The notes: generated by a model not told the origin, from the sequence alone. A stretch of DNA of 64,000 bases from an uncultured Chloroflexia bacterium (GCA_963749705.1 CAVVNQ010000003.1:32001-96000), one strand, 5' to 3'; counted from the stretch's first letter, positions 1-64,000 are shown. Translations and numbers: made by a program.

Positions 1-98
1 GCGCGCACTCGCTCACGCACGCTGAGGTGCGCTCGCTCACGTGCTCGCGGACGCCTTGCCTCGGCGCGACATGACGGCGGGTCACAGATTCCATCCCG

Positions 99-1631
<1,533 letters not shown>

Positions 1632-1699
1632 CGCGTCTCCGTTCGGGCGTTCGCTGGCTCCCGTTCTCGCCGGCACAAGGCCGGCGGCGCGGGCGGGGG

Positions 1700-2251
1700 C
1701 TAGCGGAGGCGACCCCCCGCATGTAGCTGGTCACGCAACCGCTCGAGGCGGCCGCGAATGGATGCGTCGAGGAGCTGGTCCCGGACCTGGATCGTGATCC
1801 CGCCGATGAGCGATGGATCGACCTCGGTCCGGAGGTCCACGGCCGAGCCGGCCATCGCCTCGACCCGGTCCCGGATCGCGGCGGTCTCGTCGGCGGTGAG
1901 CGGCACGGCGCTGGTGGCGGTCGCCATGACGACCCCACGGTGGGCGTTGAGCAGCCGGACGAACTCCTCCGAGACCCGGGCGAGGACGCTGACGCGTCCC
2001 CGGGCGATGAGGAGCCCGACCAGCCGCAGCGCCTCGGGCTGGATCCGCGTGCCGAGCAGGCCCGACACGAGGTCCTGGCGCTGCGCCAGCGGGACCGCGG
2101 GGCTGTGGACGATCGGGGCGACCTCGGGCCGGCCGAGGATGTCCGTCGCCAGGGCGAGGTCATCCCGCCAGCGGTCGAGCCGGTCATCCCGGAGAGCCAC
2201 CTCGAAGGCGGCCTCCGCGTAGCGGCGGGCAGCGGTGTGGGACAGGGCCAT
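1700..2251 (-). CDS. atpH: ATP synthase subunit delta
   Basis: ARRYAEA N-terminus, VDPSLIGG...DASI C-terminus, position in the atp operon. Confidence 0.96.
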
Positions 2252-2826
2252 CAGGCGCTGGACCCGCCCGTGTTGGCCAATTCGGCCAGGAACTCGGACA
2301 CCAGCTTGCGCTGGCGCTCCGCCGTCATCGACTCTCCGACCACCCGGCCCGCGGCCGCGAGGGCGAGATCGGCAACCTCCGAGCGCAGCTCGGCGATGGC
2401 GCGTTCCTTCTGGGCCTCGAAGTCCGCGGCAGCTCGCTCGCGCATGCGGCCGAGCTCCTCGCGGGTTGCGGCAAGATCCTGCTCACGGGTCTCGGATGCG
2501 ACCTTCTGGGCTCGAGTGAGGATGTCGTTGGCTTCGCGCCGGGCCTCCTGGAGGGCCGTCAGCCGCTCCTGCTCACCCGACTCGCGATCGCGCCGCGCCT
2601 GCTCCGCATCCGCAAGGCCCTGCTCGATCCGGGTTCTCCGGTCCGCGAGCATGCGCGAGATCGGCCCGAACGCGAACAGCTGGAGGATCACGTACAGCAG
2701 GGCGAAGTTGAGCAGCGCGACGATGAGCCAGAACCCGTTGATCACGAGGCCTGACCCGCCGCCTTCCGCGTTGGGGGCGCCGGCAGCCGCGGACACGATG
2801 CCCGCAGCGACCGCGAAGAGATGCAT
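2251..2826 (-). CDS. atpF: ATP synthase F0 subunit b
   Basis: Single TM (NF..L..IL..FAFGPI) followed by a charged coiled coil; operon position. Confidence 0.94.
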   Translation of the reverse strand: MHLFAVAAGIVSAAAGAPNAEGGGSGLVINGFWLIVALLNFALLYVILQLFAFGPISRMLADRRTRIEQGLADAEQARRDRESGEQERLTALQEARREANDILTRAQKVASETREQDLAATREELGRMRERAAADFEAQKERAIAELRSEVADLALAAAGRVVGESMTAERQRKLVSEFLAELANTGGSSA

Positions 2827-2844
2827 GACGTCGGCTCGACGCTG

Positions 2845-3057
2845 CTACTTGAGGAAGATGATCAGGACGCCCACGACGAACGCCAGGACGCCGAGCCCCT
2901 CGGCGAACGCGGCGCCGATGATGAACGTCGCGCGGATCGTGGCCGCGGCGTCCGGGTTGCGGCCCATCGCGCTGGTGGACATGCCGGTCAGGATCCCGAT
3001 ACCGATGCCGGGTCCGATCACGCCCATGGCGGCAAGGCCGGCGCCAATCAGTTCCAT
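2845..3057 (-). CDS. atpE: ATP synthase F0 subunit c (H+-type)
   Basis: 70 aa starting MELIGAGLA, GxGxG repeat, RNP loop, conserved Glu in FAEG; GGAGG RBS. Confidence 0.96.
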   Translation of the reverse strand: MELIGAGLAAMGVIGPGIGIGILTGMSTSAMGRNPDAAATIRATFIIGAAFAEGLGVLAFVVGVLIIFLK

Positions 3058-3127
3058 CGAGTCTCTACCTCCACTGGCGACCACTGTGCGCGGTCGCAAC
3101 CTCCGACGAATATGAGCCTGATCCGCC

Positions 3128-4150
3128 TCAATGCGATGCGACGGATGACAGGGGTGGGCCACCGCCGACCTGCGGCTCGGTCGCCATCGCCGGGGCGGCA
3201 TGCGCCTCCTCGTCGTGGCTCTCGACCGCGAGCAGCGTGAACATCAATGTCAGGACGCTGAAGATTAGCGCCTGTACGAAGCCGATGAACCCCTCCAGCG
3301 CCACGAACGGCAACGGCAGCACCCCCAGCAGCAGGGCCGTGAACACGCCCAGCATGACGCCGCCGCCGTACAGGTTGCCGAACAACCGGAAGGCCAGGGT
3401 GACCGGCTTGAAGAACTCGAGCAGGAACTCGGTCAGCCCCACGAACAGGTCGATGAACCCGTCGACGACGCTCCTGCGGAAACCGCGGAAGTTGAAGAAC
3501 TTGCCCAGGTAGCGGCGCAGCCCGAGCCGGCGGACGCCCTCGAAGTGGAACAGCAGGAAGCTGAACAGCGCGAGGCCGATCGTGATGTTGATGTCGCTGG
3601 TGGGCGTGCGCAGGAAGTTGATCTTGTCGCCGAAGATCAGCAGGTCGGTCCAGTTCGCGAGCGCGATGAACATGAACAGCGTGATGAAGATGCCCACGTA
3701 CGGGCGCGCGGGCGGACCGCCCAACGCCATGGCGAAGCCCTCGAGGGACTCGTAGACGTACTCGATCGCGTTCTGGACCCGCCGTGGCAGGTGGTCGAGG
3801 CTCTGGGCGACGCCCACGAACACGACGATCATCAGGACCATCACGATCCAGGACACGACGATGCTGGAGGTGATGCTGGGATGGAAGTCCACGACCAGCG
3901 CCCCCGTGGGCTCGGTCTCGCGCGGCGCCAGGTCCCAGACCACGGTCGGCGGGATCAGCTCGAGATTGCCCTTGATGCTCTCCTTGGGGCCCGGGAAGCC
4001 CGGGGGCGCGAGCGCGATGCCGGCCACGATGTCGAGGACGACGATGGCGACGATCGCGATCAGCAGCTTGCGGCCGCGGGTCAGCCCTCCCGCGCGCGGC
4101 TGCGCGCCGCCACCGGAGGTCTCCGCTGCGGAAACGTTGTCGGCGGTCAC
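3128..4150 (-). CDS. atpB: ATP synthase F0 subunit a
   Basis: PTSDIN, KPVTLAFRLFGN (essential Arg) and QALIF motifs. GTG start is approximate. Confidence 0.95.
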   Translation of the reverse strand: MTADNVSAAETSGGGAQPRAGGLTRGRKLLIAIVAIVVLDIVAGIALAPPGFPGPKESIKGNLELIPPTVVWDLAPRETEPTGALVVDFHPSITSSIVVSWIVMVLMIVVFVGVAQSLDHLPRRVQNAIEYVYESLEGFAMALGGPPARPYVGIFITLFMFIALANWTDLLIFGDKINFLRTPTSDINITIGLALFSFLLFHFEGVRRLGLRRYLGKFFNFRGFRRSVVDGFIDLFVGLTEFLLEFFKPVTLAFRLFGNLYGGGVMLGVFTALLLGVLPLPFVALEGFIGFVQALIFSVLTLMFTLLAVESHDEEAHAAPAMATEPQVGGGPPLSSVASH

Positions 4151-4208
4151 AGGTGCCCCATCGGTCCCGTCCCGCCGCCCACGCGTCGCGGGCGGTTGGT
4201 GTTCATCG

Positions 4209-4424
4209 TCAGTCGAACCTCGCAAGAAACCGGCTGATCAACTTGGCCACCGCGAGACCACCGAGCCCGAACCCGGCCAGAGCCCCGCCTACGGCGAATA
4301 CGGGCAACGTGCCCAGCTGCTGGTCGATCCACCAACCCGCCAGGACGCCCGCAAGGGTCCCTACGAAGAAGGTGATGCCGATCTCGGAAAAGAGAGCTGC
4401 GTAGGCTCCGAAATCGCTGTTCAT
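4209..4424 (-). CDS. AtpZ/AtpI family protein
   Basis: 71 aa with two TM helices and GWWID..LGT.P; first gene of the atp operon. Confidence 0.85.
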   Translation of the reverse strand: MNSDFGAYAALFSEIGITFFVGTLAGVLAGWWIDQQLGTLPVFAVGGALAGFGLGGLAVAKLISRFLARFD

Positions 4425-4449
4425 GGGCGACCGACCACCGTGGGGGGGA

Positions 4450-5622
4450 CTATACCAGAGGCCCCCGGGGGTCAGAACCGTCCGTTTCGGTTACGGATGT
4501 TGGGACCGGTCCGGAGGGCGTCCCCGGCTCCTCGTATGCCCTGGCCTCGAGGGCGTCGGCGGCCTCGGCCCGCGTGAGCAGGAACAGGGCGAGCCCGAAG
4601 GCCACGCCCAGGCCGAGGAACGCATACACCTGGCCGGTCCCGGACAGCACGAACGAGAGCACCGCGAGCGCGAGGCACAGGACGTAGATCACCACCACCG
4701 TCTGCCCGTGGCTGAGCCCGAGGTCCAGCAGCCGGTGGTGGATGTGGCCGCGGTCCGGTGTGAACGGCGAGTGGCCGGTCGCCAGCCGGCGGACGATGAT
4801 CCAGAAGGTGTCGATGATCGGGACACCCAGCACCAGCAGGGCGACGGCCACCTTCGCCGTGCCGATGATCGACAGCAGCGCCAGCGTGTAGCCCACGAAC
4901 ATCACGCCGCTGGTGCCGATGAAGATCGACGCGGGGTGGAAGTTCCAGCGCAGGAAGCCCAGCAGCGAGCCCGCGAGGGCGAAGCACAGGATCCCGACGA
5001 ACGGCTGGTTCTGGGCCGTCGTGACCGAGATCAGCCCGAGCGTGGCCGTGGCGATCAGCGCGATCCCGGACGACAGGCCGTCGAGCCCGTCGATGAAGTT
5101 GATGCTGTTGATCATCCCGATCACCCACAGCATCGTGAACCCGATCGCGAACGGCCCGTCGAGCAGGATGAAGCCCGGCCCGAACGGGTTGTTGAGAAAC
5201 GTGACCGAGATGCCGAGCGCGACCGCGATCAGGCCGAGCACCACCTGCCCGCCCAGCTGCCAGCGGGCCCGCAGCTGGAGCGCATCGTCGAGCGCCCCCA
5301 GCGCAACCGCCACCGCCCCACCGAGCAGCAGCGCGGTCAGCTCCCCGGCGTCCAGGGACCGGGGCACGGGGACGACGTCCAGGCGGGCGTTGATCGCGAT
5401 GACCCCGACCGCGACCGACAGGAACGCGACCGCGACCGCGATGCCGCCGCCGCGGGGCACGGGCAGCTCGTTCACCCGGCGATGGTTCGGCTCGTCGATG
5501 GTGCCCAGCCGCATCGACGCCCGTCGCACCAGTGGCGTCAGGAGCAGCGACAGGACCGCCGCCACGACGAACGCCGAGACGAGGATCGGCAGGATCTCGT
5601 CGAACGTCGAGATCAGGTGCAT
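4450..5622 (-). CDS. MraY-family polyprenyl-phosphate GlcNAc-1-phosphate transferase (WecA/TagO-like)
   Basis: PRGGG, GALDD, NFIDGLDGL, NFHPASIF and DRGHIHHRL motifs; multi-TM. Confidence 0.9.
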   Translation of the reverse strand: MHLISTFDEILPILVSAFVVAAVLSLLLTPLVRRASMRLGTIDEPNHRRVNELPVPRGGGIAVAVAFLSVAVGVIAINARLDVVPVPRSLDAGELTALLLGGAVAVALGALDDALQLRARWQLGGQVVLGLIAVALGISVTFLNNPFGPGFILLDGPFAIGFTMLWVIGMINSINFIDGLDGLSSGIALIATATLGLISVTTAQNQPFVGILCFALAGSLLGFLRWNFHPASIFIGTSGVMFVGYTLALLSIIGTAKVAVALLVLGVPIIDTFWIIVRRLATGHSPFTPDRGHIHHRLLDLGLSHGQTVVVIYVLCLALAVLSFVLSGTGQVYAFLGLGVAFGLALFLLTRAEAADALEARAYEEPGTPSGPVPTSVTETDGSDPRGPLV

Positions 5623-5632
5623 CGCGCGCCGG

Positions 5633-6970
5633 TCACGCCCGGTCGCGGGGGAGGCCTGGGACCGGGAAGCGCGCGACCAGCGCGCGGACATCCGCGCGGA
5701 TCCGGTCGCCCACGACGGTGTCGTCGCGGCCGCGAATCGCCTCGACCACCCAGCGGCCGATCGCCCGCATCTCATCGGGACCCATGCCCCGGGTCGTGGT
5801 GGCCGGCGTGCCGATGCGGATCCCCGACGCGATGTTGGGCGGGTTCGCGTCGAACGGGATCGCGTTCTTGTTGACCGTGATCCCGACCTCGTCGAGGAGC
5901 GCCTCGGCCTCACGGCCGGTGACCCCCAGCGGCGTCACGTCCACGAGCGCAAGGTGGTTGTCGGTGCCGCCGCTGACCAGCCGGGCGCCGGCCTCGGCGA
6001 CCGTCTCGGCGAGCACCCGGGCGTTCTCGATCGTCCGCGCCTGGTCGCGCCGGAAGTCATCGCTCGCGGCAAGCTTGAGGGCGACCGCCTTGGCGGCGAT
6101 GACGTGCATCAGCGGTCCGCCCTGGACGCCCGGGAACACCGACTTGTCGATCGCCTGGGCGAGGGTGTTCTTCTTGAGCGCCGGGAAGTCCGCCCGGTCG
6201 ATGCCGTCGGGGAGGTCGGCACGGCTGAACACGAGCCCACCGCGCGGCCCACGGAGCGTCTTGTGGGTGGTGGTGGTCACCAGGTCCGCGTGGGGGAACG
6301 GGCTGGGGTGGAGCCCCGCGGCGACCAGGCCGGCGAAGTGCGCCATGTCCACGAACAGCAGGGCGCCGACGCCGTGCGCGATCCGGGCCAGCCGCTCGAA
6401 GTCCCAGGTGCGCGGGTATGCGGACGCGCCGGCGACCAGCACCCGGGGCCGCACCTCGGCGGCCTGCCGCTCGAGGGCGTCGTAGTCGATCCGCTCGTCC
6501 TCGGGGGTCACCCCGTAGGCGTGGACCTCGTACAGGCGGCCCGAGAAGTTCACCGGCGACCCGTGCGTCAGGTGGCCCCCGTGGGCAAGGCTCATGCCCA
6601 GGATGCGATCGCCCGGCCGGAGCACGGCGAAGTAGGCCGCCATGTTCGCCTGGGCGCCGGCGTGTGGCTGGACGTTGACGTGATCGGCTCCCGGGAACAG
6701 CGCCAGGGCCCGCGCGCGTGCCAGCTCCTCCGCGACGTCGACGAACTCGCAACCGCCGTAGTAGCGCCGGCCCGGCAGGCCCTCCGCGTACTTGTTGGTG
6801 AGCCACGAGCCCTGCGCCTCGAGCACCGCGGCGTAGACGTAGTTCTCGCTCGCGATGAGCTCGATCTTGTCGGCCTGGCGGTGGCGCTCGCCCTCCATCG
6901 CCGCCCAGAGCTCGGGATCCACCTCGGCGATGGGGGCCCAGGCGGACGGCGGGACGGCGGCAGCGGACAC
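5633..6970 (-). CDS. glyA: Serine hydroxymethyltransferase
   Basis: [35 protein letters not shown] (PLP lysine). Confidence 0.98.
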
Positions 6971-7014
6971 GAGCGGACCTCCAGGCGGTCGAGCGAGGGC
7001 GGGCGGGACGCTGC

Positions 7015-7704
7015 CTATCTTCCCACGTCCCTTGTCGCCGACGAGTCGATCCGATGGTCGATGCCCGCGGCATCGAGCGCCGCGGCGATGATCGAGGGCG
7101 CGATCGCCCCGGCCCGGCGCACGACCGGGGTGGCGCCCGAGCAGTCGACCACGGTCGAGGCCGGGCCGCCGCGGGCGGGTCCGCCATCGAGGACGAGCGC
7201 GATCGCCCCGCCGAGCCCGGCCGCGATCTCGCCGGCGTCACGCGCCTCGGGCTCGCCCGACAGGTTGGCCGACGTGGTGGGCAGCGGCCCCAGCGCCGCG
7301 GCGAGCGCGCGAGGGGCCGCGTGGTCGGGAACGCGGACGCCCACCGTCTCGCTGCCGGCCACCAGGATCGGCGGCAGCGTCGCCCCGGCACGCCGACGCA
7401 GGACGAGGGTGAGCCCGCCGGGCCAGAAGCGCTCCGCCAGCAGGCGCGCCGCCGGGTCCAGGACGCCCAGCACGCCGGCCTGATCGGCATCCGCGAGGAG
7501 CAGCGCCACGGCCTTCTCGGGTGGCCGCCGCTTGGCGGCGAACAGGTGCTCGATCGCGTCCGGGAGGGCGAGGTCCGCGGCGATCCCGTAGACCGTGTCG
7601 GTGGGGATGGCGACGATCTCGCCGGCGCGGAGCAGCGCCACGGCCTCGGCACGGGCCGCGGTCCCGTCGGGCAGGATCCTCGGCCGGCGATCGGCGGCGG
7701 TCAC
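7015..7704 (-). CDS. tsaC: L-threonylcarbamoyladenylate synthase (Sua5/YrdC)
   Basis: [26 protein letters not shown] and STVVD motifs. GTG start overlaps the upstream stop. Confidence 0.93.
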
Positions 7705-8732
7705 GCGTGGACCACGGTCGGGTGCGGTCGCCCGTGCGCCGCGCGGGCAGCCTCGGCCAGGCGGGCCGCGTTGCGCCGCGCCTCCGCGGGTGCCGCCAGG
7801 ACCAGGGCCTCGATCAGGGCCGCCGCGCCGTCCTCCTCGACCGAACCCGTGACGTAGCGCGCGGCGCGCCGGACGGCCTCCGGTGCCGAGGCCATGGCCG
7901 CGCCGTGGCCCGCATCCGCGATCATCTCCAGGTCGTTGAGCGCATCGCCGATCGTCATCACCTGGGCGTGGGGAATGCCCGCCCGGTGGGCGAGCCAGGC
8001 GACGGCGCCGCCCTTGGACACGCCGGGCGCGACGAACTCGAGGAACCGCGGGTGGGACACGGTCGCGTCGGCGCGCCCCGCGAAATCCCGGCGCGCCTCC
8101 TCGATCAGCTCCATCGGCCGCGGCGGCGGGCCAACCGAGATGACCTTGGACATCGGATGGGTGATGGCGGCCCCGAGGTCGTCGACGACGCTCGCGCCGG
8201 GGCCGAGGTAGCCCGAGTAGTCGTCGAAGCTGGGGTCGCCGGACCAGGCGACGATCCGCTCGAGGTTGTTCACGTGCGGCTCCAGGCCGTGCGCCCGGCA
8301 CCACGCGATCGCCTCGCGCACGACCGCGGCCGGCATCGGCTCGTGGTGGAGCAGCCGGCCGACCCGTGCGCGCCACGCGTGCTCGTCCACGACGGCCCGC
8401 TGGCGCCGGGTGGGCATCGCCCGGATGACCGCGCCCTGGTGCGCCACGATCGGCTCGACGATCCCCAGCTGGTTCGCGTACACGGCCGCCGAGCTGGCCA
8501 TGCGACCGGTCGCCAGCGACACCCGGACGCCCCGCCGCACCGCTTCGGCGATCGCGATCCGGGTGCGCTCGGAGATCCGGAAGTCCGGGCCGACGAGGGT
8601 GCCGTCGATGTCCAGCGCGATCAGCCGGATCGGGAGCTCGGGCTCCGGGCGGACCGGCGGCCGGAGCCCGTTCATGCCGGTCGCGCCAGCCGGACGGGGC
8701 CGGTTGATGCCGGCGGGACGGGGCCGGTTCAT
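7701..8732 (-). CDS. Cof-type HAD-IIB hydrolase
   Basis: DIDGTL, ATGR, SKG and GDALND motifs. Start is either 8732 (ATGA overlap with prmC) or 8675. Confidence 0.9.
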   Translation of the reverse strand: MNRPRPAGINRPRPAGATGMNGLRPPVRPEPELPIRLIALDIDGTLVGPDFRISERTRIAIAEAVRRGVRVSLATGRMASSAAVYANQLGIVEPIVAHQGAVIRAMPTRRQRAVVDEHAWRARVGRLLHHEPMPAAVVREAIAWCRAHGLEPHVNNLERIVAWSGDPSFDDYSGYLGPGASVVDDLGAAITHPMSKVISVGPPPRPMELIEEARRDFAGRADATVSHPRFLEFVAPGVSKGGAVAWLAHRAGIPHAQVMTIGDALNDLEMIADAGHGAAMASAPEAVRRAARYVTGSVEEDGAAALIEALVLAAPAEARRNAARLAEAARAAHGRPHPTVVHA

Positions 8733-8752
8733 GCCGGTCGCGCCAGCCGGAC
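8670..8752. repeat. Local duplication of the prmC stop/HAD start junction (26 bp x2, period 57)
   Basis: GTTCATGCCGGTCGCGCCAGCCGGAC at 8670-8695 and 8727-8752; GGACGGGGCCGGTT is also doubled. Confidence 0.85.
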
Positions 8753-9640
8753 CAGCCGGGGCCGGCCGGCCAGGTCCGGCGTCACCGTGGCCGGCCAGCC
8801 GCCAAGCCGCGCCGAGGCTTCGACAAGGATCGAATCGCCCTGGTCCGCGCCGATCTCGACCAGCGCGACCCCGTCGGGCGCGAGCACCGTCGGCAGCTGG
8901 TCCAGCAGGCGGCGGATGACGTCGAGACCGTCCGGACCGCCGTCGAGCGCGGCGCGTGGCTCGAACGCGAGCTCCGGCCCGAGCCGGTCGATGTCCGCCG
9001 AGGGGACGTACGGGAGGTTCGCGCACACGAGCGCGTACGGCGGATCGACGTTGGCGGGCAGCAGGTCCGCGGACACGAACACCATCCGGTCCGCGACGGC
9101 GTGCCCCACGGCGTTCTCGCGGGCAAGGTCGAGCGCCCCGTCCGAGGCGTCGATCGCGATGACCAGGACCTGGTCGGCCATCCGGCGCCGCCGGAGCGCG
9201 GCCAGGATGGCGATCGCGATGGCCCCGCTGCCCGTGCCCACGTCGGCCACGCGGAGCGCGGCCGCGCCCGGCGGACGGGGGCTCGCGGTCAGCCGCGCCA
9301 CCACCTCGGCGAGGGCCGCGTCGACGAGCAGCTCCGTCTCAGGACGCGGGATGAGCGCGCGGGCGTCGGTGGCGAGGGCGAGGCCGTGGAACTCGCGCAT
9401 GCCGCGGATGTAGGCGACGGGCTCGCCGGCCTCGCGCCGCCGGATCGTCGACTCGAACGCCGCCGCGGCCGCGTCACCGACCGGCGCCTGCGAGTGCGTG
9501 ATCAGCGACGTGCGGTCGATCCCCAGGGCGTGCCCCAGCAGCAGCTCGGCATCGAGCCTGGGCGACGGCGAGCCCGACGCCGTCAGCCGCGCGGCGGCGA
9601 GGCGGACGAGCTCCGAGACCGTCGGGGCGGGACCGGGCAT
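8729..9640 (-). CDS. prmC: Release factor glutamine methyltransferase
   Basis: LIPRPETE, DVGTGSG, NLPY, FEP..ALDGG.DG motifs; follows prfA. Confidence 0.96.
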   Translation of the reverse strand: MPGPAPTVSELVRLAAARLTASGSPSPRLDAELLLGHALGIDRTSLITHSQAPVGDAAAAAFESTIRRREAGEPVAYIRGMREFHGLALATDARALIPRPETELLVDAALAEVVARLTASPRPPGAAALRVADVGTGSGAIAIAILAALRRRRMADQVLVIAIDASDGALDLARENAVGHAVADRMVFVSADLLPANVDPPYALVCANLPYVPSADIDRLGPELAFEPRAALDGGPDGLDVIRRLLDQLPTVLAPDGVALVEIGADQGDSILVEASARLGGWPATVTPDLAGRPRLVRLARPA

Positions 9641-9710
9641 CGGTCAGGACGGATCGGCCGCGCCGGGGACGCGGCGGCCGGGCACGAGGAGCGAGCGACG
9701 GACCGGCTCG

Positions 9711-10814
9711 CTAGCCACCGTCGGTCTCCGTCAGGTGGCGGAGGCGGTCGGCCTGGTCCGCCATCACCAGCGCATCGATCAGCGGGTCGAGCTGGCCCTC
9801 GAGCACGCCGGGCACGTTGTGGATGGTCAGGCCGATCCGGTGGTCCGTGACCCGGTTGTCGGGGAAGTTGTACGTCCGGATCTTCTCGGACCGGTCACCC
9901 GCGCCGACCATCGTCCGCCGCTCTGCGCTCTCGCGCTCACGCTGCTTCGCAAGCTCCAGGTCGTACAGCCGCGAGCGCAGCACGGCGAGCGCCTTTGCCT
10001 TGTTCTTGTGCTGGCTCTTCTCGTCCTGGATCTCCACGACCAGCCCGGTCGGGAGGTGGGTGATCCGGACCGCGGAGTCGGTGGTGTTGACGGACTGGCC
10101 GCCCGGTCCGCTGGACCGCTTGACGTCGATCCGGAGATCCCGCTCCTCGTCGATGTCGACCTCGACCTCGTCGGCCTCGGGCATCACGATCACGGTCGCG
10201 GTGCTGGTGTGGATCCGGCCGCTCGATTCGGTGGACGGGACCCGCTGGACGCGATGCACGCCGCCCTCGAACTTGAGCCGGCTGTAGGCGCCGTCGCCGG
10301 CAACCTCGAGGAACGCCTCCTTGATGCCGCCGATGCCGGTCTCGTTGAGGCTCATCAGGTCGGCGTGGAAGCGATGCTCCAGGGCGTAGCGCGTGTACAT
10401 GCGCAGCAGCTCGGCCGCGAACAGGGCCGCCTCCTCGCCGCCCGCGCCGGCCCGGATCTCGACGATCACGTTGCGGTCGTCATTGGGATCGCGCGGGAGG
10501 AGCGAGACCTTGAGGTCCTCGACCAGGCCCGTCTCGCGCGCCTCGAGCGACGCGATCTCGTCACGGGCCATCGCCTTGAGGTCGTCGTCGAGCTCCGCGT
10601 CGCGCATCTCGCGCGCGCCGGCCAGCTGCGCCCGGACGTCGATCAGCTCGCGGTAGGCGGCGACCACCGGCTCCAGGCGCGCCAGCTCACGGCCCAGCGT
10701 CCGCAGCTGGGCAGGATCCGAGTGCACCTCCGGCGTGCCCAGCCGCGCGGTGACGTCGTCGTACTGGCGCGCCACGCCGGCGAGCTTGGTGTCGAGGCTG
10801 TCGATGTCGGACAT
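9711..10814 (-). CDS. prfA: Peptide chain release factor 1
   Basis: GGQ motif, PST (PxT) stop-codon recognition motif, RTYNFP..RVTDHRI. Confidence 0.97.
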
Positions 10815-10833
10815 GTCCGGCGGGCCGGTCCGC

Positions 10834-11844
10834 TCAGCCGGGCAGCGGCGGGTCGATCGAGACCGGCGCGACCGCCTCGCCCTCGGCCGCGGCCGCGGCC
10901 GCCCGAACCTCCGCGGCCGTCTCGCCGGGCAGCGGCATCGGGTACCGCTCGAGGTCGAGGCCGCCGGGCGGCACCGCCTCACCATCGGCGCGGAGCGCCT
11001 CCTCCATCGACACGACGGCAACCTCGATCATGTCATCGGTCGGCTGCTTGGTCGTGATCATCTGGACCAGGATCCCGGGCCACATGATCACGCGGACGAC
11101 CGGGTTGGCCCGATGGCGCGCCCCGAGGCGGAGCAGCTCGTAGCCGACGGCGGCGATCACCGGGATCAGCAGGATCCGGCTGCCCACCATGACCACGGGA
11201 TCCTGCCGGCCGACCAGGCTGAATGCGAGGATCGACAGCATGATCACGACCACCAGGAACTCGGTGCCGCATCGCGGATGGGCCGTCGGGTGCCGGCGGA
11301 TCGCGGACGGGACCAGCGGGTCGCCGTGCTCCAGGGCGTGGATCGTCATGTGCTCGGCGCCGTGGTACTGGAACACGCGCGCGATGTCGGGCGTGCGCGA
11401 GATCAGGACCAGGTAGCCCAGGAAGATCAGGACCCGCACCAGCCCCTCGACCAGGTGCTGGACGAGGCCGTTGTCGATGCTGCCGGCCGTGAACGTCGCG
11501 ATGACCAGGGGCAGGATGAAGAACAGCCCGATCCCGACGATGGCCGTGAACCCCAGCATCAGGGCGACCGCCCCGCGGCCGATCTCGACCCCCTCCTCCT
11601 CCGCCTGGAGACCGGCAGAGCGGATCAGCCAGCGGGTCCCCACGACGAGTGTCTCGTACAGGACGACGAGCCCGCGAACGAACGGCCAGCGCGAGACGCG
11701 GTTGCCATGGAACCCGGAGTCGAGGCGTTCGGTGGCGAACACGATCCGGCCGTCGGGGTGGCGAAGGGCGACCGCGATGGCGTCGCGGCCGCGCATCATG
11801 ACGCCTTCGATCAGCGCCTGACCGCCGTAGGTGAAGCGGGGCAT
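10834..11844 (-). CDS. DUF1385 membrane protein
   Basis: [20 protein letters not shown] and HPRCGT motifs; usual neighbour of prfA/prmC. Confidence 0.92.
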
Positions 11845-11943
11845 GGGGTGAGTCTACCGGGTGACCCTGCCGCGGCCGCCTGCGAGTCCGGGGTCACCCA
11901 CCGCCGAGCGCACCGGTTGCCGTTCCGACGCATACTCGGGGCG

Positions 11944-12393
11944 ATGCGTCTCGAGCTGACGAAGCGTGGCGACTACGCCGTCCGGGCCATGCTCGCGCTG
12001 GCCAGGGGGTCTCGCAACGGCCTGCTCTCCGCCCGCCGGATTGCGGACGCGATGTCGATCCCGGTCCGGTTCCTGCCCCAGGTCCTCTCGGATCTCCAGC
12101 GCGCGGGCCTGGTCGAGGCAGCGCCCGGACGATCCGGGGGGTATCGCCTCGCCCGCGATGCCGATCGGATCAGCCTCCTCGACGTGATCGAGGCGGTGGA
12201 GGGCGACACGCGCCGCCGGGACTGCGTGCTGCGCGGCGGGCCGTGCGGGGTCGATGGAACGTGCGACGTCCACGCGGTGTTCTTTGCCGGGCAGGAGGCG
12301 CTGCGCGGCACGTTCGCGGCCTCCACGCTTGCCGAGCTCGCGGCGCCCGCGACGGCGACGGCGGCGGCATTGGAGTCGGGCAGCCCGGGCTGA
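11944..12393 (+). CDS. Rrf2 family transcriptional regulator (Fe-S type)
   Basis: wHTH with G..GGY.LAR; C-x6-C-x5-C-x2-H cluster ligands. Confidence 0.93.
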   Translation: MRLELTKRGDYAVRAMLALARGSRNGLLSARRIADAMSIPVRFLPQVLSDLQRAGLVEAAPGRSGGYRLARDADRISLLDVIEAVEGDTRRRDCVLRGGPCGVDGTCDVHAVFFAGQEALRGTFAASTLAELAAPATATAAALESGSPG

Positions 12394-12566
12394 CCCCGGC
12401 GCACCGGGCGTGGTCGCCTCGGTCCGACCTGGGTGCCTGGCAGATTACGGGCCGTCATGACGCCGCAGGCTTGCGACCACAGACTCTGGTCACGTCTCGG
12501 AGTCCGCAGGGACAGGAAGGTCGAGCCCCGCTCGAGCTCCGGAGCCGGCGACGCCAGGAGACAGTC

Positions 12567-13004
12567 ATGACCATCGACCACGTCGATCGAACGGTCGTGA
12601 CCGACGCACCCGCCTCGGTCACCACCAACGACACAACGCCGCCGCCGGCCCCAGCCCGCCAGACGGTCACCACCGACAGCCGGCACATCACGCGATCGGG
12701 TCCAGGTGGCCCGGAGATGACCCGCCGGATCATCGTGCTCGTGTTCGGGCTCATCCAGATCGTGATCGGGCTGCGGATCGTGCTGCTCCTGCTCGATGCC
12801 CGCACCGGCAACGCGCTCGTCTCGGGGATCCTCGATGTCAGCAAGATCTTCGTCGCGCCGTTCGAAGGGATCCTCAACACCAACGCCATCTCGTCGGGCG
12901 GCTCGATCCTCGACGTCGCCGCCGTGGTGGCCCTCGTGGGCTGGACGATCCTCGAGCTGATCGTGATCTGGGCCATCGGGATCTTCCGGCGCGAGCCGGC
13001 CTGA
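12567..13004 (+). CDS. YggT-like small membrane protein
   Basis: AGGAG RBS; hydrophobic hairpins with S..FVAPF.GI. Confidence 0.7.
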   Translation: MTIDHVDRTVVTDAPASVTTNDTTPPPAPARQTVTTDSRHITRSGPGGPEMTRRIIVLVFGLIQIVIGLRIVLLLLDARTGNALVSGILDVSKIFVAPFEGILNTNAISSGGSILDVAAVVALVGWTILELIVIWAIGIFRREPA

Positions 13005-13108
13005 CCCCGGGGATCCCTGACCGCGTCGCGGTCCTTGGCGGACGGGTTTCGTCCGCGACCGGCGCCGGCCCATCGTGGGCGGCGCGACAGCCTGAAGGAA
13101 CACACGCC

Positions 13109-13378
13109 ATGGGCTTCATCGCCTGGATCGTCGTCGGCGCCATCGCCGGCTTTATCGCCAACGCGGTCATGGGCTCCAGCCAGGGGCTCGTGATGATGGT
13201 CGTCCTGGGCATCGTCGGCGGCCTCGTGGGCGGGTTCGTCGCCACGAGCGTGCTCAAGATCGGCTCGGTCGACGGCATCAACGTCGAGAGCATCGTCATC
13301 GCCACCGTGGGGGCCATCGCGGTGGTCTTCGTGGTCGGCGCGCTGCGCGGCGGGTCGCGCGGCCTCACTCGCCGATGA
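13109..13378 (+). CDS. GlsB/YeaQ/YmgE (transglycosylase-associated) membrane protein
   Basis: IAWIVVGAIAGFIA, LGIVGGLVGG and ATVGAI pattern. Confidence 0.9.
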   Translation: MGFIAWIVVGAIAGFIANAVMGSSQGLVMMVVLGIVGGLVGGFVATSVLKIGSVDGINVESIVIATVGAIAVVFVVGALRGGSRGLTRR

Positions 13379-13439
13379 CGGCCGCCATCCTCGCCGCTGC
13401 CGGCGGCCGGCTCCCGATGACCAGAAGCAGGAGAACAGC

Positions 13440-14348
13440 ATGAAGATGCTTGGAACGATCGGGCTGGCGGCCGTCCTGGCTGCCACACTGGCCGGCACCG
13501 CGCTGGCCGCGCAGGCCCAGGTCGGCCTCGGCACGGCGGCGAGCTACGCCGTGCTGGCCGGCGAGACCATCACGAACACGGGGGCGACCACGATCACCGG
13601 TGATGTCGGGCTGCATCCCGGATCCTCCGTGACCGGCTTCGCCACGGTGACCCTCGACGGAACCCAGCACATCGCCGATGCCGCGGCGCTCCAGGCGAAG
13701 AACGACCTGGTCACCGCCTATGGCGACGCCGCGGGCAGGACGCCCGTCACCGCGGTACCCACGGAGCTCGGCGGCACGACCCTCACGGCCGGCGTCTACG
13801 GGTCCGACACGCTCGGGCTGACCGGAACGCTTACGCTCGACGCCGAGGGAGACTCCGGTGCGGTGTTCATCTTCCAGGCCGGGTCCACGCTGATCACGGC
13901 GCCCGACAGCACGGTGGCCCTCGCCAACGGCGCCTCGGCCTGCAACGTCTACTGGCAGGTCGGCAGCTCCGCGACGCTCGCCACGGCGACCACCTTCAAG
14001 GGGACGATCCTCGCCCTCACCTCGATCGCGCTGCAGACGGGGGCGACCCTCGAGGGGCGGGCTCTGGCCCGCAACGGCGCGGTCACGCTGGACACCAACG
14101 TGATCGACAGCGCTGCGTGCAATACGTCCGCTCCTGCCGCCACCCCGACCCCCACCACCAGCGCCACCGCTACCCCGGCGCCGGTGGCGACCATCCCGGC
14201 CACGGACACGGCATCCTCGACGCCTGCTGCAGTGACAGATCCGGTCTCGACTCCGCTCCTCGTCCTCCTGGTGGTGGCCGGACTCGCCTTCGTGGCGGCC
14301 ATTCGCCTGGTGGCCTCCCGGTCGCGATCCGGACCCCCGTCCTCCTGA
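13440..14348 (+). CDS. DUF3494 ice-binding-like protein, secreted and C-terminally anchored
   Basis: Signal peptide; YAVLAG, ITGDVG, DL..AY.DAAGR, LTAGVY, FIFQ, NVYWQVGSSATL, FKGTILA; P/T linker and TM tail. Confidence 0.93.
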   Translation: MKMLGTIGLAAVLAATLAGTALAAQAQVGLGTAASYAVLAGETITNTGATTITGDVGLHPGSSVTGFATVTLDGTQHIADAAALQAKNDLVTAYGDAAGRTPVTAVPTELGGTTLTAGVYGSDTLGLTGTLTLDAEGDSGAVFIFQAGSTLITAPDSTVALANGASACNVYWQVGSSATLATATTFKGTILALTSIALQTGATLEGRALARNGAVTLDTNVIDSAACNTSAPAATPTPTTSATATPAPVATIPATDTASSTPAAVTDPVSTPLLVLLVVAGLAFVAAIRLVASRSRSGPPSS

Positions 14349-14350
14349 CG

Positions 14351-15355
14351 ATGTCAGCGGCACCGATGGGCGCCAGGGTGAACGCGCGCATCGGCACGGC
14401 AAAGGTCCTGCGCACGGCGGGCATGGCCTTTACGCTTGCGGTGAGCCTGCTGGCCACCGGGCCACCCGCGCTGGCGACTGACCCGGCGGCTGACGAGCTC
14501 GGAGCCGCGGCGCGGCCCGCCGGCCTGGCAGCGGTGAGCCTCGGCACGGCATCGGGGTTTGCGGTGCTCGCGGGGACGCCGGCCATCGCCAACACCGGCC
14601 CGACGATCGTCATCGGTGACCTCGGCATCGACCCTTCGCCGACGGTGGCCGGGTTCCCGTCCGGGACGGTGAACGGGGCCATCCACCGGGCTGACGCAAT
14701 TGCCGAGCGTGCGCAGGACGACCTGGTCGCCGCCTATACCGACGCCGCCGGGCGCGCGGCGACAGCGACCCACGGGGCGCTCGGCGGGCTGACCCTCGTC
14801 GCGGGCGTCTACACCGACGGCGGGGGCACGCTCAACCTGGCGGGCGTGCTCACGCTCGACGCCCGCAATGACCCCGACGCGGTGTGGGTCCTTCAGGCAC
14901 GCTCCGACCTGGTCACCGCGCCGTCGAGCTCGGTGAAGCTCATCAACGGCGCCGACGCCTGCAACGTCTTCTGGCAGGTCGCGGGCTCGGCGACGCTCGG
15001 CTCCGACTCCACCTTTACCGGGACCATCCTCGCTCTCGGCTCCGTCACGATGAGCACCGGCGTGACCGTGGCGGGTCGAGTGCTCGCCCGAGGGGGTCCG
15101 GTGACGCTGGCTGGCGACAGGATCACGGCGCCCGCGTGCACGACGCCCATGCAGGGCAGCTTGTCCGGTCCAGCCGGGCCGATCCAGCCGATCGGATCGG
15201 CGGCGACGGACGCCGTTCACGGCCCGGCTCAATACCCCGTGGTGCCGGTCATTGCCATCCTGCTCATCGTGCTCGCGGCGATCTTCGGTGCGATCGAGCG
15301 TGAGCCGCGACGGGTCCGTTCCGGTCCGGACGGTCGCTGGCTATCCGGCGAGTGA
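14351..15355 (+). CDS. DUF3494 ice-binding-like protein (second copy)
   Basis: Same DUF3494 motifs (FAVLAG, NVFWQVAGSATLG, FTGTILA) and a C-terminal TM. Start uncertain between 14351 and 14378. Confidence 0.9.
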   Translation: MSAAPMGARVNARIGTAKVLRTAGMAFTLAVSLLATGPPALATDPAADELGAAARPAGLAAVSLGTASGFAVLAGTPAIANTGPTIVIGDLGIDPSPTVAGFPSGTVNGAIHRADAIAERAQDDLVAAYTDAAGRAATATHGALGGLTLVAGVYTDGGGTLNLAGVLTLDARNDPDAVWVLQARSDLVTAPSSSVKLINGADACNVFWQVAGSATLGSDSTFTGTILALGSVTMSTGVTVAGRVLARGGPVTLAGDRITAPACTTPMQGSLSGPAGPIQPIGSAATDAVHGPAQYPVVPVIAILLIVLAAIFGAIEREPRRVRSGPDGRWLSGE

Positions 15356-15470
15356 CGATCTCCGGCGTTTCCCGAGGCCCCGCGACGGATCCATCCCGAC
15401 GGCGCGGCCCGAGATGCCGGCATACCCTTCATGAGACAATCGGACTCCACGCACGAGGGGGAGGGCACCG

Positions 15471-16271
15471 GTGTCAGACAGCCACGCGACTGCCACGACC
15501 ACCTCGGAGGCACGCCGCGCGCTCGTCCTCCACGACCGTCAGCTCGTCGTCGACCTGATCGAGCTGACCCTCAACCATGGCTTGTTCGTGGTGCGGTCCA
15601 CGGGCGACCTGACCGAGGCCGAGGGGATCCTGGCGGACTGGCAGCCTGACCTGACCGTGATCGACATGGATCACGACGACAGCGCGGCGCTGCTCGGACG
15701 GCTGGGCGCCGCGAACCGCCTGACGAGGCGGGTGACACCGGCCCTCGGGCTCACCCGCCGGGGTGACCTGAAGACAAAGCTCCGGGCATTCGACCTGGGT
15801 GTCGATGACATCCTCACGATGCCGTTCTCGCCCGAGGAGCTGCTTGCCCGGTGCATCGTCATCACGCGTCGGGCGTCGGGAACGGACCGGCCGATCGTGC
15901 CGACGATCCGGCTCGGCGAGATCGAGATCGACATCCTGAGTCGCCAGGTCCGCGCAGGCAGCTCGGTCGTGCATCTGACCGGGATCGAGCAGAGCCTGCT
16001 GTACCTCCTCGCCAGCCGAGCCGGCCGCGCGGTCACGCGAGACGAGATCCTCGACGCTGTCTGGGGAACGGACTTCGTGACCGAGAGCAACATGGTCGAC
16101 CGCCACATTCGAAGCCTGCGCATCAAGCTCCAGAACGACTACCGCCACCCACGCTTCATTGCGACGGTTGCGGGCCAGGGCTACCGGTTCATCCCGACGT
16201 TCACGAACCTCGGTTGGGGGGGTGAGTCGGTGGATGCCGAGCCTCCGAACCACCGGGCATCGCCCGACTGA
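15471..16271 (+). CDS. OmpR/PhoB-type response regulator with atypical receiver
   Basis: C-terminal wHTH (LT..E..LL, VDRHIRSLRIKL, I.TV.G.GYRF); degenerate receiver domain. Confidence 0.88.
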   Translation: MSDSHATATTTSEARRALVLHDRQLVVDLIELTLNHGLFVVRSTGDLTEAEGILADWQPDLTVIDMDHDDSAALLGRLGAANRLTRRVTPALGLTRRGDLKTKLRAFDLGVDDILTMPFSPEELLARCIVITRRASGTDRPIVPTIRLGEIEIDILSRQVRAGSSVVHLTGIEQSLLYLLASRAGRAVTRDEILDAVWGTDFVTESNMVDRHIRSLRIKLQNDYRHPRFIATVAGQGYRFIPTFTNLGWGGESVDAEPPNHRASPD

Positions 16272-16487
16272 GCATCACCCCGCGCGGACGACGGGCCTGG
16301 CGCCGAGGCGACATTACGCGTCGTCATGACGGCATGGCCACGACGCGCAAGTGTGGCGTCGGCTCCGGAGCGCACGCTGACTTGCAGCGAACGGTGAGCC
16401 ACCTGCGCCGGGGGAAGCGCTGACCCGTCGCCGATCGGAGCGATCTCCTCACCGCAGAGCGCGGAGGTGCTCCGTCGGCGGCCCGGG

Positions 16488-17780
16488 TCAGGCGCGACTC
16501 CGCAGCGCGCGGACCGCGAGCACGACGCTCGCGAGCACCGAGCCCGCCACCAGCGACACGCCGGCGATGGCCGCCGGCCCGACGTCCATCGGCCAGCCGA
16601 TCGCGAGCAGCGCGGTCCCAATGTTGAGCGCCACCAGGCGCGGGGTTGCAACCCGACCCAGGATCCTCCGCCGGACCGCGTGCCCGGATGGACCACCGGG
16701 TCCGATCGCGGGCAGGAGATGGGTCCAGGACGCGATCAGCACCTGCGTGATCCAGCCCACCGCGAGCGGCGCGCCGACCAGCGATGTCGACCACGCATCG
16801 GGCGCCGACCCCATGACGAACAGCCGGCCGACGGCGAGCGCCATCCCGGCCGTGAACCACCCGATGCCGGCCAGCAGCCCGATCCCCGTCAGGCGGTGCC
16901 AGCCCGGATCGGTCGTCCACCGGCCGCGCGCCATCGTCACCCTGGTGGCCTCGAGCGCGAGGGCGCCCACGCCGACCGCGGTCAGCAGCGCCCCGCCGCG
17001 AACCAGCGGGCCGGCGTCGAGACCCAGCCCCAGGACGACCACGGGCGAGCCCATCGCAACCCCGAGCACCGCCACGATCGCGCTCGCCCGGGCCACGATC
17101 CGTGTCCCCAGCACCGTCGGCAGGAAGTGCAGCAGGGTGCCCACGATGATCAGCGACACGAACCCGACGAGGTTGGTCCAGGCGTGCGCGGGCTTGAGCA
17201 GCGCCCAGCGCTCGAGCACCGGCAGCCAGCCGGCAACGAACAGGGTGCCCAGCGTGGCACCGATCGCCACGTTGGCGAGCGCGAGCTCGTACGCGAGCGT
17301 CACGATCGGCCGGCGGACCATCAGGCCCGCCCGGCCCGCGCCCTGGAGCGCGACGGCCGTGAGGCCGATCCCGGCGAGGTACACCACGCCGCCGAGCGGG
17401 GGCAGCGCCGTCCATCCGGGCACCAGCCCGCGCACGGCGACCAGCAGCGCACCCGACGCGACAAGGATCACGGCCCCCGCGCGCACGCGGGCATTCGCCG
17501 GGTGGCCTGCGGACAGGGCCGCCACGAAGAACGGCATGACCCCCGCGATCGCGGTCGACGCGCCGCCGGCGAGCGCGAGATGCAGCGGCAGCCAGGGCGC
17601 GACGGTGCCGCCGGCCATCGCCTCCAGGACCACCGCCAGACCGGCGGCGGCGAGGTACAGGGCCGCGAGTACGACCGCCGCCACCGCGACCCGGCGATCG
17701 TCCGCGCGCCGCGGACCCGGCGTGGCCTGCCCGGGCAGCAGGCCGGCACGGGCCGGTCGGCCCTCGTCATTCGGGCGCAT
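16488..17780 (-). CDS. Multi-pass membrane protein, NirK-associated type
   Basis: About 12 TM segments with WLPLHL, AHAW.N..GF and HLLP motifs; divergent from nirK; GAAGGGG RBS. Confidence 0.7.
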   Translation of the reverse strand: MRPNDEGRPARAGLLPGQATPGPRRADDRRVAVAAVVLAALYLAAAGLAVVLEAMAGGTVAPWLPLHLALAGGASTAIAGVMPFFVAALSAGHPANARVRAGAVILVASGALLVAVRGLVPGWTALPPLGGVVYLAGIGLTAVALQGAGRAGLMVRRPIVTLAYELALANVAIGATLGTLFVAGWLPVLERWALLKPAHAWTNLVGFVSLIIVGTLLHFLPTVLGTRIVARASAIVAVLGVAMGSPVVVLGLGLDAGPLVRGGALLTAVGVGALALEATRVTMARGRWTTDPGWHRLTGIGLLAGIGWFTAGMALAVGRLFVMGSAPDAWSTSLVGAPLAVGWITQVLIASWTHLLPAIGPGGPSGHAVRRRILGRVATPRLVALNIGTALLAIGWPMDVGPAAIAGVSLVAGSVLASVVLAVRALRSRA

Positions 17781-17917
17781 GGTCCCCTTCACAAATACAT
17801 AGTAAGTTGCTGATAGTTAGCACGCACACCGCGAGAGGCCCGGCGCCACGGGACGCACGGCAGCGGTGAGGCCGGCCCGGGACGGGGAACGACCCGAGAC
17901 CATCGAAAGGATCGGAC

Positions 17918-19039
17918 ATGTACCGCACCCGGCGCCTGCTCGCGGCGATCGCGCTCCTGTCACTCACCACGGCGGCCTGCGGCTCCGCCGCGAAGCCCGC
18001 CTGGACGTGGGGGCCCGACACGGGTCCTGCCGCCGTACCGGTCTCGGCCGTATCATCCGCCGCGCCGGCAGCATCCGCCGCGGCCCCCGCGGCATCCGGC
18101 ACGACCGATGGAATGGCCGGCATGTCCCCGGCGCCCGCCGCCGCGGCGCCCTCCCCGGATCCGAACGCCCCCGCGTACGAGGTGTTCGATCCGATCGCGC
18201 CGGAGGTGCTCCCCGGAACGGTCCACGATGTCGACTTCCCGATGATCGAGAAGGACATCACGGTCGCCACCGGCTTTGTCGTCCACACCTGGACCTTCGG
18301 CGGCACCGTTCCCGGACCGACCATCCGCGTCCACCTCGGTGACACCGTGCACGTGCACCTGACCAACAAGACGCCGATGAGCCACTCCATCGACTTCCAC
18401 GCCAGCCAGACGGCGATGAACCACCAGATGGTCGAGATCAAGCCCGGCGAGACGTTCACCTACACGTTCACGGCCGATTACGCCGGCGTCTGGATGTACC
18501 ACTGCGGCACCGCGCCGACCCTGTGGCACATCGCCAACGGGATGTTCGGCATGGTGATCGTGGAGCCCAAGGGCGGCCTGCCCAGGGTGGACAACGAGTT
18601 CACGATCATCCAGAGCGAGTGGTACCTGGGGGCGCAGGGCCAGCCCGCCGACTACGCCAAGGCCAACGAGGTCGCCGCGTCACCCGACTTCGTGGTGTTC
18701 AACGGGGTCGCCAACCAGTACAAGGACAACCCGATCCCGGTCAAGACCAAGGGCCGGGTCCGGCTGTTCGTGCTCAACGTCGGCCCCAACATGGACAGCT
18801 CGTTCCATGTCGTGGGCACGATCTTCGACACGGTCGAGAAGGAAGGCATCGAGCTCAAGCGCGGCAACGCCGCCGGCTGGGGCTCGCAGGCCGTCGACCT
18901 CAGCCCGGCCCAGGCCGCGATCATCGAGTTCAGCCCCCAGGAGGATGGCGTCTACGCCTTCGTCACCCACGCGTTCAACCTGGTCGGTCACGGCGCCGTG
19001 GGCCTGTTCCAGGCCGGCGATGGCGACCCGCTGAACTGA
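17918..19039 (+). CDS. nirK: Copper-containing nitrite reductase (lipoprotein)
   Basis: Lipobox TAAC; HSIDFH, YHC..P...H...GM, SSFHVVG and FVTH give the T1/T2 Cu ligands plus catalytic Asp/His. Confidence 0.85.
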   Translation: MYRTRRLLAAIALLSLTTAACGSAAKPAWTWGPDTGPAAVPVSAVSSAAPAASAAAPAASGTTDGMAGMSPAPAAAAPSPDPNAPAYEVFDPIAPEVLPGTVHDVDFPMIEKDITVATGFVVHTWTFGGTVPGPTIRVHLGDTVHVHLTNKTPMSHSIDFHASQTAMNHQMVEIKPGETFTYTFTADYAGVWMYHCGTAPTLWHIANGMFGMVIVEPKGGLPRVDNEFTIIQSEWYLGAQGQPADYAKANEVAASPDFVVFNGVANQYKDNPIPVKTKGRVRLFVLNVGPNMDSSFHVVGTIFDTVEKEGIELKRGNAAGWGSQAVDLSPAQAAIIEFSPQEDGVYAFVTHAFNLVGHGAVGLFQAGDGDPLN

Positions 19040-19146
19040 CAACTCCCCCGTCCCGCGCCGGCGGCCGTCTTCCCCGGACGGTCGCCGGCGTCTTCGCGTT
19101 CCGGGGGCTGGCGCCGGGTGGGCGCGACACCCGTAGACTCCCGACC

Positions 19147-20091
19147 ATGAACGTGATCGACTGGCTGCTCGATGCGGATCCCGCGATCCGCTGGCAGGTG
19201 ATGCGCGACCTCACCGATGCCCCCGCGGACGTCGTCGCGGCCGAGCGCGCGCGGGTCGCAACCGATGGCTGGGGAGCACAGCTGCTTGCGCTCCAGGCGC
19301 CGGACGGGCGCTGGGACGGCGGTACCTATCGACCGGGCTGGGTCGACGAGTCGAAGCCGTTCTTCGATGCCTGGACGGCCACCCATTTTTCGCTCCAGGC
19401 GCTGCGCGAGCTGGGGCTGGACCCCGGCAGCCCCGAGGCACGACGGGCGGTGTCGCTGGTCCGCGACAACGTCCGCTGGGAGGCCAACGGCGCCACGTAC
19501 TTCGAGGGCGAGACCGAGCCGTGCATCAACGGCGTCGCGCTTGCCAACGGCGCCTACTTCGGGGAATCGGTCGACGGCATCGTCGAACGCCTGGTCGGCG
19601 ACGAGCTGGGCGATGGCGGCTGGAACTGCTGGGCCGAGTACGGCGCGAGCGTTTCGTCATTCCATTCGACGATCTGCGCGCTCGAGGGCCTGCTCGAATG
19701 GGAACGCGCGGGCGGGTCCTCGGACGCCGCCCGGGCAGCACGGCAGCGAGGCGAGGCGTACCTGCTCGAGCGCGGGCTGTTCCGTCGCCGCTCGACGGGC
19801 CGAGTTGCCGACCCGCGGTTCACGATGTTCTCGTTCCCGACGCGGTGGTACTACGACGTCCTCCGCGGGCTCGACTACTTCCAGGCAAGCGGGGCCGCGC
19901 CGGACGAGCGGTTCGCGGACGCGATCGCCCTGGTCGCGGACAAGCGCGGGGCGGATGGCCGGTGGGTGCTCGAGAACAGCCACCAGGGTCCGATCCACAT
20001 CGAGATGGAGGGTCCGGACGGCGCCCCGAGCCGGTGGAACACGCTCCGCGCGCTGCGGGTGCTCCGCTGGGCCGACGGCGGCGTCAGGTGA
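19147..20091 (+). CDS. Uncharacterised prenyltransferase/squalene-cyclase-repeat (alpha/alpha barrel) protein
   Basis: WLLDADPAIRWQ, Q.PDGRW, DGGWNC, WYYDVLRGL and SRWNTLRAL motifs. Confidence 0.7.
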   Translation: MNVIDWLLDADPAIRWQVMRDLTDAPADVVAAERARVATDGWGAQLLALQAPDGRWDGGTYRPGWVDESKPFFDAWTATHFSLQALRELGLDPGSPEARRAVSLVRDNVRWEANGATYFEGETEPCINGVALANGAYFGESVDGIVERLVGDELGDGGWNCWAEYGASVSSFHSTICALEGLLEWERAGGSSDAARAARQRGEAYLLERGLFRRRSTGRVADPRFTMFSFPTRWYYDVLRGLDYFQASGAAPDERFADAIALVADKRGADGRWVLENSHQGPIHIEMEGPDGAPSRWNTLRALRVLRWADGGVR

Positions 20092-21313
20092 CGCCCGCAG
20101 CGGCGAGCGCAGCGATCTCGTCGTCGCCGTAGCCGAGCTCGGCCAGGATCTCGCGCGTGTGCTCACCCGCCAGCGGAGGCGCCGTCCGGATCGAGGCGGG
20201 GGTCGCGGACAGCTGGAACGGAAGCCCGACCTGACGCACCGCACCGAGGACCGGGTGCTCGACATCGACGGTCATCCCGCGTGCCCGGGCCTGCGCCGAC
20301 GCGAACGCCGCGGGCACGTCGTTGATCGGCCCGCACGGCACCTCGGCGGCGTCGAGGATCGGGAGCCAGTCCGCGGTGGGGCGGGCGACGAACCGCGCGG
20401 CGAGGATCGGGCGCAGCCCGGCGCGGTTGATGACGCGATCGCCGTTGGTCGCGAACCTCGGGTCCGCGGCCAGCTCCGGCAGGCCGAGCGCGGCGCACAA
20501 CCGTGGCCACTGGCGCTCGCTGCCGACGGAAACGGCCATCTCGCCGTCGGCGGTCTCGAACGTCTCGTAGGGCACGATCGTCGGGTGCCGGTTGCCCAGC
20601 CGTCCCGGCGCGCTCCCGGTCACGAACGCGTTCTGCGCCTGGTTGACCAGGACCGCCAACGTCGATTCGAGCAGCGACACGTCGATCCGCTGCCCGCGAC
20701 CGTCGATCCGGTCCCGGCCGATGAGGCCGGCCAGCACCGACACGGCGCCGAACAGGCCGGTCACGACGTCGCTGATCGCCACCCCCACCTTGGTCGGTCG
20801 GCCGCCGTCCTCGTCGCGGCTGCCGGTGATCGACATCAGCCCGCCGATCGCCTGGATCACGAAGTCGTAGCCCGGCTTGGCGGCATCGGGGCCGTCGGGC
20901 CCGAACCCGGAGATCGCGAGGTGGACCAGCGCCGGATTGAGCGCCTGCAGGGTTTCCTCGCCGAAGCCGAGGCGCTCGAGACCGCCCACCCGGAAGTTCT
21001 CCACCAGCACGTCCGATGACCGGAGCAGCCGGCGCAGGACGTCGCTGCCCGCGGTCGTTCGAAGGTCGAGGCGGATCGACCGCTTGTTGCGGTTGACGGC
21101 GAGGTAGTACGCGGCGGTCCGCGTGCCGGCGGCGGCGTCACCGACCCACGGCGGTCCCCAGCCGCGCGTTGCGTCGCCCTCGGGCGGCTCGACCTTGACC
21201 ACGTCCGCGCCGAGGTCCGCGAGCAGCATCGTGCAGTACGGCCCGGCCAGGACCGTGGAGCAGTCGGCGACGCGGATGCCGGCAAGGGGACCGGCGGCGG
21301 TGGGTTCGGGCAT
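20084..21313 (-). CDS. CaiB/BaiF family III CoA-transferase
   Basis: LAGPYC.MLLADLGADVVKVE, NRNKRS, ENFR, GYD and P.LGEHT-like motifs. Confidence 0.95.
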   Translation of the reverse strand: MPEPTAAGPLAGIRVADCSTVLAGPYCTMLLADLGADVVKVEPPEGDATRGWGPPWVGDAAAGTRTAAYYLAVNRNKRSIRLDLRTTAGSDVLRRLLRSSDVLVENFRVGGLERLGFGEETLQALNPALVHLAISGFGPDGPDAAKPGYDFVIQAIGGLMSITGSRDEDGGRPTKVGVAISDVVTGLFGAVSVLAGLIGRDRIDGRGQRIDVSLLESTLAVLVNQAQNAFVTGSAPGRLGNRHPTIVPYETFETADGEMAVSVGSERQWPRLCAALGLPELAADPRFATNGDRVINRAGLRPILAARFVARPTADWLPILDAAEVPCGPINDVPAAFASAQARARGMTVDVEHPVLGAVRQVGLPFQLSATPASIRTAPPLAGEHTREILAELGYGDDEIAALAAAGVT

Positions 21314-21382
21314 CGCCCGGATGGTACGGCGGCGGACCGGGCGGCGGTGGCGCGTCCCCGGGCGGCGGACCCTGGCTGCCGG

Positions 21383-21907
21383 TCAGTCCTCGGCGGGCGC
21401 GTCCGGCACCGTGATGTCCACGACATCGGCGCCCGTTGCGGCCACCAGGTCGGCCGGCGACACGTGGACGTTGACGCCGCGAGCACCACCGCCGATGGCG
21501 ACGACCTCGAGGGCCGTGATCGAGGCGTCCGCGATCACCGGCCACGCGCGGCGTGCGCCGAACGGGGTGATCGCGCCGCGCTCGTAGCCCGTGATCGCCT
21601 TCGCCTCCTCGGCATCGGGCAGGGTCACCCGGTTCACGCCCAGGAAGGCGCGCAGCCGCGGCCAGTCGAACCGTCGCCCGCCCGGCACCAGCACGAACAC
21701 GTAGTCATCGGCGGCGCGGCGGACGAGGATCGAACGCAGCAGGGACCCGAGCGGGATCCCCTGGAGCTCGGCGCTCTCCTCGGCGCTGCGCGCGATCTCC
21801 GTGCGCACGAGGCGGTACGGGATGCCGGCGGCCTCGAGGGCAACCGTCGCCGGAGTGGAGAAGGCCGGCTCGGGTTCGGTCGTCGTCGGGGGCGGCAGCT
21901 CGCTCAT
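21383..21907 (-). CDS. YbaK/EbsC aminoacyl-tRNA deacylase-like protein
   Basis: TGYERGAITPFG and IGGG.RG motifs. Confidence 0.88.
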   Translation of the reverse strand: MSELPPPTTTEPEPAFSTPATVALEAAGIPYRLVRTEIARSAEESAELQGIPLGSLLRSILVRRAADDYVFVLVPGGRRFDWPRLRAFLGVNRVTLPDAEEAKAITGYERGAITPFGARRAWPVIADASITALEVVAIGGGARGVNVHVSPADLVAATGADVVDITVPDAPAED

Positions 21908-21916
21908 GGCCGGACC

Positions 21917-22591
21917 TTACAGCCCGAACGTGAACAGGATTCCGTCCCAGCTCTCCCGCAGGTCGTACAGCGCCACGGCGATGAGGATCGCGCCGGAGAT
22001 GAGCTCGATCGCGCGATGCCGGTCGAGCACGAAGCGGACGATCGCGCGCTGCTGTGTCCCGGCCAGCAGCGAGAGCAGGACCAGCGGCAGCCCGAAGCCG
22101 AGGCCGAAGACCACGAACGTGCCGAGCCTCGCAACCGCATCGCCGAAGCCGACGGACACCGCCAGCAGCGCGGCCAGGAACGGACCGGCGCAGGGCAGCG
22201 CGATCGGTCCCAGCATCACGCCGTAGATCCATGCCTGGGCGTAGGGGTTCGAGACCAGCGGGACCTGCATCCCGGGCAGCCGGTTGAACGGGTTCCGTCC
22301 CGCGAGGAGGAGCAACCCCAGCACGATCAGGAACCCGTCGATCACGGGGACGAGGTAGCTCGCGACGCGCCCGATGGGGACGGCGACGAGGAACAGCACG
22401 AGCCCGACGGCGACCATCGTGGTCAGCAGGCCGGCCAGCACCAGCAGCCCGAGCAGGCCGCTCGCGCGGCGTCCGGACAGGGTGCCGGCGTTCGCCGACA
22501 GGTAGGCGAGGAACCCGGGGTAGAGCGGCAGCAGGCACGGGCTGGCCGCGCTCGCAAGACCGGCCGCGAACACGGCCGCCAGCTCCCCCAC
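21917..22591 (-). CDS. ccdA: CcdA-like disulfide transfer membrane protein
   Basis: SPCLLP and PCAGP cysteine motifs in a 6-TM protein. Confidence 0.85.
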   Translation of the reverse strand: MGELAAVFAAGLASAASPCLLPLYPGFLAYLSANAGTLSGRRASGLLGLLVLAGLLTTMVAVGLVLFLVAVPIGRVASYLVPVIDGFLIVLGLLLLAGRNPFNRLPGMQVPLVSNPYAQAWIYGVMLGPIALPCAGPFLAALLAVSVGFGDAVARLGTFVVFGLGFGLPLVLLSLLAGTQQRAIVRFVLDRHRAIELISGAILIAVALYDLRESWDGILFTFGL

Positions 22592-22593
22592 GG

Positions 22594-23241
22594 TCAGGCG
22601 CCGGCCGTCTTGACGATGTCGTCCACGCTCTCGCCGCCGGTATGGAACGAGACGTCACCGGTCGGGCTGATCAGGACCAGCGGCACCGTCGGCGGGTTGA
22701 GCACGTTGGCCCCGAACTCCGCCTCGAGGGCGGCCGAGACCTCGCGGCCGGCGACCGCATACCGGCCGGTGAACCCGCGCTGGGCCTTGTAGCGGGCAAG
22801 GTCATCCGCGGTCTCGCCCGGATCGACGGTCAGCACCACGTAGGCCACGGCGTCCGGGTCGAGGCTCGCGAGCGCTTCCGTGAACCGGCCCTGCTGGGCG
22901 CGGCAGTTGGTGCACCAGATCGCCATCGCCTCGACGAACACGGTCCGGCCGCCCAGGCTCGCGATGGTGAACGTCTCACCGGTGCTGACATCGGTGAGGG
23001 TCGCGGCAGCCCATGGGTGCGCGGCGAGCGCATCGGCGACGGGATTGCCGGACGGCTCGAGGCTGGCAGACGCGCCCCCGCCCGGAGTCTGCGCGCCGCT
23101 TGCGACTGGCGTGGAGGAAGGCCGTGGCGCGGTCGGGTTGGTCGAAGCCGGACCGGCGCCGGTCGGGGCGCCGCAGCCGGCGATCGCCAGCGCGAGCACC
23201 AGCAGCGCGGCGGTCGGGCCGCGACGTGCGCGCATGGTCAT
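22594..23241 (-). CDS. TlpA/redoxin-like lipoprotein
   Basis: Lipobox IAGC and WCTNC active site; directly upstream of ccdA. Confidence 0.85.
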   Translation of the reverse strand: MTMRARRGPTAALLVLALAIAGCGAPTGAGPASTNPTAPRPSSTPVASGAQTPGGGASASLEPSGNPVADALAAHPWAAATLTDVSTGETFTIASLGGRTVFVEAMAIWCTNCRAQQGRFTEALASLDPDAVAYVVLTVDPGETADDLARYKAQRGFTGRYAVAGREVSAALEAEFGANVLNPPTVPLVLISPTGDVSFHTGGESVDDIVKTAGA

Positions 23242-23242
23242 G

Positions 23243-23276
23243 GGTTGTGCCCTCTCGGTGGTTGTGCCCTCTCGGT
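23243..23276. repeat. 17-bp tandem duplication containing the redoxin RBS
   Basis: GGTTGTGCCCTCTCGGT occurs twice, immediately upstream of the start codon. Confidence 0.8.
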
Positions 23277-23385
23277 CGACCCGGTCCGGCCGGATGCCAT
23301 CCCGAATCTGCCCCACCCGGGTGACGGTACGGTGACGACGTGTCGACCGCGGAGCGTGCCGGGGACATGGCGCTAGCATGGGGTC

Positions 23386-24393
23386 ATGAGTGAGCAAGCG
23401 TCCCCCGCCGTCCATGTCCCGACCCTGATGACCGTCCACGCCCACCCGGACGACGAGACGATCGGCACCGGCGGGACGATGGCAAAGACGATCGGCCAGG
23501 GACGCAGGGTCGTCCTCGTGACGTGCACCAGGGGTGAGATGGGCGAGATCGTCGTCCCCGAGCTCGACACGCCCGACAACCACCGCCGGCTGGGCGAGCT
23601 GCGTGCCGTGGAGCTCGAGAACGCGATGGGAGCCCTCGGCGTGACCGAGTGGGACAACCTCGGCTACCGCGATTCGGACATGATGGGCCGGGCCGGCAAC
23701 GTCGATCCGCGATGCTTCTGGCAGGCCGATCTGGACGAGGCCATCGGCCGCATGACCTGGATGGTGCGCCGCTTCCGGCCCGACGTGATGACGACCTACA
23801 ACGACTTCGGTGGGTACGGGCATCCCGACCACATCCGGAGTCACCTGGTCGCCGTCGGCTCGTTCGCCAGGGCCGGAGATCCGGCGTGGTATCCGGAGCA
23901 GATCGCGCCCGAGCACGGCGGCACCGGCGCGGCCATGGGTGAGGGCGGGGTGACCCCGTGGACCCCGGCCAAGCTGTACGAGCAGGCGATCCCGTCGTCG
24001 GTGCGGATGGCGATGAAGGAGCGGCTCGAGGCCCTTGGCGAGACGTCGTTCTGGTCGCCACCCGTCGACGCAACGCCGGCGCAGCTTGCCGAGTTCGAGG
24101 AACAGATGGCGCGGATGCTCGTGCCCGACGAGGCCATCACCGCGTGGGTCGATGTGTCGGACGCGATCGATGCCCGCTGGAACGCGATCAAGGCGCACGT
24201 CACCCAGATCTCGAACGACAACCCGTTCGTGCGCTTCGGCAAGGCCGGCTGGCAGGAGTACTGGACCCGCGAGGCGTTCATCCGACGCGAAACTCGCGTT
24301 CCCGCGCCCGACGCCGAGGACGACCTGTTCGCGGGCCTGCTGGGTCGGTCGCCCGGCCCGTACGGCTGGGACGGGTCCGCGCAGGTCGCCTGA
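23386..24393 (+). CDS. PIG-L family deacetylase/amidase (MshB/Mca-like)
   Basis: HAHPDDE, TCT.GE.GE, LGYRDS.M.G, GGYGHPDH and AH.TQ motifs. Confidence 0.9.
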   Translation: MSEQASPAVHVPTLMTVHAHPDDETIGTGGTMAKTIGQGRRVVLVTCTRGEMGEIVVPELDTPDNHRRLGELRAVELENAMGALGVTEWDNLGYRDSDMMGRAGNVDPRCFWQADLDEAIGRMTWMVRRFRPDVMTTYNDFGGYGHPDHIRSHLVAVGSFARAGDPAWYPEQIAPEHGGTGAAMGEGGVTPWTPAKLYEQAIPSSVRMAMKERLEALGETSFWSPPVDATPAQLAEFEEQMARMLVPDEAITAWVDVSDAIDARWNAIKAHVTQISNDNPFVRFGKAGWQEYWTREAFIRRETRVPAPDAEDDLFAGLLGRSPGPYGWDGSAQVA

Positions 24394-24420
24394 AGCCTCG
24401 CTCGCCGCCGGTAGGTCGTC

Positions 24421-24547
24421 CCGGGGACCTCGCCGGGACCTCGCCGGGACCTCGTCGCTCGCTAGCCGCCGCCACTCGCCGGAGTCCCGTCCGGCGGCCG
24501 CGGTCGCTCGCCGGAGTCCCCTCGCCTCCGTCGCTCGCCGGAGTCCC
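24421..24547. repeat. Short intergenic repeats (GGGACCTCG core x3 at 11-bp period; CTCGCCGGAGTCCC x3)
   Basis: 11-bp tandem units at about 24422-24454; 14-mer copies at 24475, 24507 and 24534. Confidence 0.75.
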
Positions 24548-24589
24548 GTCAGGCACCGCGTGGGGCGGTGCAATCCGCGGTTCGGGGCC

Positions 24590-24747
24590 GATCTGCTGTC
24601 AGCCACCGCGAGGGCCGGTGCTAGACCGGCCCGCCACCGATTCCGGGCCGCTGCGAAGCCATCCGCGTGCGTGGCTCGGGTCCTGGATCGGCCCCTGGAG
24701 TGACAGGACCGCGACTACCACCACGTGGCGCGGTAGCTGACAAGATC
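24590..24747. repeat. Imperfect inverted-repeat element (MITE/REP-like)
   Basis: GATCTGCTGTCAGCCACCGCG (24590-24610) pairs with CGCGGTAGCTGACAAGATC (24729-24747). Confidence 0.55.
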
Positions 24748-24817
24748 CGGAGGCAGATCGCGCCGCCCGAGCGACCAGCGCCGGCACCGCAGGCCGCAAC
24801 GGCCTCCGGCGACGCCC

Positions 24818-26551
24818 CTACCAGTCCAGCAGCCCCTTTGATGCGCTGAACACCTGGTTCATGACCACCTTGCCGTCCGTGGCCGGGTCCATGAAGTTGG
24901 GCTGCGCGCGATCCAGGATGAGATGCGGCCGCATCCGGACCTGGACGAGCTGCTTGCCGTTGAACGTCAGCTCGAGCGTGATCCCCTCCATCGTCGGCTC
25001 CGACCACGTCTGGTCGAACACGAAGTTGCCCAGCGCGTACCAGATCGGCTTGCCCTTGTAGACCTCCATCGCCTCGGCCCAGTGGGGGTGGTTGCCGATC
25101 ACGAGGTCGGCGCCGGCATCGATCGCCGCATGGGCGAGCCGCTTCTGCGATGCGGTCGGGGTGGCCCGGTACTCGATCCCCCAGTGCGGGAACACGATCA
25201 CGATGTCCGCGCCGGCCTTGCGCGCGGCGGCGACATCGGCCTTTAGCGCCGCCGATGTCATCTGGGCGCTGCCGGGCTTGCTCGTCCCGGCCGCGTACGT
25301 GGGTGCGATCGTGTCGTAGCCGAGGATCGCGATGGTCTCGCCTCCGGCCTCGAGCAGCGCCGGCTTGTGCGCGTCGGCGGTGTTCTTGCCGGCGCCCGAG
25401 TGGAGGATCCCCTGCTTGTCGAGATTGGCCATGGTCTGGAGGATGGCGGTCCGGCCCGCGTCGCCGATGTGGTTGTTGGCGAGCGAGACCCAGTCGATGC
25501 CGGCCTTCGCCAGGCCGGCGATATAGGCCGGGTTGGCCGAGAACGTGGTGCCGTGGTCGTGGAACCGGAAGGCGTTGGGCGCCGGGTTCTCGAAGTTGGC
25601 GATCGCGATGTCGGCGCCCGATACGAGGTCGCGCACGATGCCCGCGTTGCCGGTCCGCTTCGTCCGGGGCAGCTTCCAGCCGAAGCTGGAGCAGCAGGTG
25701 TGACCCGTGATCGCCGCGGTGCCCCCGTTGAACGGAAAGTCCGACCCCGCCGAGCTTCCCCGGATCGCCAGCGAGACGCCACGGTCGAGCAGGATGTCGC
25801 CACCGGCGAACAGCGTCCAGGCGGTCGCCGGGTCGTAGTCGGACGCCGCACCCGCCGCCGGGCCCAGCTGCGCAACGAGCGGCCAGGCATCGATCGACGC
25901 GACCCTGCCGACCCCGAACATCGCCTTGCCGTCCCAGGCCAGGGCACGGACCGAGGCGGTGACCTCATCGGCGCGAAGGAAGCCCAGCTGCGTCCGGGTC
26001 TTGGCCACGCTGGCCGCCAGGGCATCGGCGTCGGCGACGACCACGAGGTGCTTGCCGAGCGCCGAGCGCTCCACGCCGAGGGCGGTGAGGATCGCATCCG
26101 CATCGCCGTCGACCAGCACGAGCGCCGTATAGGCACCGGAGCCGGCCGCGATCGACCTGACATCGGCGCTCGTGACCCCGGTGGCCGCCGACCGGAAGCT
26201 GGTGACGGGCACGATCGCCGTCCGGGCCGTGGCCGGCGTCGGGACCGGCGTCGGCTCGGGGGTGGGCGTGACGGCCGTCGACGGCGGCGCCGAGTCCTGC
26301 TCGGGCGTTGCGGATGGAGCGGGCGAGGTCGTCGACCCGGCAAGCGCTCCCGAGGCACCGGGTGTCCCACCGGCGCCGAGCAGCCCCCCGACGATCCCGC
26401 CGCCGAACCCGAGCGCAACGATGAGGACGAGGACCACGATGGCAGCCGGCGCGAGCAGCCCGCCCGTCTGCCCACCGGAGATCGCCGAGCGCATGCCGCG
26501 TCGGGCGGGAGTCGGTCGACGGGGGTGGGCGCCTGGGTCGCGAACGGTCAC
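24818..26551 (-). CDS. CapA family (PGA biosynthesis-like metallophosphoesterase), membrane anchored
   Basis: GGDI.L.R, NFENP, SLANNH.GD, PHWG.EY, GNHPH and [10 protein letters not shown] motifs; N-terminal TM. TACCCT -10 lies 6 nt before the GTG. Confidence 0.9.
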
Positions 26552-26605
26552 GCGCGCAGGGTACCCGAGCATCGCGAGCCCTGGTCCGGGACAGCGGGAC
26601 GCCCC

Positions 26606-26650
26606 GTCCCGGACAGAGGGACGCCCCGTCCGGGCGGGCGGACGGGGCGT
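26606..26650 (-). terminator. GC-rich hairpin downstream of tRNA-Asp
   Basis: ACGCCCCGTCC/GGACGGGGCGT inverted repeat; one arm is also duplicated at about 26597. Confidence 0.5.
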
Positions 26651-26668
26651 AGGAAGAATCGCGATCGA

Positions 26669-26745
26669 TGGCGGACCCGACCGGATTCGAACCGGCGATC
26701 TCCAGCGTGACAGGCTGGCATGTTGGGCCGCTACACCACGGGTCC
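26669..26745 (-). tRNA. tRNA-Asp(GTC)
   Basis: Reverse complement reads GGACCCGTGGTGTAGCGGCCCAACATGCCAGCCT-GTC-ACGCTGGAGATCGCCGGTTCGAATCCGGTCGGGTCCGCCA; full cloverleaf with encoded CCA. Confidence 0.97.
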
Positions 26746-26944
26746 GCGGTCGGTGGCGGATGATATCAGGCAGGTTTCGAAGTCGCCACCCGGCGGTCCG
26801 CCATCCAGCCGGCGCGAACGGAGGGGACCGCGGGGTGGGGGGTGCCGACGGCCAGGGCCGGCAGCGAACGACGTCGCCGGGGCCCGGGCCGCCGCAATCG
26901 GGCCGGCAGCCGGGCCCGCGGACCCGCGCTATGCTCGCCCGGCC

Positions 26945-28069
26945 ATGGTCCGCATCGATCTCCGCTCCGACACGGTCACCAAGCCCACCGACGAGATGCG
27001 CCGCGCGATGGCCGCGGCCGAGGTGGGCGACGACGTGTTCGGCGACGACCCCACCGTCAACGCTCTCGAGGAGCGCGGTGCCGACCTCCTGGGCAAGGAG
27101 GCGGGCCTGTTCGTCGCGAGCGGCTCGATGGGCAACCTGGTGTCGCTGCTCGCCCACCTGCCGCGCGGCCACGAGGCGATCGCCGGGGCAACGACGCACA
27201 CCGTGATGGACGAGGCTGGCGGTCACGCCGTCGTGGCCGGTGCCACCGTTCGAGCGCTCGCGGAGCGGCCGGACGGCACGATGGACCCGACCGCGATTCG
27301 GGAGGCGTTCCGCGACCCCACCGACCTGCACGAGCCGATCACCGGCCTGGTCGCCCTCGAGAACACGCATGCTCACTCGGGCGGGCGCCCGTTGCCGCTG
27401 GACTACGTCCGGGCCGTTGCCGTGATCGCGCACGAAGGCGGCGTCCCGCTCCACATCGACGGCGCACGCCTGTTCAACGCGACCGTCGCCCTGGGCGTCA
27501 CGCCGCGAGCGCTCGTCGCACCCGCGGACAGCGTGACGTTCTGCCTGTCCAAGGGCCTCGCAGCGCCGGTCGGATCGATCGTGGTCGGATCCCGCGAGTT
27601 CATCGGGCGCGCCCGTCGCGCGCGAAAGCTCGTCGGGGGCGGCATGCGCCAGGTCGGCGTGCTGGCGGCGGCGGGACTGGTGGCGTTGCGGGACGGCGAC
27701 GCGGGCATGATCGACCGACTTGCGGACGACCACGCCAACGCGCGCCGCCTGGCCGAGGGCCTGGCAGGCCTGCCGGGGGTCGCCTCCCCGGGCGGGATCG
27801 CCCAACCGGACCCAGGTCCGCTCGACCCGGCTCGGGCCGTGACCAACTTCGTGCTGTTTCGGGTGGAGCGGGACCGGTCGGCGTTCCTCGTAGCGCTCGA
27901 GGCCCGGGGCGTGCTCATGGTCCCCTATGCGAACGGCTCGATCCGCGCCGTGACCCACCACGGGATCGATGCCGCGGACATCGACCATGTGGTCGCCATC
28001 GTGGCCGAGATCCTGCGCGACACGTCGCCCGTCCGGTCGGCCGATCACGCGACGGCCGCGGCGGGGTGA
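26945..28069 (+). CDS. ltaE: Low-specificity L-threonine aldolase
   Basis: [36 protein letters not shown] and GGGMRQ motifs. Confidence 0.93.
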
Positions 28070-28136
28070 CCGCGGGCAGCGTGCGGCACCGCGAGATCGA
28101 CCCGGCGCGCGTCGTGCGCCGCGGGAGCCGTCGCGC

Positions 28137-28838
28137 GTGGACGTGATCCCGGCCATCGACGTCGCCAACGGACGCTCGCGGGTCGTGTACTGGCCGGGCG
28201 CGGCGGCCGGCATCGGCGCGCCCACCGATCGTCCCGAGCAGATCGCGGAGCAGCTCGTGCACCAGGGCGCGAGGATCCTGCACCTGGTCGACTTCGACGG
28301 AGCGCGGCGCGCGGCGCCGGCGGACCTCGACGTCGTGGGCGCGGTCGCGGCGCGGGTGGCGGTCCCGCTCCAGGTCGCGGGCGGGCTCGAAGCCGCGGAT
28401 CATGTGCGACTGGCGTTTGCCGCAGGCGCGACGCGGGTGGTGCTCTCGATCGCGATCGTGGAGCATCCAGAGGCGCTCCGCGAATGCCTGGCCGTGGCCG
28501 GGGACTGGCTCGCCGTCGGCCTGGATCCCCGACCGGAGCGGCTCGCGGCCTTCCCCTGGGCTCGCGCCGTGCCGCCCACGATCGACTCGCTGGTCGAGGA
28601 GCTCGTCGGGCAGGGCGTCCACCGGCTCGTCCTCAGCCACGGTGGCGCCACGCCGGACGCCACGCTCCTGACCACGCTGGTGAACCGCCACGACGCCGAC
28701 ATCCTCGTCGCCGGGGGTGTTGCCGACCTCGACGGCATCCGTCGGCTGCGCGACGCCGGCATCACCGGCCTCATCCTCGGAGAGGCGATCCTCTCCGGTG
28801 CCATCGAGCTCCCACGCGCCCTGGAGGCCGCCGCATGA
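28137..28838 (+). CDS. Divergent HisA/HisF-family TIM-barrel protein
   Basis: [14 protein letters not shown] and QVAGG are present, but the TD.xxDG loop is missing. Confidence 0.8.
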
Positions 28839-29542
28839 TTTCCCGCATCGTCGCCCGCGGCCTTGCCGCGCTCGTCGTCCCGATGCTAGTCGCCGCCTGC
28901 AGCGGCGGAGGCGCCGCGGTGCCGACGGTGGCGCCCGCTTCGGCCGCGGCCTCGTCACAGGCGGCGCCAACCGGGACCGCGGCGACCGCCTGTCCGACCG
29001 CCCAGCCGGCTGCGTTGAGCGCCGATGACGTGCGCACCGTCACCATCGACACCGAGAAGGGCGCCATCGTCATCGAGGTCCGAGGGTCGCTGTCCCCGAT
29101 CGCGACCGGAAACTTCGTGGCACTCGCGTCCTGCGGCTACTACGACGGCGTCGTGTTCCACCGGGTCGCAACGCTCCAGGACGGCACCCCGTTCGTGATC
29201 CAGGGCGGCGACGGCCAGTACGGTCGGGTCCCGACCGTCGACCCCAGCCGCGTGGGCACCGGCGGTCCCGGGTACGCCATCCAGGACGAACCCGTGACGG
29301 CCACCTATCAGCGAGGGACCGTCGCGATGGCCCGATCTGCGGCCCCCAACTCCGTGGGATCGCAGTTCTTCATCGTCCTCGACGACCGCGCCCGCGACGT
29401 TCTCGCCTCGTACAACACCTACCAGATCATCGGCACCGTGACCTCGGGGATGGACGTGGCGGACGCGATCTACGCGGCCGCCGATGCCGAGATCCCGACC
29501 AATCCGATCCCGATGACCAAGGTCACCGTCAGCACCCCGTAA
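28835..29542 (+). CDS. Cyclophilin-type peptidyl-prolyl isomerase, lipoprotein
   Basis: Lipobox VAAC; YYDG..FHRV, FVIQGGD, AMAR and SQFFI motifs. Confidence 0.92.
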
Positions 29543-29570
29543 CCTGTCACCACCACGAAGGAGAGCGCCC

Positions 29571-30059
29571 ATGACCCGAGCCATCATCGCGACCGAAGCC
29601 GGCACCATCGAGGCTGACCTGTTCACCGACGGCGCCCCGAAGGCCGCCGGCAACTTCGTCAAGCTCGCCAAGCAGGGCTTCTACGACGACGTCATCTTCC
29701 ACCGCGTCATCCCCGGATTCATGATCCAGGGCGGCGACGGGGAGTTCGGCAAGAAGGCGTCGCTCAACACCGGGCGCGTCGGCACCGGCGGACCCGGCTA
29801 CAAGTTCGACGACGAGCCGTTCACCGGGAGCTATGTCCGCGGCACGCTCGCGATGGCGAATGCCGGGCCGAACACGAACGGCTCGCAGTTCTTCATCATG
29901 CACGCGGACTACGCGCTGCCCAAGAGCTACACGATCTTCGGCCTGGTGACCAAGGGGATCGACGTCGTTGACGCCATTGCCAGCGCGCCGCGCAACAGCC
30001 GTGATCTGCCCGATGCGCCGGTTGCGATGACCTCGGTGACGATCGTCGACGAGGAGTAA
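29571..30059 (+). CDS. Cyclophilin-type peptidyl-prolyl isomerase, cytoplasmic
   Basis: [14 protein letters not shown] and [16 protein letters not shown]; AAGGAG RBS. Confidence 0.96.
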
Positions 30060-30230
30060 CCGCGGCCGCGAGCTGACGTCCTGCGCACGCGGGCGCGCTC
30101 CGGCGATCGCCACGTCCGGCCTGCGCTCCGGTCGTCTCGAAACCGGTCGGCAACCGGAACGTTAAGCAATTTTCACCGAAGCGGCGGACAAAACCCTTTC
30201 CTAATCCGCACCTGCGCAGTAGGATATCGA

Positions 30231-30407
30231 CGCTGCAAGTCAGCCAGCGCTGCCCCAGCATCAAGGTCATGGGTAGGTAGGGTTAGGGTAGTCGGTTCAG
30301 CCGACGCGATAGATGACCTTGGCGCGCGGCAGAAGGTCCGCCCTCGGGTGGACACCTTCACCGGGACAGCAACGAGGCGGCTCCTTCGGGAGCCGCCTCG
30401 TACGTTT
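30231..30407 (+). ncRNA. Candidate structured non-coding RNA (family not recognised)
   Basis: Putative -10 TAGGAT at 30220-30225; nested helices (CAAGGTCAT/ATGACCTTG, GTCGGT/GCCGAC, GAAGGT/ACCTTC); ends in a 13-bp UUCG hairpin; no plausible ORF. Confidence 0.55.
30372..30407 (+). terminator. Intrinsic terminator-like hairpin
   Basis: ACGAGGCGGCTCC-TTCG-GGAGCCGCCTCGT perfect stem, followed by ACGTTT. Confidence 0.75.
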
Positions 30408-30451
30408 ACCGGGCGGCGGAGGGTCGAATCGGCCGCGCTCTGCGCGCGGAA

Positions 30452-30687
30452 GCGCTCCCCGTCAGATGCGCTCGCCCTGTCAGATGCGCTCCCCCTGTCA
30501 GATGTCCGGCACGCGAGCGTTCGCCGTCGTCGCGGAGCATCACCGGAACGCGCATCCCCCCTGAGGTCGCTCCCGGAGCGCCGGTCCGTGCACGAATGGA
30601 ACGCTCGCCGAGCTGCGCTCCGTTGGAAAGCCGGCCGTACCGGCGCCAATCGACGGCGAACGCCCGGCTTGTGGACATCTGGCAGGG
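30452..30687. mobile_element. MITE/REP-like element with 37-bp imperfect terminal inverted repeats and a triplicated left end
   Basis: CCCTGTCAGATGTCC-N9-GCGTTCGCCGTCG (30493-30529) pairs with CGACGGCGAACGC-N9-GGACATCTGGCAGGG (30651-30687). GCGCTC..GTCAGAT occurs three times at 30452-30503. Confidence 0.55.
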
Positions 30688-30809
30688 ACGGAGGCCCGGG
30701 CGAGGAGGAGCGACTGGGCAACGGCCGCGGACCGAGCAACGCGGATCCGGGACGTGGATCAATTCATCCCGCAGTGCGTCCCGCTCGACCCGGGGGCACA
30801 ATCCGCGAC

Positions 30810-32849
30810 ATGGCAGCCGTTCCTTCCCGAAGCCCCGGTCAGGGCGACACCCCGGAGCTCCTGTGGTCGCCACCCGCCGACGTGCGTGAGCGATCACGCA
30901 TCGGTCGCTACCTTGCCTGGCTGGAGTCCACCAGCGATCTTCGATTCGATGGCTACGACGCGCTGTGGCGCTGGTCGGTGGATGAACCGGGCGCGTTCTG
31001 GCAGTCCGTGTGGGATCACTTCAGGGTGGCCGCCGCGACGCCGCCGGAGACGGCACTCGCGGATGCATCGATGCCCGGCGCACGCTGGTTTCCGGGCGCG
31101 ACGCTCAACTATGCGGCCCACGAGCTGGCGCTCCCCGGTCGCGACGGCTCGGACGTGGTGGTCGTCGCGCAGTCGCAGACGCGGCTACCCATCGAGCTGA
31201 CCGCCGACGAGCTGCGGGACGCCGTCCGAAGGTGTCGCGCGGGCCTGGTCCGCCTGGGCGTGCGGCGAGGTGATCGCGTCGCTGCGCTGCTGCCCAACAT
31301 CCCGGAGACGCTCGTCGCCTTCCTCGCCAGCGCGTCGCTGGGAGCCGTGTGGTCGTCGTGCGCCCCGGAGTTCGGGGTGCGGGCGATCATCGACCGCTTC
31401 GCCCAGATCGAGCCCGTGGTCCTGCTCACGATCGACGGCTATCGCTACGGCGACCGCGACATCGACCGGCGCGACGCGGTGGCCGAGATCCGTGCCGCGC
31501 TGCCGACCGTTCGCGCGACCGTGGCCGTGCGGTACCTCGAGCCGGACGCCGAGGACGCCAGGGGCGACGCCGGCCGAACGACGACCGGCGAGACCATTCC
31601 ATGGTCGGCGCTGCTGGGCGAGCGCGGGCCGCTGGCGTTCGAGCCGGTCCCGTTCGACCATCCGCTGTACATCCTGTTCTCGTCGGGCACGACCGGCCTT
31701 CCGAAGCCGATCGTCCACGGGCACGGTGGCATCCTGCTCGAGCACCTCAAGGCGATTGCCCTCCACATGGACCTCGGTCCGGATTCGCGCTTCTTCTGGT
31801 TCACGACGACCGGCTGGATGATGTGGAACTACCTGGTGTCGGGGCTCGCGGTCGGGGCCACGATCGTCCTGTTCGATGGCAACCCGGCGTGGCCGGACCT
31901 CATGACGCTGTGGCGGCTCGCAGCCGAGACGCGCACGACCTACCTGGGCACGAGCGCGCCATTCCTGATGGCGTGCCGATCCGCCGGCCTCGAGCCGGGG
32001 GCGATGCTCGACCTGTCGGCGGTGCGGGCCGTCGGCTCGACCGGCGCACCGCTGGCCGCAGCCGGGTTCCATTGGGTCCGCGACGCGATCTCGGCCGCCA
32101 TCCCCGTCCATTCGTTCAGCGGCGGGACGGACCTGTGCACCGGGTTCCTCGGGCCGTCCCCGCTCGTGCCGGTGTGGGCGGGCGAGATCAGCTGCCGGAT
32201 GCTGGGCGCGAAGGTCGAGGCGTACGACGAGGACGGCCGGTCGGTCGTCGGCCGGCAGGGCGAGCTCGTGATCACGGCCCCGATGCCGTCGATGCCCGTC
32301 GCGTTCTGGGGCGACCCGGACGGCGAGCGGCTCCGGTCGGCGTACTTCGAGCCGTGGCCCGGCGTCTGGCGCCACGGCGACTGGGTCACCATCACCGAGC
32401 GCGGCTCGTGCGTGATCACGGGGCGCAGCGACGCGACCCTCAACCGCGGTGGCGTCCGGCTCGGGACGGCAGAGTTCTACACGGTGGTGGAGGCAATCCC
32501 CGAGATTGCGGACAGTCTCGTCGTCCACCTCGAGGACGAGGCCGGCGGCGCCGGGGAGCTGCTGCTGTTCGTCTCGCTCCGCGACGGGGCGGCGCTCGAC
32601 GATGCGCTCGTCGCCCGGATCCGCTCGACCCTCCGCGCGGAGCTCTCGCCCCGTCACGTGCCGGACGCGATCCATGCGGTGCCGGCGATCCCGCGGACGC
32701 TGTCGGGCAAGAAGGTCGAGGTGCCCGTCAAGCGGATCCTGCTGGGCCAGCGCCCGGATGTGGCGGCATCCCGGGATGCGCTCGCCGACCCGCGGGCCCT
32801 CGATCCGTTCGAGGCGCTCGCGGCGAAGCGACCCGGCCGCGGGCGATAG
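30810..32849 (+). CDS. Acetoacetate--CoA ligase
   Basis: WFPGATLNYA, FSSGTTGLPKPIVH, TGWMMWN, SGGTD, W.HGD, GRSDATLNRGGVRLG and TLSGKK motifs. Confidence 0.94.
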   Translation: MAAVPSRSPGQGDTPELLWSPPADVRERSRIGRYLAWLESTSDLRFDGYDALWRWSVDEPGAFWQSVWDHFRVAAATPPETALADASMPGARWFPGATLNYAAHELALPGRDGSDVVVVAQSQTRLPIELTADELRDAVRRCRAGLVRLGVRRGDRVAALLPNIPETLVAFLASASLGAVWSSCAPEFGVRAIIDRFAQIEPVVLLTIDGYRYGDRDIDRRDAVAEIRAALPTVRATVAVRYLEPDAEDARGDAGRTTTGETIPWSALLGERGPLAFEPVPFDHPLYILFSSGTTGLPKPIVHGHGGILLEHLKAIALHMDLGPDSRFFWFTTTGWMMWNYLVSGLAVGATIVLFDGNPAWPDLMTLWRLAAETRTTYLGTSAPFLMACRSAGLEPGAMLDLSAVRAVGSTGAPLAAAGFHWVRDAISAAIPVHSFSGGTDLCTGFLGPSPLVPVWAGEISCRMLGAKVEAYDEDGRSVVGRQGELVITAPMPSMPVAFWGDPDGERLRSAYFEPWPGVWRHGDWVTITERGSCVITGRSDATLNRGGVRLGTAEFYTVVEAIPEIADSLVVHLEDEAGGAGELLLFVSLRDGAALDDALVARIRSTLRAELSPRHVPDAIHAVPAIPRTLSGKKVEVPVKRILLGQRPDVAASRDALADPRALDPFEALAAKRPGRGR

Positions 32850-32895
32850 CGGGAACCCGCTCTCGCGCAGCTCGAGTCGCTCCAAAACGCGGGCT

Positions 32896-33556
32896 TCAGG
32901 ACTCCGTGCCGCGGCTCACCTCCGCGCCGCCTGACGCCTGGACGTCGAGCGCCGCGTTGCCGAGCACGACCAGGTGGGCGCCGCCCGATGCGGATCCGCT
33001 CACCCGGGACGCCGCGCTCACGGTCGCCGTCGCGCCGCCGGCCAGCCGCACGTCCGCGGTGCCCGCGGCCAGGCCGCGAAGGTCGACGGTCGAGCCGCCG
33101 TCCGCATCGAGCACGACCGATCCCACGGAGCCGAGCACGGTTGCCCGGGCGCCGCCGTTCACCCCCAGGCCGAGGGTGGACGCGGAGATGCCCTGCGATG
33201 CGCGCCTGGGCTCCGCCGCTCAACGACACCGCATCGAGGACCGGAACGGTGACGGTGACGATCACCGGCTCGGTCGTCGTGAAGTCCCGGTTGGCCGAGA
33301 TCCTGAGCGTGTCGCCCGAGACGCTGGTCTCGACGGCCTGCAGGACGTTCTCCTGCGCGCTGATGCGGAGCGGGCCGGCCGGACCGATGGCCAGGTCGAC
33401 GTGGATCCCGGCCCCGACGTCGAGCCGCGTGAACGGGCGGGTGTCACGCGTCTCGGTGGTGACGGGGCCCTGGCCCTGGATGCACCCCGCGAGGGCCAGC
33501 GGGAGCGCCAGGGCGATCCCGATGGCGACGCGGCGAGCGCGATCGCTCGTCGTCAT
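32896..33556 (-). pseudogene. DUF2807/GIN-domain lipoprotein, frameshifted at about 33192
   Basis: Lipobox LAGC and beta-repeat SGGA motifs. The frame switches at GCAGGGCATC (one extra G) and continues to the stop at 32896. Confidence 0.75.
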
Positions 33557-33558
33557 GG

Positions 33559-34317
33559 CTACATGTCCTCCCGATTGAAGATCCACAGGCCGGCAAGGCC
33601 GAGGACGACCACCGTCAGCCCCCAACTGACGACCGTCAGCCCGTTGGCGGGTTCGCCGATGGCGAGGGCCCCGGCCACGGTGGCGATCGAGCTTGGCCAC
33701 AGGTCTGCGATCGACGGCCCGAATGCGCTGAGGAGATACGGCGCGAACGCGACGCCGAACGAGATCGCCGCGATCCCGGCCTGGTTGTCCAGGCGAGTGG
33801 CGAGCGCGAGGTTGAGCGCAACGAACAACGCCGGCAGGGCGATCAGGACGCCACCGTACCGGGCGATCGCCGCGAGATCGGGGACGTTCCCATAGGACAG
33901 GGTCGCGACGCCGACCATCCAGGCCAGCGGAAGCACGACCGCAAACAAGGCGAGCATCAGCACGGCCGCGGACCACTTGGCCAGCAGCACGGATGTGCGG
34001 GACACCGGCTTGGACAGCGTCCAGGCCAGGGTGCCGGATGCGCGCTCCGGGACCAGCATGCCGATGCTGGCGAAGATGCCGGCCATCAGGACCCACTGGT
34101 CGAACCGCGCGTTGAAGATGTTGACGGTGGCATTGAGCATCTCGGCGGTCGGCACCCCGCCGGCGGCCTCGTCGATCCGGGTGGCCAGGGTGCCCACGGT
34201 GCCCATCGCGGCCACGGTCACGAACGTGACCAGGGCGGCCCGGCGCAGCCACCATTCCTGCAGCTCCTTGCGCAGGAAGGGACGGAACCCCGGCTGGGGG
34301 GCAATGGACGCGGTCAT
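33559..34317 (-). CDS. ABC-2 type transporter permease
   Basis: LRKELQE and ERASGTL.W.LSKPVSR..VL.AK; 6 TM segments. Confidence 0.9.
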   Translation of the reverse strand: MTASIAPQPGFRPFLRKELQEWWLRRAALVTFVTVAAMGTVGTLATRIDEAAGGVPTAEMLNATVNIFNARFDQWVLMAGIFASIGMLVPERASGTLAWTLSKPVSRTSVLLAKWSAAVLMLALFAVVLPLAWMVGVATLSYGNVPDLAAIARYGGVLIALPALFVALNLALATRLDNQAGIAAISFGVAFAPYLLSAFGPSIADLWPSSIATVAGALAIGEPANGLTVVSWGLTVVVLGLAGLWIFNREDM

Positions 34318-35258
34318 GCTGCACGCTCCTCGTTGACGATTCGCAGGAACACGGACTCCAGGTCCGGGGCTTCCTGGTGGTTTGCGGCGACGATCAGCCC
34401 GCGGTCCGCGGCAAAGCGCATCACGGCACCCTGCACGGCCTCGGTGCGTTCGTCGTCGACCTTGATGTCGTACCGCCATTCGTCGCCGTTGCGATCGACC
34501 GGGGTAACGCCGGCGACACCCGGCAGGCCCGACAGGTCAGCGGCGGTCGCGTCGGTTGCCCCGACGAGGGCGACCCGGACCCTCCCGTGCGCGGCGCGGC
34601 GCATCAGCTCGGCGGTGGGCGCGCTCACGACGAGGCGGCCCTTGTCCAGGATCGCGACGTGGTCGCTCACCCGCTGGACATCGTCCAGGATGTGGGTCGA
34701 GTAGAAGATGGTCTTGTCGCCCCGCAGCTGCTTGAGCAGCTCGAGGACGTCGTGGCGACCCAGCGGGTCGAGCGCGGCGGCAGGCTCGTCGAGCAGCAGC
34801 ACGGCCGGATTTCCGGCGAGCGCCTGCGCGATGCCCAGCCGCTGGCGCATCCCGCCCGAGTACTGGCTCGTCGGGCGCTCTGCGGCATCGGTCAGGCCGA
34901 CCAGCTCCAGCAGCTCGTCGATCGTCCTCCCGCCGGGGCGGGCGGGGAAGAAGGTCAGCACGTACTCGAGCGTCTGGCGCCCGGACATCCAGCCGTAGAA
35001 CCGGGGGTCCTGGGCCAGGTAGCCGATCTGGGCGCGATGCGCGCCCTGGACCCCGACCGGGATCCCGTTGATCGCGGCACTGCCGGAGGTGGGACGAGTC
35101 AGGCCGGCCAGGATCTTGAGCGCGGTCGTCTTGCCGGCGCCGTTGGGTCCGAGGAACCCGAAGATCGAGCCGGCCGGGACGTCGAGCGTCAGATTGCTCA
35201 GCGCGGTCACGCCGCGGTACGTCTTGGTCAGGTTGTCGGTCGCGATTGCGGCAGTCAT
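34314..35258 (-). CDS. ABC transporter ATP-binding protein
   Basis: GPNGAGKTT, YSGGMRQR, LLLDEP and STH motifs. Confidence 0.96.
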   Translation of the reverse strand: MTAAIATDNLTKTYRGVTALSNLTLDVPAGSIFGFLGPNGAGKTTALKILAGLTRPTSGSAAINGIPVGVQGAHRAQIGYLAQDPRFYGWMSGRQTLEYVLTFFPARPGGRTIDELLELVGLTDAAERPTSQYSGGMRQRLGIAQALAGNPAVLLLDEPAAALDPLGRHDVLELLKQLRGDKTIFYSTHILDDVQRVSDHVAILDKGRLVVSAPTAELMRRAAHGRVRVALVGATDATAADLSGLPGVAGVTPVDRNGDEWRYDIKVDDERTEAVQGAVMRFAADRGLIVAANHQEAPDLESVFLRIVNEERAA

Positions 35259-35316
35259 GGGCGCTCCTTCGAGCTGGGGACGCTTCGGCTCCTGGGCGGC
35301 CGTCGGCGATGCCGAG

Positions 35317-35380
35317 AGCCTCGCGGATCGCGGAACGCGGGCCATCGGAGCCGTCCCGACAAGGGGATTGGGGCTGTCCC
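35317..35380 (-). promoter_or_regulatory. Tripartite promoter motif, copy 1 (ABC operon)
   Basis: GGGACAGCCC-N22-CCGATG-N20-GAGGCT on the minus strand. Confidence 0.7.
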
Positions 35381-35633
35381 TAGAGGCGGTCCGGACTCGC
35401 GCGCCGAGGCAGATCCAACGGCCGGATCCGGCATGCGGGGACCTCGCCGACCGGGTCGCCGCGCCGGGTCAGGCTTCGGCGGGCAACGGTGGGCTGGCCG
35501 CCTCGGTCGATGCGTCAGACCGGGGAACGGTCGATGGTTCGCGCCGCCGGTTTGCGGCGGCGCCATCTCGATGCCGTGAGCCTCCTGAGGCCATGTGGCC
35601 GGATGCCCCGGGGCCGGATGCCCCCGAGTCGGG

Positions 35634-36167
35634 TCACTCGGCGGCGGTGTCGAACCCGTCCTGCACGGTCGCGGTGAACGCGCCGGCGTCGACCGGATCG
35701 GCGAACCGGAGGATGAGCACGCGGTCGAAGGCGACGGCGTCGCCCGGGCACTCGGGCTGGATCAGCACGAGCCTGCCGAGGATCGGATCGACCGTCAGCG
35801 TGTTCGTGGAGTCGCACGGGCCGCCGGACCAGGTCAGGCGCAACGTGGCGGGATCGTCGTTCACGACCGCGAGCCGGTAGGCCTCCACCGATGCGCCGTC
35901 ACCGGGCGTCCCGGATGTCGCGCCGCTCACGAGCCCCGCGGGGGCGACGATGTCGATGGTCACGTCGTTGCCCGTCGCGTTGGCGAGCCGGATGTGGATC
36001 GGCGAGCCGCCCTCGCTGTCGGCCGCGGACGGAAGGGTCGTCGGCGTCGGAGACGGCGCAGCCGTGGGGGGCGTCGCGGTGGCGGCGGACGAGCCGCAGG
36101 CCGAAACGAGAACGGCGAGGCCGAGCACCGTGGCGACGGTCGCGGCGGCGATGACGGGGTGCTTCAC
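35634..36167 (-). CDS. Hypothetical lipoprotein
   Basis: AAGGAG RBS before GTG; lipobox VSAC; P/T linker; W.GGPCD...C motif. Confidence 0.7.
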   Translation of the reverse strand: MKHPVIAAATVATVLGLAVLVSACGSSAATATPPTAAPSPTPTTLPSAADSEGGSPIHIRLANATGNDVTIDIVAPAGLVSGATSGTPGDGASVEAYRLAVVNDDPATLRLTWSGGPCDSTNTLTVDPILGRLVLIQPECPGDAVAFDRVLILRFADPVDAGAFTATVQDGFDTAAE

Positions 36168-36249
36168 GGTGAGCTCCTTGAACACGGCGGTCGATTGCCG
36201 CCACCGCCGGCGTGGGGCCCGGCATCGGGTGGCGGCCCGGTGTCACACG

Positions 36250-36332
36250 AGCCTGGAGGCAGTCGCCTCGGCGCTCATCGGAGCAGACCCGGCAACGACG
36301 TCAGGGCTGGCACGAATCAGGGTCAGCCCGGA
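36250..36332 (-). promoter_or_regulatory. Tripartite promoter motif, copy 2 (lipoprotein/kinase divergent region)
   Basis: GTGCCAGCCC-N22-CCGATG-N20-CAGGCT on the minus strand; an extra GGGTCAGCCC box lies at about 36320. Confidence 0.7.
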
Positions 36333-36367
36333 TCCGGCGGCATTGCCCCGTATGGCAGAGTCCGGAG

Positions 36368-38054
36368 ATGCGTGGCCGCACGAAACGAATCATCGTCGGC
36401 GTCGTCGGCACCCTCGTGGCCGTCGGTGCGGAGCGGATCGCGCTCGACAACGGCGCCACGCCACGCGCCGTGCTGCTCGATCTCGCGATCGGGCTGACCT
36501 ACGTGTACGGCGGCCTGGCGATCGCGGACCGCGCGCCGCGCAACAAGACCGGCGCCAAGATGACGGCCACCGGTCTGGCCTGGTTCATCGGGACCTTTGG
36601 CGGGTCCGGGATCCCGGTCATCGGGGACCTCGGGGTCGCATTCAACGACCTGTACTCGGCCTTCCTGCTCGCGCTCGTGCTCAGCTATCCGGGCGGGGTG
36701 CTCGAGACGAGGGTGGACCGGATCGGGATCGCGATCATGGTCTTCGGGACGACCGCGCTCCAGGTCGGCGCATACCTGGTCGACACGCCGTTGCTGATCA
36801 ACGAGGGCAGCAACGGGCTCTACGGCGGCCTCGCGCTCGCCGCGATGGCGAGCGTGCTGATCCTCCGCCGCTGGTGGCTGGCGCCCGCCCGCGCGCGGAG
36901 CGACCTCCTGCCGGTGCTGTTCGCCGGGGTCGTGTTCGTCGTGATCATCGCCGTCAACCTCATCCGCCGCATCGCGCTCGTCCCGGACTCGACCGCACAG
37001 CTGCTGATCGCGCTGACCGGGCTGGCTCCGGCTGCCATCCCCGTGGCGCTCCTGATCGGCTTCTACCGCCAGAGCGAGCGCCGGCTGCAGGCGCTGGTCG
37101 ACGCCATCCCCGACCCCCTGTTCCGGATCGCGAGGAACGGGGATGTGCTGGACGCCCGCACGAGCATCGGAGATGGCCGAGGTCCGGCCAGGCCGGCCGA
37201 CGAGGGTGTCGCCGAGCTGCTGCTGGCCGCCAGGCGTGACTCGATCCTGGAGGCCGCGGGGCGCGCCCTTGACGACGGGCGCCTGCAATCGCTCGATGTC
37301 GCGCTCGACCAGCCGGGCGGCGGTCGGGCCCTGGAGGTCCGCCTCGCACCGAGCGGATCCGGCGAGGTCACTGCGATCGTCCGCGACTTCACCGACCAGC
37401 GGGAGGCCGAGGCGGAGGTCCGCCGGTCGCGGACGCGGATCGTCGAGGCCGCGGATGCCGAGCGGCGACGCGTCGAGCGCAACCTCCACGACGGCGCCCA
37501 GCAGCGGCTGGTGGCGCTCTCGCTCGCACTGCGCCGGGCACGAGCGCAGCTGCCCGCCGACGGCTCGGTCGACCGCCGGCGCAACGCTCGACGAAGCGTC
37601 GAGCCAGCTGCAGGCCGCGATGGCCGAGCTGCGCGAGCTCGCGCGCGGGATCCACCCGGCGATCCTGACCGAGGCCGGGCTGGTGCCCGCGATCCGCTCC
37701 CTGGCCGCAGAGTCGTCCGTGCCGGTGACGCTCGGGCTCGACCTGCCGGCTGGACTGTCGAGCCACGTCGAGGCCGCCGCGTACTACGTCGTCGCGGAGT
37801 CGCTCACCAACATCGCCAGGTACGCCGAGGCGCGGCAGGTCGACGTCATCGGGACGATCGCCGGAGGGGAGCTCCGGGTCGAGGTCCGGGACGACGGCCG
37901 TGGCGGCGCCGATCCAGCGGCCGGTTCGGGCCTCCGCGGGCTGTCGGACCGGGTGGCGGCGCTGGACGGCCGCCTCGAGGTCATCAGCCCCGAAGGCGGC
38001 GGTACCCGGGTGGTTGCGACCTTCCCCCTCGCATCGTCGGGCAGCCCGGCCTGA
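36368..38054 (+). pseudogene. Membrane sensor histidine kinase (HisKA_3/NarX-type, PAS-like), frameshifted at about 37573
   Basis: About 7 TM segments and H-box ERNLHDGAQQRL. After one extra C (GACCGCC) the frame continues with ELRELARGIHP, ESLTN, DDGRGG and GSGL.GL.DRV. Confidence 0.85.
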
Positions 38055-38090
38055 CGTCAGGTCACCGGATCGCGGCGCCCCGCGGAACTG

Positions 38091-38155
38091 GGGTTAGCCC
38101 GAAGGCGCGATGCGTGGCCCTCCCCGATGCCCGGGCGCACGATGGCGCCGACCCT
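38091..38155 (+). promoter_or_regulatory. Tripartite promoter motif, copy 3 (MacB-type ABC operon)
   Basis: GGGTTAGCCC-N23-CCGATG-N20-GACCCT. Confidence 0.7.
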
Positions 38156-38201
38156 TGGACCCATCACGGCTCACAGCCACCACGTGACAAGGGAGCGTCC
38201 C

Positions 38202-39368
38202 ATGCAGCTATTCCGGAACCTCGCCCGACGCCGGCTGCGCACCGGCCTGACCGTCACCGGCATCACGATCGGCATCTGGGCCCTCGTGGTGTTCAGCGCG
38301 ATGGCCAACAAGGTCGACGCCCTGGTCGGCGGCGGCAGTGCCTACTACGGCAACAAGATCGTCGTCACCGTCGGCGGCTTCGGCGGCCTGGGCGGCCAGC
38401 CGCTGCCCCTTGCCGCGATCGACGACGTCCGGGCAATTGACGGAGTGGACGTCGTCGTCCCGGCAAGCACCCTGCTCGCGGCTGAGATGGGCGCCGTCAC
38501 CTTCGGACCACCCGACCAGGTGTTCGCCGCACCGGCCGGCGCAGACCAGGGCCGCGAGACCTTCCGCGCCTCGCTCGCCACCGGTCGCCTGCTGACGCCT
38601 GACGACGAGGGCAACGACGTCGCCGTCCTGGGCTCATCGATCGCCGAGAAGCGCCACGCGACCGTGGGCGGCACGGTCTCGATCCACGGACGGCCGTTCG
38701 AGGTCGTCGGGATCTTCGAGCCCACGCTCACCACCCCTGACGCCACCATCACGGTCCCGTTCACGACCGGTCAGCAGCTTGCCTACGAGGACCTGCCCCA
38801 GGTCCTGCGCGACAAGGTCCGCGCCGAGGACCTGGCCACCGAGTTCATCGTCTACCCGACACCGGGCGCCGATCAGGAGACCATTGCTGACGCCATCGAG
38901 GCCAAGCTGCCCGATGTCACCGCGATGACCGGCAGCGCGTACACCGCGTCGGTCGGCAGCTCGGTGTCCATCTTCAACTCGATCATCGTGGGCATCGGGC
39001 TCGTCAGCCTGATCGTGGGCGGCCTCTCGGTCATCAACACGATGGCCATGTCGGTCGCCGAGCGCACCCGCGAGATCGGCATCAAGCGGGCGATCGGGGC
39101 CAGCCGGCGCCGGATCATCCGCGAGCTCATGGCCGAGGCCGGCGTCATCGGCGCCATCGGCGGGATCCTCGGGGTCTCGCTCGGAGCCCTGGTGGTTGCG
39201 GGCGTCAACGAGATGACCCGCTCGTCCGGCACGGTGCTGTTCCAGATGACCATCGGAACGGCCCTGTTCGCCTTCACCTTCTCCACGGTCCTGGGCGTGA
39301 TCGCCGGGATCGTCCCCGCCTGGAGCGCGGCCCGGCTCGATCCGGTCAGCGCGCTCCGCTACGAATAG
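38202..39368 (+). CDS. MacB/FtsX-family ABC permease
   Basis: RT.LT..GI.IG, NTM.MSV.ERTREIG..RAIGA and AARLDPV.ALRYE motifs. Confidence 0.95.
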
Positions 39369-39377
39369 GAGCTCGAG

Positions 39378-40100
39378 ATGACCATGCTGGAGGCGCATGA
39401 CCTGCGCAAGACCTATCGGCTGTCGAAGACCAACATCGTCGAAGCCCTGCGCGGCGTCAACGTCACGGTCGAGGCCGGCGAGATGGTGGCGATCATGGGC
39501 CCGTCGGGATCGGGCAAGTCCACCCTGATGCACGTGCTCGGGCTGCTCCACGCGCCCGACCGGAACCACGGCCCGGCGCCGGAGCTCCGGTTCGACGGCC
39601 GGTCGATGACCGACCTCTCGGACCGCGAGCTGACACGCACCCGGGCCGCCGGGATGGGGTTCGTGTTCCAGGCGTTCAACCTCGTCCCGACCCTGTCGGC
39701 GATCGAGAACGTGATGCTGGCGGCCGACTACGCCGGCACCCCGCGAGCCGTCGCGCGGCCGGCAGCGCTGGAGGCGCTCGGGCTGGTCGGCCTCGCCGAC
39801 CGGGCCAACCACCGGCCGTCGGAGCTGTCGGGCGGCGAGCAGCAGCGCGTCGCCATCGCGCGGGCGCTGATCAACAAGCCCAAGCTGGTCCTGGGCGACG
39901 AGCCCACGGGCAACCTGGACTCGGCCCGGACCTCCGAGGTGCTCACGCTGATGCGCCGGCTCAACCGCGAGTCCGGCCAGACGTTCGTGATCGTGACCCA
40001 CGATCCCCAGGTCGGCGAGGCCTGCGACCGGATCATCCGGATGCAGGACGGCGTGATCCTCGACGACGGGCTGGGGGTCGCCGGCGCCGCGGCTGCCTGA
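39378..40100 (+). CDS. ABC transporter ATP-binding protein (LolD/MacB type)
   Basis: [25 protein letters not shown] and VTHD motifs. Confidence 0.96.
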
Positions 40101-40206
40101 ACCCGCGCCCTCTCCGCGCCCGGCCGAACGGCCGGGCGCTGCTGCGTCTCCCGGCCACGCCGGCCGGTCGATGGCGCGTCTCGGGCGGGCCGCGTCCGCA
40201 ACCTCA

Positions 40207-40271
40207 GGGTCAGCCCTGACCCACGAATTGGCGCCTGCTCCGATGGCAGCGCCGGTCCCGGAAGCGATGCT
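40207..40271 (+). promoter_or_regulatory. Tripartite promoter motif, copy 4 (small ORF)
   Basis: GGGTCAGCCC-N23-CCGATG-N20-GATGCT; the box is a palindrome TCAGGG-TCAG-CCCTGA. Confidence 0.7.
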
Positions 40272-40328
40272 TCGAACCAGGAGCCGAGCACGATCGCCGG
40301 CCAGCCGACACCGAACCAGGAGACTCCA

Positions 40329-40505
40329 ATGCATCCGCAGATCGTTCTCGAATCGGCGAACGCTCGGATGGCCGAGCTTCACCGGACCACGGGCCGCCAC
40401 GTTGACGCGGCGGCCCATCGCACCATTGCCGGGTCGCGGATCTCCGCGACCATTGCCGGCGCCGGCAAGGCCGCCCAGCTGCGGTCGCTCCGCGCGGCGT
40501 CCTGA
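40329..40505 (+). CDS. 58-aa small protein (not in ORF track)
   Basis: [22 protein letters not shown]...RSLRAAS; AGGAG RBS, own promoter motif and a downstream hairpin. Confidence 0.6.
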
Positions 40506-40512
40506 CTCGCAT

Positions 40513-40550
40513 AGGCGGGCCCCTGCAATTCGGTCTCGGGCCCGCCTTTC
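40513..40550 (+). terminator. Hairpin terminator after the small ORF
   Basis: AGGCGGGCCC...GGGCCCGCCT followed by TTC. Confidence 0.55.
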
Positions 40551-40604
40551 CGCGTGCTGTCCACACTGGGCAGGCGCCCACCCTGCGGTAGACTGCTGAT
40601 CCGC

Positions 40605-40680
40605 GCGCCTGTAGCTCAGTGGATAGAGCGTCGGCCTCCGGAGCCGAAGGTCGCAGGTTCGAATCCTGTCGGGCGCGCCA
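40605..40680 (+). tRNA. tRNA-Arg(CCG)
   Basis: GCGCCTGTAGCTCAGTGGATAGAGCGTCGGCCT-CCG-GAGCCGAAGGTCGCAGGTTCGAATCCTGTCGGGCGCGCCA; -10 TAGACT upstream. Confidence 0.97.
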
Positions 40681-40681
40681 T

Positions 40682-40731
40682 TGTCTTGAGTCGCGACATA
40701 TGAGTCACATGAGTCGGGACATCCGGGTCAC
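40682..40731 (+). mobile_element. IS481-like terminal remnant
   Basis: TGT start with reiterated TGAGTC..GACAT motifs directly after the tRNA CCA; no transposase follows. Confidence 0.45.
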
Positions 40732-41015
40732 TGTGATCCTCCTGTCGCCTGGGACCCCGGCCATCGGCCGGGGTCTCGTCGTTGGTTGCGCCAGTACCCC
40801 CGGTCAGGCTCGATCAGGTGGGTCGAGGGACCTCGCCGGTATCGAGGGCCTGGTGCGACTCCGCGCGGGCGCCCGCGAACACAGCGACTCGATGCCGCGG
40901 CGGCTCCCGCACACTTCCCTTCGGTCTTTGGTTGACATTGAATGGTTAGCGGCTCACTCTCCAATCATCCCTTCATTCTCGCGGTCAGATTGAAGGGATG
41001 CAGCCGGAGGCCCAC

Positions 41016-42212
41016 GTGCCGAGCACCGTCGATCGGACCTGGGAGGGAGACCCTGGCGCGATGGGCGGGCGCCGAGCGCGCGCCTCGTTCCGCTACCAGG
41101 CATTCGTCCCCGACGAGATCGCGGCGCTCAGCCCCGTCGTCCCGTTCGAGGTGGCCGATGTCTCGGCGGACGCCGAGGCCGCCATCCGGACGCTCAACGA
41201 GCGCGCCTCGGTGGGCGGTCTCGAAGCGATCGGGCCGCTGCTCCTGCGGTCGGAGGCCGTGGCGTCGTCACGGATCGAGGGCTACGACGTCTCGTCGCTC
41301 AACCTCGCCCGGGCGCTCGTCGACCCCCGGGCCGCTCGGGGCATCGCCCGGATCGTCGCCGCGAACGTGTCCGCGATGGAGGAGGCGATCGCGATCGGGG
41401 ACCGCACCGAGCCGGTGACCGTCGCCGACCTGCTGGCGATCCACGCGGTGCTCATGGCAGGCGACGAGCGCGCACGACCCGGCCGCGTGCGCGAGGAGCA
41501 GAACTGGATCGGTGGCCGGCTCGGGAACCCGTCCGACGCGGCCTTCGTGCCGCCGCCAGAGAACCTCGTCCTGCCGCTCCTTGAGGACCTCGTCACGTTC
41601 ATCGCGCGGGACGACCTGCCGGCGGTGGCGCAGGCCGCCGTGGCCCACGCCCAGTTCGAGACCATCCACCCGTTCATCGACGGCAACGGCCGCGTCGGCC
41701 GCGCCCTCGTCCACGTCGTGTTGCGGCGGCGCGGCGTCGCCGCTCGCTTCGTTCCGCCGGTCAGCATCGTCCTGGCGGCCCGCCCTGCCGCCTATGTCGA
41801 GGGGCTGGTCGCGTTCCGAGAAGGCCGCGTGGCCGACTGGATCGGCTCGTTCTCGACCGCTGCGGCCCGTGCCGCGGCCGCGTCGATCGAGCTCGCCGAC
41901 CAGGTTGCCTCGCTCCAGGGCGAGTGGCGCGAGCGCGCCGGTAGGCCGAGGGCCGGATCCGCCGCCAGCAAGGTCATCGCCCTGCTGCCCGCCCTGCCGG
42001 TGCTCTCGGCGCCGACCGCCCGGGCGGCGATCGGCGTCAGCCAGCAGCAGACGCTCGCCGCGCTCAAGGCACTGGCCGGGGCCGGCGTCATCCGCCAGTT
42101 GAGTGCGGGGACCTACGACCGCCAGTACGCGGCGACCGAGCTGTTCGACCTGGTCGGCGCCTACGAGGAGGGGATCGTCGGCCCGGCACGGAGCGCGCGG
42201 CCAACGCCGTAG
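41016..42212 (+). CDS. Fic family protein (class II)
   Basis: HPFIDGNGRVGR catalytic motif; N-terminal inhibitory SSRIEG; GGAGG RBS. Confidence 0.94.
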   Translation: MPSTVDRTWEGDPGAMGGRRARASFRYQAFVPDEIAALSPVVPFEVADVSADAEAAIRTLNERASVGGLEAIGPLLLRSEAVASSRIEGYDVSSLNLARALVDPRAARGIARIVAANVSAMEEAIAIGDRTEPVTVADLLAIHAVLMAGDERARPGRVREEQNWIGGRLGNPSDAAFVPPPENLVLPLLEDLVTFIARDDLPAVAQAAVAHAQFETIHPFIDGNGRVGRALVHVVLRRRGVAARFVPPVSIVLAARPAAYVEGLVAFREGRVADWIGSFSTAAARAAAASIELADQVASLQGEWRERAGRPRAGSAASKVIALLPALPVLSAPTARAAIGVSQQQTLAALKALAGAGVIRQLSAGTYDRQYAATELFDLVGAYEEGIVGPARSARPTP

Positions 42213-42612
42213 GCCAGACTGCGGCGCTTGTCCGGTCGGTCGCGTCCGTGGCCACCCTCGAGTTCACCGCAGCACGTGGGCCGACGTGGGCGCTCACGGA
42301 CGGACGTCGCCGCGCCGCGCACGCACTTCGGGAGCACTGCAGCGGGCAAGCCGGAGCCTGTTCGGCTCGATCTCGTCCGTCGCAGCGCTGCTGCGCCGTC
42401 GTCGTTGCCCCCACCCTCGAACGCGCGCTCGCCGGTGGTGATTGACGGTCGACGGCGACAGTTCCAGGCGGTGGGCGGCGGCCTTCTCCGAGCCGGCGCA
42501 ACGACGGCGCCGACGACACCAACGTCGCGGTCGGTGGCGCGCACGGGCCGCGTCTCGACGGGTTACCGGTCACCTCGTGCGCCAAGGCGGGCGCGGCCGC
42601 CAGGCATTCGGG

Positions 42613-43440
42613 TCACTCGGGCTTCCGCGCGACGATCGCAGCCGTGTCGCCGGGCCAGTCCCAGAAACGGCCGGTTGGCGTCCGAGACTCGAGCAGGCGG
42701 CGCAGATCGGCGACGAAGGCATCGAGGCGAGCACCGAATTGGTACGGGGCCGCGTACGACATCGACAGGTAGCCAGCGATCACGCCGTCGATGTCGCGCG
42801 TGATGTCGGGTCGACCGCGTGCGTAGATGGTCTTCGGCGGGCCGAAGCTGGTGCGCGCGAGCGTCGCCTCGAAACGCTCCGAGCCGAACTCGGTCACGAG
42901 GCGTTGCCCGGATCGACGTTGAGGGCCAAGGTATCGGCTGATGAGCGCTTGCACCTCCTGATCCGGAATTGGCGGATCGCCGGGCCCCGCGGGAGCCACC
43001 GAGGCGGCGGGGTCGTGGACGACGAGGACGATCGCGCCACCGGGTTCGAGCACCCGATAGACGGCGTCCGCGACGGCCTCGCGGTTCGTGCGGTGGAATG
43101 ATTGGCCGAAGGTGGTAACCCGCATCGGCGGCAGATCAAGGTCCGGTACGTCCTCAGCCGTCGCCTGGATGAAATCGATGGCCTCAACGTCGTTCGCTGC
43201 GGCGTGCTCGCGGGCTGCCCCCAGCATGTCCGGGTCAGGCTCCAGTACGGTGACGTGCTCGAAGAGGCCCGCCAGCTGGACCGCGAGCACCCCTGGCCCG
43301 GAACCGACGTCGAGAAGGCGGCCGGTGCCGTCCAGTTCGAGCTCGGCCGCGAGCGCCGCCCCCAGCTCGGCCGAGTAGGGCGGTCGTCCTGTCAGGTAGT
43401 GGCGGGCACTCCCGAGGTATTGCGTCGGGTCGTACTCCAT
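42613..43440 (-). CDS. Class I SAM-dependent methyltransferase
   Basis: Y..GRPPY, LLDVGSGPG, EPD..ML, GQSFH and LEPGG motifs. Confidence 0.9.
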   Translation of the reverse strand: MEYDPTQYLGSARHYLTGRPPYSAELGAALAAELELDGTGRLLDVGSGPGVLAVQLAGLFEHVTVLEPDPDMLGAAREHAAANDVEAIDFIQATAEDVPDLDLPPMRVTTFGQSFHRTNREAVADAVYRVLEPGGAIVLVVHDPAASVAPAGPGDPPIPDQEVQALISRYLGPQRRSGQRLVTEFGSERFEATLARTSFGPPKTIYARGRPDITRDIDGVIAGYLSMSYAAPYQFGARLDAFVADLRRLLESRTPTGRFWDWPGDTAAIVARKPE

Positions 43441-43586
43441 GGGGCGAGTTTGCATGCTCGAACGTGACGTGACATGGCGACATGCCGCGCGCCCACGTCT
43501 TGCGCTTCGCATCCGAGTTGCATGTCGGCACTCACGCCAGCCGCCTCGCTGCAGCCAGCCACTCATCCCGGCCCTCGATCGGGATC

Positions 43587-43631
43587 TCGCAGGTTGCTAA
43601 CGCGCGCCCGACACCTGCCGGGCGCGCCATT
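43587..43631 (+). repeat. Degenerate copy of the tRNA-Arg 3' end (attR-like)
   Basis: CCTGCCGGGCGCGCCATT (43614-43631) matches 40665-40682 at 17/18 positions and is preceded by TCGCAGGTT. Confidence 0.7.
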
Positions 43632-43777
43632 TCAACCTTTTCAGGCAGCGCCAGCGCAAGACCGCGCGCGTAGGCCGCCTGAAGCACGTCTGCCTTCTCG
43701 TTCGACTTCGCCGGGGCTTGAGACCGGGAGCGACGCTTGCACTGACCTTCGGTCCCGCGGAGCGGCCGCCCGGTGGG

Positions 43778-44515
43778 TCACCCTCCGGCGGCCTGGCCGC
43801 CATCGATGTGCAGGATCTCGCCGGTGACGAACGCGGCGCGTTCGAGGTAGAGGATTCCGTCGACGACGTCGGCGATCTCGCCGACCCGACCCAAGGGGTG
43901 AAGCTCGGCCAGCCCCGCGTAGGATGCCGGATCGTGGATCGGGGTCGCGATGACGCCGAGCGAGACGGCGTTGACCCGAACGCCGCGAGACGCATATTCG
44001 ATGGCCAGGGATCGCGTCACGGCCGCCAGGCCGCCTTTGGTCAGCGCCGCCAGCGCTGATGGTCGCTCGCTCTCGGGATGTTCGACGAGGCTGGTCGTGA
44101 TGTTCACGACGTGGCCGCCGCCCTGAATCAGCATCTGCCGGATCGCCCGCTGCGTGACGTAGAAGAAGCCGGCGAGGTTGACCGCGGTAATGGCCTGAAA
44201 ATCGTCCGGCGTATAGTCGGCGAACGGCCTGCCGATGAAGATCCCGGCGTTGTTGATCAGGGTGTCGATCCGGCCAAACCGCTCGACCGCCTGCTCCACG
44301 AGGAGCTCGGCGGTTTCGGCTCGCGAGATGTCACCCTGGACCGTGAGGGTGTCGCGATCGTCGGAGGGGCCGATCGACCGCGCGTTGGCGACAACCGAGT
44401 ACCCGGCCTCGCGGTACGCCGCGACGAGCCCGGCGCCGATGCCCTGAGAGGCTCCGGTGATGACGGCGACTTTGCGGTCCGCGGCCGTCGGATCCGACGG
44501 TTTGATCTGCGTCAC
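43778..44515 (-). CDS. SDR family oxidoreductase
   Basis: TGASQGIG, NNAG and RVNAV motifs; the catalytic Tyr is absent (AALTK). Confidence 0.92.
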   Translation of the reverse strand: MTQIKPSDPTAADRKVAVITGASQGIGAGLVAAYREAGYSVVANARSIGPSDDRDTLTVQGDISRAETAELLVEQAVERFGRIDTLINNAGIFIGRPFADYTPDDFQAITAVNLAGFFYVTQRAIRQMLIQGGGHVVNITTSLVEHPESERPSALAALTKGGLAAVTRSLAIEYASRGVRVNAVSLGVIATPIHDPASYAGLAELHPLGRVGEIADVVDGILYLERAAFVTGEILHIDGGQAAGG

Positions 44516-44958
44516 GTTCCTGGAGGGATGGGCCAGGGCGCGAAGTCCCCGTCCGGGTCTGTGGTCTGCCCCACCTCGATCAGATGCCCGTCGGGATCGC
44601 GGATATAACACCGGATCTCGTACTCGTGCTGTTTCGGCGGCGTCAGGAATTGCGCACCGCGGGCGCTCCACTCCGCGTACACGGCCGCGATGTCCGCGAC
44701 CCGGATGTTGAGGAAGCTGCTGACCCGGTCGGGGTCGCCCGGCGTCTCCAGGGTGACCGTCGGCTTGTCGTCCGTCGGGCCGCCGCCGACGTTGATGATG
44801 ATCCACGTGTTGGCGAGCGCAACGTAGACCGGCCCATTCGAGAAGACCACCCGACCGCCGAGTACTTCAGTGTAGAAACGCCGGGAACGCTCGATGTCAT
44901 CCGAGACGATGAAGTGGGCCAGTGCAATGCCGTCTGGGGGCGGCGAGGAGTCGGCCAT
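44512..44958 (-). CDS. VOC/glyoxalase family protein
   Basis: RFY.EVLG and RDPDGHLIE motifs; AGAGG RBS. Confidence 0.9.
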   Translation of the reverse strand: MADSSPPPDGIALAHFIVSDDIERSRRFYTEVLGGRVVFSNGPVYVALANTWIIINVGGGPTDDKPTVTLETPGDPDRVSSFLNIRVADIAAVYAEWSARGAQFLTPPKQHEYEIRCYIRDPDGHLIEVGQTTDPDGDFAPWPIPPGT

Positions 44959-45284
44959 CTGGCACCTCTCTTGCCGGACTGCTGCGCGTGCGGCATCGTC
45001 GCGGCGATCCGCCTGACGCCGGGCGTGGGGCACCACATCAGGGGACTCGCCGACGAGCTGCTCGTCAAGACTACCCCGGGCGCGTCGGGAAGGTCCCCGA
45101 CAATCGGTGGTTCGAGCGAACGCTGACGACGCTCGATTTGGCGAGCCTTCACACGCTCCGCACACGTCTGTTGCGATGTCCGCGTGTATCGACCGGGCCG
45201 TGCGTCGCGAACACCGTTCCCCGGGAATCGCTGCGCCGAGCGGGACAGCCCCGGGACAGGCGCGGCCCAGTACACAATGCCCGC

Positions 45285-46304
45285 ATGGAGCACACGCCTG
45301 GCGCACTCGACGAGGCCGCATTCGAGCAGTTCGCCGAGACGTCTCGCCGGGAGCTCCAGCTCCACTGCTACCGGATGCTCGGCTCGTTCCACGATGCCGA
45401 GGACGCGGTCCAGGAGGCGTTCCTCCGTGCATGGCGGGGGCGGGAGGCATTCACGGGCCGCGGCTCGGTCCGCGGCTGGCTCCACCGAATCGCGACGAAC
45501 GTCTGCCTGCGGATGCTCGAGCGGCGTGCGATCCGGCGTCGGGTGCTGCCGGAGGTCCTTGGCCCGCCAGTCGGCTTTGAGCCGCTCGGCCACCACACGA
45601 CCGACGTCCCCTGGCTCGAGCCTTACCCGAGCTCGCCGCTCCGGGACAGCGCCGATCCTGCCCGGGACCCCGAGGCCCGCTACGAGGCTCACGAGACGAT
45701 CAGCCTCGCGTTCGTTGCGGCCCTCCAGGCCCTGCCACCCCGACAACGCGCGGCGCTGCTGCTCCGCGATGTGGTCGGTCTCTCGACGATCGAGACGGCC
45801 GCGGTCCTCGAGGCGTCCGCCGCGGCCACGAACAGCGCGCTCCAGCGCGCCCGAGCGACGATCGGGGCACGCTACCCGCGCGGTCAGCCGACCACGCCAC
45901 TCGCTCCCGACCCGGCACAGCAACGTCTCCTCGATCGCTACCTCGAGGCGTGGGACGCCGCCGATGTGGACGGCCTGGTGCGGTTGCTGGCGGCGGACGC
46001 GGCCTGGTCGATGCCACCCTGGCCGCAGTGGTACCGCGGTCGCACCGACATCGGGGCGTTCCTCCGCTGGGCGTGGCGCGACGGGGCGGGCTGCGGCCGC
46101 CTCCTGCCGGCAGGGGCCAACGGCCAGCCCGCATTCGGCTACTACCGCCGCTCGCCCGATAACCCTCGTTGGCGCCAGTTCGCGATCCAGGTGCTCGAGG
46201 TCCACGGCGGCGAGGTGCGGTCGATCACGAACTTCGTCGACGCACGGCTGTTCGAGTCGTTCGCGTTGCCGGCCGAACCGCCGGTGGGACCGGCCGACCG
46301 ATGA
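45285..46304 (+). CDS. ECF sigma factor with C-terminal SnoaL-like domain (SigG/ECF56-like)
   Basis: HCYRMLGS..DAED.VQE, WLEPYP, LPPRQRA.L.LRDV, NSALQRAR and ANGQPA motifs. Confidence 0.93.
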   Translation: MEHTPGALDEAAFEQFAETSRRELQLHCYRMLGSFHDAEDAVQEAFLRAWRGREAFTGRGSVRGWLHRIATNVCLRMLERRAIRRRVLPEVLGPPVGFEPLGHHTTDVPWLEPYPSSPLRDSADPARDPEARYEAHETISLAFVAALQALPPRQRAALLLRDVVGLSTIETAAVLEASAAATNSALQRARATIGARYPRGQPTTPLAPDPAQQRLLDRYLEAWDAADVDGLVRLLAADAAWSMPPWPQWYRGRTDIGAFLRWAWRDGAGCGRLLPAGANGQPAFGYYRRSPDNPRWRQFAIQVLEVHGGEVRSITNFVDARLFESFALPAEPPVGPADR

Positions 46305-46387
46305 ATCGGGAACCGCTCGCGTATCGAGATCGGTAGGACGGCGAATTGCGCCGTCGGAGATCTCGAACGGACAGAGGAGCGTTCCCG

Positions 46388-46792
46388 ATGGCACGAACGG
46401 TGGTCACCCCCAGCCCTGGCTTCATCTCGATTGCGGTCACCGACGTCGAGCGATCCGCAGCCTTCTACGAGCAGTACCTCGGTGCGGTGCGCGACACGTT
46501 CGAGTGGGGTCCCGGCTCGGCGGTGTTCGTGGGCTGGCCCACCGTTGCCCTGAGCGGCGCCCGGCGGCCCGGTCAACCTGGTCCGTCGCCCGAGGCGACG
46601 AGCATCCAGGTCTGGTGGCGGGCGAGCGACGCGCAGGCCCTGTGCGAGGCAGCGCGGGCGGCCGGCGTCCCGATCCTGCGCGAGCCGTTCGATGGCCCGT
46701 TCGGCACGACGTTCACGATGGCGGACCCCGACGGCTACCCGATCACGGTATACGAGCGGGACCAGCCCCTCTTCTGGCCGCCCGTCGGCTGA
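46388..46792 (+). CDS. VOC/glyoxalase family protein
   Basis: V.DVERS.AFY and P.DGPFG..F...DPDGY motifs. Confidence 0.9.
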   Translation: MARTVVTPSPGFISIAVTDVERSAAFYEQYLGAVRDTFEWGPGSAVFVGWPTVALSGARRPGQPGPSPEATSIQVWWRASDAQALCEAARAAGVPILREPFDGPFGTTFTMADPDGYPITVYERDQPLFWPPVG

Positions 46793-47122
46793 GGACCAAC
46801 CCCAGGGGGGCCCGCAGCCAGCCTTGCGATCTGCAAGGTCAGCCCTCGGGCTGAACGGCGCGCAGCCGGAGCAGGGCAAGACCGAGGACCGTGCCGAAGA
46901 AGACCGTGTGGGCCACGATCTGGACGACGGCGTTCGTGCCATCGGGGAACCACGGCCAGCCGGGGTGGCGGCGATCGAGAGCAGGCGAGCCAGGACGGCG
47001 AGGTTGGTGATCGTCCGGGTTCGGTTCAGGAGCTGTGTCAGTGCACGCTTCGGTTCACTTTGTCTGCTCTTGATGCCTGGCAGTCGCGGTTCCTACCCAC
47101 GCATGCGAGCCTCCGTCGAAGC

Positions 47123-47842
47123 TCACGCCACCAGGGCCTGGGTCGTTGGACTGGTCGTCATCACGGCTGTTTGCGTTGGGATTCGCGCGGGCCGCCACGC
47201 CCCGCTCTGCGCGAACTCGCGGGCCTGGGCGATCGCGGAGCGGTGCCCGGCCTTCTTGAGATCCGGGCCCATGTCCATTCCGTTTGCGTGGAACACGTGG
47301 ACGTCGGTGAGCCCGACGAAGCCGAAGATGGCCCGCAGGTAGCTCTCGACGAAGTTGAACGAGGCGTACGGCTCGGTCGTGTAGTCCGAGCCGCTCGAGA
47401 TGACGAGCAGCATCGTCTTGTCCTTGATCAGTCCCTCGACCTGACCGTCGGGTGTGTACCGGAACAGGTAGCCGGGCTGGACGATCGCGTCGATGTAGTA
47501 CTTGAGCGCGTACGGAATGCCCAGGTTCCACATCGGGACCGTCAGGAGGTAGACGTCGGCGGCCATGAACTGCTCGATCGTCTGCTCGATCTGCTTCCAG
47601 GAGTCCTGGGCGTGGTCCTCGATCGCCTGACCGGTCATCAGCCGGTACTTCGACTCGATGTTCTTGCCCGCGACGGAGGGCAGGTCGGCGCGGAACAGGT
47701 CGAGGGTCGTTACGTGGAGGTCCTCGTCCTCCTCGCGGAGCGCCTCGAGCAGGCAGTTCGAGACCCGGGCGGTGTTCGAGGCGAGGCCCCGCGGCGTCGC
47801 GATCACGTGGAGGAGCTGCATGGGCGTGGACAGTGCCGTCAT
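47123..47842 (-). CDS. azoR: FMN-dependent NADH-azoreductase/quinone reductase
   Basis: H..ATPRG..S, PMWN.GIP..LK.YID.I...G..F and YL..IFGF.G motifs. Confidence 0.9.
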   Translation of the reverse strand: MTALSTPMQLLHVIATPRGLASNTARVSNCLLEALREEDEDLHVTTLDLFRADLPSVAGKNIESKYRLMTGQAIEDHAQDSWKQIEQTIEQFMAADVYLLTVPMWNLGIPYALKYYIDAIVQPGYLFRYTPDGQVEGLIKDKTMLLVISSGSDYTTEPYASFNFVESYLRAIFGFVGLTDVHVFHANGMDMGPDLKKAGHRSAIAQAREFAQSGAWRPARIPTQTAVMTTSPTTQALVA

Positions 47843-48166
47843 TTCGCTTCCTTCCTTTCCGTCAGCTCGATGACCCCACCTTGGGCGCGTCGGGCTCGCC
47901 TGCCATCGGTCGTTCGACCGATGGGTGCTCTGCGCCGCGGGGGATTCCGCGACGATCTCGGGCACTCGAACGCCGGGCCCGACGCCTCAGTAGGCCGAGC
48001 GCCAGGCGACCACCGCCCAGGCCGGGCCCCTCAGCCGACGGAGCCAGGTCTGCAGTGCCGCACGGAACAGGAACTCCTCCATGGGTCCGTCGTTCATGAA
48101 GTTGGACGCGAAGCGTCCGAGCAGCCGAACCAGCGACCGCTGGCTCTAGACGAGCGCGATCGCGAA

Positions 48167-49089
48167 CTACGGGCAGGTCACTGCCGCGGTCCCGTCCAAC
48201 TGGCTGCCGTCGGGAGCCTTGAACGTCCCGCCGTACTCGACCGTCGATCCGTCGATCGTGAGCCCGCTCCCGTCTTCGAGGAGGGCCGACGTGTAGTTGC
48301 CATCGCTCGTGTACACGACCACCGCGCCGATCCACCGGCTGCCATCCTGGCGGCCGTCGATCTCGAGCTGGGTGTTGTCGATCGCAAGCCGGTTGATGCG
48401 CACCGTGACCGCCTCGGGCGCGACCTCGCAGGTCACGCTCTGGGCGCCGCTCAGCGCGAACACGTACGTCTGGCCACCGATCGTCGCCGTCGGATCGCCA
48501 CCGCCCGCGGCCGAGCCGCCACCCCCGGCCGAGGCGCAGTTGACCGCGACCCGGGCATCCACCTTGGTCGCGTTCGCGATATCGACGCCCACGATCCGTT
48601 CGACGCTGCCCTCGTAGCTGAGTGCGCCATCCCCGATTCCGAACGTGCCGCCAGCGCGCGTGGACGTCGCGCTGTAGCCGACGTCGCTTCCCTGCCCGGG
48701 CTTGAAGGTGAGGTTCAGGATCCAGGTGTCGCCTTGGGGGGCACCCTGCACCAGCAGATCATGTCCGTCGGCGGTCTGGAAGTTCACGACGACGCGATCG
48801 TCGGCGATCGTGCACACGTAGGCGACCCCGCCGCTCGCGCGGTACTCCAGGCGGTCCCCGTCCACCTCGGCCCACGCGGAGCCGGGATCGGCGGTGAGCG
48901 TCGCCGCGCCGATCGTGCTGCCGCCACCGTCCCCGCCGCCCCACCATCCCTGCCGCCGGTTTCGCCGGGCGTTGGTTGAGGATCGCCGCTACCGTCCGCC
49001 GCGGCCGGGGCATCGACACCCCCGCAGCCCGCGACCACAAGGGCGGCGATCCCTGTCCAGAGTCGGATTCGGGGCGCGATGGTCAGCAT
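48167..49089 (-). pseudogene. Lipoprotein with two similar Cys-containing beta domains, frameshifted at about 48940
   Basis: Lipobox VAGC in one frame; after a G-run (one G missing) the Gly-rich linker continues into the 48167 frame. Confidence 0.65.
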
Positions 49090-49380
49090 CGGGAGGACCT
49101 CCTGTGCAGGCTTGTCCCGAGACGCTGGCTCGGGGCCTCCCGGCATTCCAGCGTAGCCAATGGGTCAACGTCACCCGCTCTTGGCTGCCGGCAGAGCGCA
49201 TCGCCGGCTCGGCCGGATCGGCGCCGTGGATGTGCTCACGCGAGTCAGCGTCCCAGCGATGGCGAGCGTGGCCGGCGGTAGGGGCGTCAGTCCGACAAAC
49301 CGAGCCGACGTCCGGTCGCGCCCACGGCGTCGAAGACCGCCATTACGTGGACCTGGCGGGCCGTGCGGCTGCATCGCCGG

Positions 49381-49424
49381 TTGACAGCGTCAGCCTGTCT
49401 CGCTACCTTGTCATAGAAAGGTAG
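49381..49424 (+). promoter_or_regulatory. sigma70 promoter with PadR-like operator
   Basis: TTGACA-N17-TACCTT; inverted repeat CTACCTT-N8-AAGGTAG overlaps the -10. Confidence 0.7.
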
Positions 49425-49425
49425 T

Positions 49426-49752
49426 GTGATGATCGACGGCTCCAAGCTCGTCGCCCTGCGCAAGGGCCTGCTCGAGTTCCTCATCCTGGGCGTCGTGTCG
49501 GCGGACGTGGTCTATGCGGCCGACATCATCCGGCGCCTGAGCACGACCGATTTCGCGACCCAGGAGGGGACCCTCTACCCCCTGCTGAGCAAGATGCGAC
49601 GAGAGGGCCTGCTCGACTACGAGTGGCAGGAGTCCGCGGCGGGTCCGCCGCGCAAGTACTACCGACTCACCGATCGGGGGCAGGCGCAATTGCGCGAGTT
49701 CCGCGAGTACTGGGCCTCCCTCACGGCCCTCATCGACGACCTCGGGAGGTAG
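49426..49752 (+). CDS. PadR family regulator
   Basis: LRKG.LE, EGTLYPLL and W.ES..GPPRKYY.LT..G motifs. Confidence 0.94.
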   Translation: MMIDGSKLVALRKGLLEFLILGVVSADVVYAADIIRRLSTTDFATQEGTLYPLLSKMRREGLLDYEWQESAAGPPRKYYRLTDRGQAQLREFREYWASLTALIDDLGR

Positions 49753-49757
49753 ACGCC

Positions 49758-50288
49758 ATGCACAAGGTGATCACCATCGACATGGTCGGCCATGCCGATC
49801 CGTATCGCATGCACGAGGATGCGTACGAGGCGCTCAGCAGGTACCTCGACCATGCTCGATCGCGTCTCGCCGATGACCCCGACCAGGCTGAGGTCATGAG
49901 CGACCTCGAGCGTTCGATCGGGGCGAAGCTCACGGATCGCCTTGGACCCGACGATCGAACCATCAACGTCGAGGACGTCACGGCTGTCCTCGAGGAGGTC
50001 GGATCCGTTGGTGTCGATGATGGTCGGCCGCAGGCAGCCCTCGCGGATCGGCCTCGCCGCCGCCGGCTCTACCGGATTCGCGAGGGTCAGCAGATCGCCG
50101 GCGTCTGTACCGGCCTTGCTGCCTACTCCGAGATCCGCATCGACTGGATCCGGATCATCTTCCTTCTCCTCGCGGTCGTCTCGGCTGGCGTGTTCGTCCT
50201 CGTCTATTTCGTTGTTGCCTTCATGCTGCCGGTCGTCCCGACCCGCGAGGCGTGGATCGCGCAGATGAGGGTCGACGAGGAACCCTGA
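49758..50288 (+). CDS. PspC domain-containing protein
   Basis: RLYR.....IAGVC.GLA.Y PspC motif; N-terminal EDAY..L..YL domain typical of PadR-PspC pairs. Confidence 0.9.
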   Translation: MHKVITIDMVGHADPYRMHEDAYEALSRYLDHARSRLADDPDQAEVMSDLERSIGAKLTDRLGPDDRTINVEDVTAVLEEVGSVGVDDGRPQAALADRPRRRRLYRIREGQQIAGVCTGLAAYSEIRIDWIRIIFLLLAVVSAGVFVLVYFVVAFMLPVVPTREAWIAQMRVDEEP

Positions 50289-50350
50289 GCTCGGGCGTGC
50301 ACCACGGGCGAGCCGGCTTCGAGGACTGCACGTCGAGACGATCTCCCCCG

Positions 50351-50950
50351 CTATCCCATGGTCCGGCGCTTCGGTCCGGCGCCCTCCGGGATCTGTCCGT
50401 GAAGGTGCGGGGCGTAGACGAGCTTGATGGTCCGACCATCGAGCACGGTCGACTCGATGAGGTCCAGGTCGAACTCCGCCCCGTCGCGGAAGAGGGACGC
50501 GTATCCGGCGCGGCCCGTGATCGCGGGGAACACCATGACCTCGAGTCGATCGACGAGGCCGGCGGCGAGCAGCGCGCGGTTGAGCGAGATGCTGCCGTGC
50601 GATCGCATCGGGATGTCGGTGGTTCGCTTCAGGCGCTCGATCGCGGTCACCGCATCCTCGTTGAGGACCGTGGAGTTCTGCCACCCGAGCGGCTCCTCGA
50701 GCGTGCTGGAGAACACGATCTTGGGCAGCCTGTTCAGGCTGTCGTAGTAGGGCTCGTCGTACTGGACCACGAACTCCCGGAATCCTCGGAACGTCGTCGC
50801 GCCGAAGACAAGCACCTGCTCTTGCTCGAACGTGTGCACCCGATCGGCGATGAGCTCGGGGCCTTCCTTGCCCCAGTACCCGGGCCAGCCTTCGGCCGAG
50901 CCGTTGCCGTCGAGGCTGCAGAAGAAGTCGACTGTCAAAGTGGTGCTCAT
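50351..50950 (-). CDS. RibD C-terminal/dihydrofolate reductase-like protein
   Basis: SLDG, G..T, K.VFS.TL, W.NS and GS..L...L..AGLVD motifs. Confidence 0.9.
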   Translation of the reverse strand: MSTTLTVDFFCSLDGNGSAEGWPGYWGKEGPELIADRVHTFEQEQVLVFGATTFRGFREFVVQYDEPYYDSLNRLPKIVFSSTLEEPLGWQNSTVLNEDAVTAIERLKRTTDIPMRSHGSISLNRALLAAGLVDRLEVMVFPAITGRAGYASLFRDGAEFDLDLIESTVLDGRTIKLVYAPHLHGQIPEGAGPKRRTMG

Positions 50951-51105
50951 GCTGCTGCTCCCGTGCTCCTCACGTCGTGGCGCCGCCCCTGGCGTGCGGC
51001 CGCTCACATCTCCCACGAACACGTCCGACCAGATCCGACACAGCATGCCGGACGCATGCGAGGCGCTCCACTTCGCGCGCACCCGCAAGCCCACCGGTGG
51101 CTCAG

Positions 51106-52134
51106 CTAGACCGCCAGCCGTCCGCTGGCCAGCAGCACAGCAAGCGCGTCCACGGTCACCCACGGGTTGGAGCGGCGGGTGCTCGTCCCGCCCCAATCGA
51201 CGTCGTCGTTGCCGGGCGCGAGCGTGGTCGAGTGCCGGTAGTAGCGAGCCTCCGCCGGCCAGCCGCCGTCGGGGAGCTGCTTCGACTCCAGCAGGTCGAG
51301 CGCATCGGTGCAGCGTGGATCCCCGATCCTCCCGAGCTCGACCATCGCCCTGAGCCCGGCGAGCACGTCGTAGTGCCAGTAGAGCGGGTAGTGGAGCTTC
51401 GCGAACGCCGGGTGAATGACGCGACCGGTCGATCGGCGCCTGTACAGGCGTCGCTCGAGGAAGACCTCGCTCGCTCGCTCGGCCGCGCGACCTGACTCGA
51501 CGTCCCCCGTCAGCGCCGACCATGCCGCGAGCGCCCGCATCGGTGGCACTGTCTCCATGAACGACGAGGTGTCGGCGGTCGGATCCCTGTCGCAGTTCCA
51601 GCCCCCATCGGGCCACTGCCAGTGGAGGAGGCGCTCGACGAGGCGCGGCGCTCGGTCGTCGACCAGGCCAAGCCGGATCACCGCGAGGAGGGCGTTGCCG
51701 TGCTGGGACGCGTGGGCACGACACCGTTCGTTCATGCGCGGGATCGCTCGCACCTTGTACGCGTCGGCCTTCGTCGCGACCTCGGCATCGACGTAGAACA
51801 TGGGATCGAGCCAGGTCTCCACCACCCGGTCGCGGAGTGGCTCGAGCGCCGGATCACCGGCCGGATAGCCAAGGTCCGCAAGGGCGTGAAGCACCCAGTG
51901 GGCGCCCTGCCATTTCGCATAGGCCGGCGGCGCGTGGCCGGCCGCGGCGCCGACGTGGCGCTCGAGCAATCGACGGACCCGCGGAGACTCCCGGACCTTG
52001 GCCTGGAGCGCGCGCAGGGACGCCGACGCCGGGTCCTCGCCGAGAACGTGGACGCGGAGCTTCCAGACGATCGAGGGCTCGTCCGACACGCGCAGCGCAT
52101 CGAGCAGCGTCCTGGGATCGATCGATGTGGTCAC
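51106..52134 (-). CDS. Uncharacterised prenyltransferase/squalene-cyclase-repeat protein (paralogue of 19147-20091)
   Basis: QWPDGGWNC, SSF..T, LERRLYRRRSTG, YWHYDVL.GL and Q.PDGGW motifs. Start approximate. Confidence 0.7.
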   Translation of the reverse strand: MTTSIDPRTLLDALRVSDEPSIVWKLRVHVLGEDPASASLRALQAKVRESPRVRRLLERHVGAAAGHAPPAYAKWQGAHWVLHALADLGYPAGDPALEPLRDRVVETWLDPMFYVDAEVATKADAYKVRAIPRMNERCRAHASQHGNALLAVIRLGLVDDRAPRLVERLLHWQWPDGGWNCDRDPTADTSSFMETVPPMRALAAWSALTGDVESGRAAERASEVFLERRLYRRRSTGRVIHPAFAKLHYPLYWHYDVLAGLRAMVELGRIGDPRCTDALDLLESKQLPDGGWPAEARYYRHSTTLAPGNDDVDWGGTSTRRSNPWVTVDALAVLLASGRLAV

Positions 52135-52154
52135 GACGGGCACATCGGGCGCTG

Positions 52155-52832
52155 TCAGGACGCGCCCGTCAGGTCGCGATCCTGCATCTCCCACGCATGG
52201 TCCAGCGCGTGGTAGGCCGTGTGGCGCAGCAGGTATGGGATCGTCCAGTTGCCGAGCGGCTTGCCCCCCGCATACCAGGCGCGCATCGCCTCGACGAAGC
52301 GGTCGCGATGAGCGGCGATCGCGTCCGGCGTCTGCAGGTCCTCGAGCTCGGACCTCGCCTTGACGCGCTTCGAGAAGTCGCCGCCCTCGGTTGCCAGGAC
52401 ATGCCGAACGATCTGGTCGCGGGAGCGGCCGCCACCCCGGACACCCGGCCGGAGCTCCGCCGAGACACGGCTGGCCGTATCGTCGAACTCGGCCCAAGCC
52501 GCGCGCAGCAGCCGCACCTTGCGGTCGAAGGTCGGCGCGTCGAAAGGATCGCGGTCGAGCGGCGAGGGCGCGAACGAGATGCCCCAGAAGTCGGTCGAGC
52601 CCGTTCCCGGATAGCGGCCGATGACGTCGACATCGGGCTGGTCGGCGAGCTCCGATCCGAGCCGGGCCCGCTTCGCGACCGGGATGTATCGCGGCACGTA
52701 GCGGGCCAGCTTCGCGATCGCCTCGTCCTCCGTCTTGCCGCCCCGTTCGAGGCCCGGCCAGTCCGCCGCGACGGCGACCCAGCGCTTGCCCCTGGTGGGC
52801 TGCTCGACGAGCACGCGAAGTCGGGACGTCAT
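52155..52832 (-). CDS. Hypothetical protein: HicB-like N-terminus plus DinB-like C-terminus
   Basis: A.DWPG....GKT.DEA...L N-terminal pattern; His-rich H...H..DH near the C-terminus. Confidence 0.6.
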   Translation of the reverse strand: MTSRLRVLVEQPTRGKRWVAVAADWPGLERGGKTEDEAIAKLARYVPRYIPVAKRARLGSELADQPDVDVIGRYPGTGSTDFWGISFAPSPLDRDPFDAPTFDRKVRLLRAAWAEFDDTASRVSAELRPGVRGGGRSRDQIVRHVLATEGGDFSKRVKARSELEDLQTPDAIAAHRDRFVEAMRAWYAGGKPLGNWTIPYLLRHTAYHALDHAWEMQDRDLTGAS

Positions 52833-53224
52833 CTTCCTGCTCCTTCCGGGCCGTCCACATCAACCTGCTCCGGCTCGCCGCCGACGCGCACGACGAACGC
52901 CTCGAGATCCTCGTCCGAGCCGGTCCGCTCGCGGTGGATGGCCTGTGACGGGACGAGAAACAGATCTCCGGCGCCTGCCTCGATCCGGTCGCCACCGCCC
53001 GGGCCGAACTCGATGCTGACCGATCCACGGATCACGTGGACGTACGTGTCGTTGGCGCCATGGTGATGCCAGCCGCTGGTGTCGCCCGCCTCGTTCCGGA
53101 TCCAGCCGCTCCAGCCCACACAGCGGCCGTCTCGGTCCAGGTGGTGGCGCATCTCCAGGCCGGGCGTGGTCGGCCCGGCGATCGCGTCAGCACGATGCAC
53201 GACCACAGGTCGGGGTTCGTTCAC
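52829..53224 (-). CDS. Cupin domain protein
   Basis: SGWHHHG, GD...VP...IHRE; GGAGG RBS. Confidence 0.88.
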   Translation of the reverse strand: MNEPRPVVVHRADAIAGPTTPGLEMRHHLDRDGRCVGWSGWIRNEAGDTSGWHHHGANDTYVHVIRGSVSIEFGPGGGDRIEAGAGDLFLVPSQAIHRERTGSDEDLEAFVVRVGGEPEQVDVDGPEGAGR

Positions 53225-53380
53225 AGGGCACCTCCGATCCACGCGACGCGGCGACTAAGCTGGGCGTGGATCTGCCATGAGGCGCCAGCCGCCGTCGTGA
53301 GAATCGTACCATCCGCCGCCCTGGCCCACCTGTTCGACGGTTGGAGAATCCGCCTCTCGGGCGGCGGCCACCGCGCCCTC

Positions 53381-53440
53381 TTGACAAGCTGAGCGTCGGT
53401 CGTTTATATATCGGGCCACGATATATCGCCTATCGATATG
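53381..53440 (+). promoter_or_regulatory. sigma70 promoter with tandem palindromic PadR-like operators
   Basis: TTGACA at 53381; ATATATCG-N5-CGATATAT (53406-53426) overlaps a second copy (53421-53440). Confidence 0.75.
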
Positions 53441-53484
53441 CCTCGCCGGCGGACGCGCTGGAAGGCATGCCACCAGAGGAGATC

Positions 53485-53823
53485 ATGACGTCCGGCCTGC
53501 TCGACCTTGGCCGTTTCGCGGAGCCGTCCATCGCCATCCTCATCTCGCTGAGCGATGGCCCCAAGCACGGCTACGCGATCATGGCCGACGCCGAGGCCAC
53601 GACCGGCCAGCCCCTGGGACCGGGCACGCTCTATGCGGCGCTCGGGCGGCTCGAGCGGCGTGGGCTGATCGAGGCCCTCCCGCTCGATGACCGGCGGAGG
53701 CCCTATCGCCTGACAGGGCTCGGTGCCTCGACCCTCCGCACCCATCTCGACCAGCTGGAGCGACTTGTCCAGACGGGCTTCGTCCGCCTGGACGGGCTTG
53801 CCGGCGCCGCCGACGGTTCCTGA
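53485..53823 (+). CDS. PadR family regulator
   Basis: GPKHGY.I, LGPGTLY.AL.RLE and RRRPYRLT..G motifs. Confidence 0.92.
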   Translation: MTSGLLDLGRFAEPSIAILISLSDGPKHGYAIMADAEATTGQPLGPGTLYAALGRLERRGLIEALPLDDRRRPYRLTGLGASTLRTHLDQLERLVQTGFVRLDGLAGAADGS

Positions 53824-53827
53824 CCCG

Positions 53828-54667
53828 ATGGCTGCGTCCCCGAGCCCGATCTCCCGCCTGATCACGATCCTGCTGCGCCTGTACCCGCCGGACTGGCGAG
53901 CTCGCTACGGAGTGGAGCTCGCCGCCCTCCTGGCGGAGACGGCGCTCACGCCGTCGACCGTCCTCGACATCGCGCTGGCTGCGCTGGACGCGCACCTCAG
54001 CCGTGACTACCCCTCCGAGGCGGGCGCCGGCAGAAAGGTCCGCCGTCCGATGCTCAACCGTCTCGCCCCGCTCGCCATCGTCCTTGGCGGCGTGTTCCTG
54101 GCCATGTTCATCCTGGTCATCGTTGTCTTCCTGGCCATCAGCTCGCCGGAGGGTCCCGACACCAGCGGATTCGTGCTGCTCGCCTTCTACGTCGTGCCGT
54201 TCGCCGTGGGAGCTCTCGCGATCGGGATCGCTGGGATCACCGTCAGGTGGCTGGGGGGAGACCCGCTCTCGCGTGCGCTCGGCCTCCTTGCATCCGCGTT
54301 CGGTCTTGCGCTCGCCGCGGCGATCTTCGCCCTGTTCTTCGTAGGCGACGTGGCCTGGGCCCCGCTGTCGCTGCTGATGCCGGCATTCGCGCTGGCCAGC
54401 GGCCTGCTCGGCCTGCGCATGCTCACTGCGGCACGGGGGGCCCGATTGCAGGGCGTGCTCCTGACCGCCGGCCTCGTTGCCGCTGTCGCCTGGACGATCG
54501 GCTGGTACCTGGAGGGCTCCTCGGTCGCCAGCGGCGCCCAGGAGACGGCATCGCTCCTCCAGACGCTTGGGTTCGGGTTGCTGTGCGTGGGCTGGGTGGC
54601 CGTCGGCCTGCTCGATCTCCGGGGCGACAAGGCTCCCGCCGTCGGCGAACCACACGGGAATGCCTGA
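53828..54667 (+). CDS. PadR-associated membrane protein
   Basis: LLRLYP..WRARYG.E N-terminal motif followed by about 6 TM segments. Confidence 0.75.
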   Translation: MAASPSPISRLITILLRLYPPDWRARYGVELAALLAETALTPSTVLDIALAALDAHLSRDYPSEAGAGRKVRRPMLNRLAPLAIVLGGVFLAMFILVIVVFLAISSPEGPDTSGFVLLAFYVVPFAVGALAIGIAGITVRWLGGDPLSRALGLLASAFGLALAAAIFALFFVGDVAWAPLSLLMPAFALASGLLGLRMLTAARGARLQGVLLTAGLVAAVAWTIGWYLEGSSVASGAQETASLLQTLGFGLLCVGWVAVGLLDLRGDKAPAVGEPHGNA

Positions 54668-55304
54668 TCCAGCTCGGCTGGGAGGATCCGGGCTTGCGGG
54701 CCCGGGCGCGGCGGCGGGGGCATTGGCGGCGCTCGTCTTCGCCGCCGTCCACGCTTTCTGGATCACGGACATCTGGTTCTCGCTGGTGCCGATGATGGTC
54801 GCCGGGGCGGCGTGCGGCGCGTCGATCGGATGGTCCTACGGGCGCCTGTTCGAGCCATCGATCCGGAGCTGGCTCCTCTACAACGCGAGCTACGTCATCG
54901 CGCTCGCGGTCCTGGGAATGGTGTCGGTGGCGCTGTTCGAGCCCCGGACGACCATGGCCGAGCTGCTCGCGCTGGACGGACCGCCCGCCGACCTCTTCGG
55001 AGACGCCCTTCCCCTGACCGTCGTGTTCACGCTCGGCACGGCGGCGGTCCTGAGCCTCCTGTTCGGTCGAACGCCGGCGGCGTTTGGTGCGATCCTCGTC
55101 ACCTGCTCGGTGCTCGTGCTGCTCCTCGGGCTGGATGTCTCGATCATCGGCCTGGTTCGGATCCCGACGAGCTCGCTGTACCTCGTGGTCGAGCTGGCCG
55201 GCCTGATCGTCGTCCTGGCCGGCTCGTTCGCGGCGCTCGTCATCCTGTTCGCGTGGGGGCGAGCTCGGCGCCCGCTCCGGCCCGCCCGCCCCGCGAATCG
55301 CTGA
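54660..55304 (+). CDS. Hypothetical membrane protein
   Basis: About 6 TM segments; overlaps the upstream stop; H...I.DIW motif. Confidence 0.65.
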   Translation: MPDPARLGGSGLAGPGAAAGALAALVFAAVHAFWITDIWFSLVPMMVAGAACGASIGWSYGRLFEPSIRSWLLYNASYVIALAVLGMVSVALFEPRTTMAELLALDGPPADLFGDALPLTVVFTLGTAAVLSLLFGRTPAAFGAILVTCSVLVLLLGLDVSIIGLVRIPTSSLYLVVELAGLIVVLAGSFAALVILFAWGRARRPLRPARPANR

Positions 55305-55319
55305 CCAGATCGAGGCGCT

Positions 55320-56561
55320 TCAATCGGGACGACCCGCAGACCAGCGCGCTGTCGCACGCGGTCCCTCGACGAGGCTGCTGACGGGCGCGGAGGCGGCCCG
55401 ATAATCCTCGAGCGGGAAGGGTGGGACGGTGCGCCCGGCGATGACCTTCGTGAGGCCCGGCAAGGCGGCGAGCCGGGTGATCAGGTTGCGGGCCACCACG
55501 CCCAGGCGGCTGGATGGGACGAAGAAGGAGCGGAAGACGAGCGCTCCCTTCTGCTCCCCGGCGACGAATGCGCCGAGCTTCTCCTCGTACCGTCGGAACG
55601 CCAGTGCGACGTCGCCGCCGGCCGCGTGGAGCTCCCCGGCGAGCACGTAGGCCTCGATCATCGCAAGACCGGTGCCCTCCCCGGCGAGCAGGGACGGACA
55701 GGCTGCCGCATCCCCGACCAGCGTGACGTGGCCCCTGGACCACGCCGGCATCCGGATCTGGCTCACCCGATCGAAGTACACCGGGCTGTCGTCGAGATGG
55801 CCGAGCATCTCGGGGACCTCCCAGCCCATGCCGTCGTACACCTGGCGCAATGCATCCTTGACCTCGTCGTGCGCGGGCTCGTGGTCGAGCAGCCCGGCCC
55901 GGAAGACGAGCAGGATGATCGTGACCCCGTCGACTCGCTGGATCCGCGCCGCCCATCGGTTCTGGATGGAGTGCGCGACGTACCAGCCCGGGTTGGCATG
56001 CGGATAGTCGGGCGCGCGGTACGCGGCCACGTAGGCGTCGAGGAAGTGCTCGAACTGGCTCGCGGGTCCGAACACCAGCTCGCGAGTCGCCGAGTGCAGG
56101 CCATCCGCACCCACGATCGCGTCGAACCGTTCCGTCCGGCCATCCGACAGGATCGCCTCGACGCCGTCGGCGTGCTCCTCGATGCCGACGATGTGCACCC
56201 CGAACTCCACCCGCGCGTCGCCGCAGGCGTCGAAGGCCGCCTGGCAGATGGCGCCGCGAGGGACCGTGATGAAGCGGCCGTCCCATTGCGCCCGGACCTT
56301 GCCCGTATCGATGTGGGCGATCTCCTTCCCGCGGCCGTCCACGAAGCTGAGCCGTTCCTGCTCGGTCGCCTTCGCGCGCAGGTCGTCGATGATGCCCATC
56401 CGCTCGGCCACGTCGAAGCCAAGGCCCCAGAAGTCGACGACGTAGCCCTCGGTTCTCAGCCGATCCGCCTGCTCGAACAGGACGGGTTCGTGGCCGTATT
56501 GGCGCAGCCAGTAGGCGAGCGTCGGGCCGGCGATCCCGACCCCGTTGATGCCGATCTTCAT
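55320..56561 (-). CDS. FAD-dependent monooxygenase (class A)
   Basis: GxGxxG, GADGLHS and LVGDAA.C.S.LAG.G motifs. Confidence 0.92.
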   Translation of the reverse strand: MKIGINGVGIAGPTLAYWLRQYGHEPVLFEQADRLRTEGYVVDFWGLGFDVAERMGIIDDLRAKATEQERLSFVDGRGKEIAHIDTGKVRAQWDGRFITVPRGAICQAAFDACGDARVEFGVHIVGIEEHADGVEAILSDGRTERFDAIVGADGLHSATRELVFGPASQFEHFLDAYVAAYRAPDYPHANPGWYVAHSIQNRWAARIQRVDGVTIILLVFRAGLLDHEPAHDEVKDALRQVYDGMGWEVPEMLGHLDDSPVYFDRVSQIRMPAWSRGHVTLVGDAAACPSLLAGEGTGLAMIEAYVLAGELHAAGGDVALAFRRYEEKLGAFVAGEQKGALVFRSFFVPSSRLGVVARNLITRLAALPGLTKVIAGRTVPPFPLEDYRAASAPVSSLVEGPRATARWSAGRPD

Positions 56562-56725
56562 GTCAGTCAGTCCTTCTCTCGATCTGGTCGGTCCTGGAGC
56601 GTGGCTGTCGTGGCGCTACGCCGACGAGCTCGCGCGGCTCGCCGCGTACGCCCACAAGGACTCGTCGAACACCGTGTCGAACCGGACGACGGGATCCACC
56701 GCCCGACGACGCCACGGGGGACGGC

Positions 56726-57286
56726 TCACGCACGGTCAATGTCGATGGCGACGGGGACGGGGTTGGTGACGATGTCCCGGACCGGCGAATAGCGGGTCAG
56801 GCTGGCGAGCTCGCCGAGCTGGCTGTCGTCGATGTCACCGGTGACCTTGATGCTGACCCGGATCCGCTCGAAGCCGGGACGGACCGCGTCATCCAGGCCG
56901 AGGAAGCCGTGCACGTCGAGGTCGCCCTGGATCGTCGTCTCCACGCCTTCGATTGCGATCCCACGAGCGGCTGCGTGGTAGACCATCGTGCCTGACACGC
57001 ACGCCGCGAGGGCATGCAGGACATATTCGACGGTGTTCGGTGCCCGATTCTCACCGAGCAGGACCGGAGGCTCGTCGCTCTCCACGGTGAACGTCTGGGT
57101 GCGGGTGGCGTCCTCCTGGCCGGCGCCATAGAAGTCCTTGATCATCGTCCGGCTGTAGCCGCCGTCGATCCAGTGGTTGCGGGCCCGAAACTGGAACCGC
57201 GCCAGAGTGGGGTCGCCGGTGACGGCCTCGACCGTTCCGGACAGTCGGTCGAGGTCGATGCCGTTCAAGCTGCTGGTGGCCTGCAT
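56726..57286 (-). CDS. OsmC family protein
   Basis: DEPPVLLG.N.APN.VE..L.ALAAC, G.LD..GFLG and SPV motifs. Confidence 0.9.
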   Translation of the reverse strand: MQATSSLNGIDLDRLSGTVEAVTGDPTLARFQFRARNHWIDGGYSRTMIKDFYGAGQEDATRTQTFTVESDEPPVLLGENRAPNTVEYVLHALAACVSGTMVYHAAARGIAIEGVETTIQGDLDVHGFLGLDDAVRPGFERIRVSIKVTGDIDDSQLGELASLTRYSPVRDIVTNPVPVAIDIDRA

Positions 57287-57314
57287 GGTTCGCTCCTGTG
57301 TGCTGGGACGCTGC

Positions 57315-57346
57315 TGTACCATTTGGTACATGTACCGGATGGTACA
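57315..57346. promoter_or_regulatory. Tandem TetR operators between the divergent osmC-like and tetR genes
   Basis: TGTACC-ATTT-GGTACA immediately followed by TGTACC-GGAT-GGTACA, overlapping the -10 TACAAT. Confidence 0.85.
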
Positions 57347-57355
57347 ATCACGTGC

Positions 57356-57916
57356 ATGACACGTCAAGACCTGCTGACCGCCGTGATCGCCGACCTCATG
57401 CGCGAGGGACTCCGCGACCGCTCGCTGCGCGACATTGCCGCCGCCGTGGGCACGAGCCACCGGATGCTGATCCACTACTTCGGCTCCCGGCATGGGCTGA
57501 TGACGGCTGTCGTCGAAGCCATCGAGGAGGACCAGAAGCGGTCCATGGAGTCGCTGCAGGGTGCGTCGGACGACATCGTCACCACCATGTGGCAGCGGCT
57601 CAGTGATCCGGGGATGTGGCCCGCCGAGCGCCTCTTCTTCGAGTGCTACGCCCGCGCCATGCAGGGCGAGGCTCCGTTCGACCGACTGCTACCGGGCATC
57701 GTTGATGACTGGGTGGAGAGGACGGCCGCCCTGAGCGCGGCGCCGGACGTCCCGCCCGCGCGGGCCCGCGCCCAGGCGCGCTTCGGCCTTGCCGTGTTCC
57801 GTGGCCTTCTGCTGGACCTCGCCGGGACCGGCGACCAGGCGGGAGTGGACGCGGCCTTCGAGGTCTACGCGGAGCTCGTCGCCGCCGCAGCCGGACGTCC
57901 ACACTCCGTGATGTGA
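57356..57916 (+). CDS. TetR/AcrR family regulator
   Basis: SLR.IA.AVGTSHRML.HYFGS helix-turn-helix. Confidence 0.92.
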   Translation: MTRQDLLTAVIADLMREGLRDRSLRDIAAAVGTSHRMLIHYFGSRHGLMTAVVEAIEEDQKRSMESLQGASDDIVTTMWQRLSDPGMWPAERLFFECYARAMQGEAPFDRLLPGIVDDWVERTAALSAAPDVPPARARAQARFGLAVFRGLLLDLAGTGDQAGVDAAFEVYAELVAAAAGRPHSVM

Positions 57917-58242
57917 CGCTGCGGGCGGATCGGCGGGGCAGTGCTGAGCCGCTCGCGGGACCGATATCGCCGAGTCGCGCGTTCGCGGCGCGAGCTGGCA
58001 GGACGCCGCGGCCGGTCACCTGACAGAGCGACCTGACGGGGCGCTGATCCGGACCCGTCCTCGTCGCGCAGGAGTCAGCGCTCCTGCCGGGCGTTGCGGG
58101 GTCGGTCCGAACGGTCTGCCAGCTCGGGACGAGGAGCACTTCTTGGACCATCGTGGGGCCGGGATTCTCTGCGCGGAAGGCTCCTCTCAGACCGGCGATG
58201 GGCGCGGCCTGGAAGGCCCTCACAGGCGTAGGAGATGCAGCT

Positions 58243-58674
58243 GTGGTCAAGCTGTTCGACACGACGTTCATGCTGGGCACCGTCCTTGTCCTTGTGGCGC
58301 TCGGCGTCGCCGTCGCGGCTGTCACTCGCGACGACGTTCCGCTCGTGGGCACAGGTGTCGGGGCGCTGATCGCGGTGGCTGTCGTCGGCATGGCGGGCTG
58401 CGCGGTCGGCGGCATCTCACAGGCCCCGGTGGCCGGGTGGACGGCCCCGACGATCCTCCTCGGCAGCGTGCTCGGTGCCGTCGCCCTCGTTGTCGTTGCT
58501 GCGGGTGTGTTCGGCTGGACCGGCGTTCTGGAGCCCGTTGCCCAGCTCGTCCCGGGTCAGGACGGAACAGTCGCGCCGGCCCGCGTGGCGATCGTGGCGC
58601 TGGGCGCACTGATCGCCGTGAAGTGGGTCATCGCCACGGCCATGGCCGTCGCCGCGAACAGCGTGTCCGGATGA
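58243..58674 (+). CDS. Hypothetical membrane protein
   Basis: AGGAG RBS before GTG; 4 TM segments; ATGA overlap with the next gene. Confidence 0.6.
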   Translation: MVKLFDTTFMLGTVLVLVALGVAVAAVTRDDVPLVGTGVGALIAVAVVGMAGCAVGGISQAPVAGWTAPTILLGSVLGAVALVVVAAGVFGWTGVLEPVAQLVPGQDGTVAPARVAIVALGALIAVKWVIATAMAVAANSVSG

Positions 58675-59324
58675 ACGAGCCGACCGTCATCATCATCGCC
58701 GCAGTCGCTGTGATCGCCAGCTATGCCGCGATTGTTCGTCCCTGGATGCTGGCCTGGGGCGCCACCGAGGCCGAACGGACTGCCCCGCTACCCGGCGACG
58801 ATGTCGTACCCCACGCGGGTTATGTGACGACCCGCGCCGTGACGATCGACGCGCCGCCCGACTCCATCTGGCCGTGGCTCGTCCAGATGGGCCAGGACCG
58901 GGCCGGCTTCTATACCCACAACTGGGTGGAACGCCTCCTCCGCTCGGGTATCCCGGACGTCGAAACGGTGCACCCGGAGTGGCAGACCCTGGCTGTCGGG
59001 GACCTGATGCGGACGAACCACGACATCGGGGGCAAGCCGATGGGCTGGCCGGTGGTCATCGTCGACGCGCCTCGAGCGATCGTGGTGCGGAGCAGGAGCA
59101 TGCCGGCCGGCACCTATGCATTCGTGCTCCAGCCGATCGACGCGGATCGCACCCGCCTGATCGTGCGCGATCGCGCGGCGTGGCGGGTGCGAGAGCTGCC
59201 GTTCGCCGCCCTGATCTATGAACCGCTGCACGCCTACATGGAGACGGGGCTCATGCGTGGGCTGAAGCAGCGAGCGCAGCGGGCCAGGATCAACTCGACC
59301 GCCACGATGGCCCGAGGCGGATAG
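58671..59324 (+). CDS. SRPBCC-like hypothetical protein
   Basis: WGAT..E....LPGD, TRAVTIDAP...IWPWLVQMG..RAGFY and M..G...R motifs. Confidence 0.8.
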   Translation: MNEPTVIIIAAVAVIASYAAIVRPWMLAWGATEAERTAPLPGDDVVPHAGYVTTRAVTIDAPPDSIWPWLVQMGQDRAGFYTHNWVERLLRSGIPDVETVHPEWQTLAVGDLMRTNHDIGGKPMGWPVVIVDAPRAIVVRSRSMPAGTYAFVLQPIDADRTRLIVRDRAAWRVRELPFAALIYEPLHAYMETGLMRGLKQRAQRARINSTATMARGG

Positions 59325-59383
59325 GAGGATGGATCGCCCGCCTGGGAAGCCTCGGGTGTCAGGCTCCAGGCGGTGGACAAACG

Positions 59384-59860
59384 TCAGCCTGCGGCCTTCT
59401 TGACCAGCTCCGCGATCCGCTTCTCACCGGCCGTCGTCAGGCTCATGATGGCGAAGGCGACCGGCCACATGTCCCCCTCGTCGATCGACGCATCAGGCTG
59501 GAAGCCGAAGGTCGAGTAGCGCACCTTGAACTTCGACTTCGCCTGGAAGAAGCAGATCACCTTGCCGTCCCTGGCGTAGGCCGGCATCCCGTACCAGGTC
59601 CGGGGAACGAGCTCCGGTCCGCTGGCGAGGACGAGCTCGTGGAGCCGCGCGGCGATCGCCCGGTCATCGTCGGGCATCTCAGCAATCTTGGCCTGGACGT
59701 CGGCCTCGCCCGCGGCGCGCGCCTCCTCCGGGCTGAGCTTCGCTGCCCGCTTGCGCTCCCGGACGGTCTCCTGCATCGCGGCGCGCTCTTCCTCGCTCAG
59801 GACGTTGCCGGACGTCTTCGCCGAGCTGCGTCGCTTCGTGGCTGCCTTCGTGTCTGCCAT
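59384..59860 (-). CDS. DUF1801/YdhG-like protein
   Basis: [18 protein letters not shown]...KF..RY motif. Confidence 0.85.
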
Positions 59861-60079
59861 GCTCGTTGGTCCTCTCATTCGTCGTGCCGCCGGAGCGGCG
59901 TGATCGTGATCGCCGCCTCGACGGATTGCCTCCGACCATAGCGCTGCGAACCGGCGTTCCGCTTCTTCAAAGCTGCTCGATTGCTTCAGACGAGGGCCAA
60001 CGGCGAGCCCTCGCCAATGAGGCTATCGTCGCGCCGGCGAGGTGAACCGGACGAGGAGGATCCCGCGAAGGAGGACGCC

Positions 60080-60502
60080 ATGCACCCTCGAATCACCGTC
60101 CTGACGCTCGGGGTCGACGACCTGGAGGCTGCCCTGCGCTTCTACCGCGATGGGCTCGGGCTGCCGACCCAGGGCATCGTCGGCACCGAGTTCCCTTACG
60201 GCGCGGTCGCGTTCTTCGAGCTGGCCGGGGGGCTTCAGCTCGCGCTCTGGCCACGGACGTCGATTGCCACGGACACCGGCCTCGCCGTGAGCCCGCAGTC
60301 GGCCACCGAGCTGACCATCGGCCACAACGTGGGGAGTCGGGAGGCGGTCGATGCCGTCATGCAGCGGGCCGAGGCTGCCGGCGCCAGGATCGTCAAGCCG
60401 GCCGCCGACACCTTCTATGGCGGCTACGCGGGCTACTTCCAGGACCCCGACGGCCACCTCTGGGAAGCGGCCTGGAACCCCGCCGTCGAGGTCGAGGACT
60501 AG
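60080..60502 (+). CDS. VOC/glyoxalase family protein
   Basis: TLGV.DL....FY..GLG and GGY.GYF.DPDGHLWE motifs; GGAGG RBS. Confidence 0.92.
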   Translation: MHPRITVLTLGVDDLEAALRFYRDGLGLPTQGIVGTEFPYGAVAFFELAGGLQLALWPRTSIATDTGLAVSPQSATELTIGHNVGSREAVDAVMQRAEAAGARIVKPAADTFYGGYAGYFQDPDGHLWEAAWNPAVEVED

Positions 60503-60670
60503 GGTCGAGACGAGCCTGTTCGAAGCGCCCGACCGGCACGCGGAGGGGTTCGCGGCACCGACGGCCCGAGCGCCGCCCGGCCCCGACGCCGAGCAGCGAG
60601 CGAGGAAGCAGCCCCCCTCGATCCGGGGATGCCGCCGTGAACGGCGATGATTGCCCGCACGGGCGCTGCC

Positions 60671-63271
60671 CTACGACAGCAGCTCGACGTACCCGTCGCT
60701 TCCGTGGACGCGGATCGGTTGGCCGTCCCGGATCAGTCGGGTGGCATTCACCACCCCCACGACGGCCGGCAACCCGTACTCCCGCGCGATCACCGCGCCG
60801 TGGGTCATCTGGCCGCCGACCTCCGTCACCAGCCCAGCGACCGAGATGAACAGGGGCGTCCAGCTCGGATCGGTGGACGTGGTGACCAGGATGTCGCCGG
60901 CTTCGAGGTCGGCGTCCGCCATGTCCAGGATGACGCGAGCCCGCCCCTCGACGGTCCCGGCGGAAACCGGCAGGCCGACGAGGGCACCGTCCGGCGCATC
61001 GTCGCGTGCGTAGGTTCCGGCGACGGACTCGCCGTCCGACGTGAGCACCCGCGGCGGGGTGAGCCCCTGGTGCGCCTTGAACTGGTCCCGGCGCTGGCGG
61101 ATCAGCTCGTGATCCACGTGGCCCGTACGGACCACGTCGTGGAGCTCCTCGAACCTGAGGTAGAAGATGTCCTCCCGGTCACCGAGCACGCGGGCCGCCA
61201 CCAGTCGCTCGGCTTCCTCCAGCAGCGCCAGCTTGTACACGAAGTAGCGGCTCACCATGCCGTACTTCGGATACTCCCGGTACCCGATGAATGTCCGGAC
61301 CCGATCGATCATGTGCTTCGTCTCGACGGCCTTCGCCGCCCCGTCCGGCAGGGCGCGCAGTCGTTCCAGCAGCTCCCGTTCCCTCTCCCGCGCCTCCTGC
61401 CGACCACGCTCGAAGCGCCGCTCGGCGGCGCCCGGCTCGAAGCTCCGGACGTTGCCCAGGATCAGGGGCAGCAGCATGGACGGGCGTTCGCTCCAGCGCG
61501 GCCTCGTGATGTCGATCTCGCCGACGCAGCGCATCCCATACGCGTCGAGCCAGGCCCGGATGGCGTCGCTCGCCTCCGACCCGCCCGCGAGCGCGGGCAG
61601 CTCGTCCAGGAAGCCCTCGTCCCGGGGATCGACGGCCCGCAGGAATGCCACCACGTCCGGGTGTGGGCGGATCGCGTCCGCGACATCGAGGAGCGCGAGC
61701 CCCATCTCCGAGGTGACGTTGTGGGGCACGGACTGCGTGAGCGTGTCGGCCGCGTTCCTCTCGCCCAGCCACGCCTTCAGGTGATCGTCGAGCCACCAGC
61801 TGGCCTCGATCGCCGACATGAACACCCGGTGGCCGAGCGGATCGAACAGGATCCGCCGCAGCTCCTCGAGGTCCGCCAGGATGAAGTCGAGCAGCGCCGC
61901 GCCGGACCTCGTCCGGATGTCGCGCTTGAGGGCGGCGATGGACGCCTCCGTGCGCCCGATCAGCCCTTCCACGATGGCCGGATCGGCGTCGATCGGGCTG
62001 CCTCCAGCGCCCGGTGGCACCCACGCGGGACCCTCGTCGGGGAGCGGCCGGACGAAGTCGCCACGAGCCAGGACGGTCTCGATGGCGGACCGCATCAGCG
62101 GATCCGACCTCGCCATCTGGTCGAGGAAGGCCGTGCGGCTGGCCGGCGCCGCGAGGATGCGGGTCACGTCCACGAACAGCCTGCCGCCGGCCTCGGCCAT
62201 CGGCCGACGGGTCGTCAGCTGCCACAGCGACAGCCCCAGCGGCTTCATGGCGTCGGTCATCATCTGCTGGTGACCGACGGACACGTAGACGTGGTTCTCC
62301 CGGTCGCCGGCGGCGGGGATGGGGAACAGGGTGGTGATCGGCCGGCTCTGGACGATCCGGACGTCGTCGTCCACCAGGCACCACTCGATGTCCTGGGGGC
62401 GGCCGAAGTGCGCCTCGATCCGCCGCCCCAGCTGCACGAGTCGCACCACCTGTCCGTCGGTCAGGGCGGGATCCTGCTGCCGCTCCGGCTCGATCGCCTG
62501 TCGCCGCGTGCCGCCGGTCGGCGAGGCCACCACGGCAACCTGCTTCCTCCCGATGTCCCGTTGGATGACCTCGGCGTCCCGCACCGAGTAGCTGTCCGCG
62601 TTCACCAGGCCGGAGACCAGGGCCTCGCCGAGCCCGAAGCTTGCCTCCACGCGGGCGACGCTCCGGTTGCCGGTCACGGGGTCGGCCGTGAACAGGATTC
62701 CGGCAACCTGCGGAAAGACCATCTGCTGCACGACCACGGCCATGCTGACCTTGCGGTGGTCGATCTCGCTGCGCACGCGATAGGTCACGGCCCGTTCGGT
62801 GAACAGCGACGCCCAGCAGCGCCTGACGTGGGCGAGGATGTCGGCCGGGCCTACGACGTTCAGGTACGTGTCCTGCTGCCCGGCGAACGATGCCGTCGGA
62901 AGGTCCTCGGCCGTCGCGCTGGACCGGACGGCGAACGCCGCCCCGTCGCCGTATCGCCGGATCTCGTCCGTGATCTCGGCCGCGAGATCGACGGGCATGG
63001 TGGCGTGCTCGAGGATCCCGCGGATCTGCGCGCTGAGTGCACGGATCGACGCCTCGTCACGCAGATGAACACGAGACAATCGCTCGAGTGGCTCCTCGAT
63101 CGACGTCGCGCCCGCCGTCACCTCGCTGAAGGCCGTCGTCGTGATGCAGAAGCCGGCCGGCACGCGGACGCCGTCGATCCGGGCGAGCTCGCCCAGCGAC
63201 GCGCCCTTGCCCCCGACGACCGCGGCCTGCGACGCCCCCGTCTCGTCGATCCCCAGTACGTACTGACGCAT
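60671..63271 (-). CDS. rph: Rifamycin-inactivating phosphotransferase
   Basis: N-terminal ATP-grasp (VGGKG, AVRSSA.AED, SFAGQ, QDIEW, QSRPIT), central rifampin-binding domain (YVSVGHQQMMTD) and C-terminal His domain (THGAVIAREYG). Confidence 0.9.
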   Translation of the reverse strand: MRQYVLGIDETGASQAAVVGGKGASLGELARIDGVRVPAGFCITTTAFSEVTAGATSIEEPLERLSRVHLRDEASIRALSAQIRGILEHATMPVDLAAEITDEIRRYGDGAAFAVRSSATAEDLPTASFAGQQDTYLNVVGPADILAHVRRCWASLFTERAVTYRVRSEIDHRKVSMAVVVQQMVFPQVAGILFTADPVTGNRSVARVEASFGLGEALVSGLVNADSYSVRDAEVIQRDIGRKQVAVVASPTGGTRRQAIEPERQQDPALTDGQVVRLVQLGRRIEAHFGRPQDIEWCLVDDDVRIVQSRPITTLFPIPAAGDRENHVYVSVGHQQMMTDAMKPLGLSLWQLTTRRPMAEAGGRLFVDVTRILAAPASRTAFLDQMARSDPLMRSAIETVLARGDFVRPLPDEGPAWVPPGAGGSPIDADPAIVEGLIGRTEASIAALKRDIRTRSGAALLDFILADLEELRRILFDPLGHRVFMSAIEASWWLDDHLKAWLGERNAADTLTQSVPHNVTSEMGLALLDVADAIRPHPDVVAFLRAVDPRDEGFLDELPALAGGSEASDAIRAWLDAYGMRCVGEIDITRPRWSERPSMLLPLILGNVRSFEPGAAERRFERGRQEARERERELLERLRALPDGAAKAVETKHMIDRVRTFIGYREYPKYGMVSRYFVYKLALLEEAERLVAARVLGDREDIFYLRFEELHDVVRTGHVDHELIRQRRDQFKAHQGLTPPRVLTSDGESVAGTYARDDAPDGALVGLPVSAGTVEGRARVILDMADADLEAGDILVTTSTDPSWTPLFISVAGLVTEVGGQMTHGAVIAREYGLPAVVGVVNATRLIRDGQPIRVHGSDGYVELLS

Positions 63272-63489
63272 CGGCTACTCCCCTTCAGCGACCGGGCGGG
63301 TGGAGTCACAACCGTGGACCGTCGACCGGCTGGCCGCGGACGGCTACGGGCTGGTCGTGGCATCGGTCAGCACGAGCACGTCTGGCGCACGGCGTACGTG
63401 CGCGGGCCGGAGCGATCATCGTCGCCCTGGCCCAGCGGATCGACTGATCCTCGCTTGTCGAAGCCGAAGGCAAGCGTATCCTGCGCCGG

Positions 63490-64000
63490 ATGAGTCGGAT
63501 TCGGACGCTCCTCGAGACCGCGCTCGCGCGCCTGGCCGGCATCGGCGCCGACAGCCGCGACGACAACGACACGCGCGACCGCAAGTCGCTCCTCGTGCTC
63601 GTCTCGGTGCTGATCCTCCCGGTGTCGCTGGTGTGGGCGACCCTCTACCTCGCGCTGGGAGCGGCGTCCGGCGTGCTCGCCTTCGCCTATTTCGCCATCT
63701 CGGTGGGCGCGATCGTGGTCTTCGCTCGAACGCGAGACTTCGCGCAGCTCCTGCGAGTCGAGCTCCTCGACATCCTGCTCGCGCCAAACGTGTCGATGAT
63801 CTTCCTCGGCGGCTTCGTCACCTCCACGGGGGTCGGCGTGTGGGGCATCCTGGCCCCGATGGGCGCCCTCGTGTTTGCCGGCGTACGAGCTGGCATCCGG
63901 TGGTACATCGCATTCCTCGCCGTGTTCCTCGCGTGCGGCGGCGCCGGCGAGGTCCTGGGCACCGTCTCGCCGCTGCCGGGATGGTTCACCACCCTCATGC
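63490..64000 (+). CDS. Membrane protein, 5' part only (N-terminus resembles membrane adenylate/guanylate cyclases)
   Basis: Open frame from MSRIRTLL with IGAD..D....R.RK..L and LGGF..S.G...W..L.P..AL; runs off the window; -10 TATCCT 7 nt upstream. Confidence 0.65.
   Translation, partial: MSRIRTLLETALARLAGIGADSRDDNDTRDRKSLLVLVSVLILPVSLVWATLYLALGAASGVLAFAYFAISVGAIVVFARTRDFAQLLRVELLDILLAPNVSMIFLGGFVTSTGVGVWGILAPMGALVFAGVRAGIRWYIAFLAVFLACGGAGEVLGTVSPLPGWFTTLM

Follow-up and report, generated by a model that had tools for sequence, protein, structure and literature searches.

The block between positions 30158 and 30407 of the DNA analysed here, a window of 64,000 nucleotides from an uncultured Chloroflexia bacterium, is, judged by sequence comparison, a conserved structured small RNA of unassigned function that lies 3' of a cyclophilin gene in many uncultured bacteria. 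At least about 50 contigs, which seem to come from uncultured bacteria, contain the element. Its conservation exceeds that of the adjacent coding sequence, and it keeps a fixed place after the cyclophilin gene, carries a G-rich strand of 20 nt that hardly changes and has no equivalent in Rfam 15. Orphan structured RNA classes have earlier proved to be new regulators, parts of ribonucleoproteins or sensors, and to our knowledge the RNA biology of high-G+C soil lineages such as these Chloroflexota is almost unexplored.

Upstream of the element lie two cyclophilin-domain genes (28484-29542 and 29571-30059), and an acetoacetyl-CoA-synthetase-like gene follows it on the same strand (Table 1). The original prediction had described the region as an ORF-free island of low GC content. 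The low GC content was borne out, with values of 0.55-0.63 in the 100-nt windows starting at 30150-30250 compared with about 0.70-0.75 in the surroundings. The description as ORF-free is not literally true because mechanically called ORFs overlap the region (30173..30739 and 29896..30270 on the minus strand, 30313..30564 on the plus strand), and a further ORF start at 30348 is in frame with the downstream gene. A Pfam scan of the minus-strand ORFs 30173..30739 and 30406..30897 gave no match. The G-rich 20-mer has no second occurrence within the 64-kb window at up to three mismatches (0.00 expected), and neither the 20-mer search nor the covariance model described below revealed a second copy of the element there. 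A mobile, plasmid or phage element was rejected, since blastn with 11-base words found no similar sequence among 72,556 plasmid and 50,697 phage records.

Table 1 Features of the element and its neighbouring genes, numbered from the first nucleotide of the window
Feature	Position	Strand	Remarks
Cyclophilin-type peptidyl-prolyl isomerase gene	29571..30059	+	Pfam Pro_isomerase, E = 5.7e-42
Conserved A/T-rich upstream box	30158..30176	+	AACGTTAAGCAATTTTCAC; marks the left start of conservation in each of the three DNA copies
-10-like hexamer	30220..30225	+	TAGGAT; putative promoter, start inferred near 30232
P0, small 5' hairpin	30231..30249	+	CGCTG (30231-35) / CAGCG (30245-49); in MFE fold and RNAalifold consensus
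P1, closing helix	30249-30256 with 30363-30370	+	GCTGCCCC / GGGACAGC
P2	30258-30270 with 30313-30325	+	contains the 9-bp helix CAAGGTCAT (30262-70) / ATGACCTTG (30313-21)
Internal loop, G-rich 5' strand (20-mer)	30271..30290	+	G runs of 3, 2, 3 and 3
P2a, sub-hairpin	30291..30305	+	invariant in the three DNA copies
Internal loop, 3' strand	30306..30312	+	GCGATAG; invariant in the three DNA copies
P3, hairpin	30332..30359	+	stem GAAGGT..ACCTTC; base conserved, tip variable
3' hairpin	30372..30407	+	13 bp with TTCG loop (30372-30401), then ACGTTT; terminator-like, conserved, probably structural
Acetoacetyl-CoA-synthetase-like gene	30810..32849	+	Pfam AMP-binding, ACAS_N, AMP-binding_C

Every feature named in the original prediction could be located where it had been placed, and the minimum free energy (MFE) fold reproduces every named helix. 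RNAfold gave an MFE of -87.0 kcal/mol for 30225-30407 (z = -3.94), which none of 200 shuffled sequences matched. The predicted architecture begins with a small 5' hairpin, after which comes a three-way junction that is closed by P1 and has P2 and P3 as arms. In this predicted fold P2 bears a large asymmetric internal loop and is capped by the short hairpin P2a, and P3 is a variable hairpin. The RNAalifold consensus of the three DNA copies introduced below contains 57 pairs and likewise consists of a three-way junction plus the 3' hairpin.

Homologues at the DNA level were sought by a synthetase-based scan with one genome per species, which gave 80 loci, and 1.5 Mb were searched for the element. 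The best two loci are Chloroflexota genome bins, L001 (synthetase 76% identical at the protein level) and L003 (74%), and both contain the element: 88.7% identity over 221 nt in L001 (nhmmer E 1e-40) and 88.2% over 263 nt in L003 (5e-51). Searches of the 80 loci with blastn, nhmmer, a covariance model and a six-frame HMM of the antisense reading produced no further DNA copy. The DNA-level homologues are therefore three including the window, from which the covariance model R1 was built, and the family-wide evidence comes from back-translated ORFs. The RNA part is 90-93% identical among the three genomes and the 70 nt upstream of it 79-83%. In the synthetase gene of the same genomes identity is 83-89% at first and second codon positions and 47-54% at third positions of the four-fold type. 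Because the identity of the RNA part lies above these values, the element is more constrained than the adjacent protein. The box AACGTTAAGC (30158) forms a sharp left limit of the conservation, which on the right reaches about 20 nt past the hairpin; both flanks are unalignable.

Across the three DNA copies all 159 of 159 pair cells hold standard pairs, compared with 31-45% paired in slid controls. Two pairs are compensatory, both in P2 (30264-30319 and 30266-30317), and four one-sided changes are compatible via G.U. The five pairs of P0 do not vary and the seven of P1 are kept; P3 shows three one-sided changes, its pairing being preserved only through G.U on the plus strand. The 3' hairpin, which alone folds with -29.5 kcal/mol, has the same sequence in the window as in L003; the L001 copy is masked by N there. 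A column shuffle, which is a weak control with three sequences, reached the observed covariation in 66 of 500 shuffles; we therefore used random placement of the observed substitutions as a control. In that control only 0.2-0.4% of 20,000 trials per comparison left no pair broken, the three comparisons not being independent of each other.

A wider family was recovered from protein databases. The query was the antisense reading of the RNA, which is open over window 30176-30406 on the minus strand, as gene callers are expected to predict spurious ORFs across homologous loci. The first antisense search gave five matches, and the search against all cluster representatives gave 44 at E ≤ 1e-3. Four internally repetitive matches (P0015, P0023, P0024 and P0028) were removed as false positives before counting. 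A profile search returned 34 matches, 16 of them new. In total, 57 spurious ORFs from other contigs share a common non-repetitive core that runs through P2, P2a and the G-rich strand. For back-translation, residues were mapped to the codons of the window and only certain bases were entered, so that third codon positions (one third of all positions) stay blank; indels were ignored and the interior of P3 was left out. In the resulting 54 distinct rows, which are related to one another, 457 determined cells are paired and 58 unpaired, and slid controls are 16-41% paired.

The unpaired cells are concentrated: 35 of the 58 fall on one position, 30267-30316 in the middle of P2, which is U-A in the window and U.C or C.C in distant members, the U.C mismatch being found in most of these (33 rows). 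Three pairs covary in the family. Pair 30261-30322 in P2 occurs as UG in six rows, CG in four, GC in two and GU in five and is unpaired in six; pair 30292-30304 in P2a changes from U-A in the window to U.G (four rows) or C-G (eight rows); and pair 30376-30397 in the 3' hairpin is G-C in ten rows and A-U in eight. The determined cells of P1 (91 of 91, without variation) and of the base of P3 (52 of 52) are all paired. Variation is also seen at loop position 30297 of P2a and in the tip of P3, whose length among relatives differs by -3, -2, -1 or +3 nt.

The strongest constraint on the RNA is on the internal loop between P2 and P2a. Its G-rich 5' strand has no pairs in the centroid fold and few in the MFE and consensus folds. 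In 49 back-translated rows every determined G and all other determined positions of this strand are invariant except 30279 (A in 31 rows, U in 16, C in two) and 30285 (A in 48, U in one). On the opposite strand position 30307 is C in ten rows and U in 31, and G30277 stays pairable. As the loop strand is near-invariant across about 50 lineages while the helices change and compensate, we propose the internal loop as the functional centre. It offers at 30271-30290 a conserved accessible stretch that is suited as a small RNA (sRNA) seed. The original prediction had seen in the loop four G-tracts that could form an RNA G-quadruplex, or a repeated UAGG motif. Four closely spaced G runs are indeed present within 30271-30288 and their Gs are conserved, but only three of them are GGG and one is GG; the geometry permits a two-tier quadruplex only, and ViennaRNA with G-quadruplex energies predicted no quadruplex for either the complete RNA or the isolated loop. 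The UAGG repeat did not hold up as a motif: the only two substitutions in the loop strand of the DNA copies both fall in the UAG triplets between the G runs, which are themselves spared.

Pairing partners of the loop in the immediate vicinity were evaluated by energy. The values for the synthetase 5' region were -17.7, -17.8 and -24.7 kcal/mol, the background being -21.1 ± 3.05 (n = 914); those for the two cyclophilin 5' regions in the window were -22.8 and -22.6 kcal/mol, no better than background. The cyclophilin 5' regions of the relatives gave -29.8 (L003) and -26.0 kcal/mol at inconsistent positions. The L003 value is the sole exception to the background and its site is not common to the window or L001. 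Targeting of the 5' regions of neighbouring genes by the G-rich loop was therefore rejected on these background-level energies, the one isolated value aside. RNAalifold also proposes pairing of the loop with the C/U-rich block upstream in the same RNA; the energy ranks 199th of 3,635 background tiles, no pair is compensatory and five are broken in one copy each, and this partner was rejected as well.

The P3 loop of L001 carries a 2-nt deletion that shifts every frame although the nucleotides on either side are conserved, which shows that the element is not coding. This frame break, together with the two scanned ORFs without a Pfam match, led us to reject a small protein-coding gene. Together with the preserved pairs and the compensatory changes, the indel upholds the initial view of the block as a structured non-coding RNA instead of a protein gene. 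The plus strand is favoured because the G.U pairs become C.A on the minus strand and conserved boxes lie only to the left of the structure. All three DNA copies have the same hexamer TAGGAT, in contrast to the variable 8 nt before it; in 11 back-translated rows 30225-26 never vary and 30222-23 do. We infer that this is the pattern expected of a -10 box of the TANNNT type. A simple consensus scan detected no sigma-70 promoter and no -35 match at the element.

At the other end, a terminator scan found no canonical site at the element because the U run is absent from the 3' hairpin, which is followed by only three U. The sequence of this hairpin is kept in distant members, unlike that of ordinary terminators, and includes the compensatory change from a G-C to an A-U pair mentioned above. 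A role of the hairpin as a mere terminator is therefore not supported, and it probably contributes to the structure of the RNA as well.

The spurious ORFs also report on the neighbouring genes. Eighteen of them extend upstream by at least 75 residues beyond the loop, of which 12 match the cyclophilin of the window in antisense (E ≤ 1e-3) and six do not. Among the 36 that reach at least 60 residues downstream, seven contain a reverse-complement tRNA signature, four match the synthetase in antisense (E ≤ 1e-20), two are fused to Pfam-confirmed convergent genes (MFS, glycosyltransferase) and 23 have no assignment. Cyclophilin in 12 of 18 upstream sequences, as against the mixed genes downstream, identifies the upstream cyclophilin as the conserved partner, and the advice to look for homologues downstream of cyclophilin proved sound. 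The position directly after cyclophilin on the same strand is thus shared by these 12 ORFs, the window and L003, which is collinear with the window there. In L001 the cyclophilin gene and the RNA block are set apart by an insertion of 4.6 kb with genes for an ECF-type sigma factor, an MFS transporter and an FAD/BBE oxidase. The synthetase gene lies 3' of the RNA in all three DNA copies, and the spacer between hairpin and synthetase is unconserved (134 to 409 nt in the two unmasked copies). Since the downstream gene varies across the family, the RNA is not a leader and a separate RNA gene is favoured. The original prediction had also excluded a leader; this conclusion stands for the reason just given, but its argument from distance is weak, as the next gene in relatives lies about 45-150 nt from the hairpin.

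With the gathering scores of Rfam 15, only two tRNAs were detected in the whole 64-kb window. At an E-value ≤10, the region 30000-30850 gave seven matches, none above 18.5 bits where the gathering scores are 39-270; six of them fall on the 3' hairpin or overlap it, and the seventh is located upstream of the block. A known Rfam 15 family was thus rejected at both thresholds, and the claim that the element is not a known riboswitch, 6S, SRP or tmRNA agrees with this Rfam search, in which no family reached its gathering score at the element. In the case of 6S RNA there is no Rfam match even at E-value ≤10, and the consensus of a three-way junction plus 3' hairpin differs from the long rod with a large central bubble of 6S. 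Ms1 and the 6S-like RNAs of Actinobacteria were set aside as well, as PMC9130861 gives other flanking genes and other sizes for them. Full-text searches of the literature on ncRNAs and sRNAs of Chloroflexota/Chloroflexi, acetoacetyl-CoA synthetase riboswitches, Ms1 synteny and RNA G-quadruplexes in bacterial sRNAs yielded no description of the element; such a motif might be listed in supplementary material. Look-ups in PMC11109978, in PMC8632094 and in a 2026 bioRxiv preprint on noncoding sequence space gave no description of it either. Orphan structured sRNAs are a familiar kind of bacterial RNA, but this family is absent from Rfam 15 and seems to be new.

We see about an even chance that the element is a stand-alone plus-strand gene for a trans-acting RNA of about 175 nt that uses the G-rich loop strand as its recognition surface. 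Transcription would most likely start about 7 nt after TAGGAT, near 30232, and end after the 13-bp TTCG hairpin, near 30405, which would give the RNA this length. The RNA would act in trans through its exposed 20-nt G-rich strand, and the most likely job would be base-pairing with C/U-rich stretches of target RNAs, in the manner of sRNA seed regions. Against the proposal, sRNAs aimed at ribosome-binding sites do not usually have a G-rich seed. GcvB is a trans-acting, terminator-ended sRNA with a conserved, single-stranded, G/U-rich seed. With such sRNAs the element shares an intergenic location, a predicted size of about 175 nt, a stable 3' hairpin, a conserved scaffold that surrounds a near-invariant unpaired stretch, and changing flanking genes. 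It differs from the GcvB type in its very short U tail and in the placement of the conserved stretch in an internal loop of a three-way junction instead of a 5' tail or an apical loop.

Two other readings start from the neighbouring genes. The structured region could belong to the cyclophilin mRNA as its 3' UTR, or be an sRNA excised from that UTR, and be transcribed from the cyclophilin promoter, so that the upstream boxes would be RNA or processing signals instead of promoter elements; we consider this unlikely. The synteny with cyclophilin speaks for it, and no terminator-like fold between cyclophilin and the RNA is better than shuffles (z = 0.26 and -0.64), which together make co-transcription or a 3'-UTR origin possible. 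The absence of a canonical promoter in the consensus scan points the same way, as does L001, whose three inserted genes are on the same strand and place the RNA again behind a co-directional gene. On the other hand, the block persists in L001 behind a different gene and 4.6 kb from cyclophilin, a third of the testable ORFs (6 of 18) lack cyclophilin, TAGGAT shows the fixed outer and variable inner positions of a -10 box, and the upstream 70 nt have no supported pairing, the alternative pairing with the loop being the one without compensatory changes described above. CpxQ and DapZ are sRNAs of this 3'-UTR-derived or gene-linked kind. The element resembles them in its place directly after a same-strand protein gene, with synteny kept over long distances, and departs from them in having a -10-like box of its own and in persisting behind another gene in L001. 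A cis-acting riboswitch or attenuator leader of the acetoacetyl-CoA synthetase gene, with the junction as sensor and the hairpin as terminator, seems to us very improbable. The constant location upstream of the synthetase on the same strand in the three DNA copies would suit a leader; L001 keeps the RNA with the synthetase despite the upstream insertion, the hairpin is only about 45-90 nt from the start codon in two close relatives, and when the window and L003 RNAs are folded in truncated form, a 12-bp pairing arises between the 5' strand of P3 and the 5' arm of the hairpin. This alternative pairing, however, gains only about 3 kcal/mol compared with the -29.5 kcal/mol of a stable local hairpin that it must invade, the spacer is unconserved, a short A/T-containing motif by the start codon suggests that the synthetase has its own promoter, and in the wider family the synthetase is found downstream in just four of the 36 ORFs, a tRNA-like gene in seven and convergent genes in two. 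With transcription-terminating riboswitches in general the element has in common a multi-helix junction with invariant unpaired bases that is followed by a strong hairpin and, in the close clade, by a same-strand gene; it differs in its unconserved downstream gene, in the lack of a convincing antiterminator and in matching no known class.

The remaining readings concern the loop itself and the strand. The internal loop might be a folded platform, either a two-tier G-quadruplex or a loop-E-like helix, that binds a protein or a ligand and makes the RNA a scaffold, sponge or sensor, which we rate as distinctly unlikely. Little credence can be given to the narrower version in which a G-quadruplex-like or loop-E-like platform binds one specific small molecule or protein, as a quadruplex-based sensor or scaffold RNA coupled to cyclophilin; we know of no such class described in bacteria. 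In favour of a platform are the joint conservation of both loop strands and P2a, which resembles that of a tertiary module, the invariance of the determined Gs of the four runs and the location of the variable positions 30279 and 30285 between the runs. The first six loop bases can also pair irregularly with the 3' strand, and the change from G-C to G.U at 30277-30307 is compatible with this. Against a platform, only three of the runs are GGG and no quadruplex is predicted, and beyond the cyclophilin synteny no gene for a partner protein is linked. The GGA motif bound by CsrA-type proteins is likewise absent from 30271-30290. The CsrB/RsmZ sponges show repeated short purine-rich motifs in unpaired RNA, as the element does, but the element has no GGA in its loop, and a single loop in place of many hairpins. 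RsmW was among the weak Rfam matches, with 15.2 bits compared with a gathering score of 52 and on the opposite strand. The first six loop bases and the opposite strand presumably resemble half of loop E of bacterial 5S rRNA, which we take as a lead only. Loop E and the G-quadruplex aptamers Mango and Spinach may share with the element an irregular purine-rich internal loop between two helices and G runs on one strand, and tandem G.A, U.A and A.G juxtapositions are possible next to P2; in contrast to them, the element has no predicted quadruplex and no link to ribosomal genes. Finally, a minus-strand transcript with a C-rich loop, similar to the 6C-type sRNAs of Actinobacteria, is hardly credible. 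The reverse strand folds equally well (z = -4.01) and the nearly palindromic hairpin could serve either strand, but the G.U pairs in P3 and at 30277-30307 would turn into C.A, and the region right of the hairpin, the would-be promoter side, is unconserved in contrast to the left. 6C RNA (Rfam RF01066) was on neither strand among the seven matches listed at E-value ≤10. The element and 6C RNA are both small structured RNAs of high-G+C bacteria with a biased loop composition; on the supported plus strand, however, the loop of the element is G-rich, and the architectures differ.

The A/T-rich box at the left edge of the block is possibly a promoter-distal element or a regulator site. The window has no second instance of this box, distant ORFs again show its KFLNL-type antisense reading, and in L001 one of the inserted genes has its stop codon within the box. 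A covariance model, a structure and a sequence signature of the family are now at hand, and the signature recovers more members.

The spacer between the 3' hairpin of the candidate RNA and the start of the downstream acetoacetyl-CoA-synthetase-like gene measures 409 nt in the window versus ~134 nt in L003, one of the two other Chloroflexota genome bins that carry the RNA block. Within the window spacer (30420-30800), three tandem 18-nt repeats and a 37-nt inverted repeat were found (see table), and a related long spacer is read through by P0001, an ORF of another contig. The window spacer thus resembles a repeat element that was inserted or has expanded.

Repeats and motif regions between the RNA and the synthetase gene
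Feature	Coordinates	Remark
Three tandem 18-nt repeats	window 30452-30505	within window spacer
37-nt inverted repeat	window 30493-30529 / 30651-30687	81% complementary; within window spacer
(C/G)ACAAT motif region	window 30797-30812; L003 9970-9985; L001 9963-9968	

In both the window and L003, the short motif (C/G)ACAAT precedes the start codon of the synthetase by exactly 7 nt, a spacing which is the geometry of a putative -10 box of a leaderless mRNA. In L001, the other bin, the motif is found ~64 nt upstream of the first in-frame ATG of the synthetase. Because the tblastn match of the L001 synthetase reaches upstream beyond this first in-frame start codon, a frameshift or an assembly error is hinted at in this bin. 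A 15-nt direct duplication (L001 9973-10002) is also present just 5' of the synthetase start. Furthermore, a run of N at L001 9866-9911 covers the exact site where the 3' hairpin of the RNA is expected, and the hairpin can therefore be compared in two DNA copies only.

Translation of the reverse complement of a tRNA gene is a well-known ORF pattern. In seven database ORFs from other contigs (P0009, P0033, P0034, P0041, P0050, P0052 and P0059), such a translation precedes the antisense reading of the RNA, which places a tRNA on the same strand, ~60-70 nt 3' of the RNA hairpin. Back-translation by hand suggests a candidate tRNA-Arg(CCG). Two further ORFs, P0015 and P0023, contain 5 and 8 tandem units with weak likeness to the translated G-rich loop region, and no convincing Pfam domain was found in either. 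Given their repetitive nature, we treated them as false positives rather than members of the RNA family; they could represent an unrelated tandem DNA repeat.

Upstream of the RNA lie two cyclophilin genes in tandem, and the first (28484-29542) encodes a product of 352 amino acids. The Pfam scan gave no match for the N-terminal ~185 residues of this product, and the cyclophilin domain match is confined to residues 186-349.
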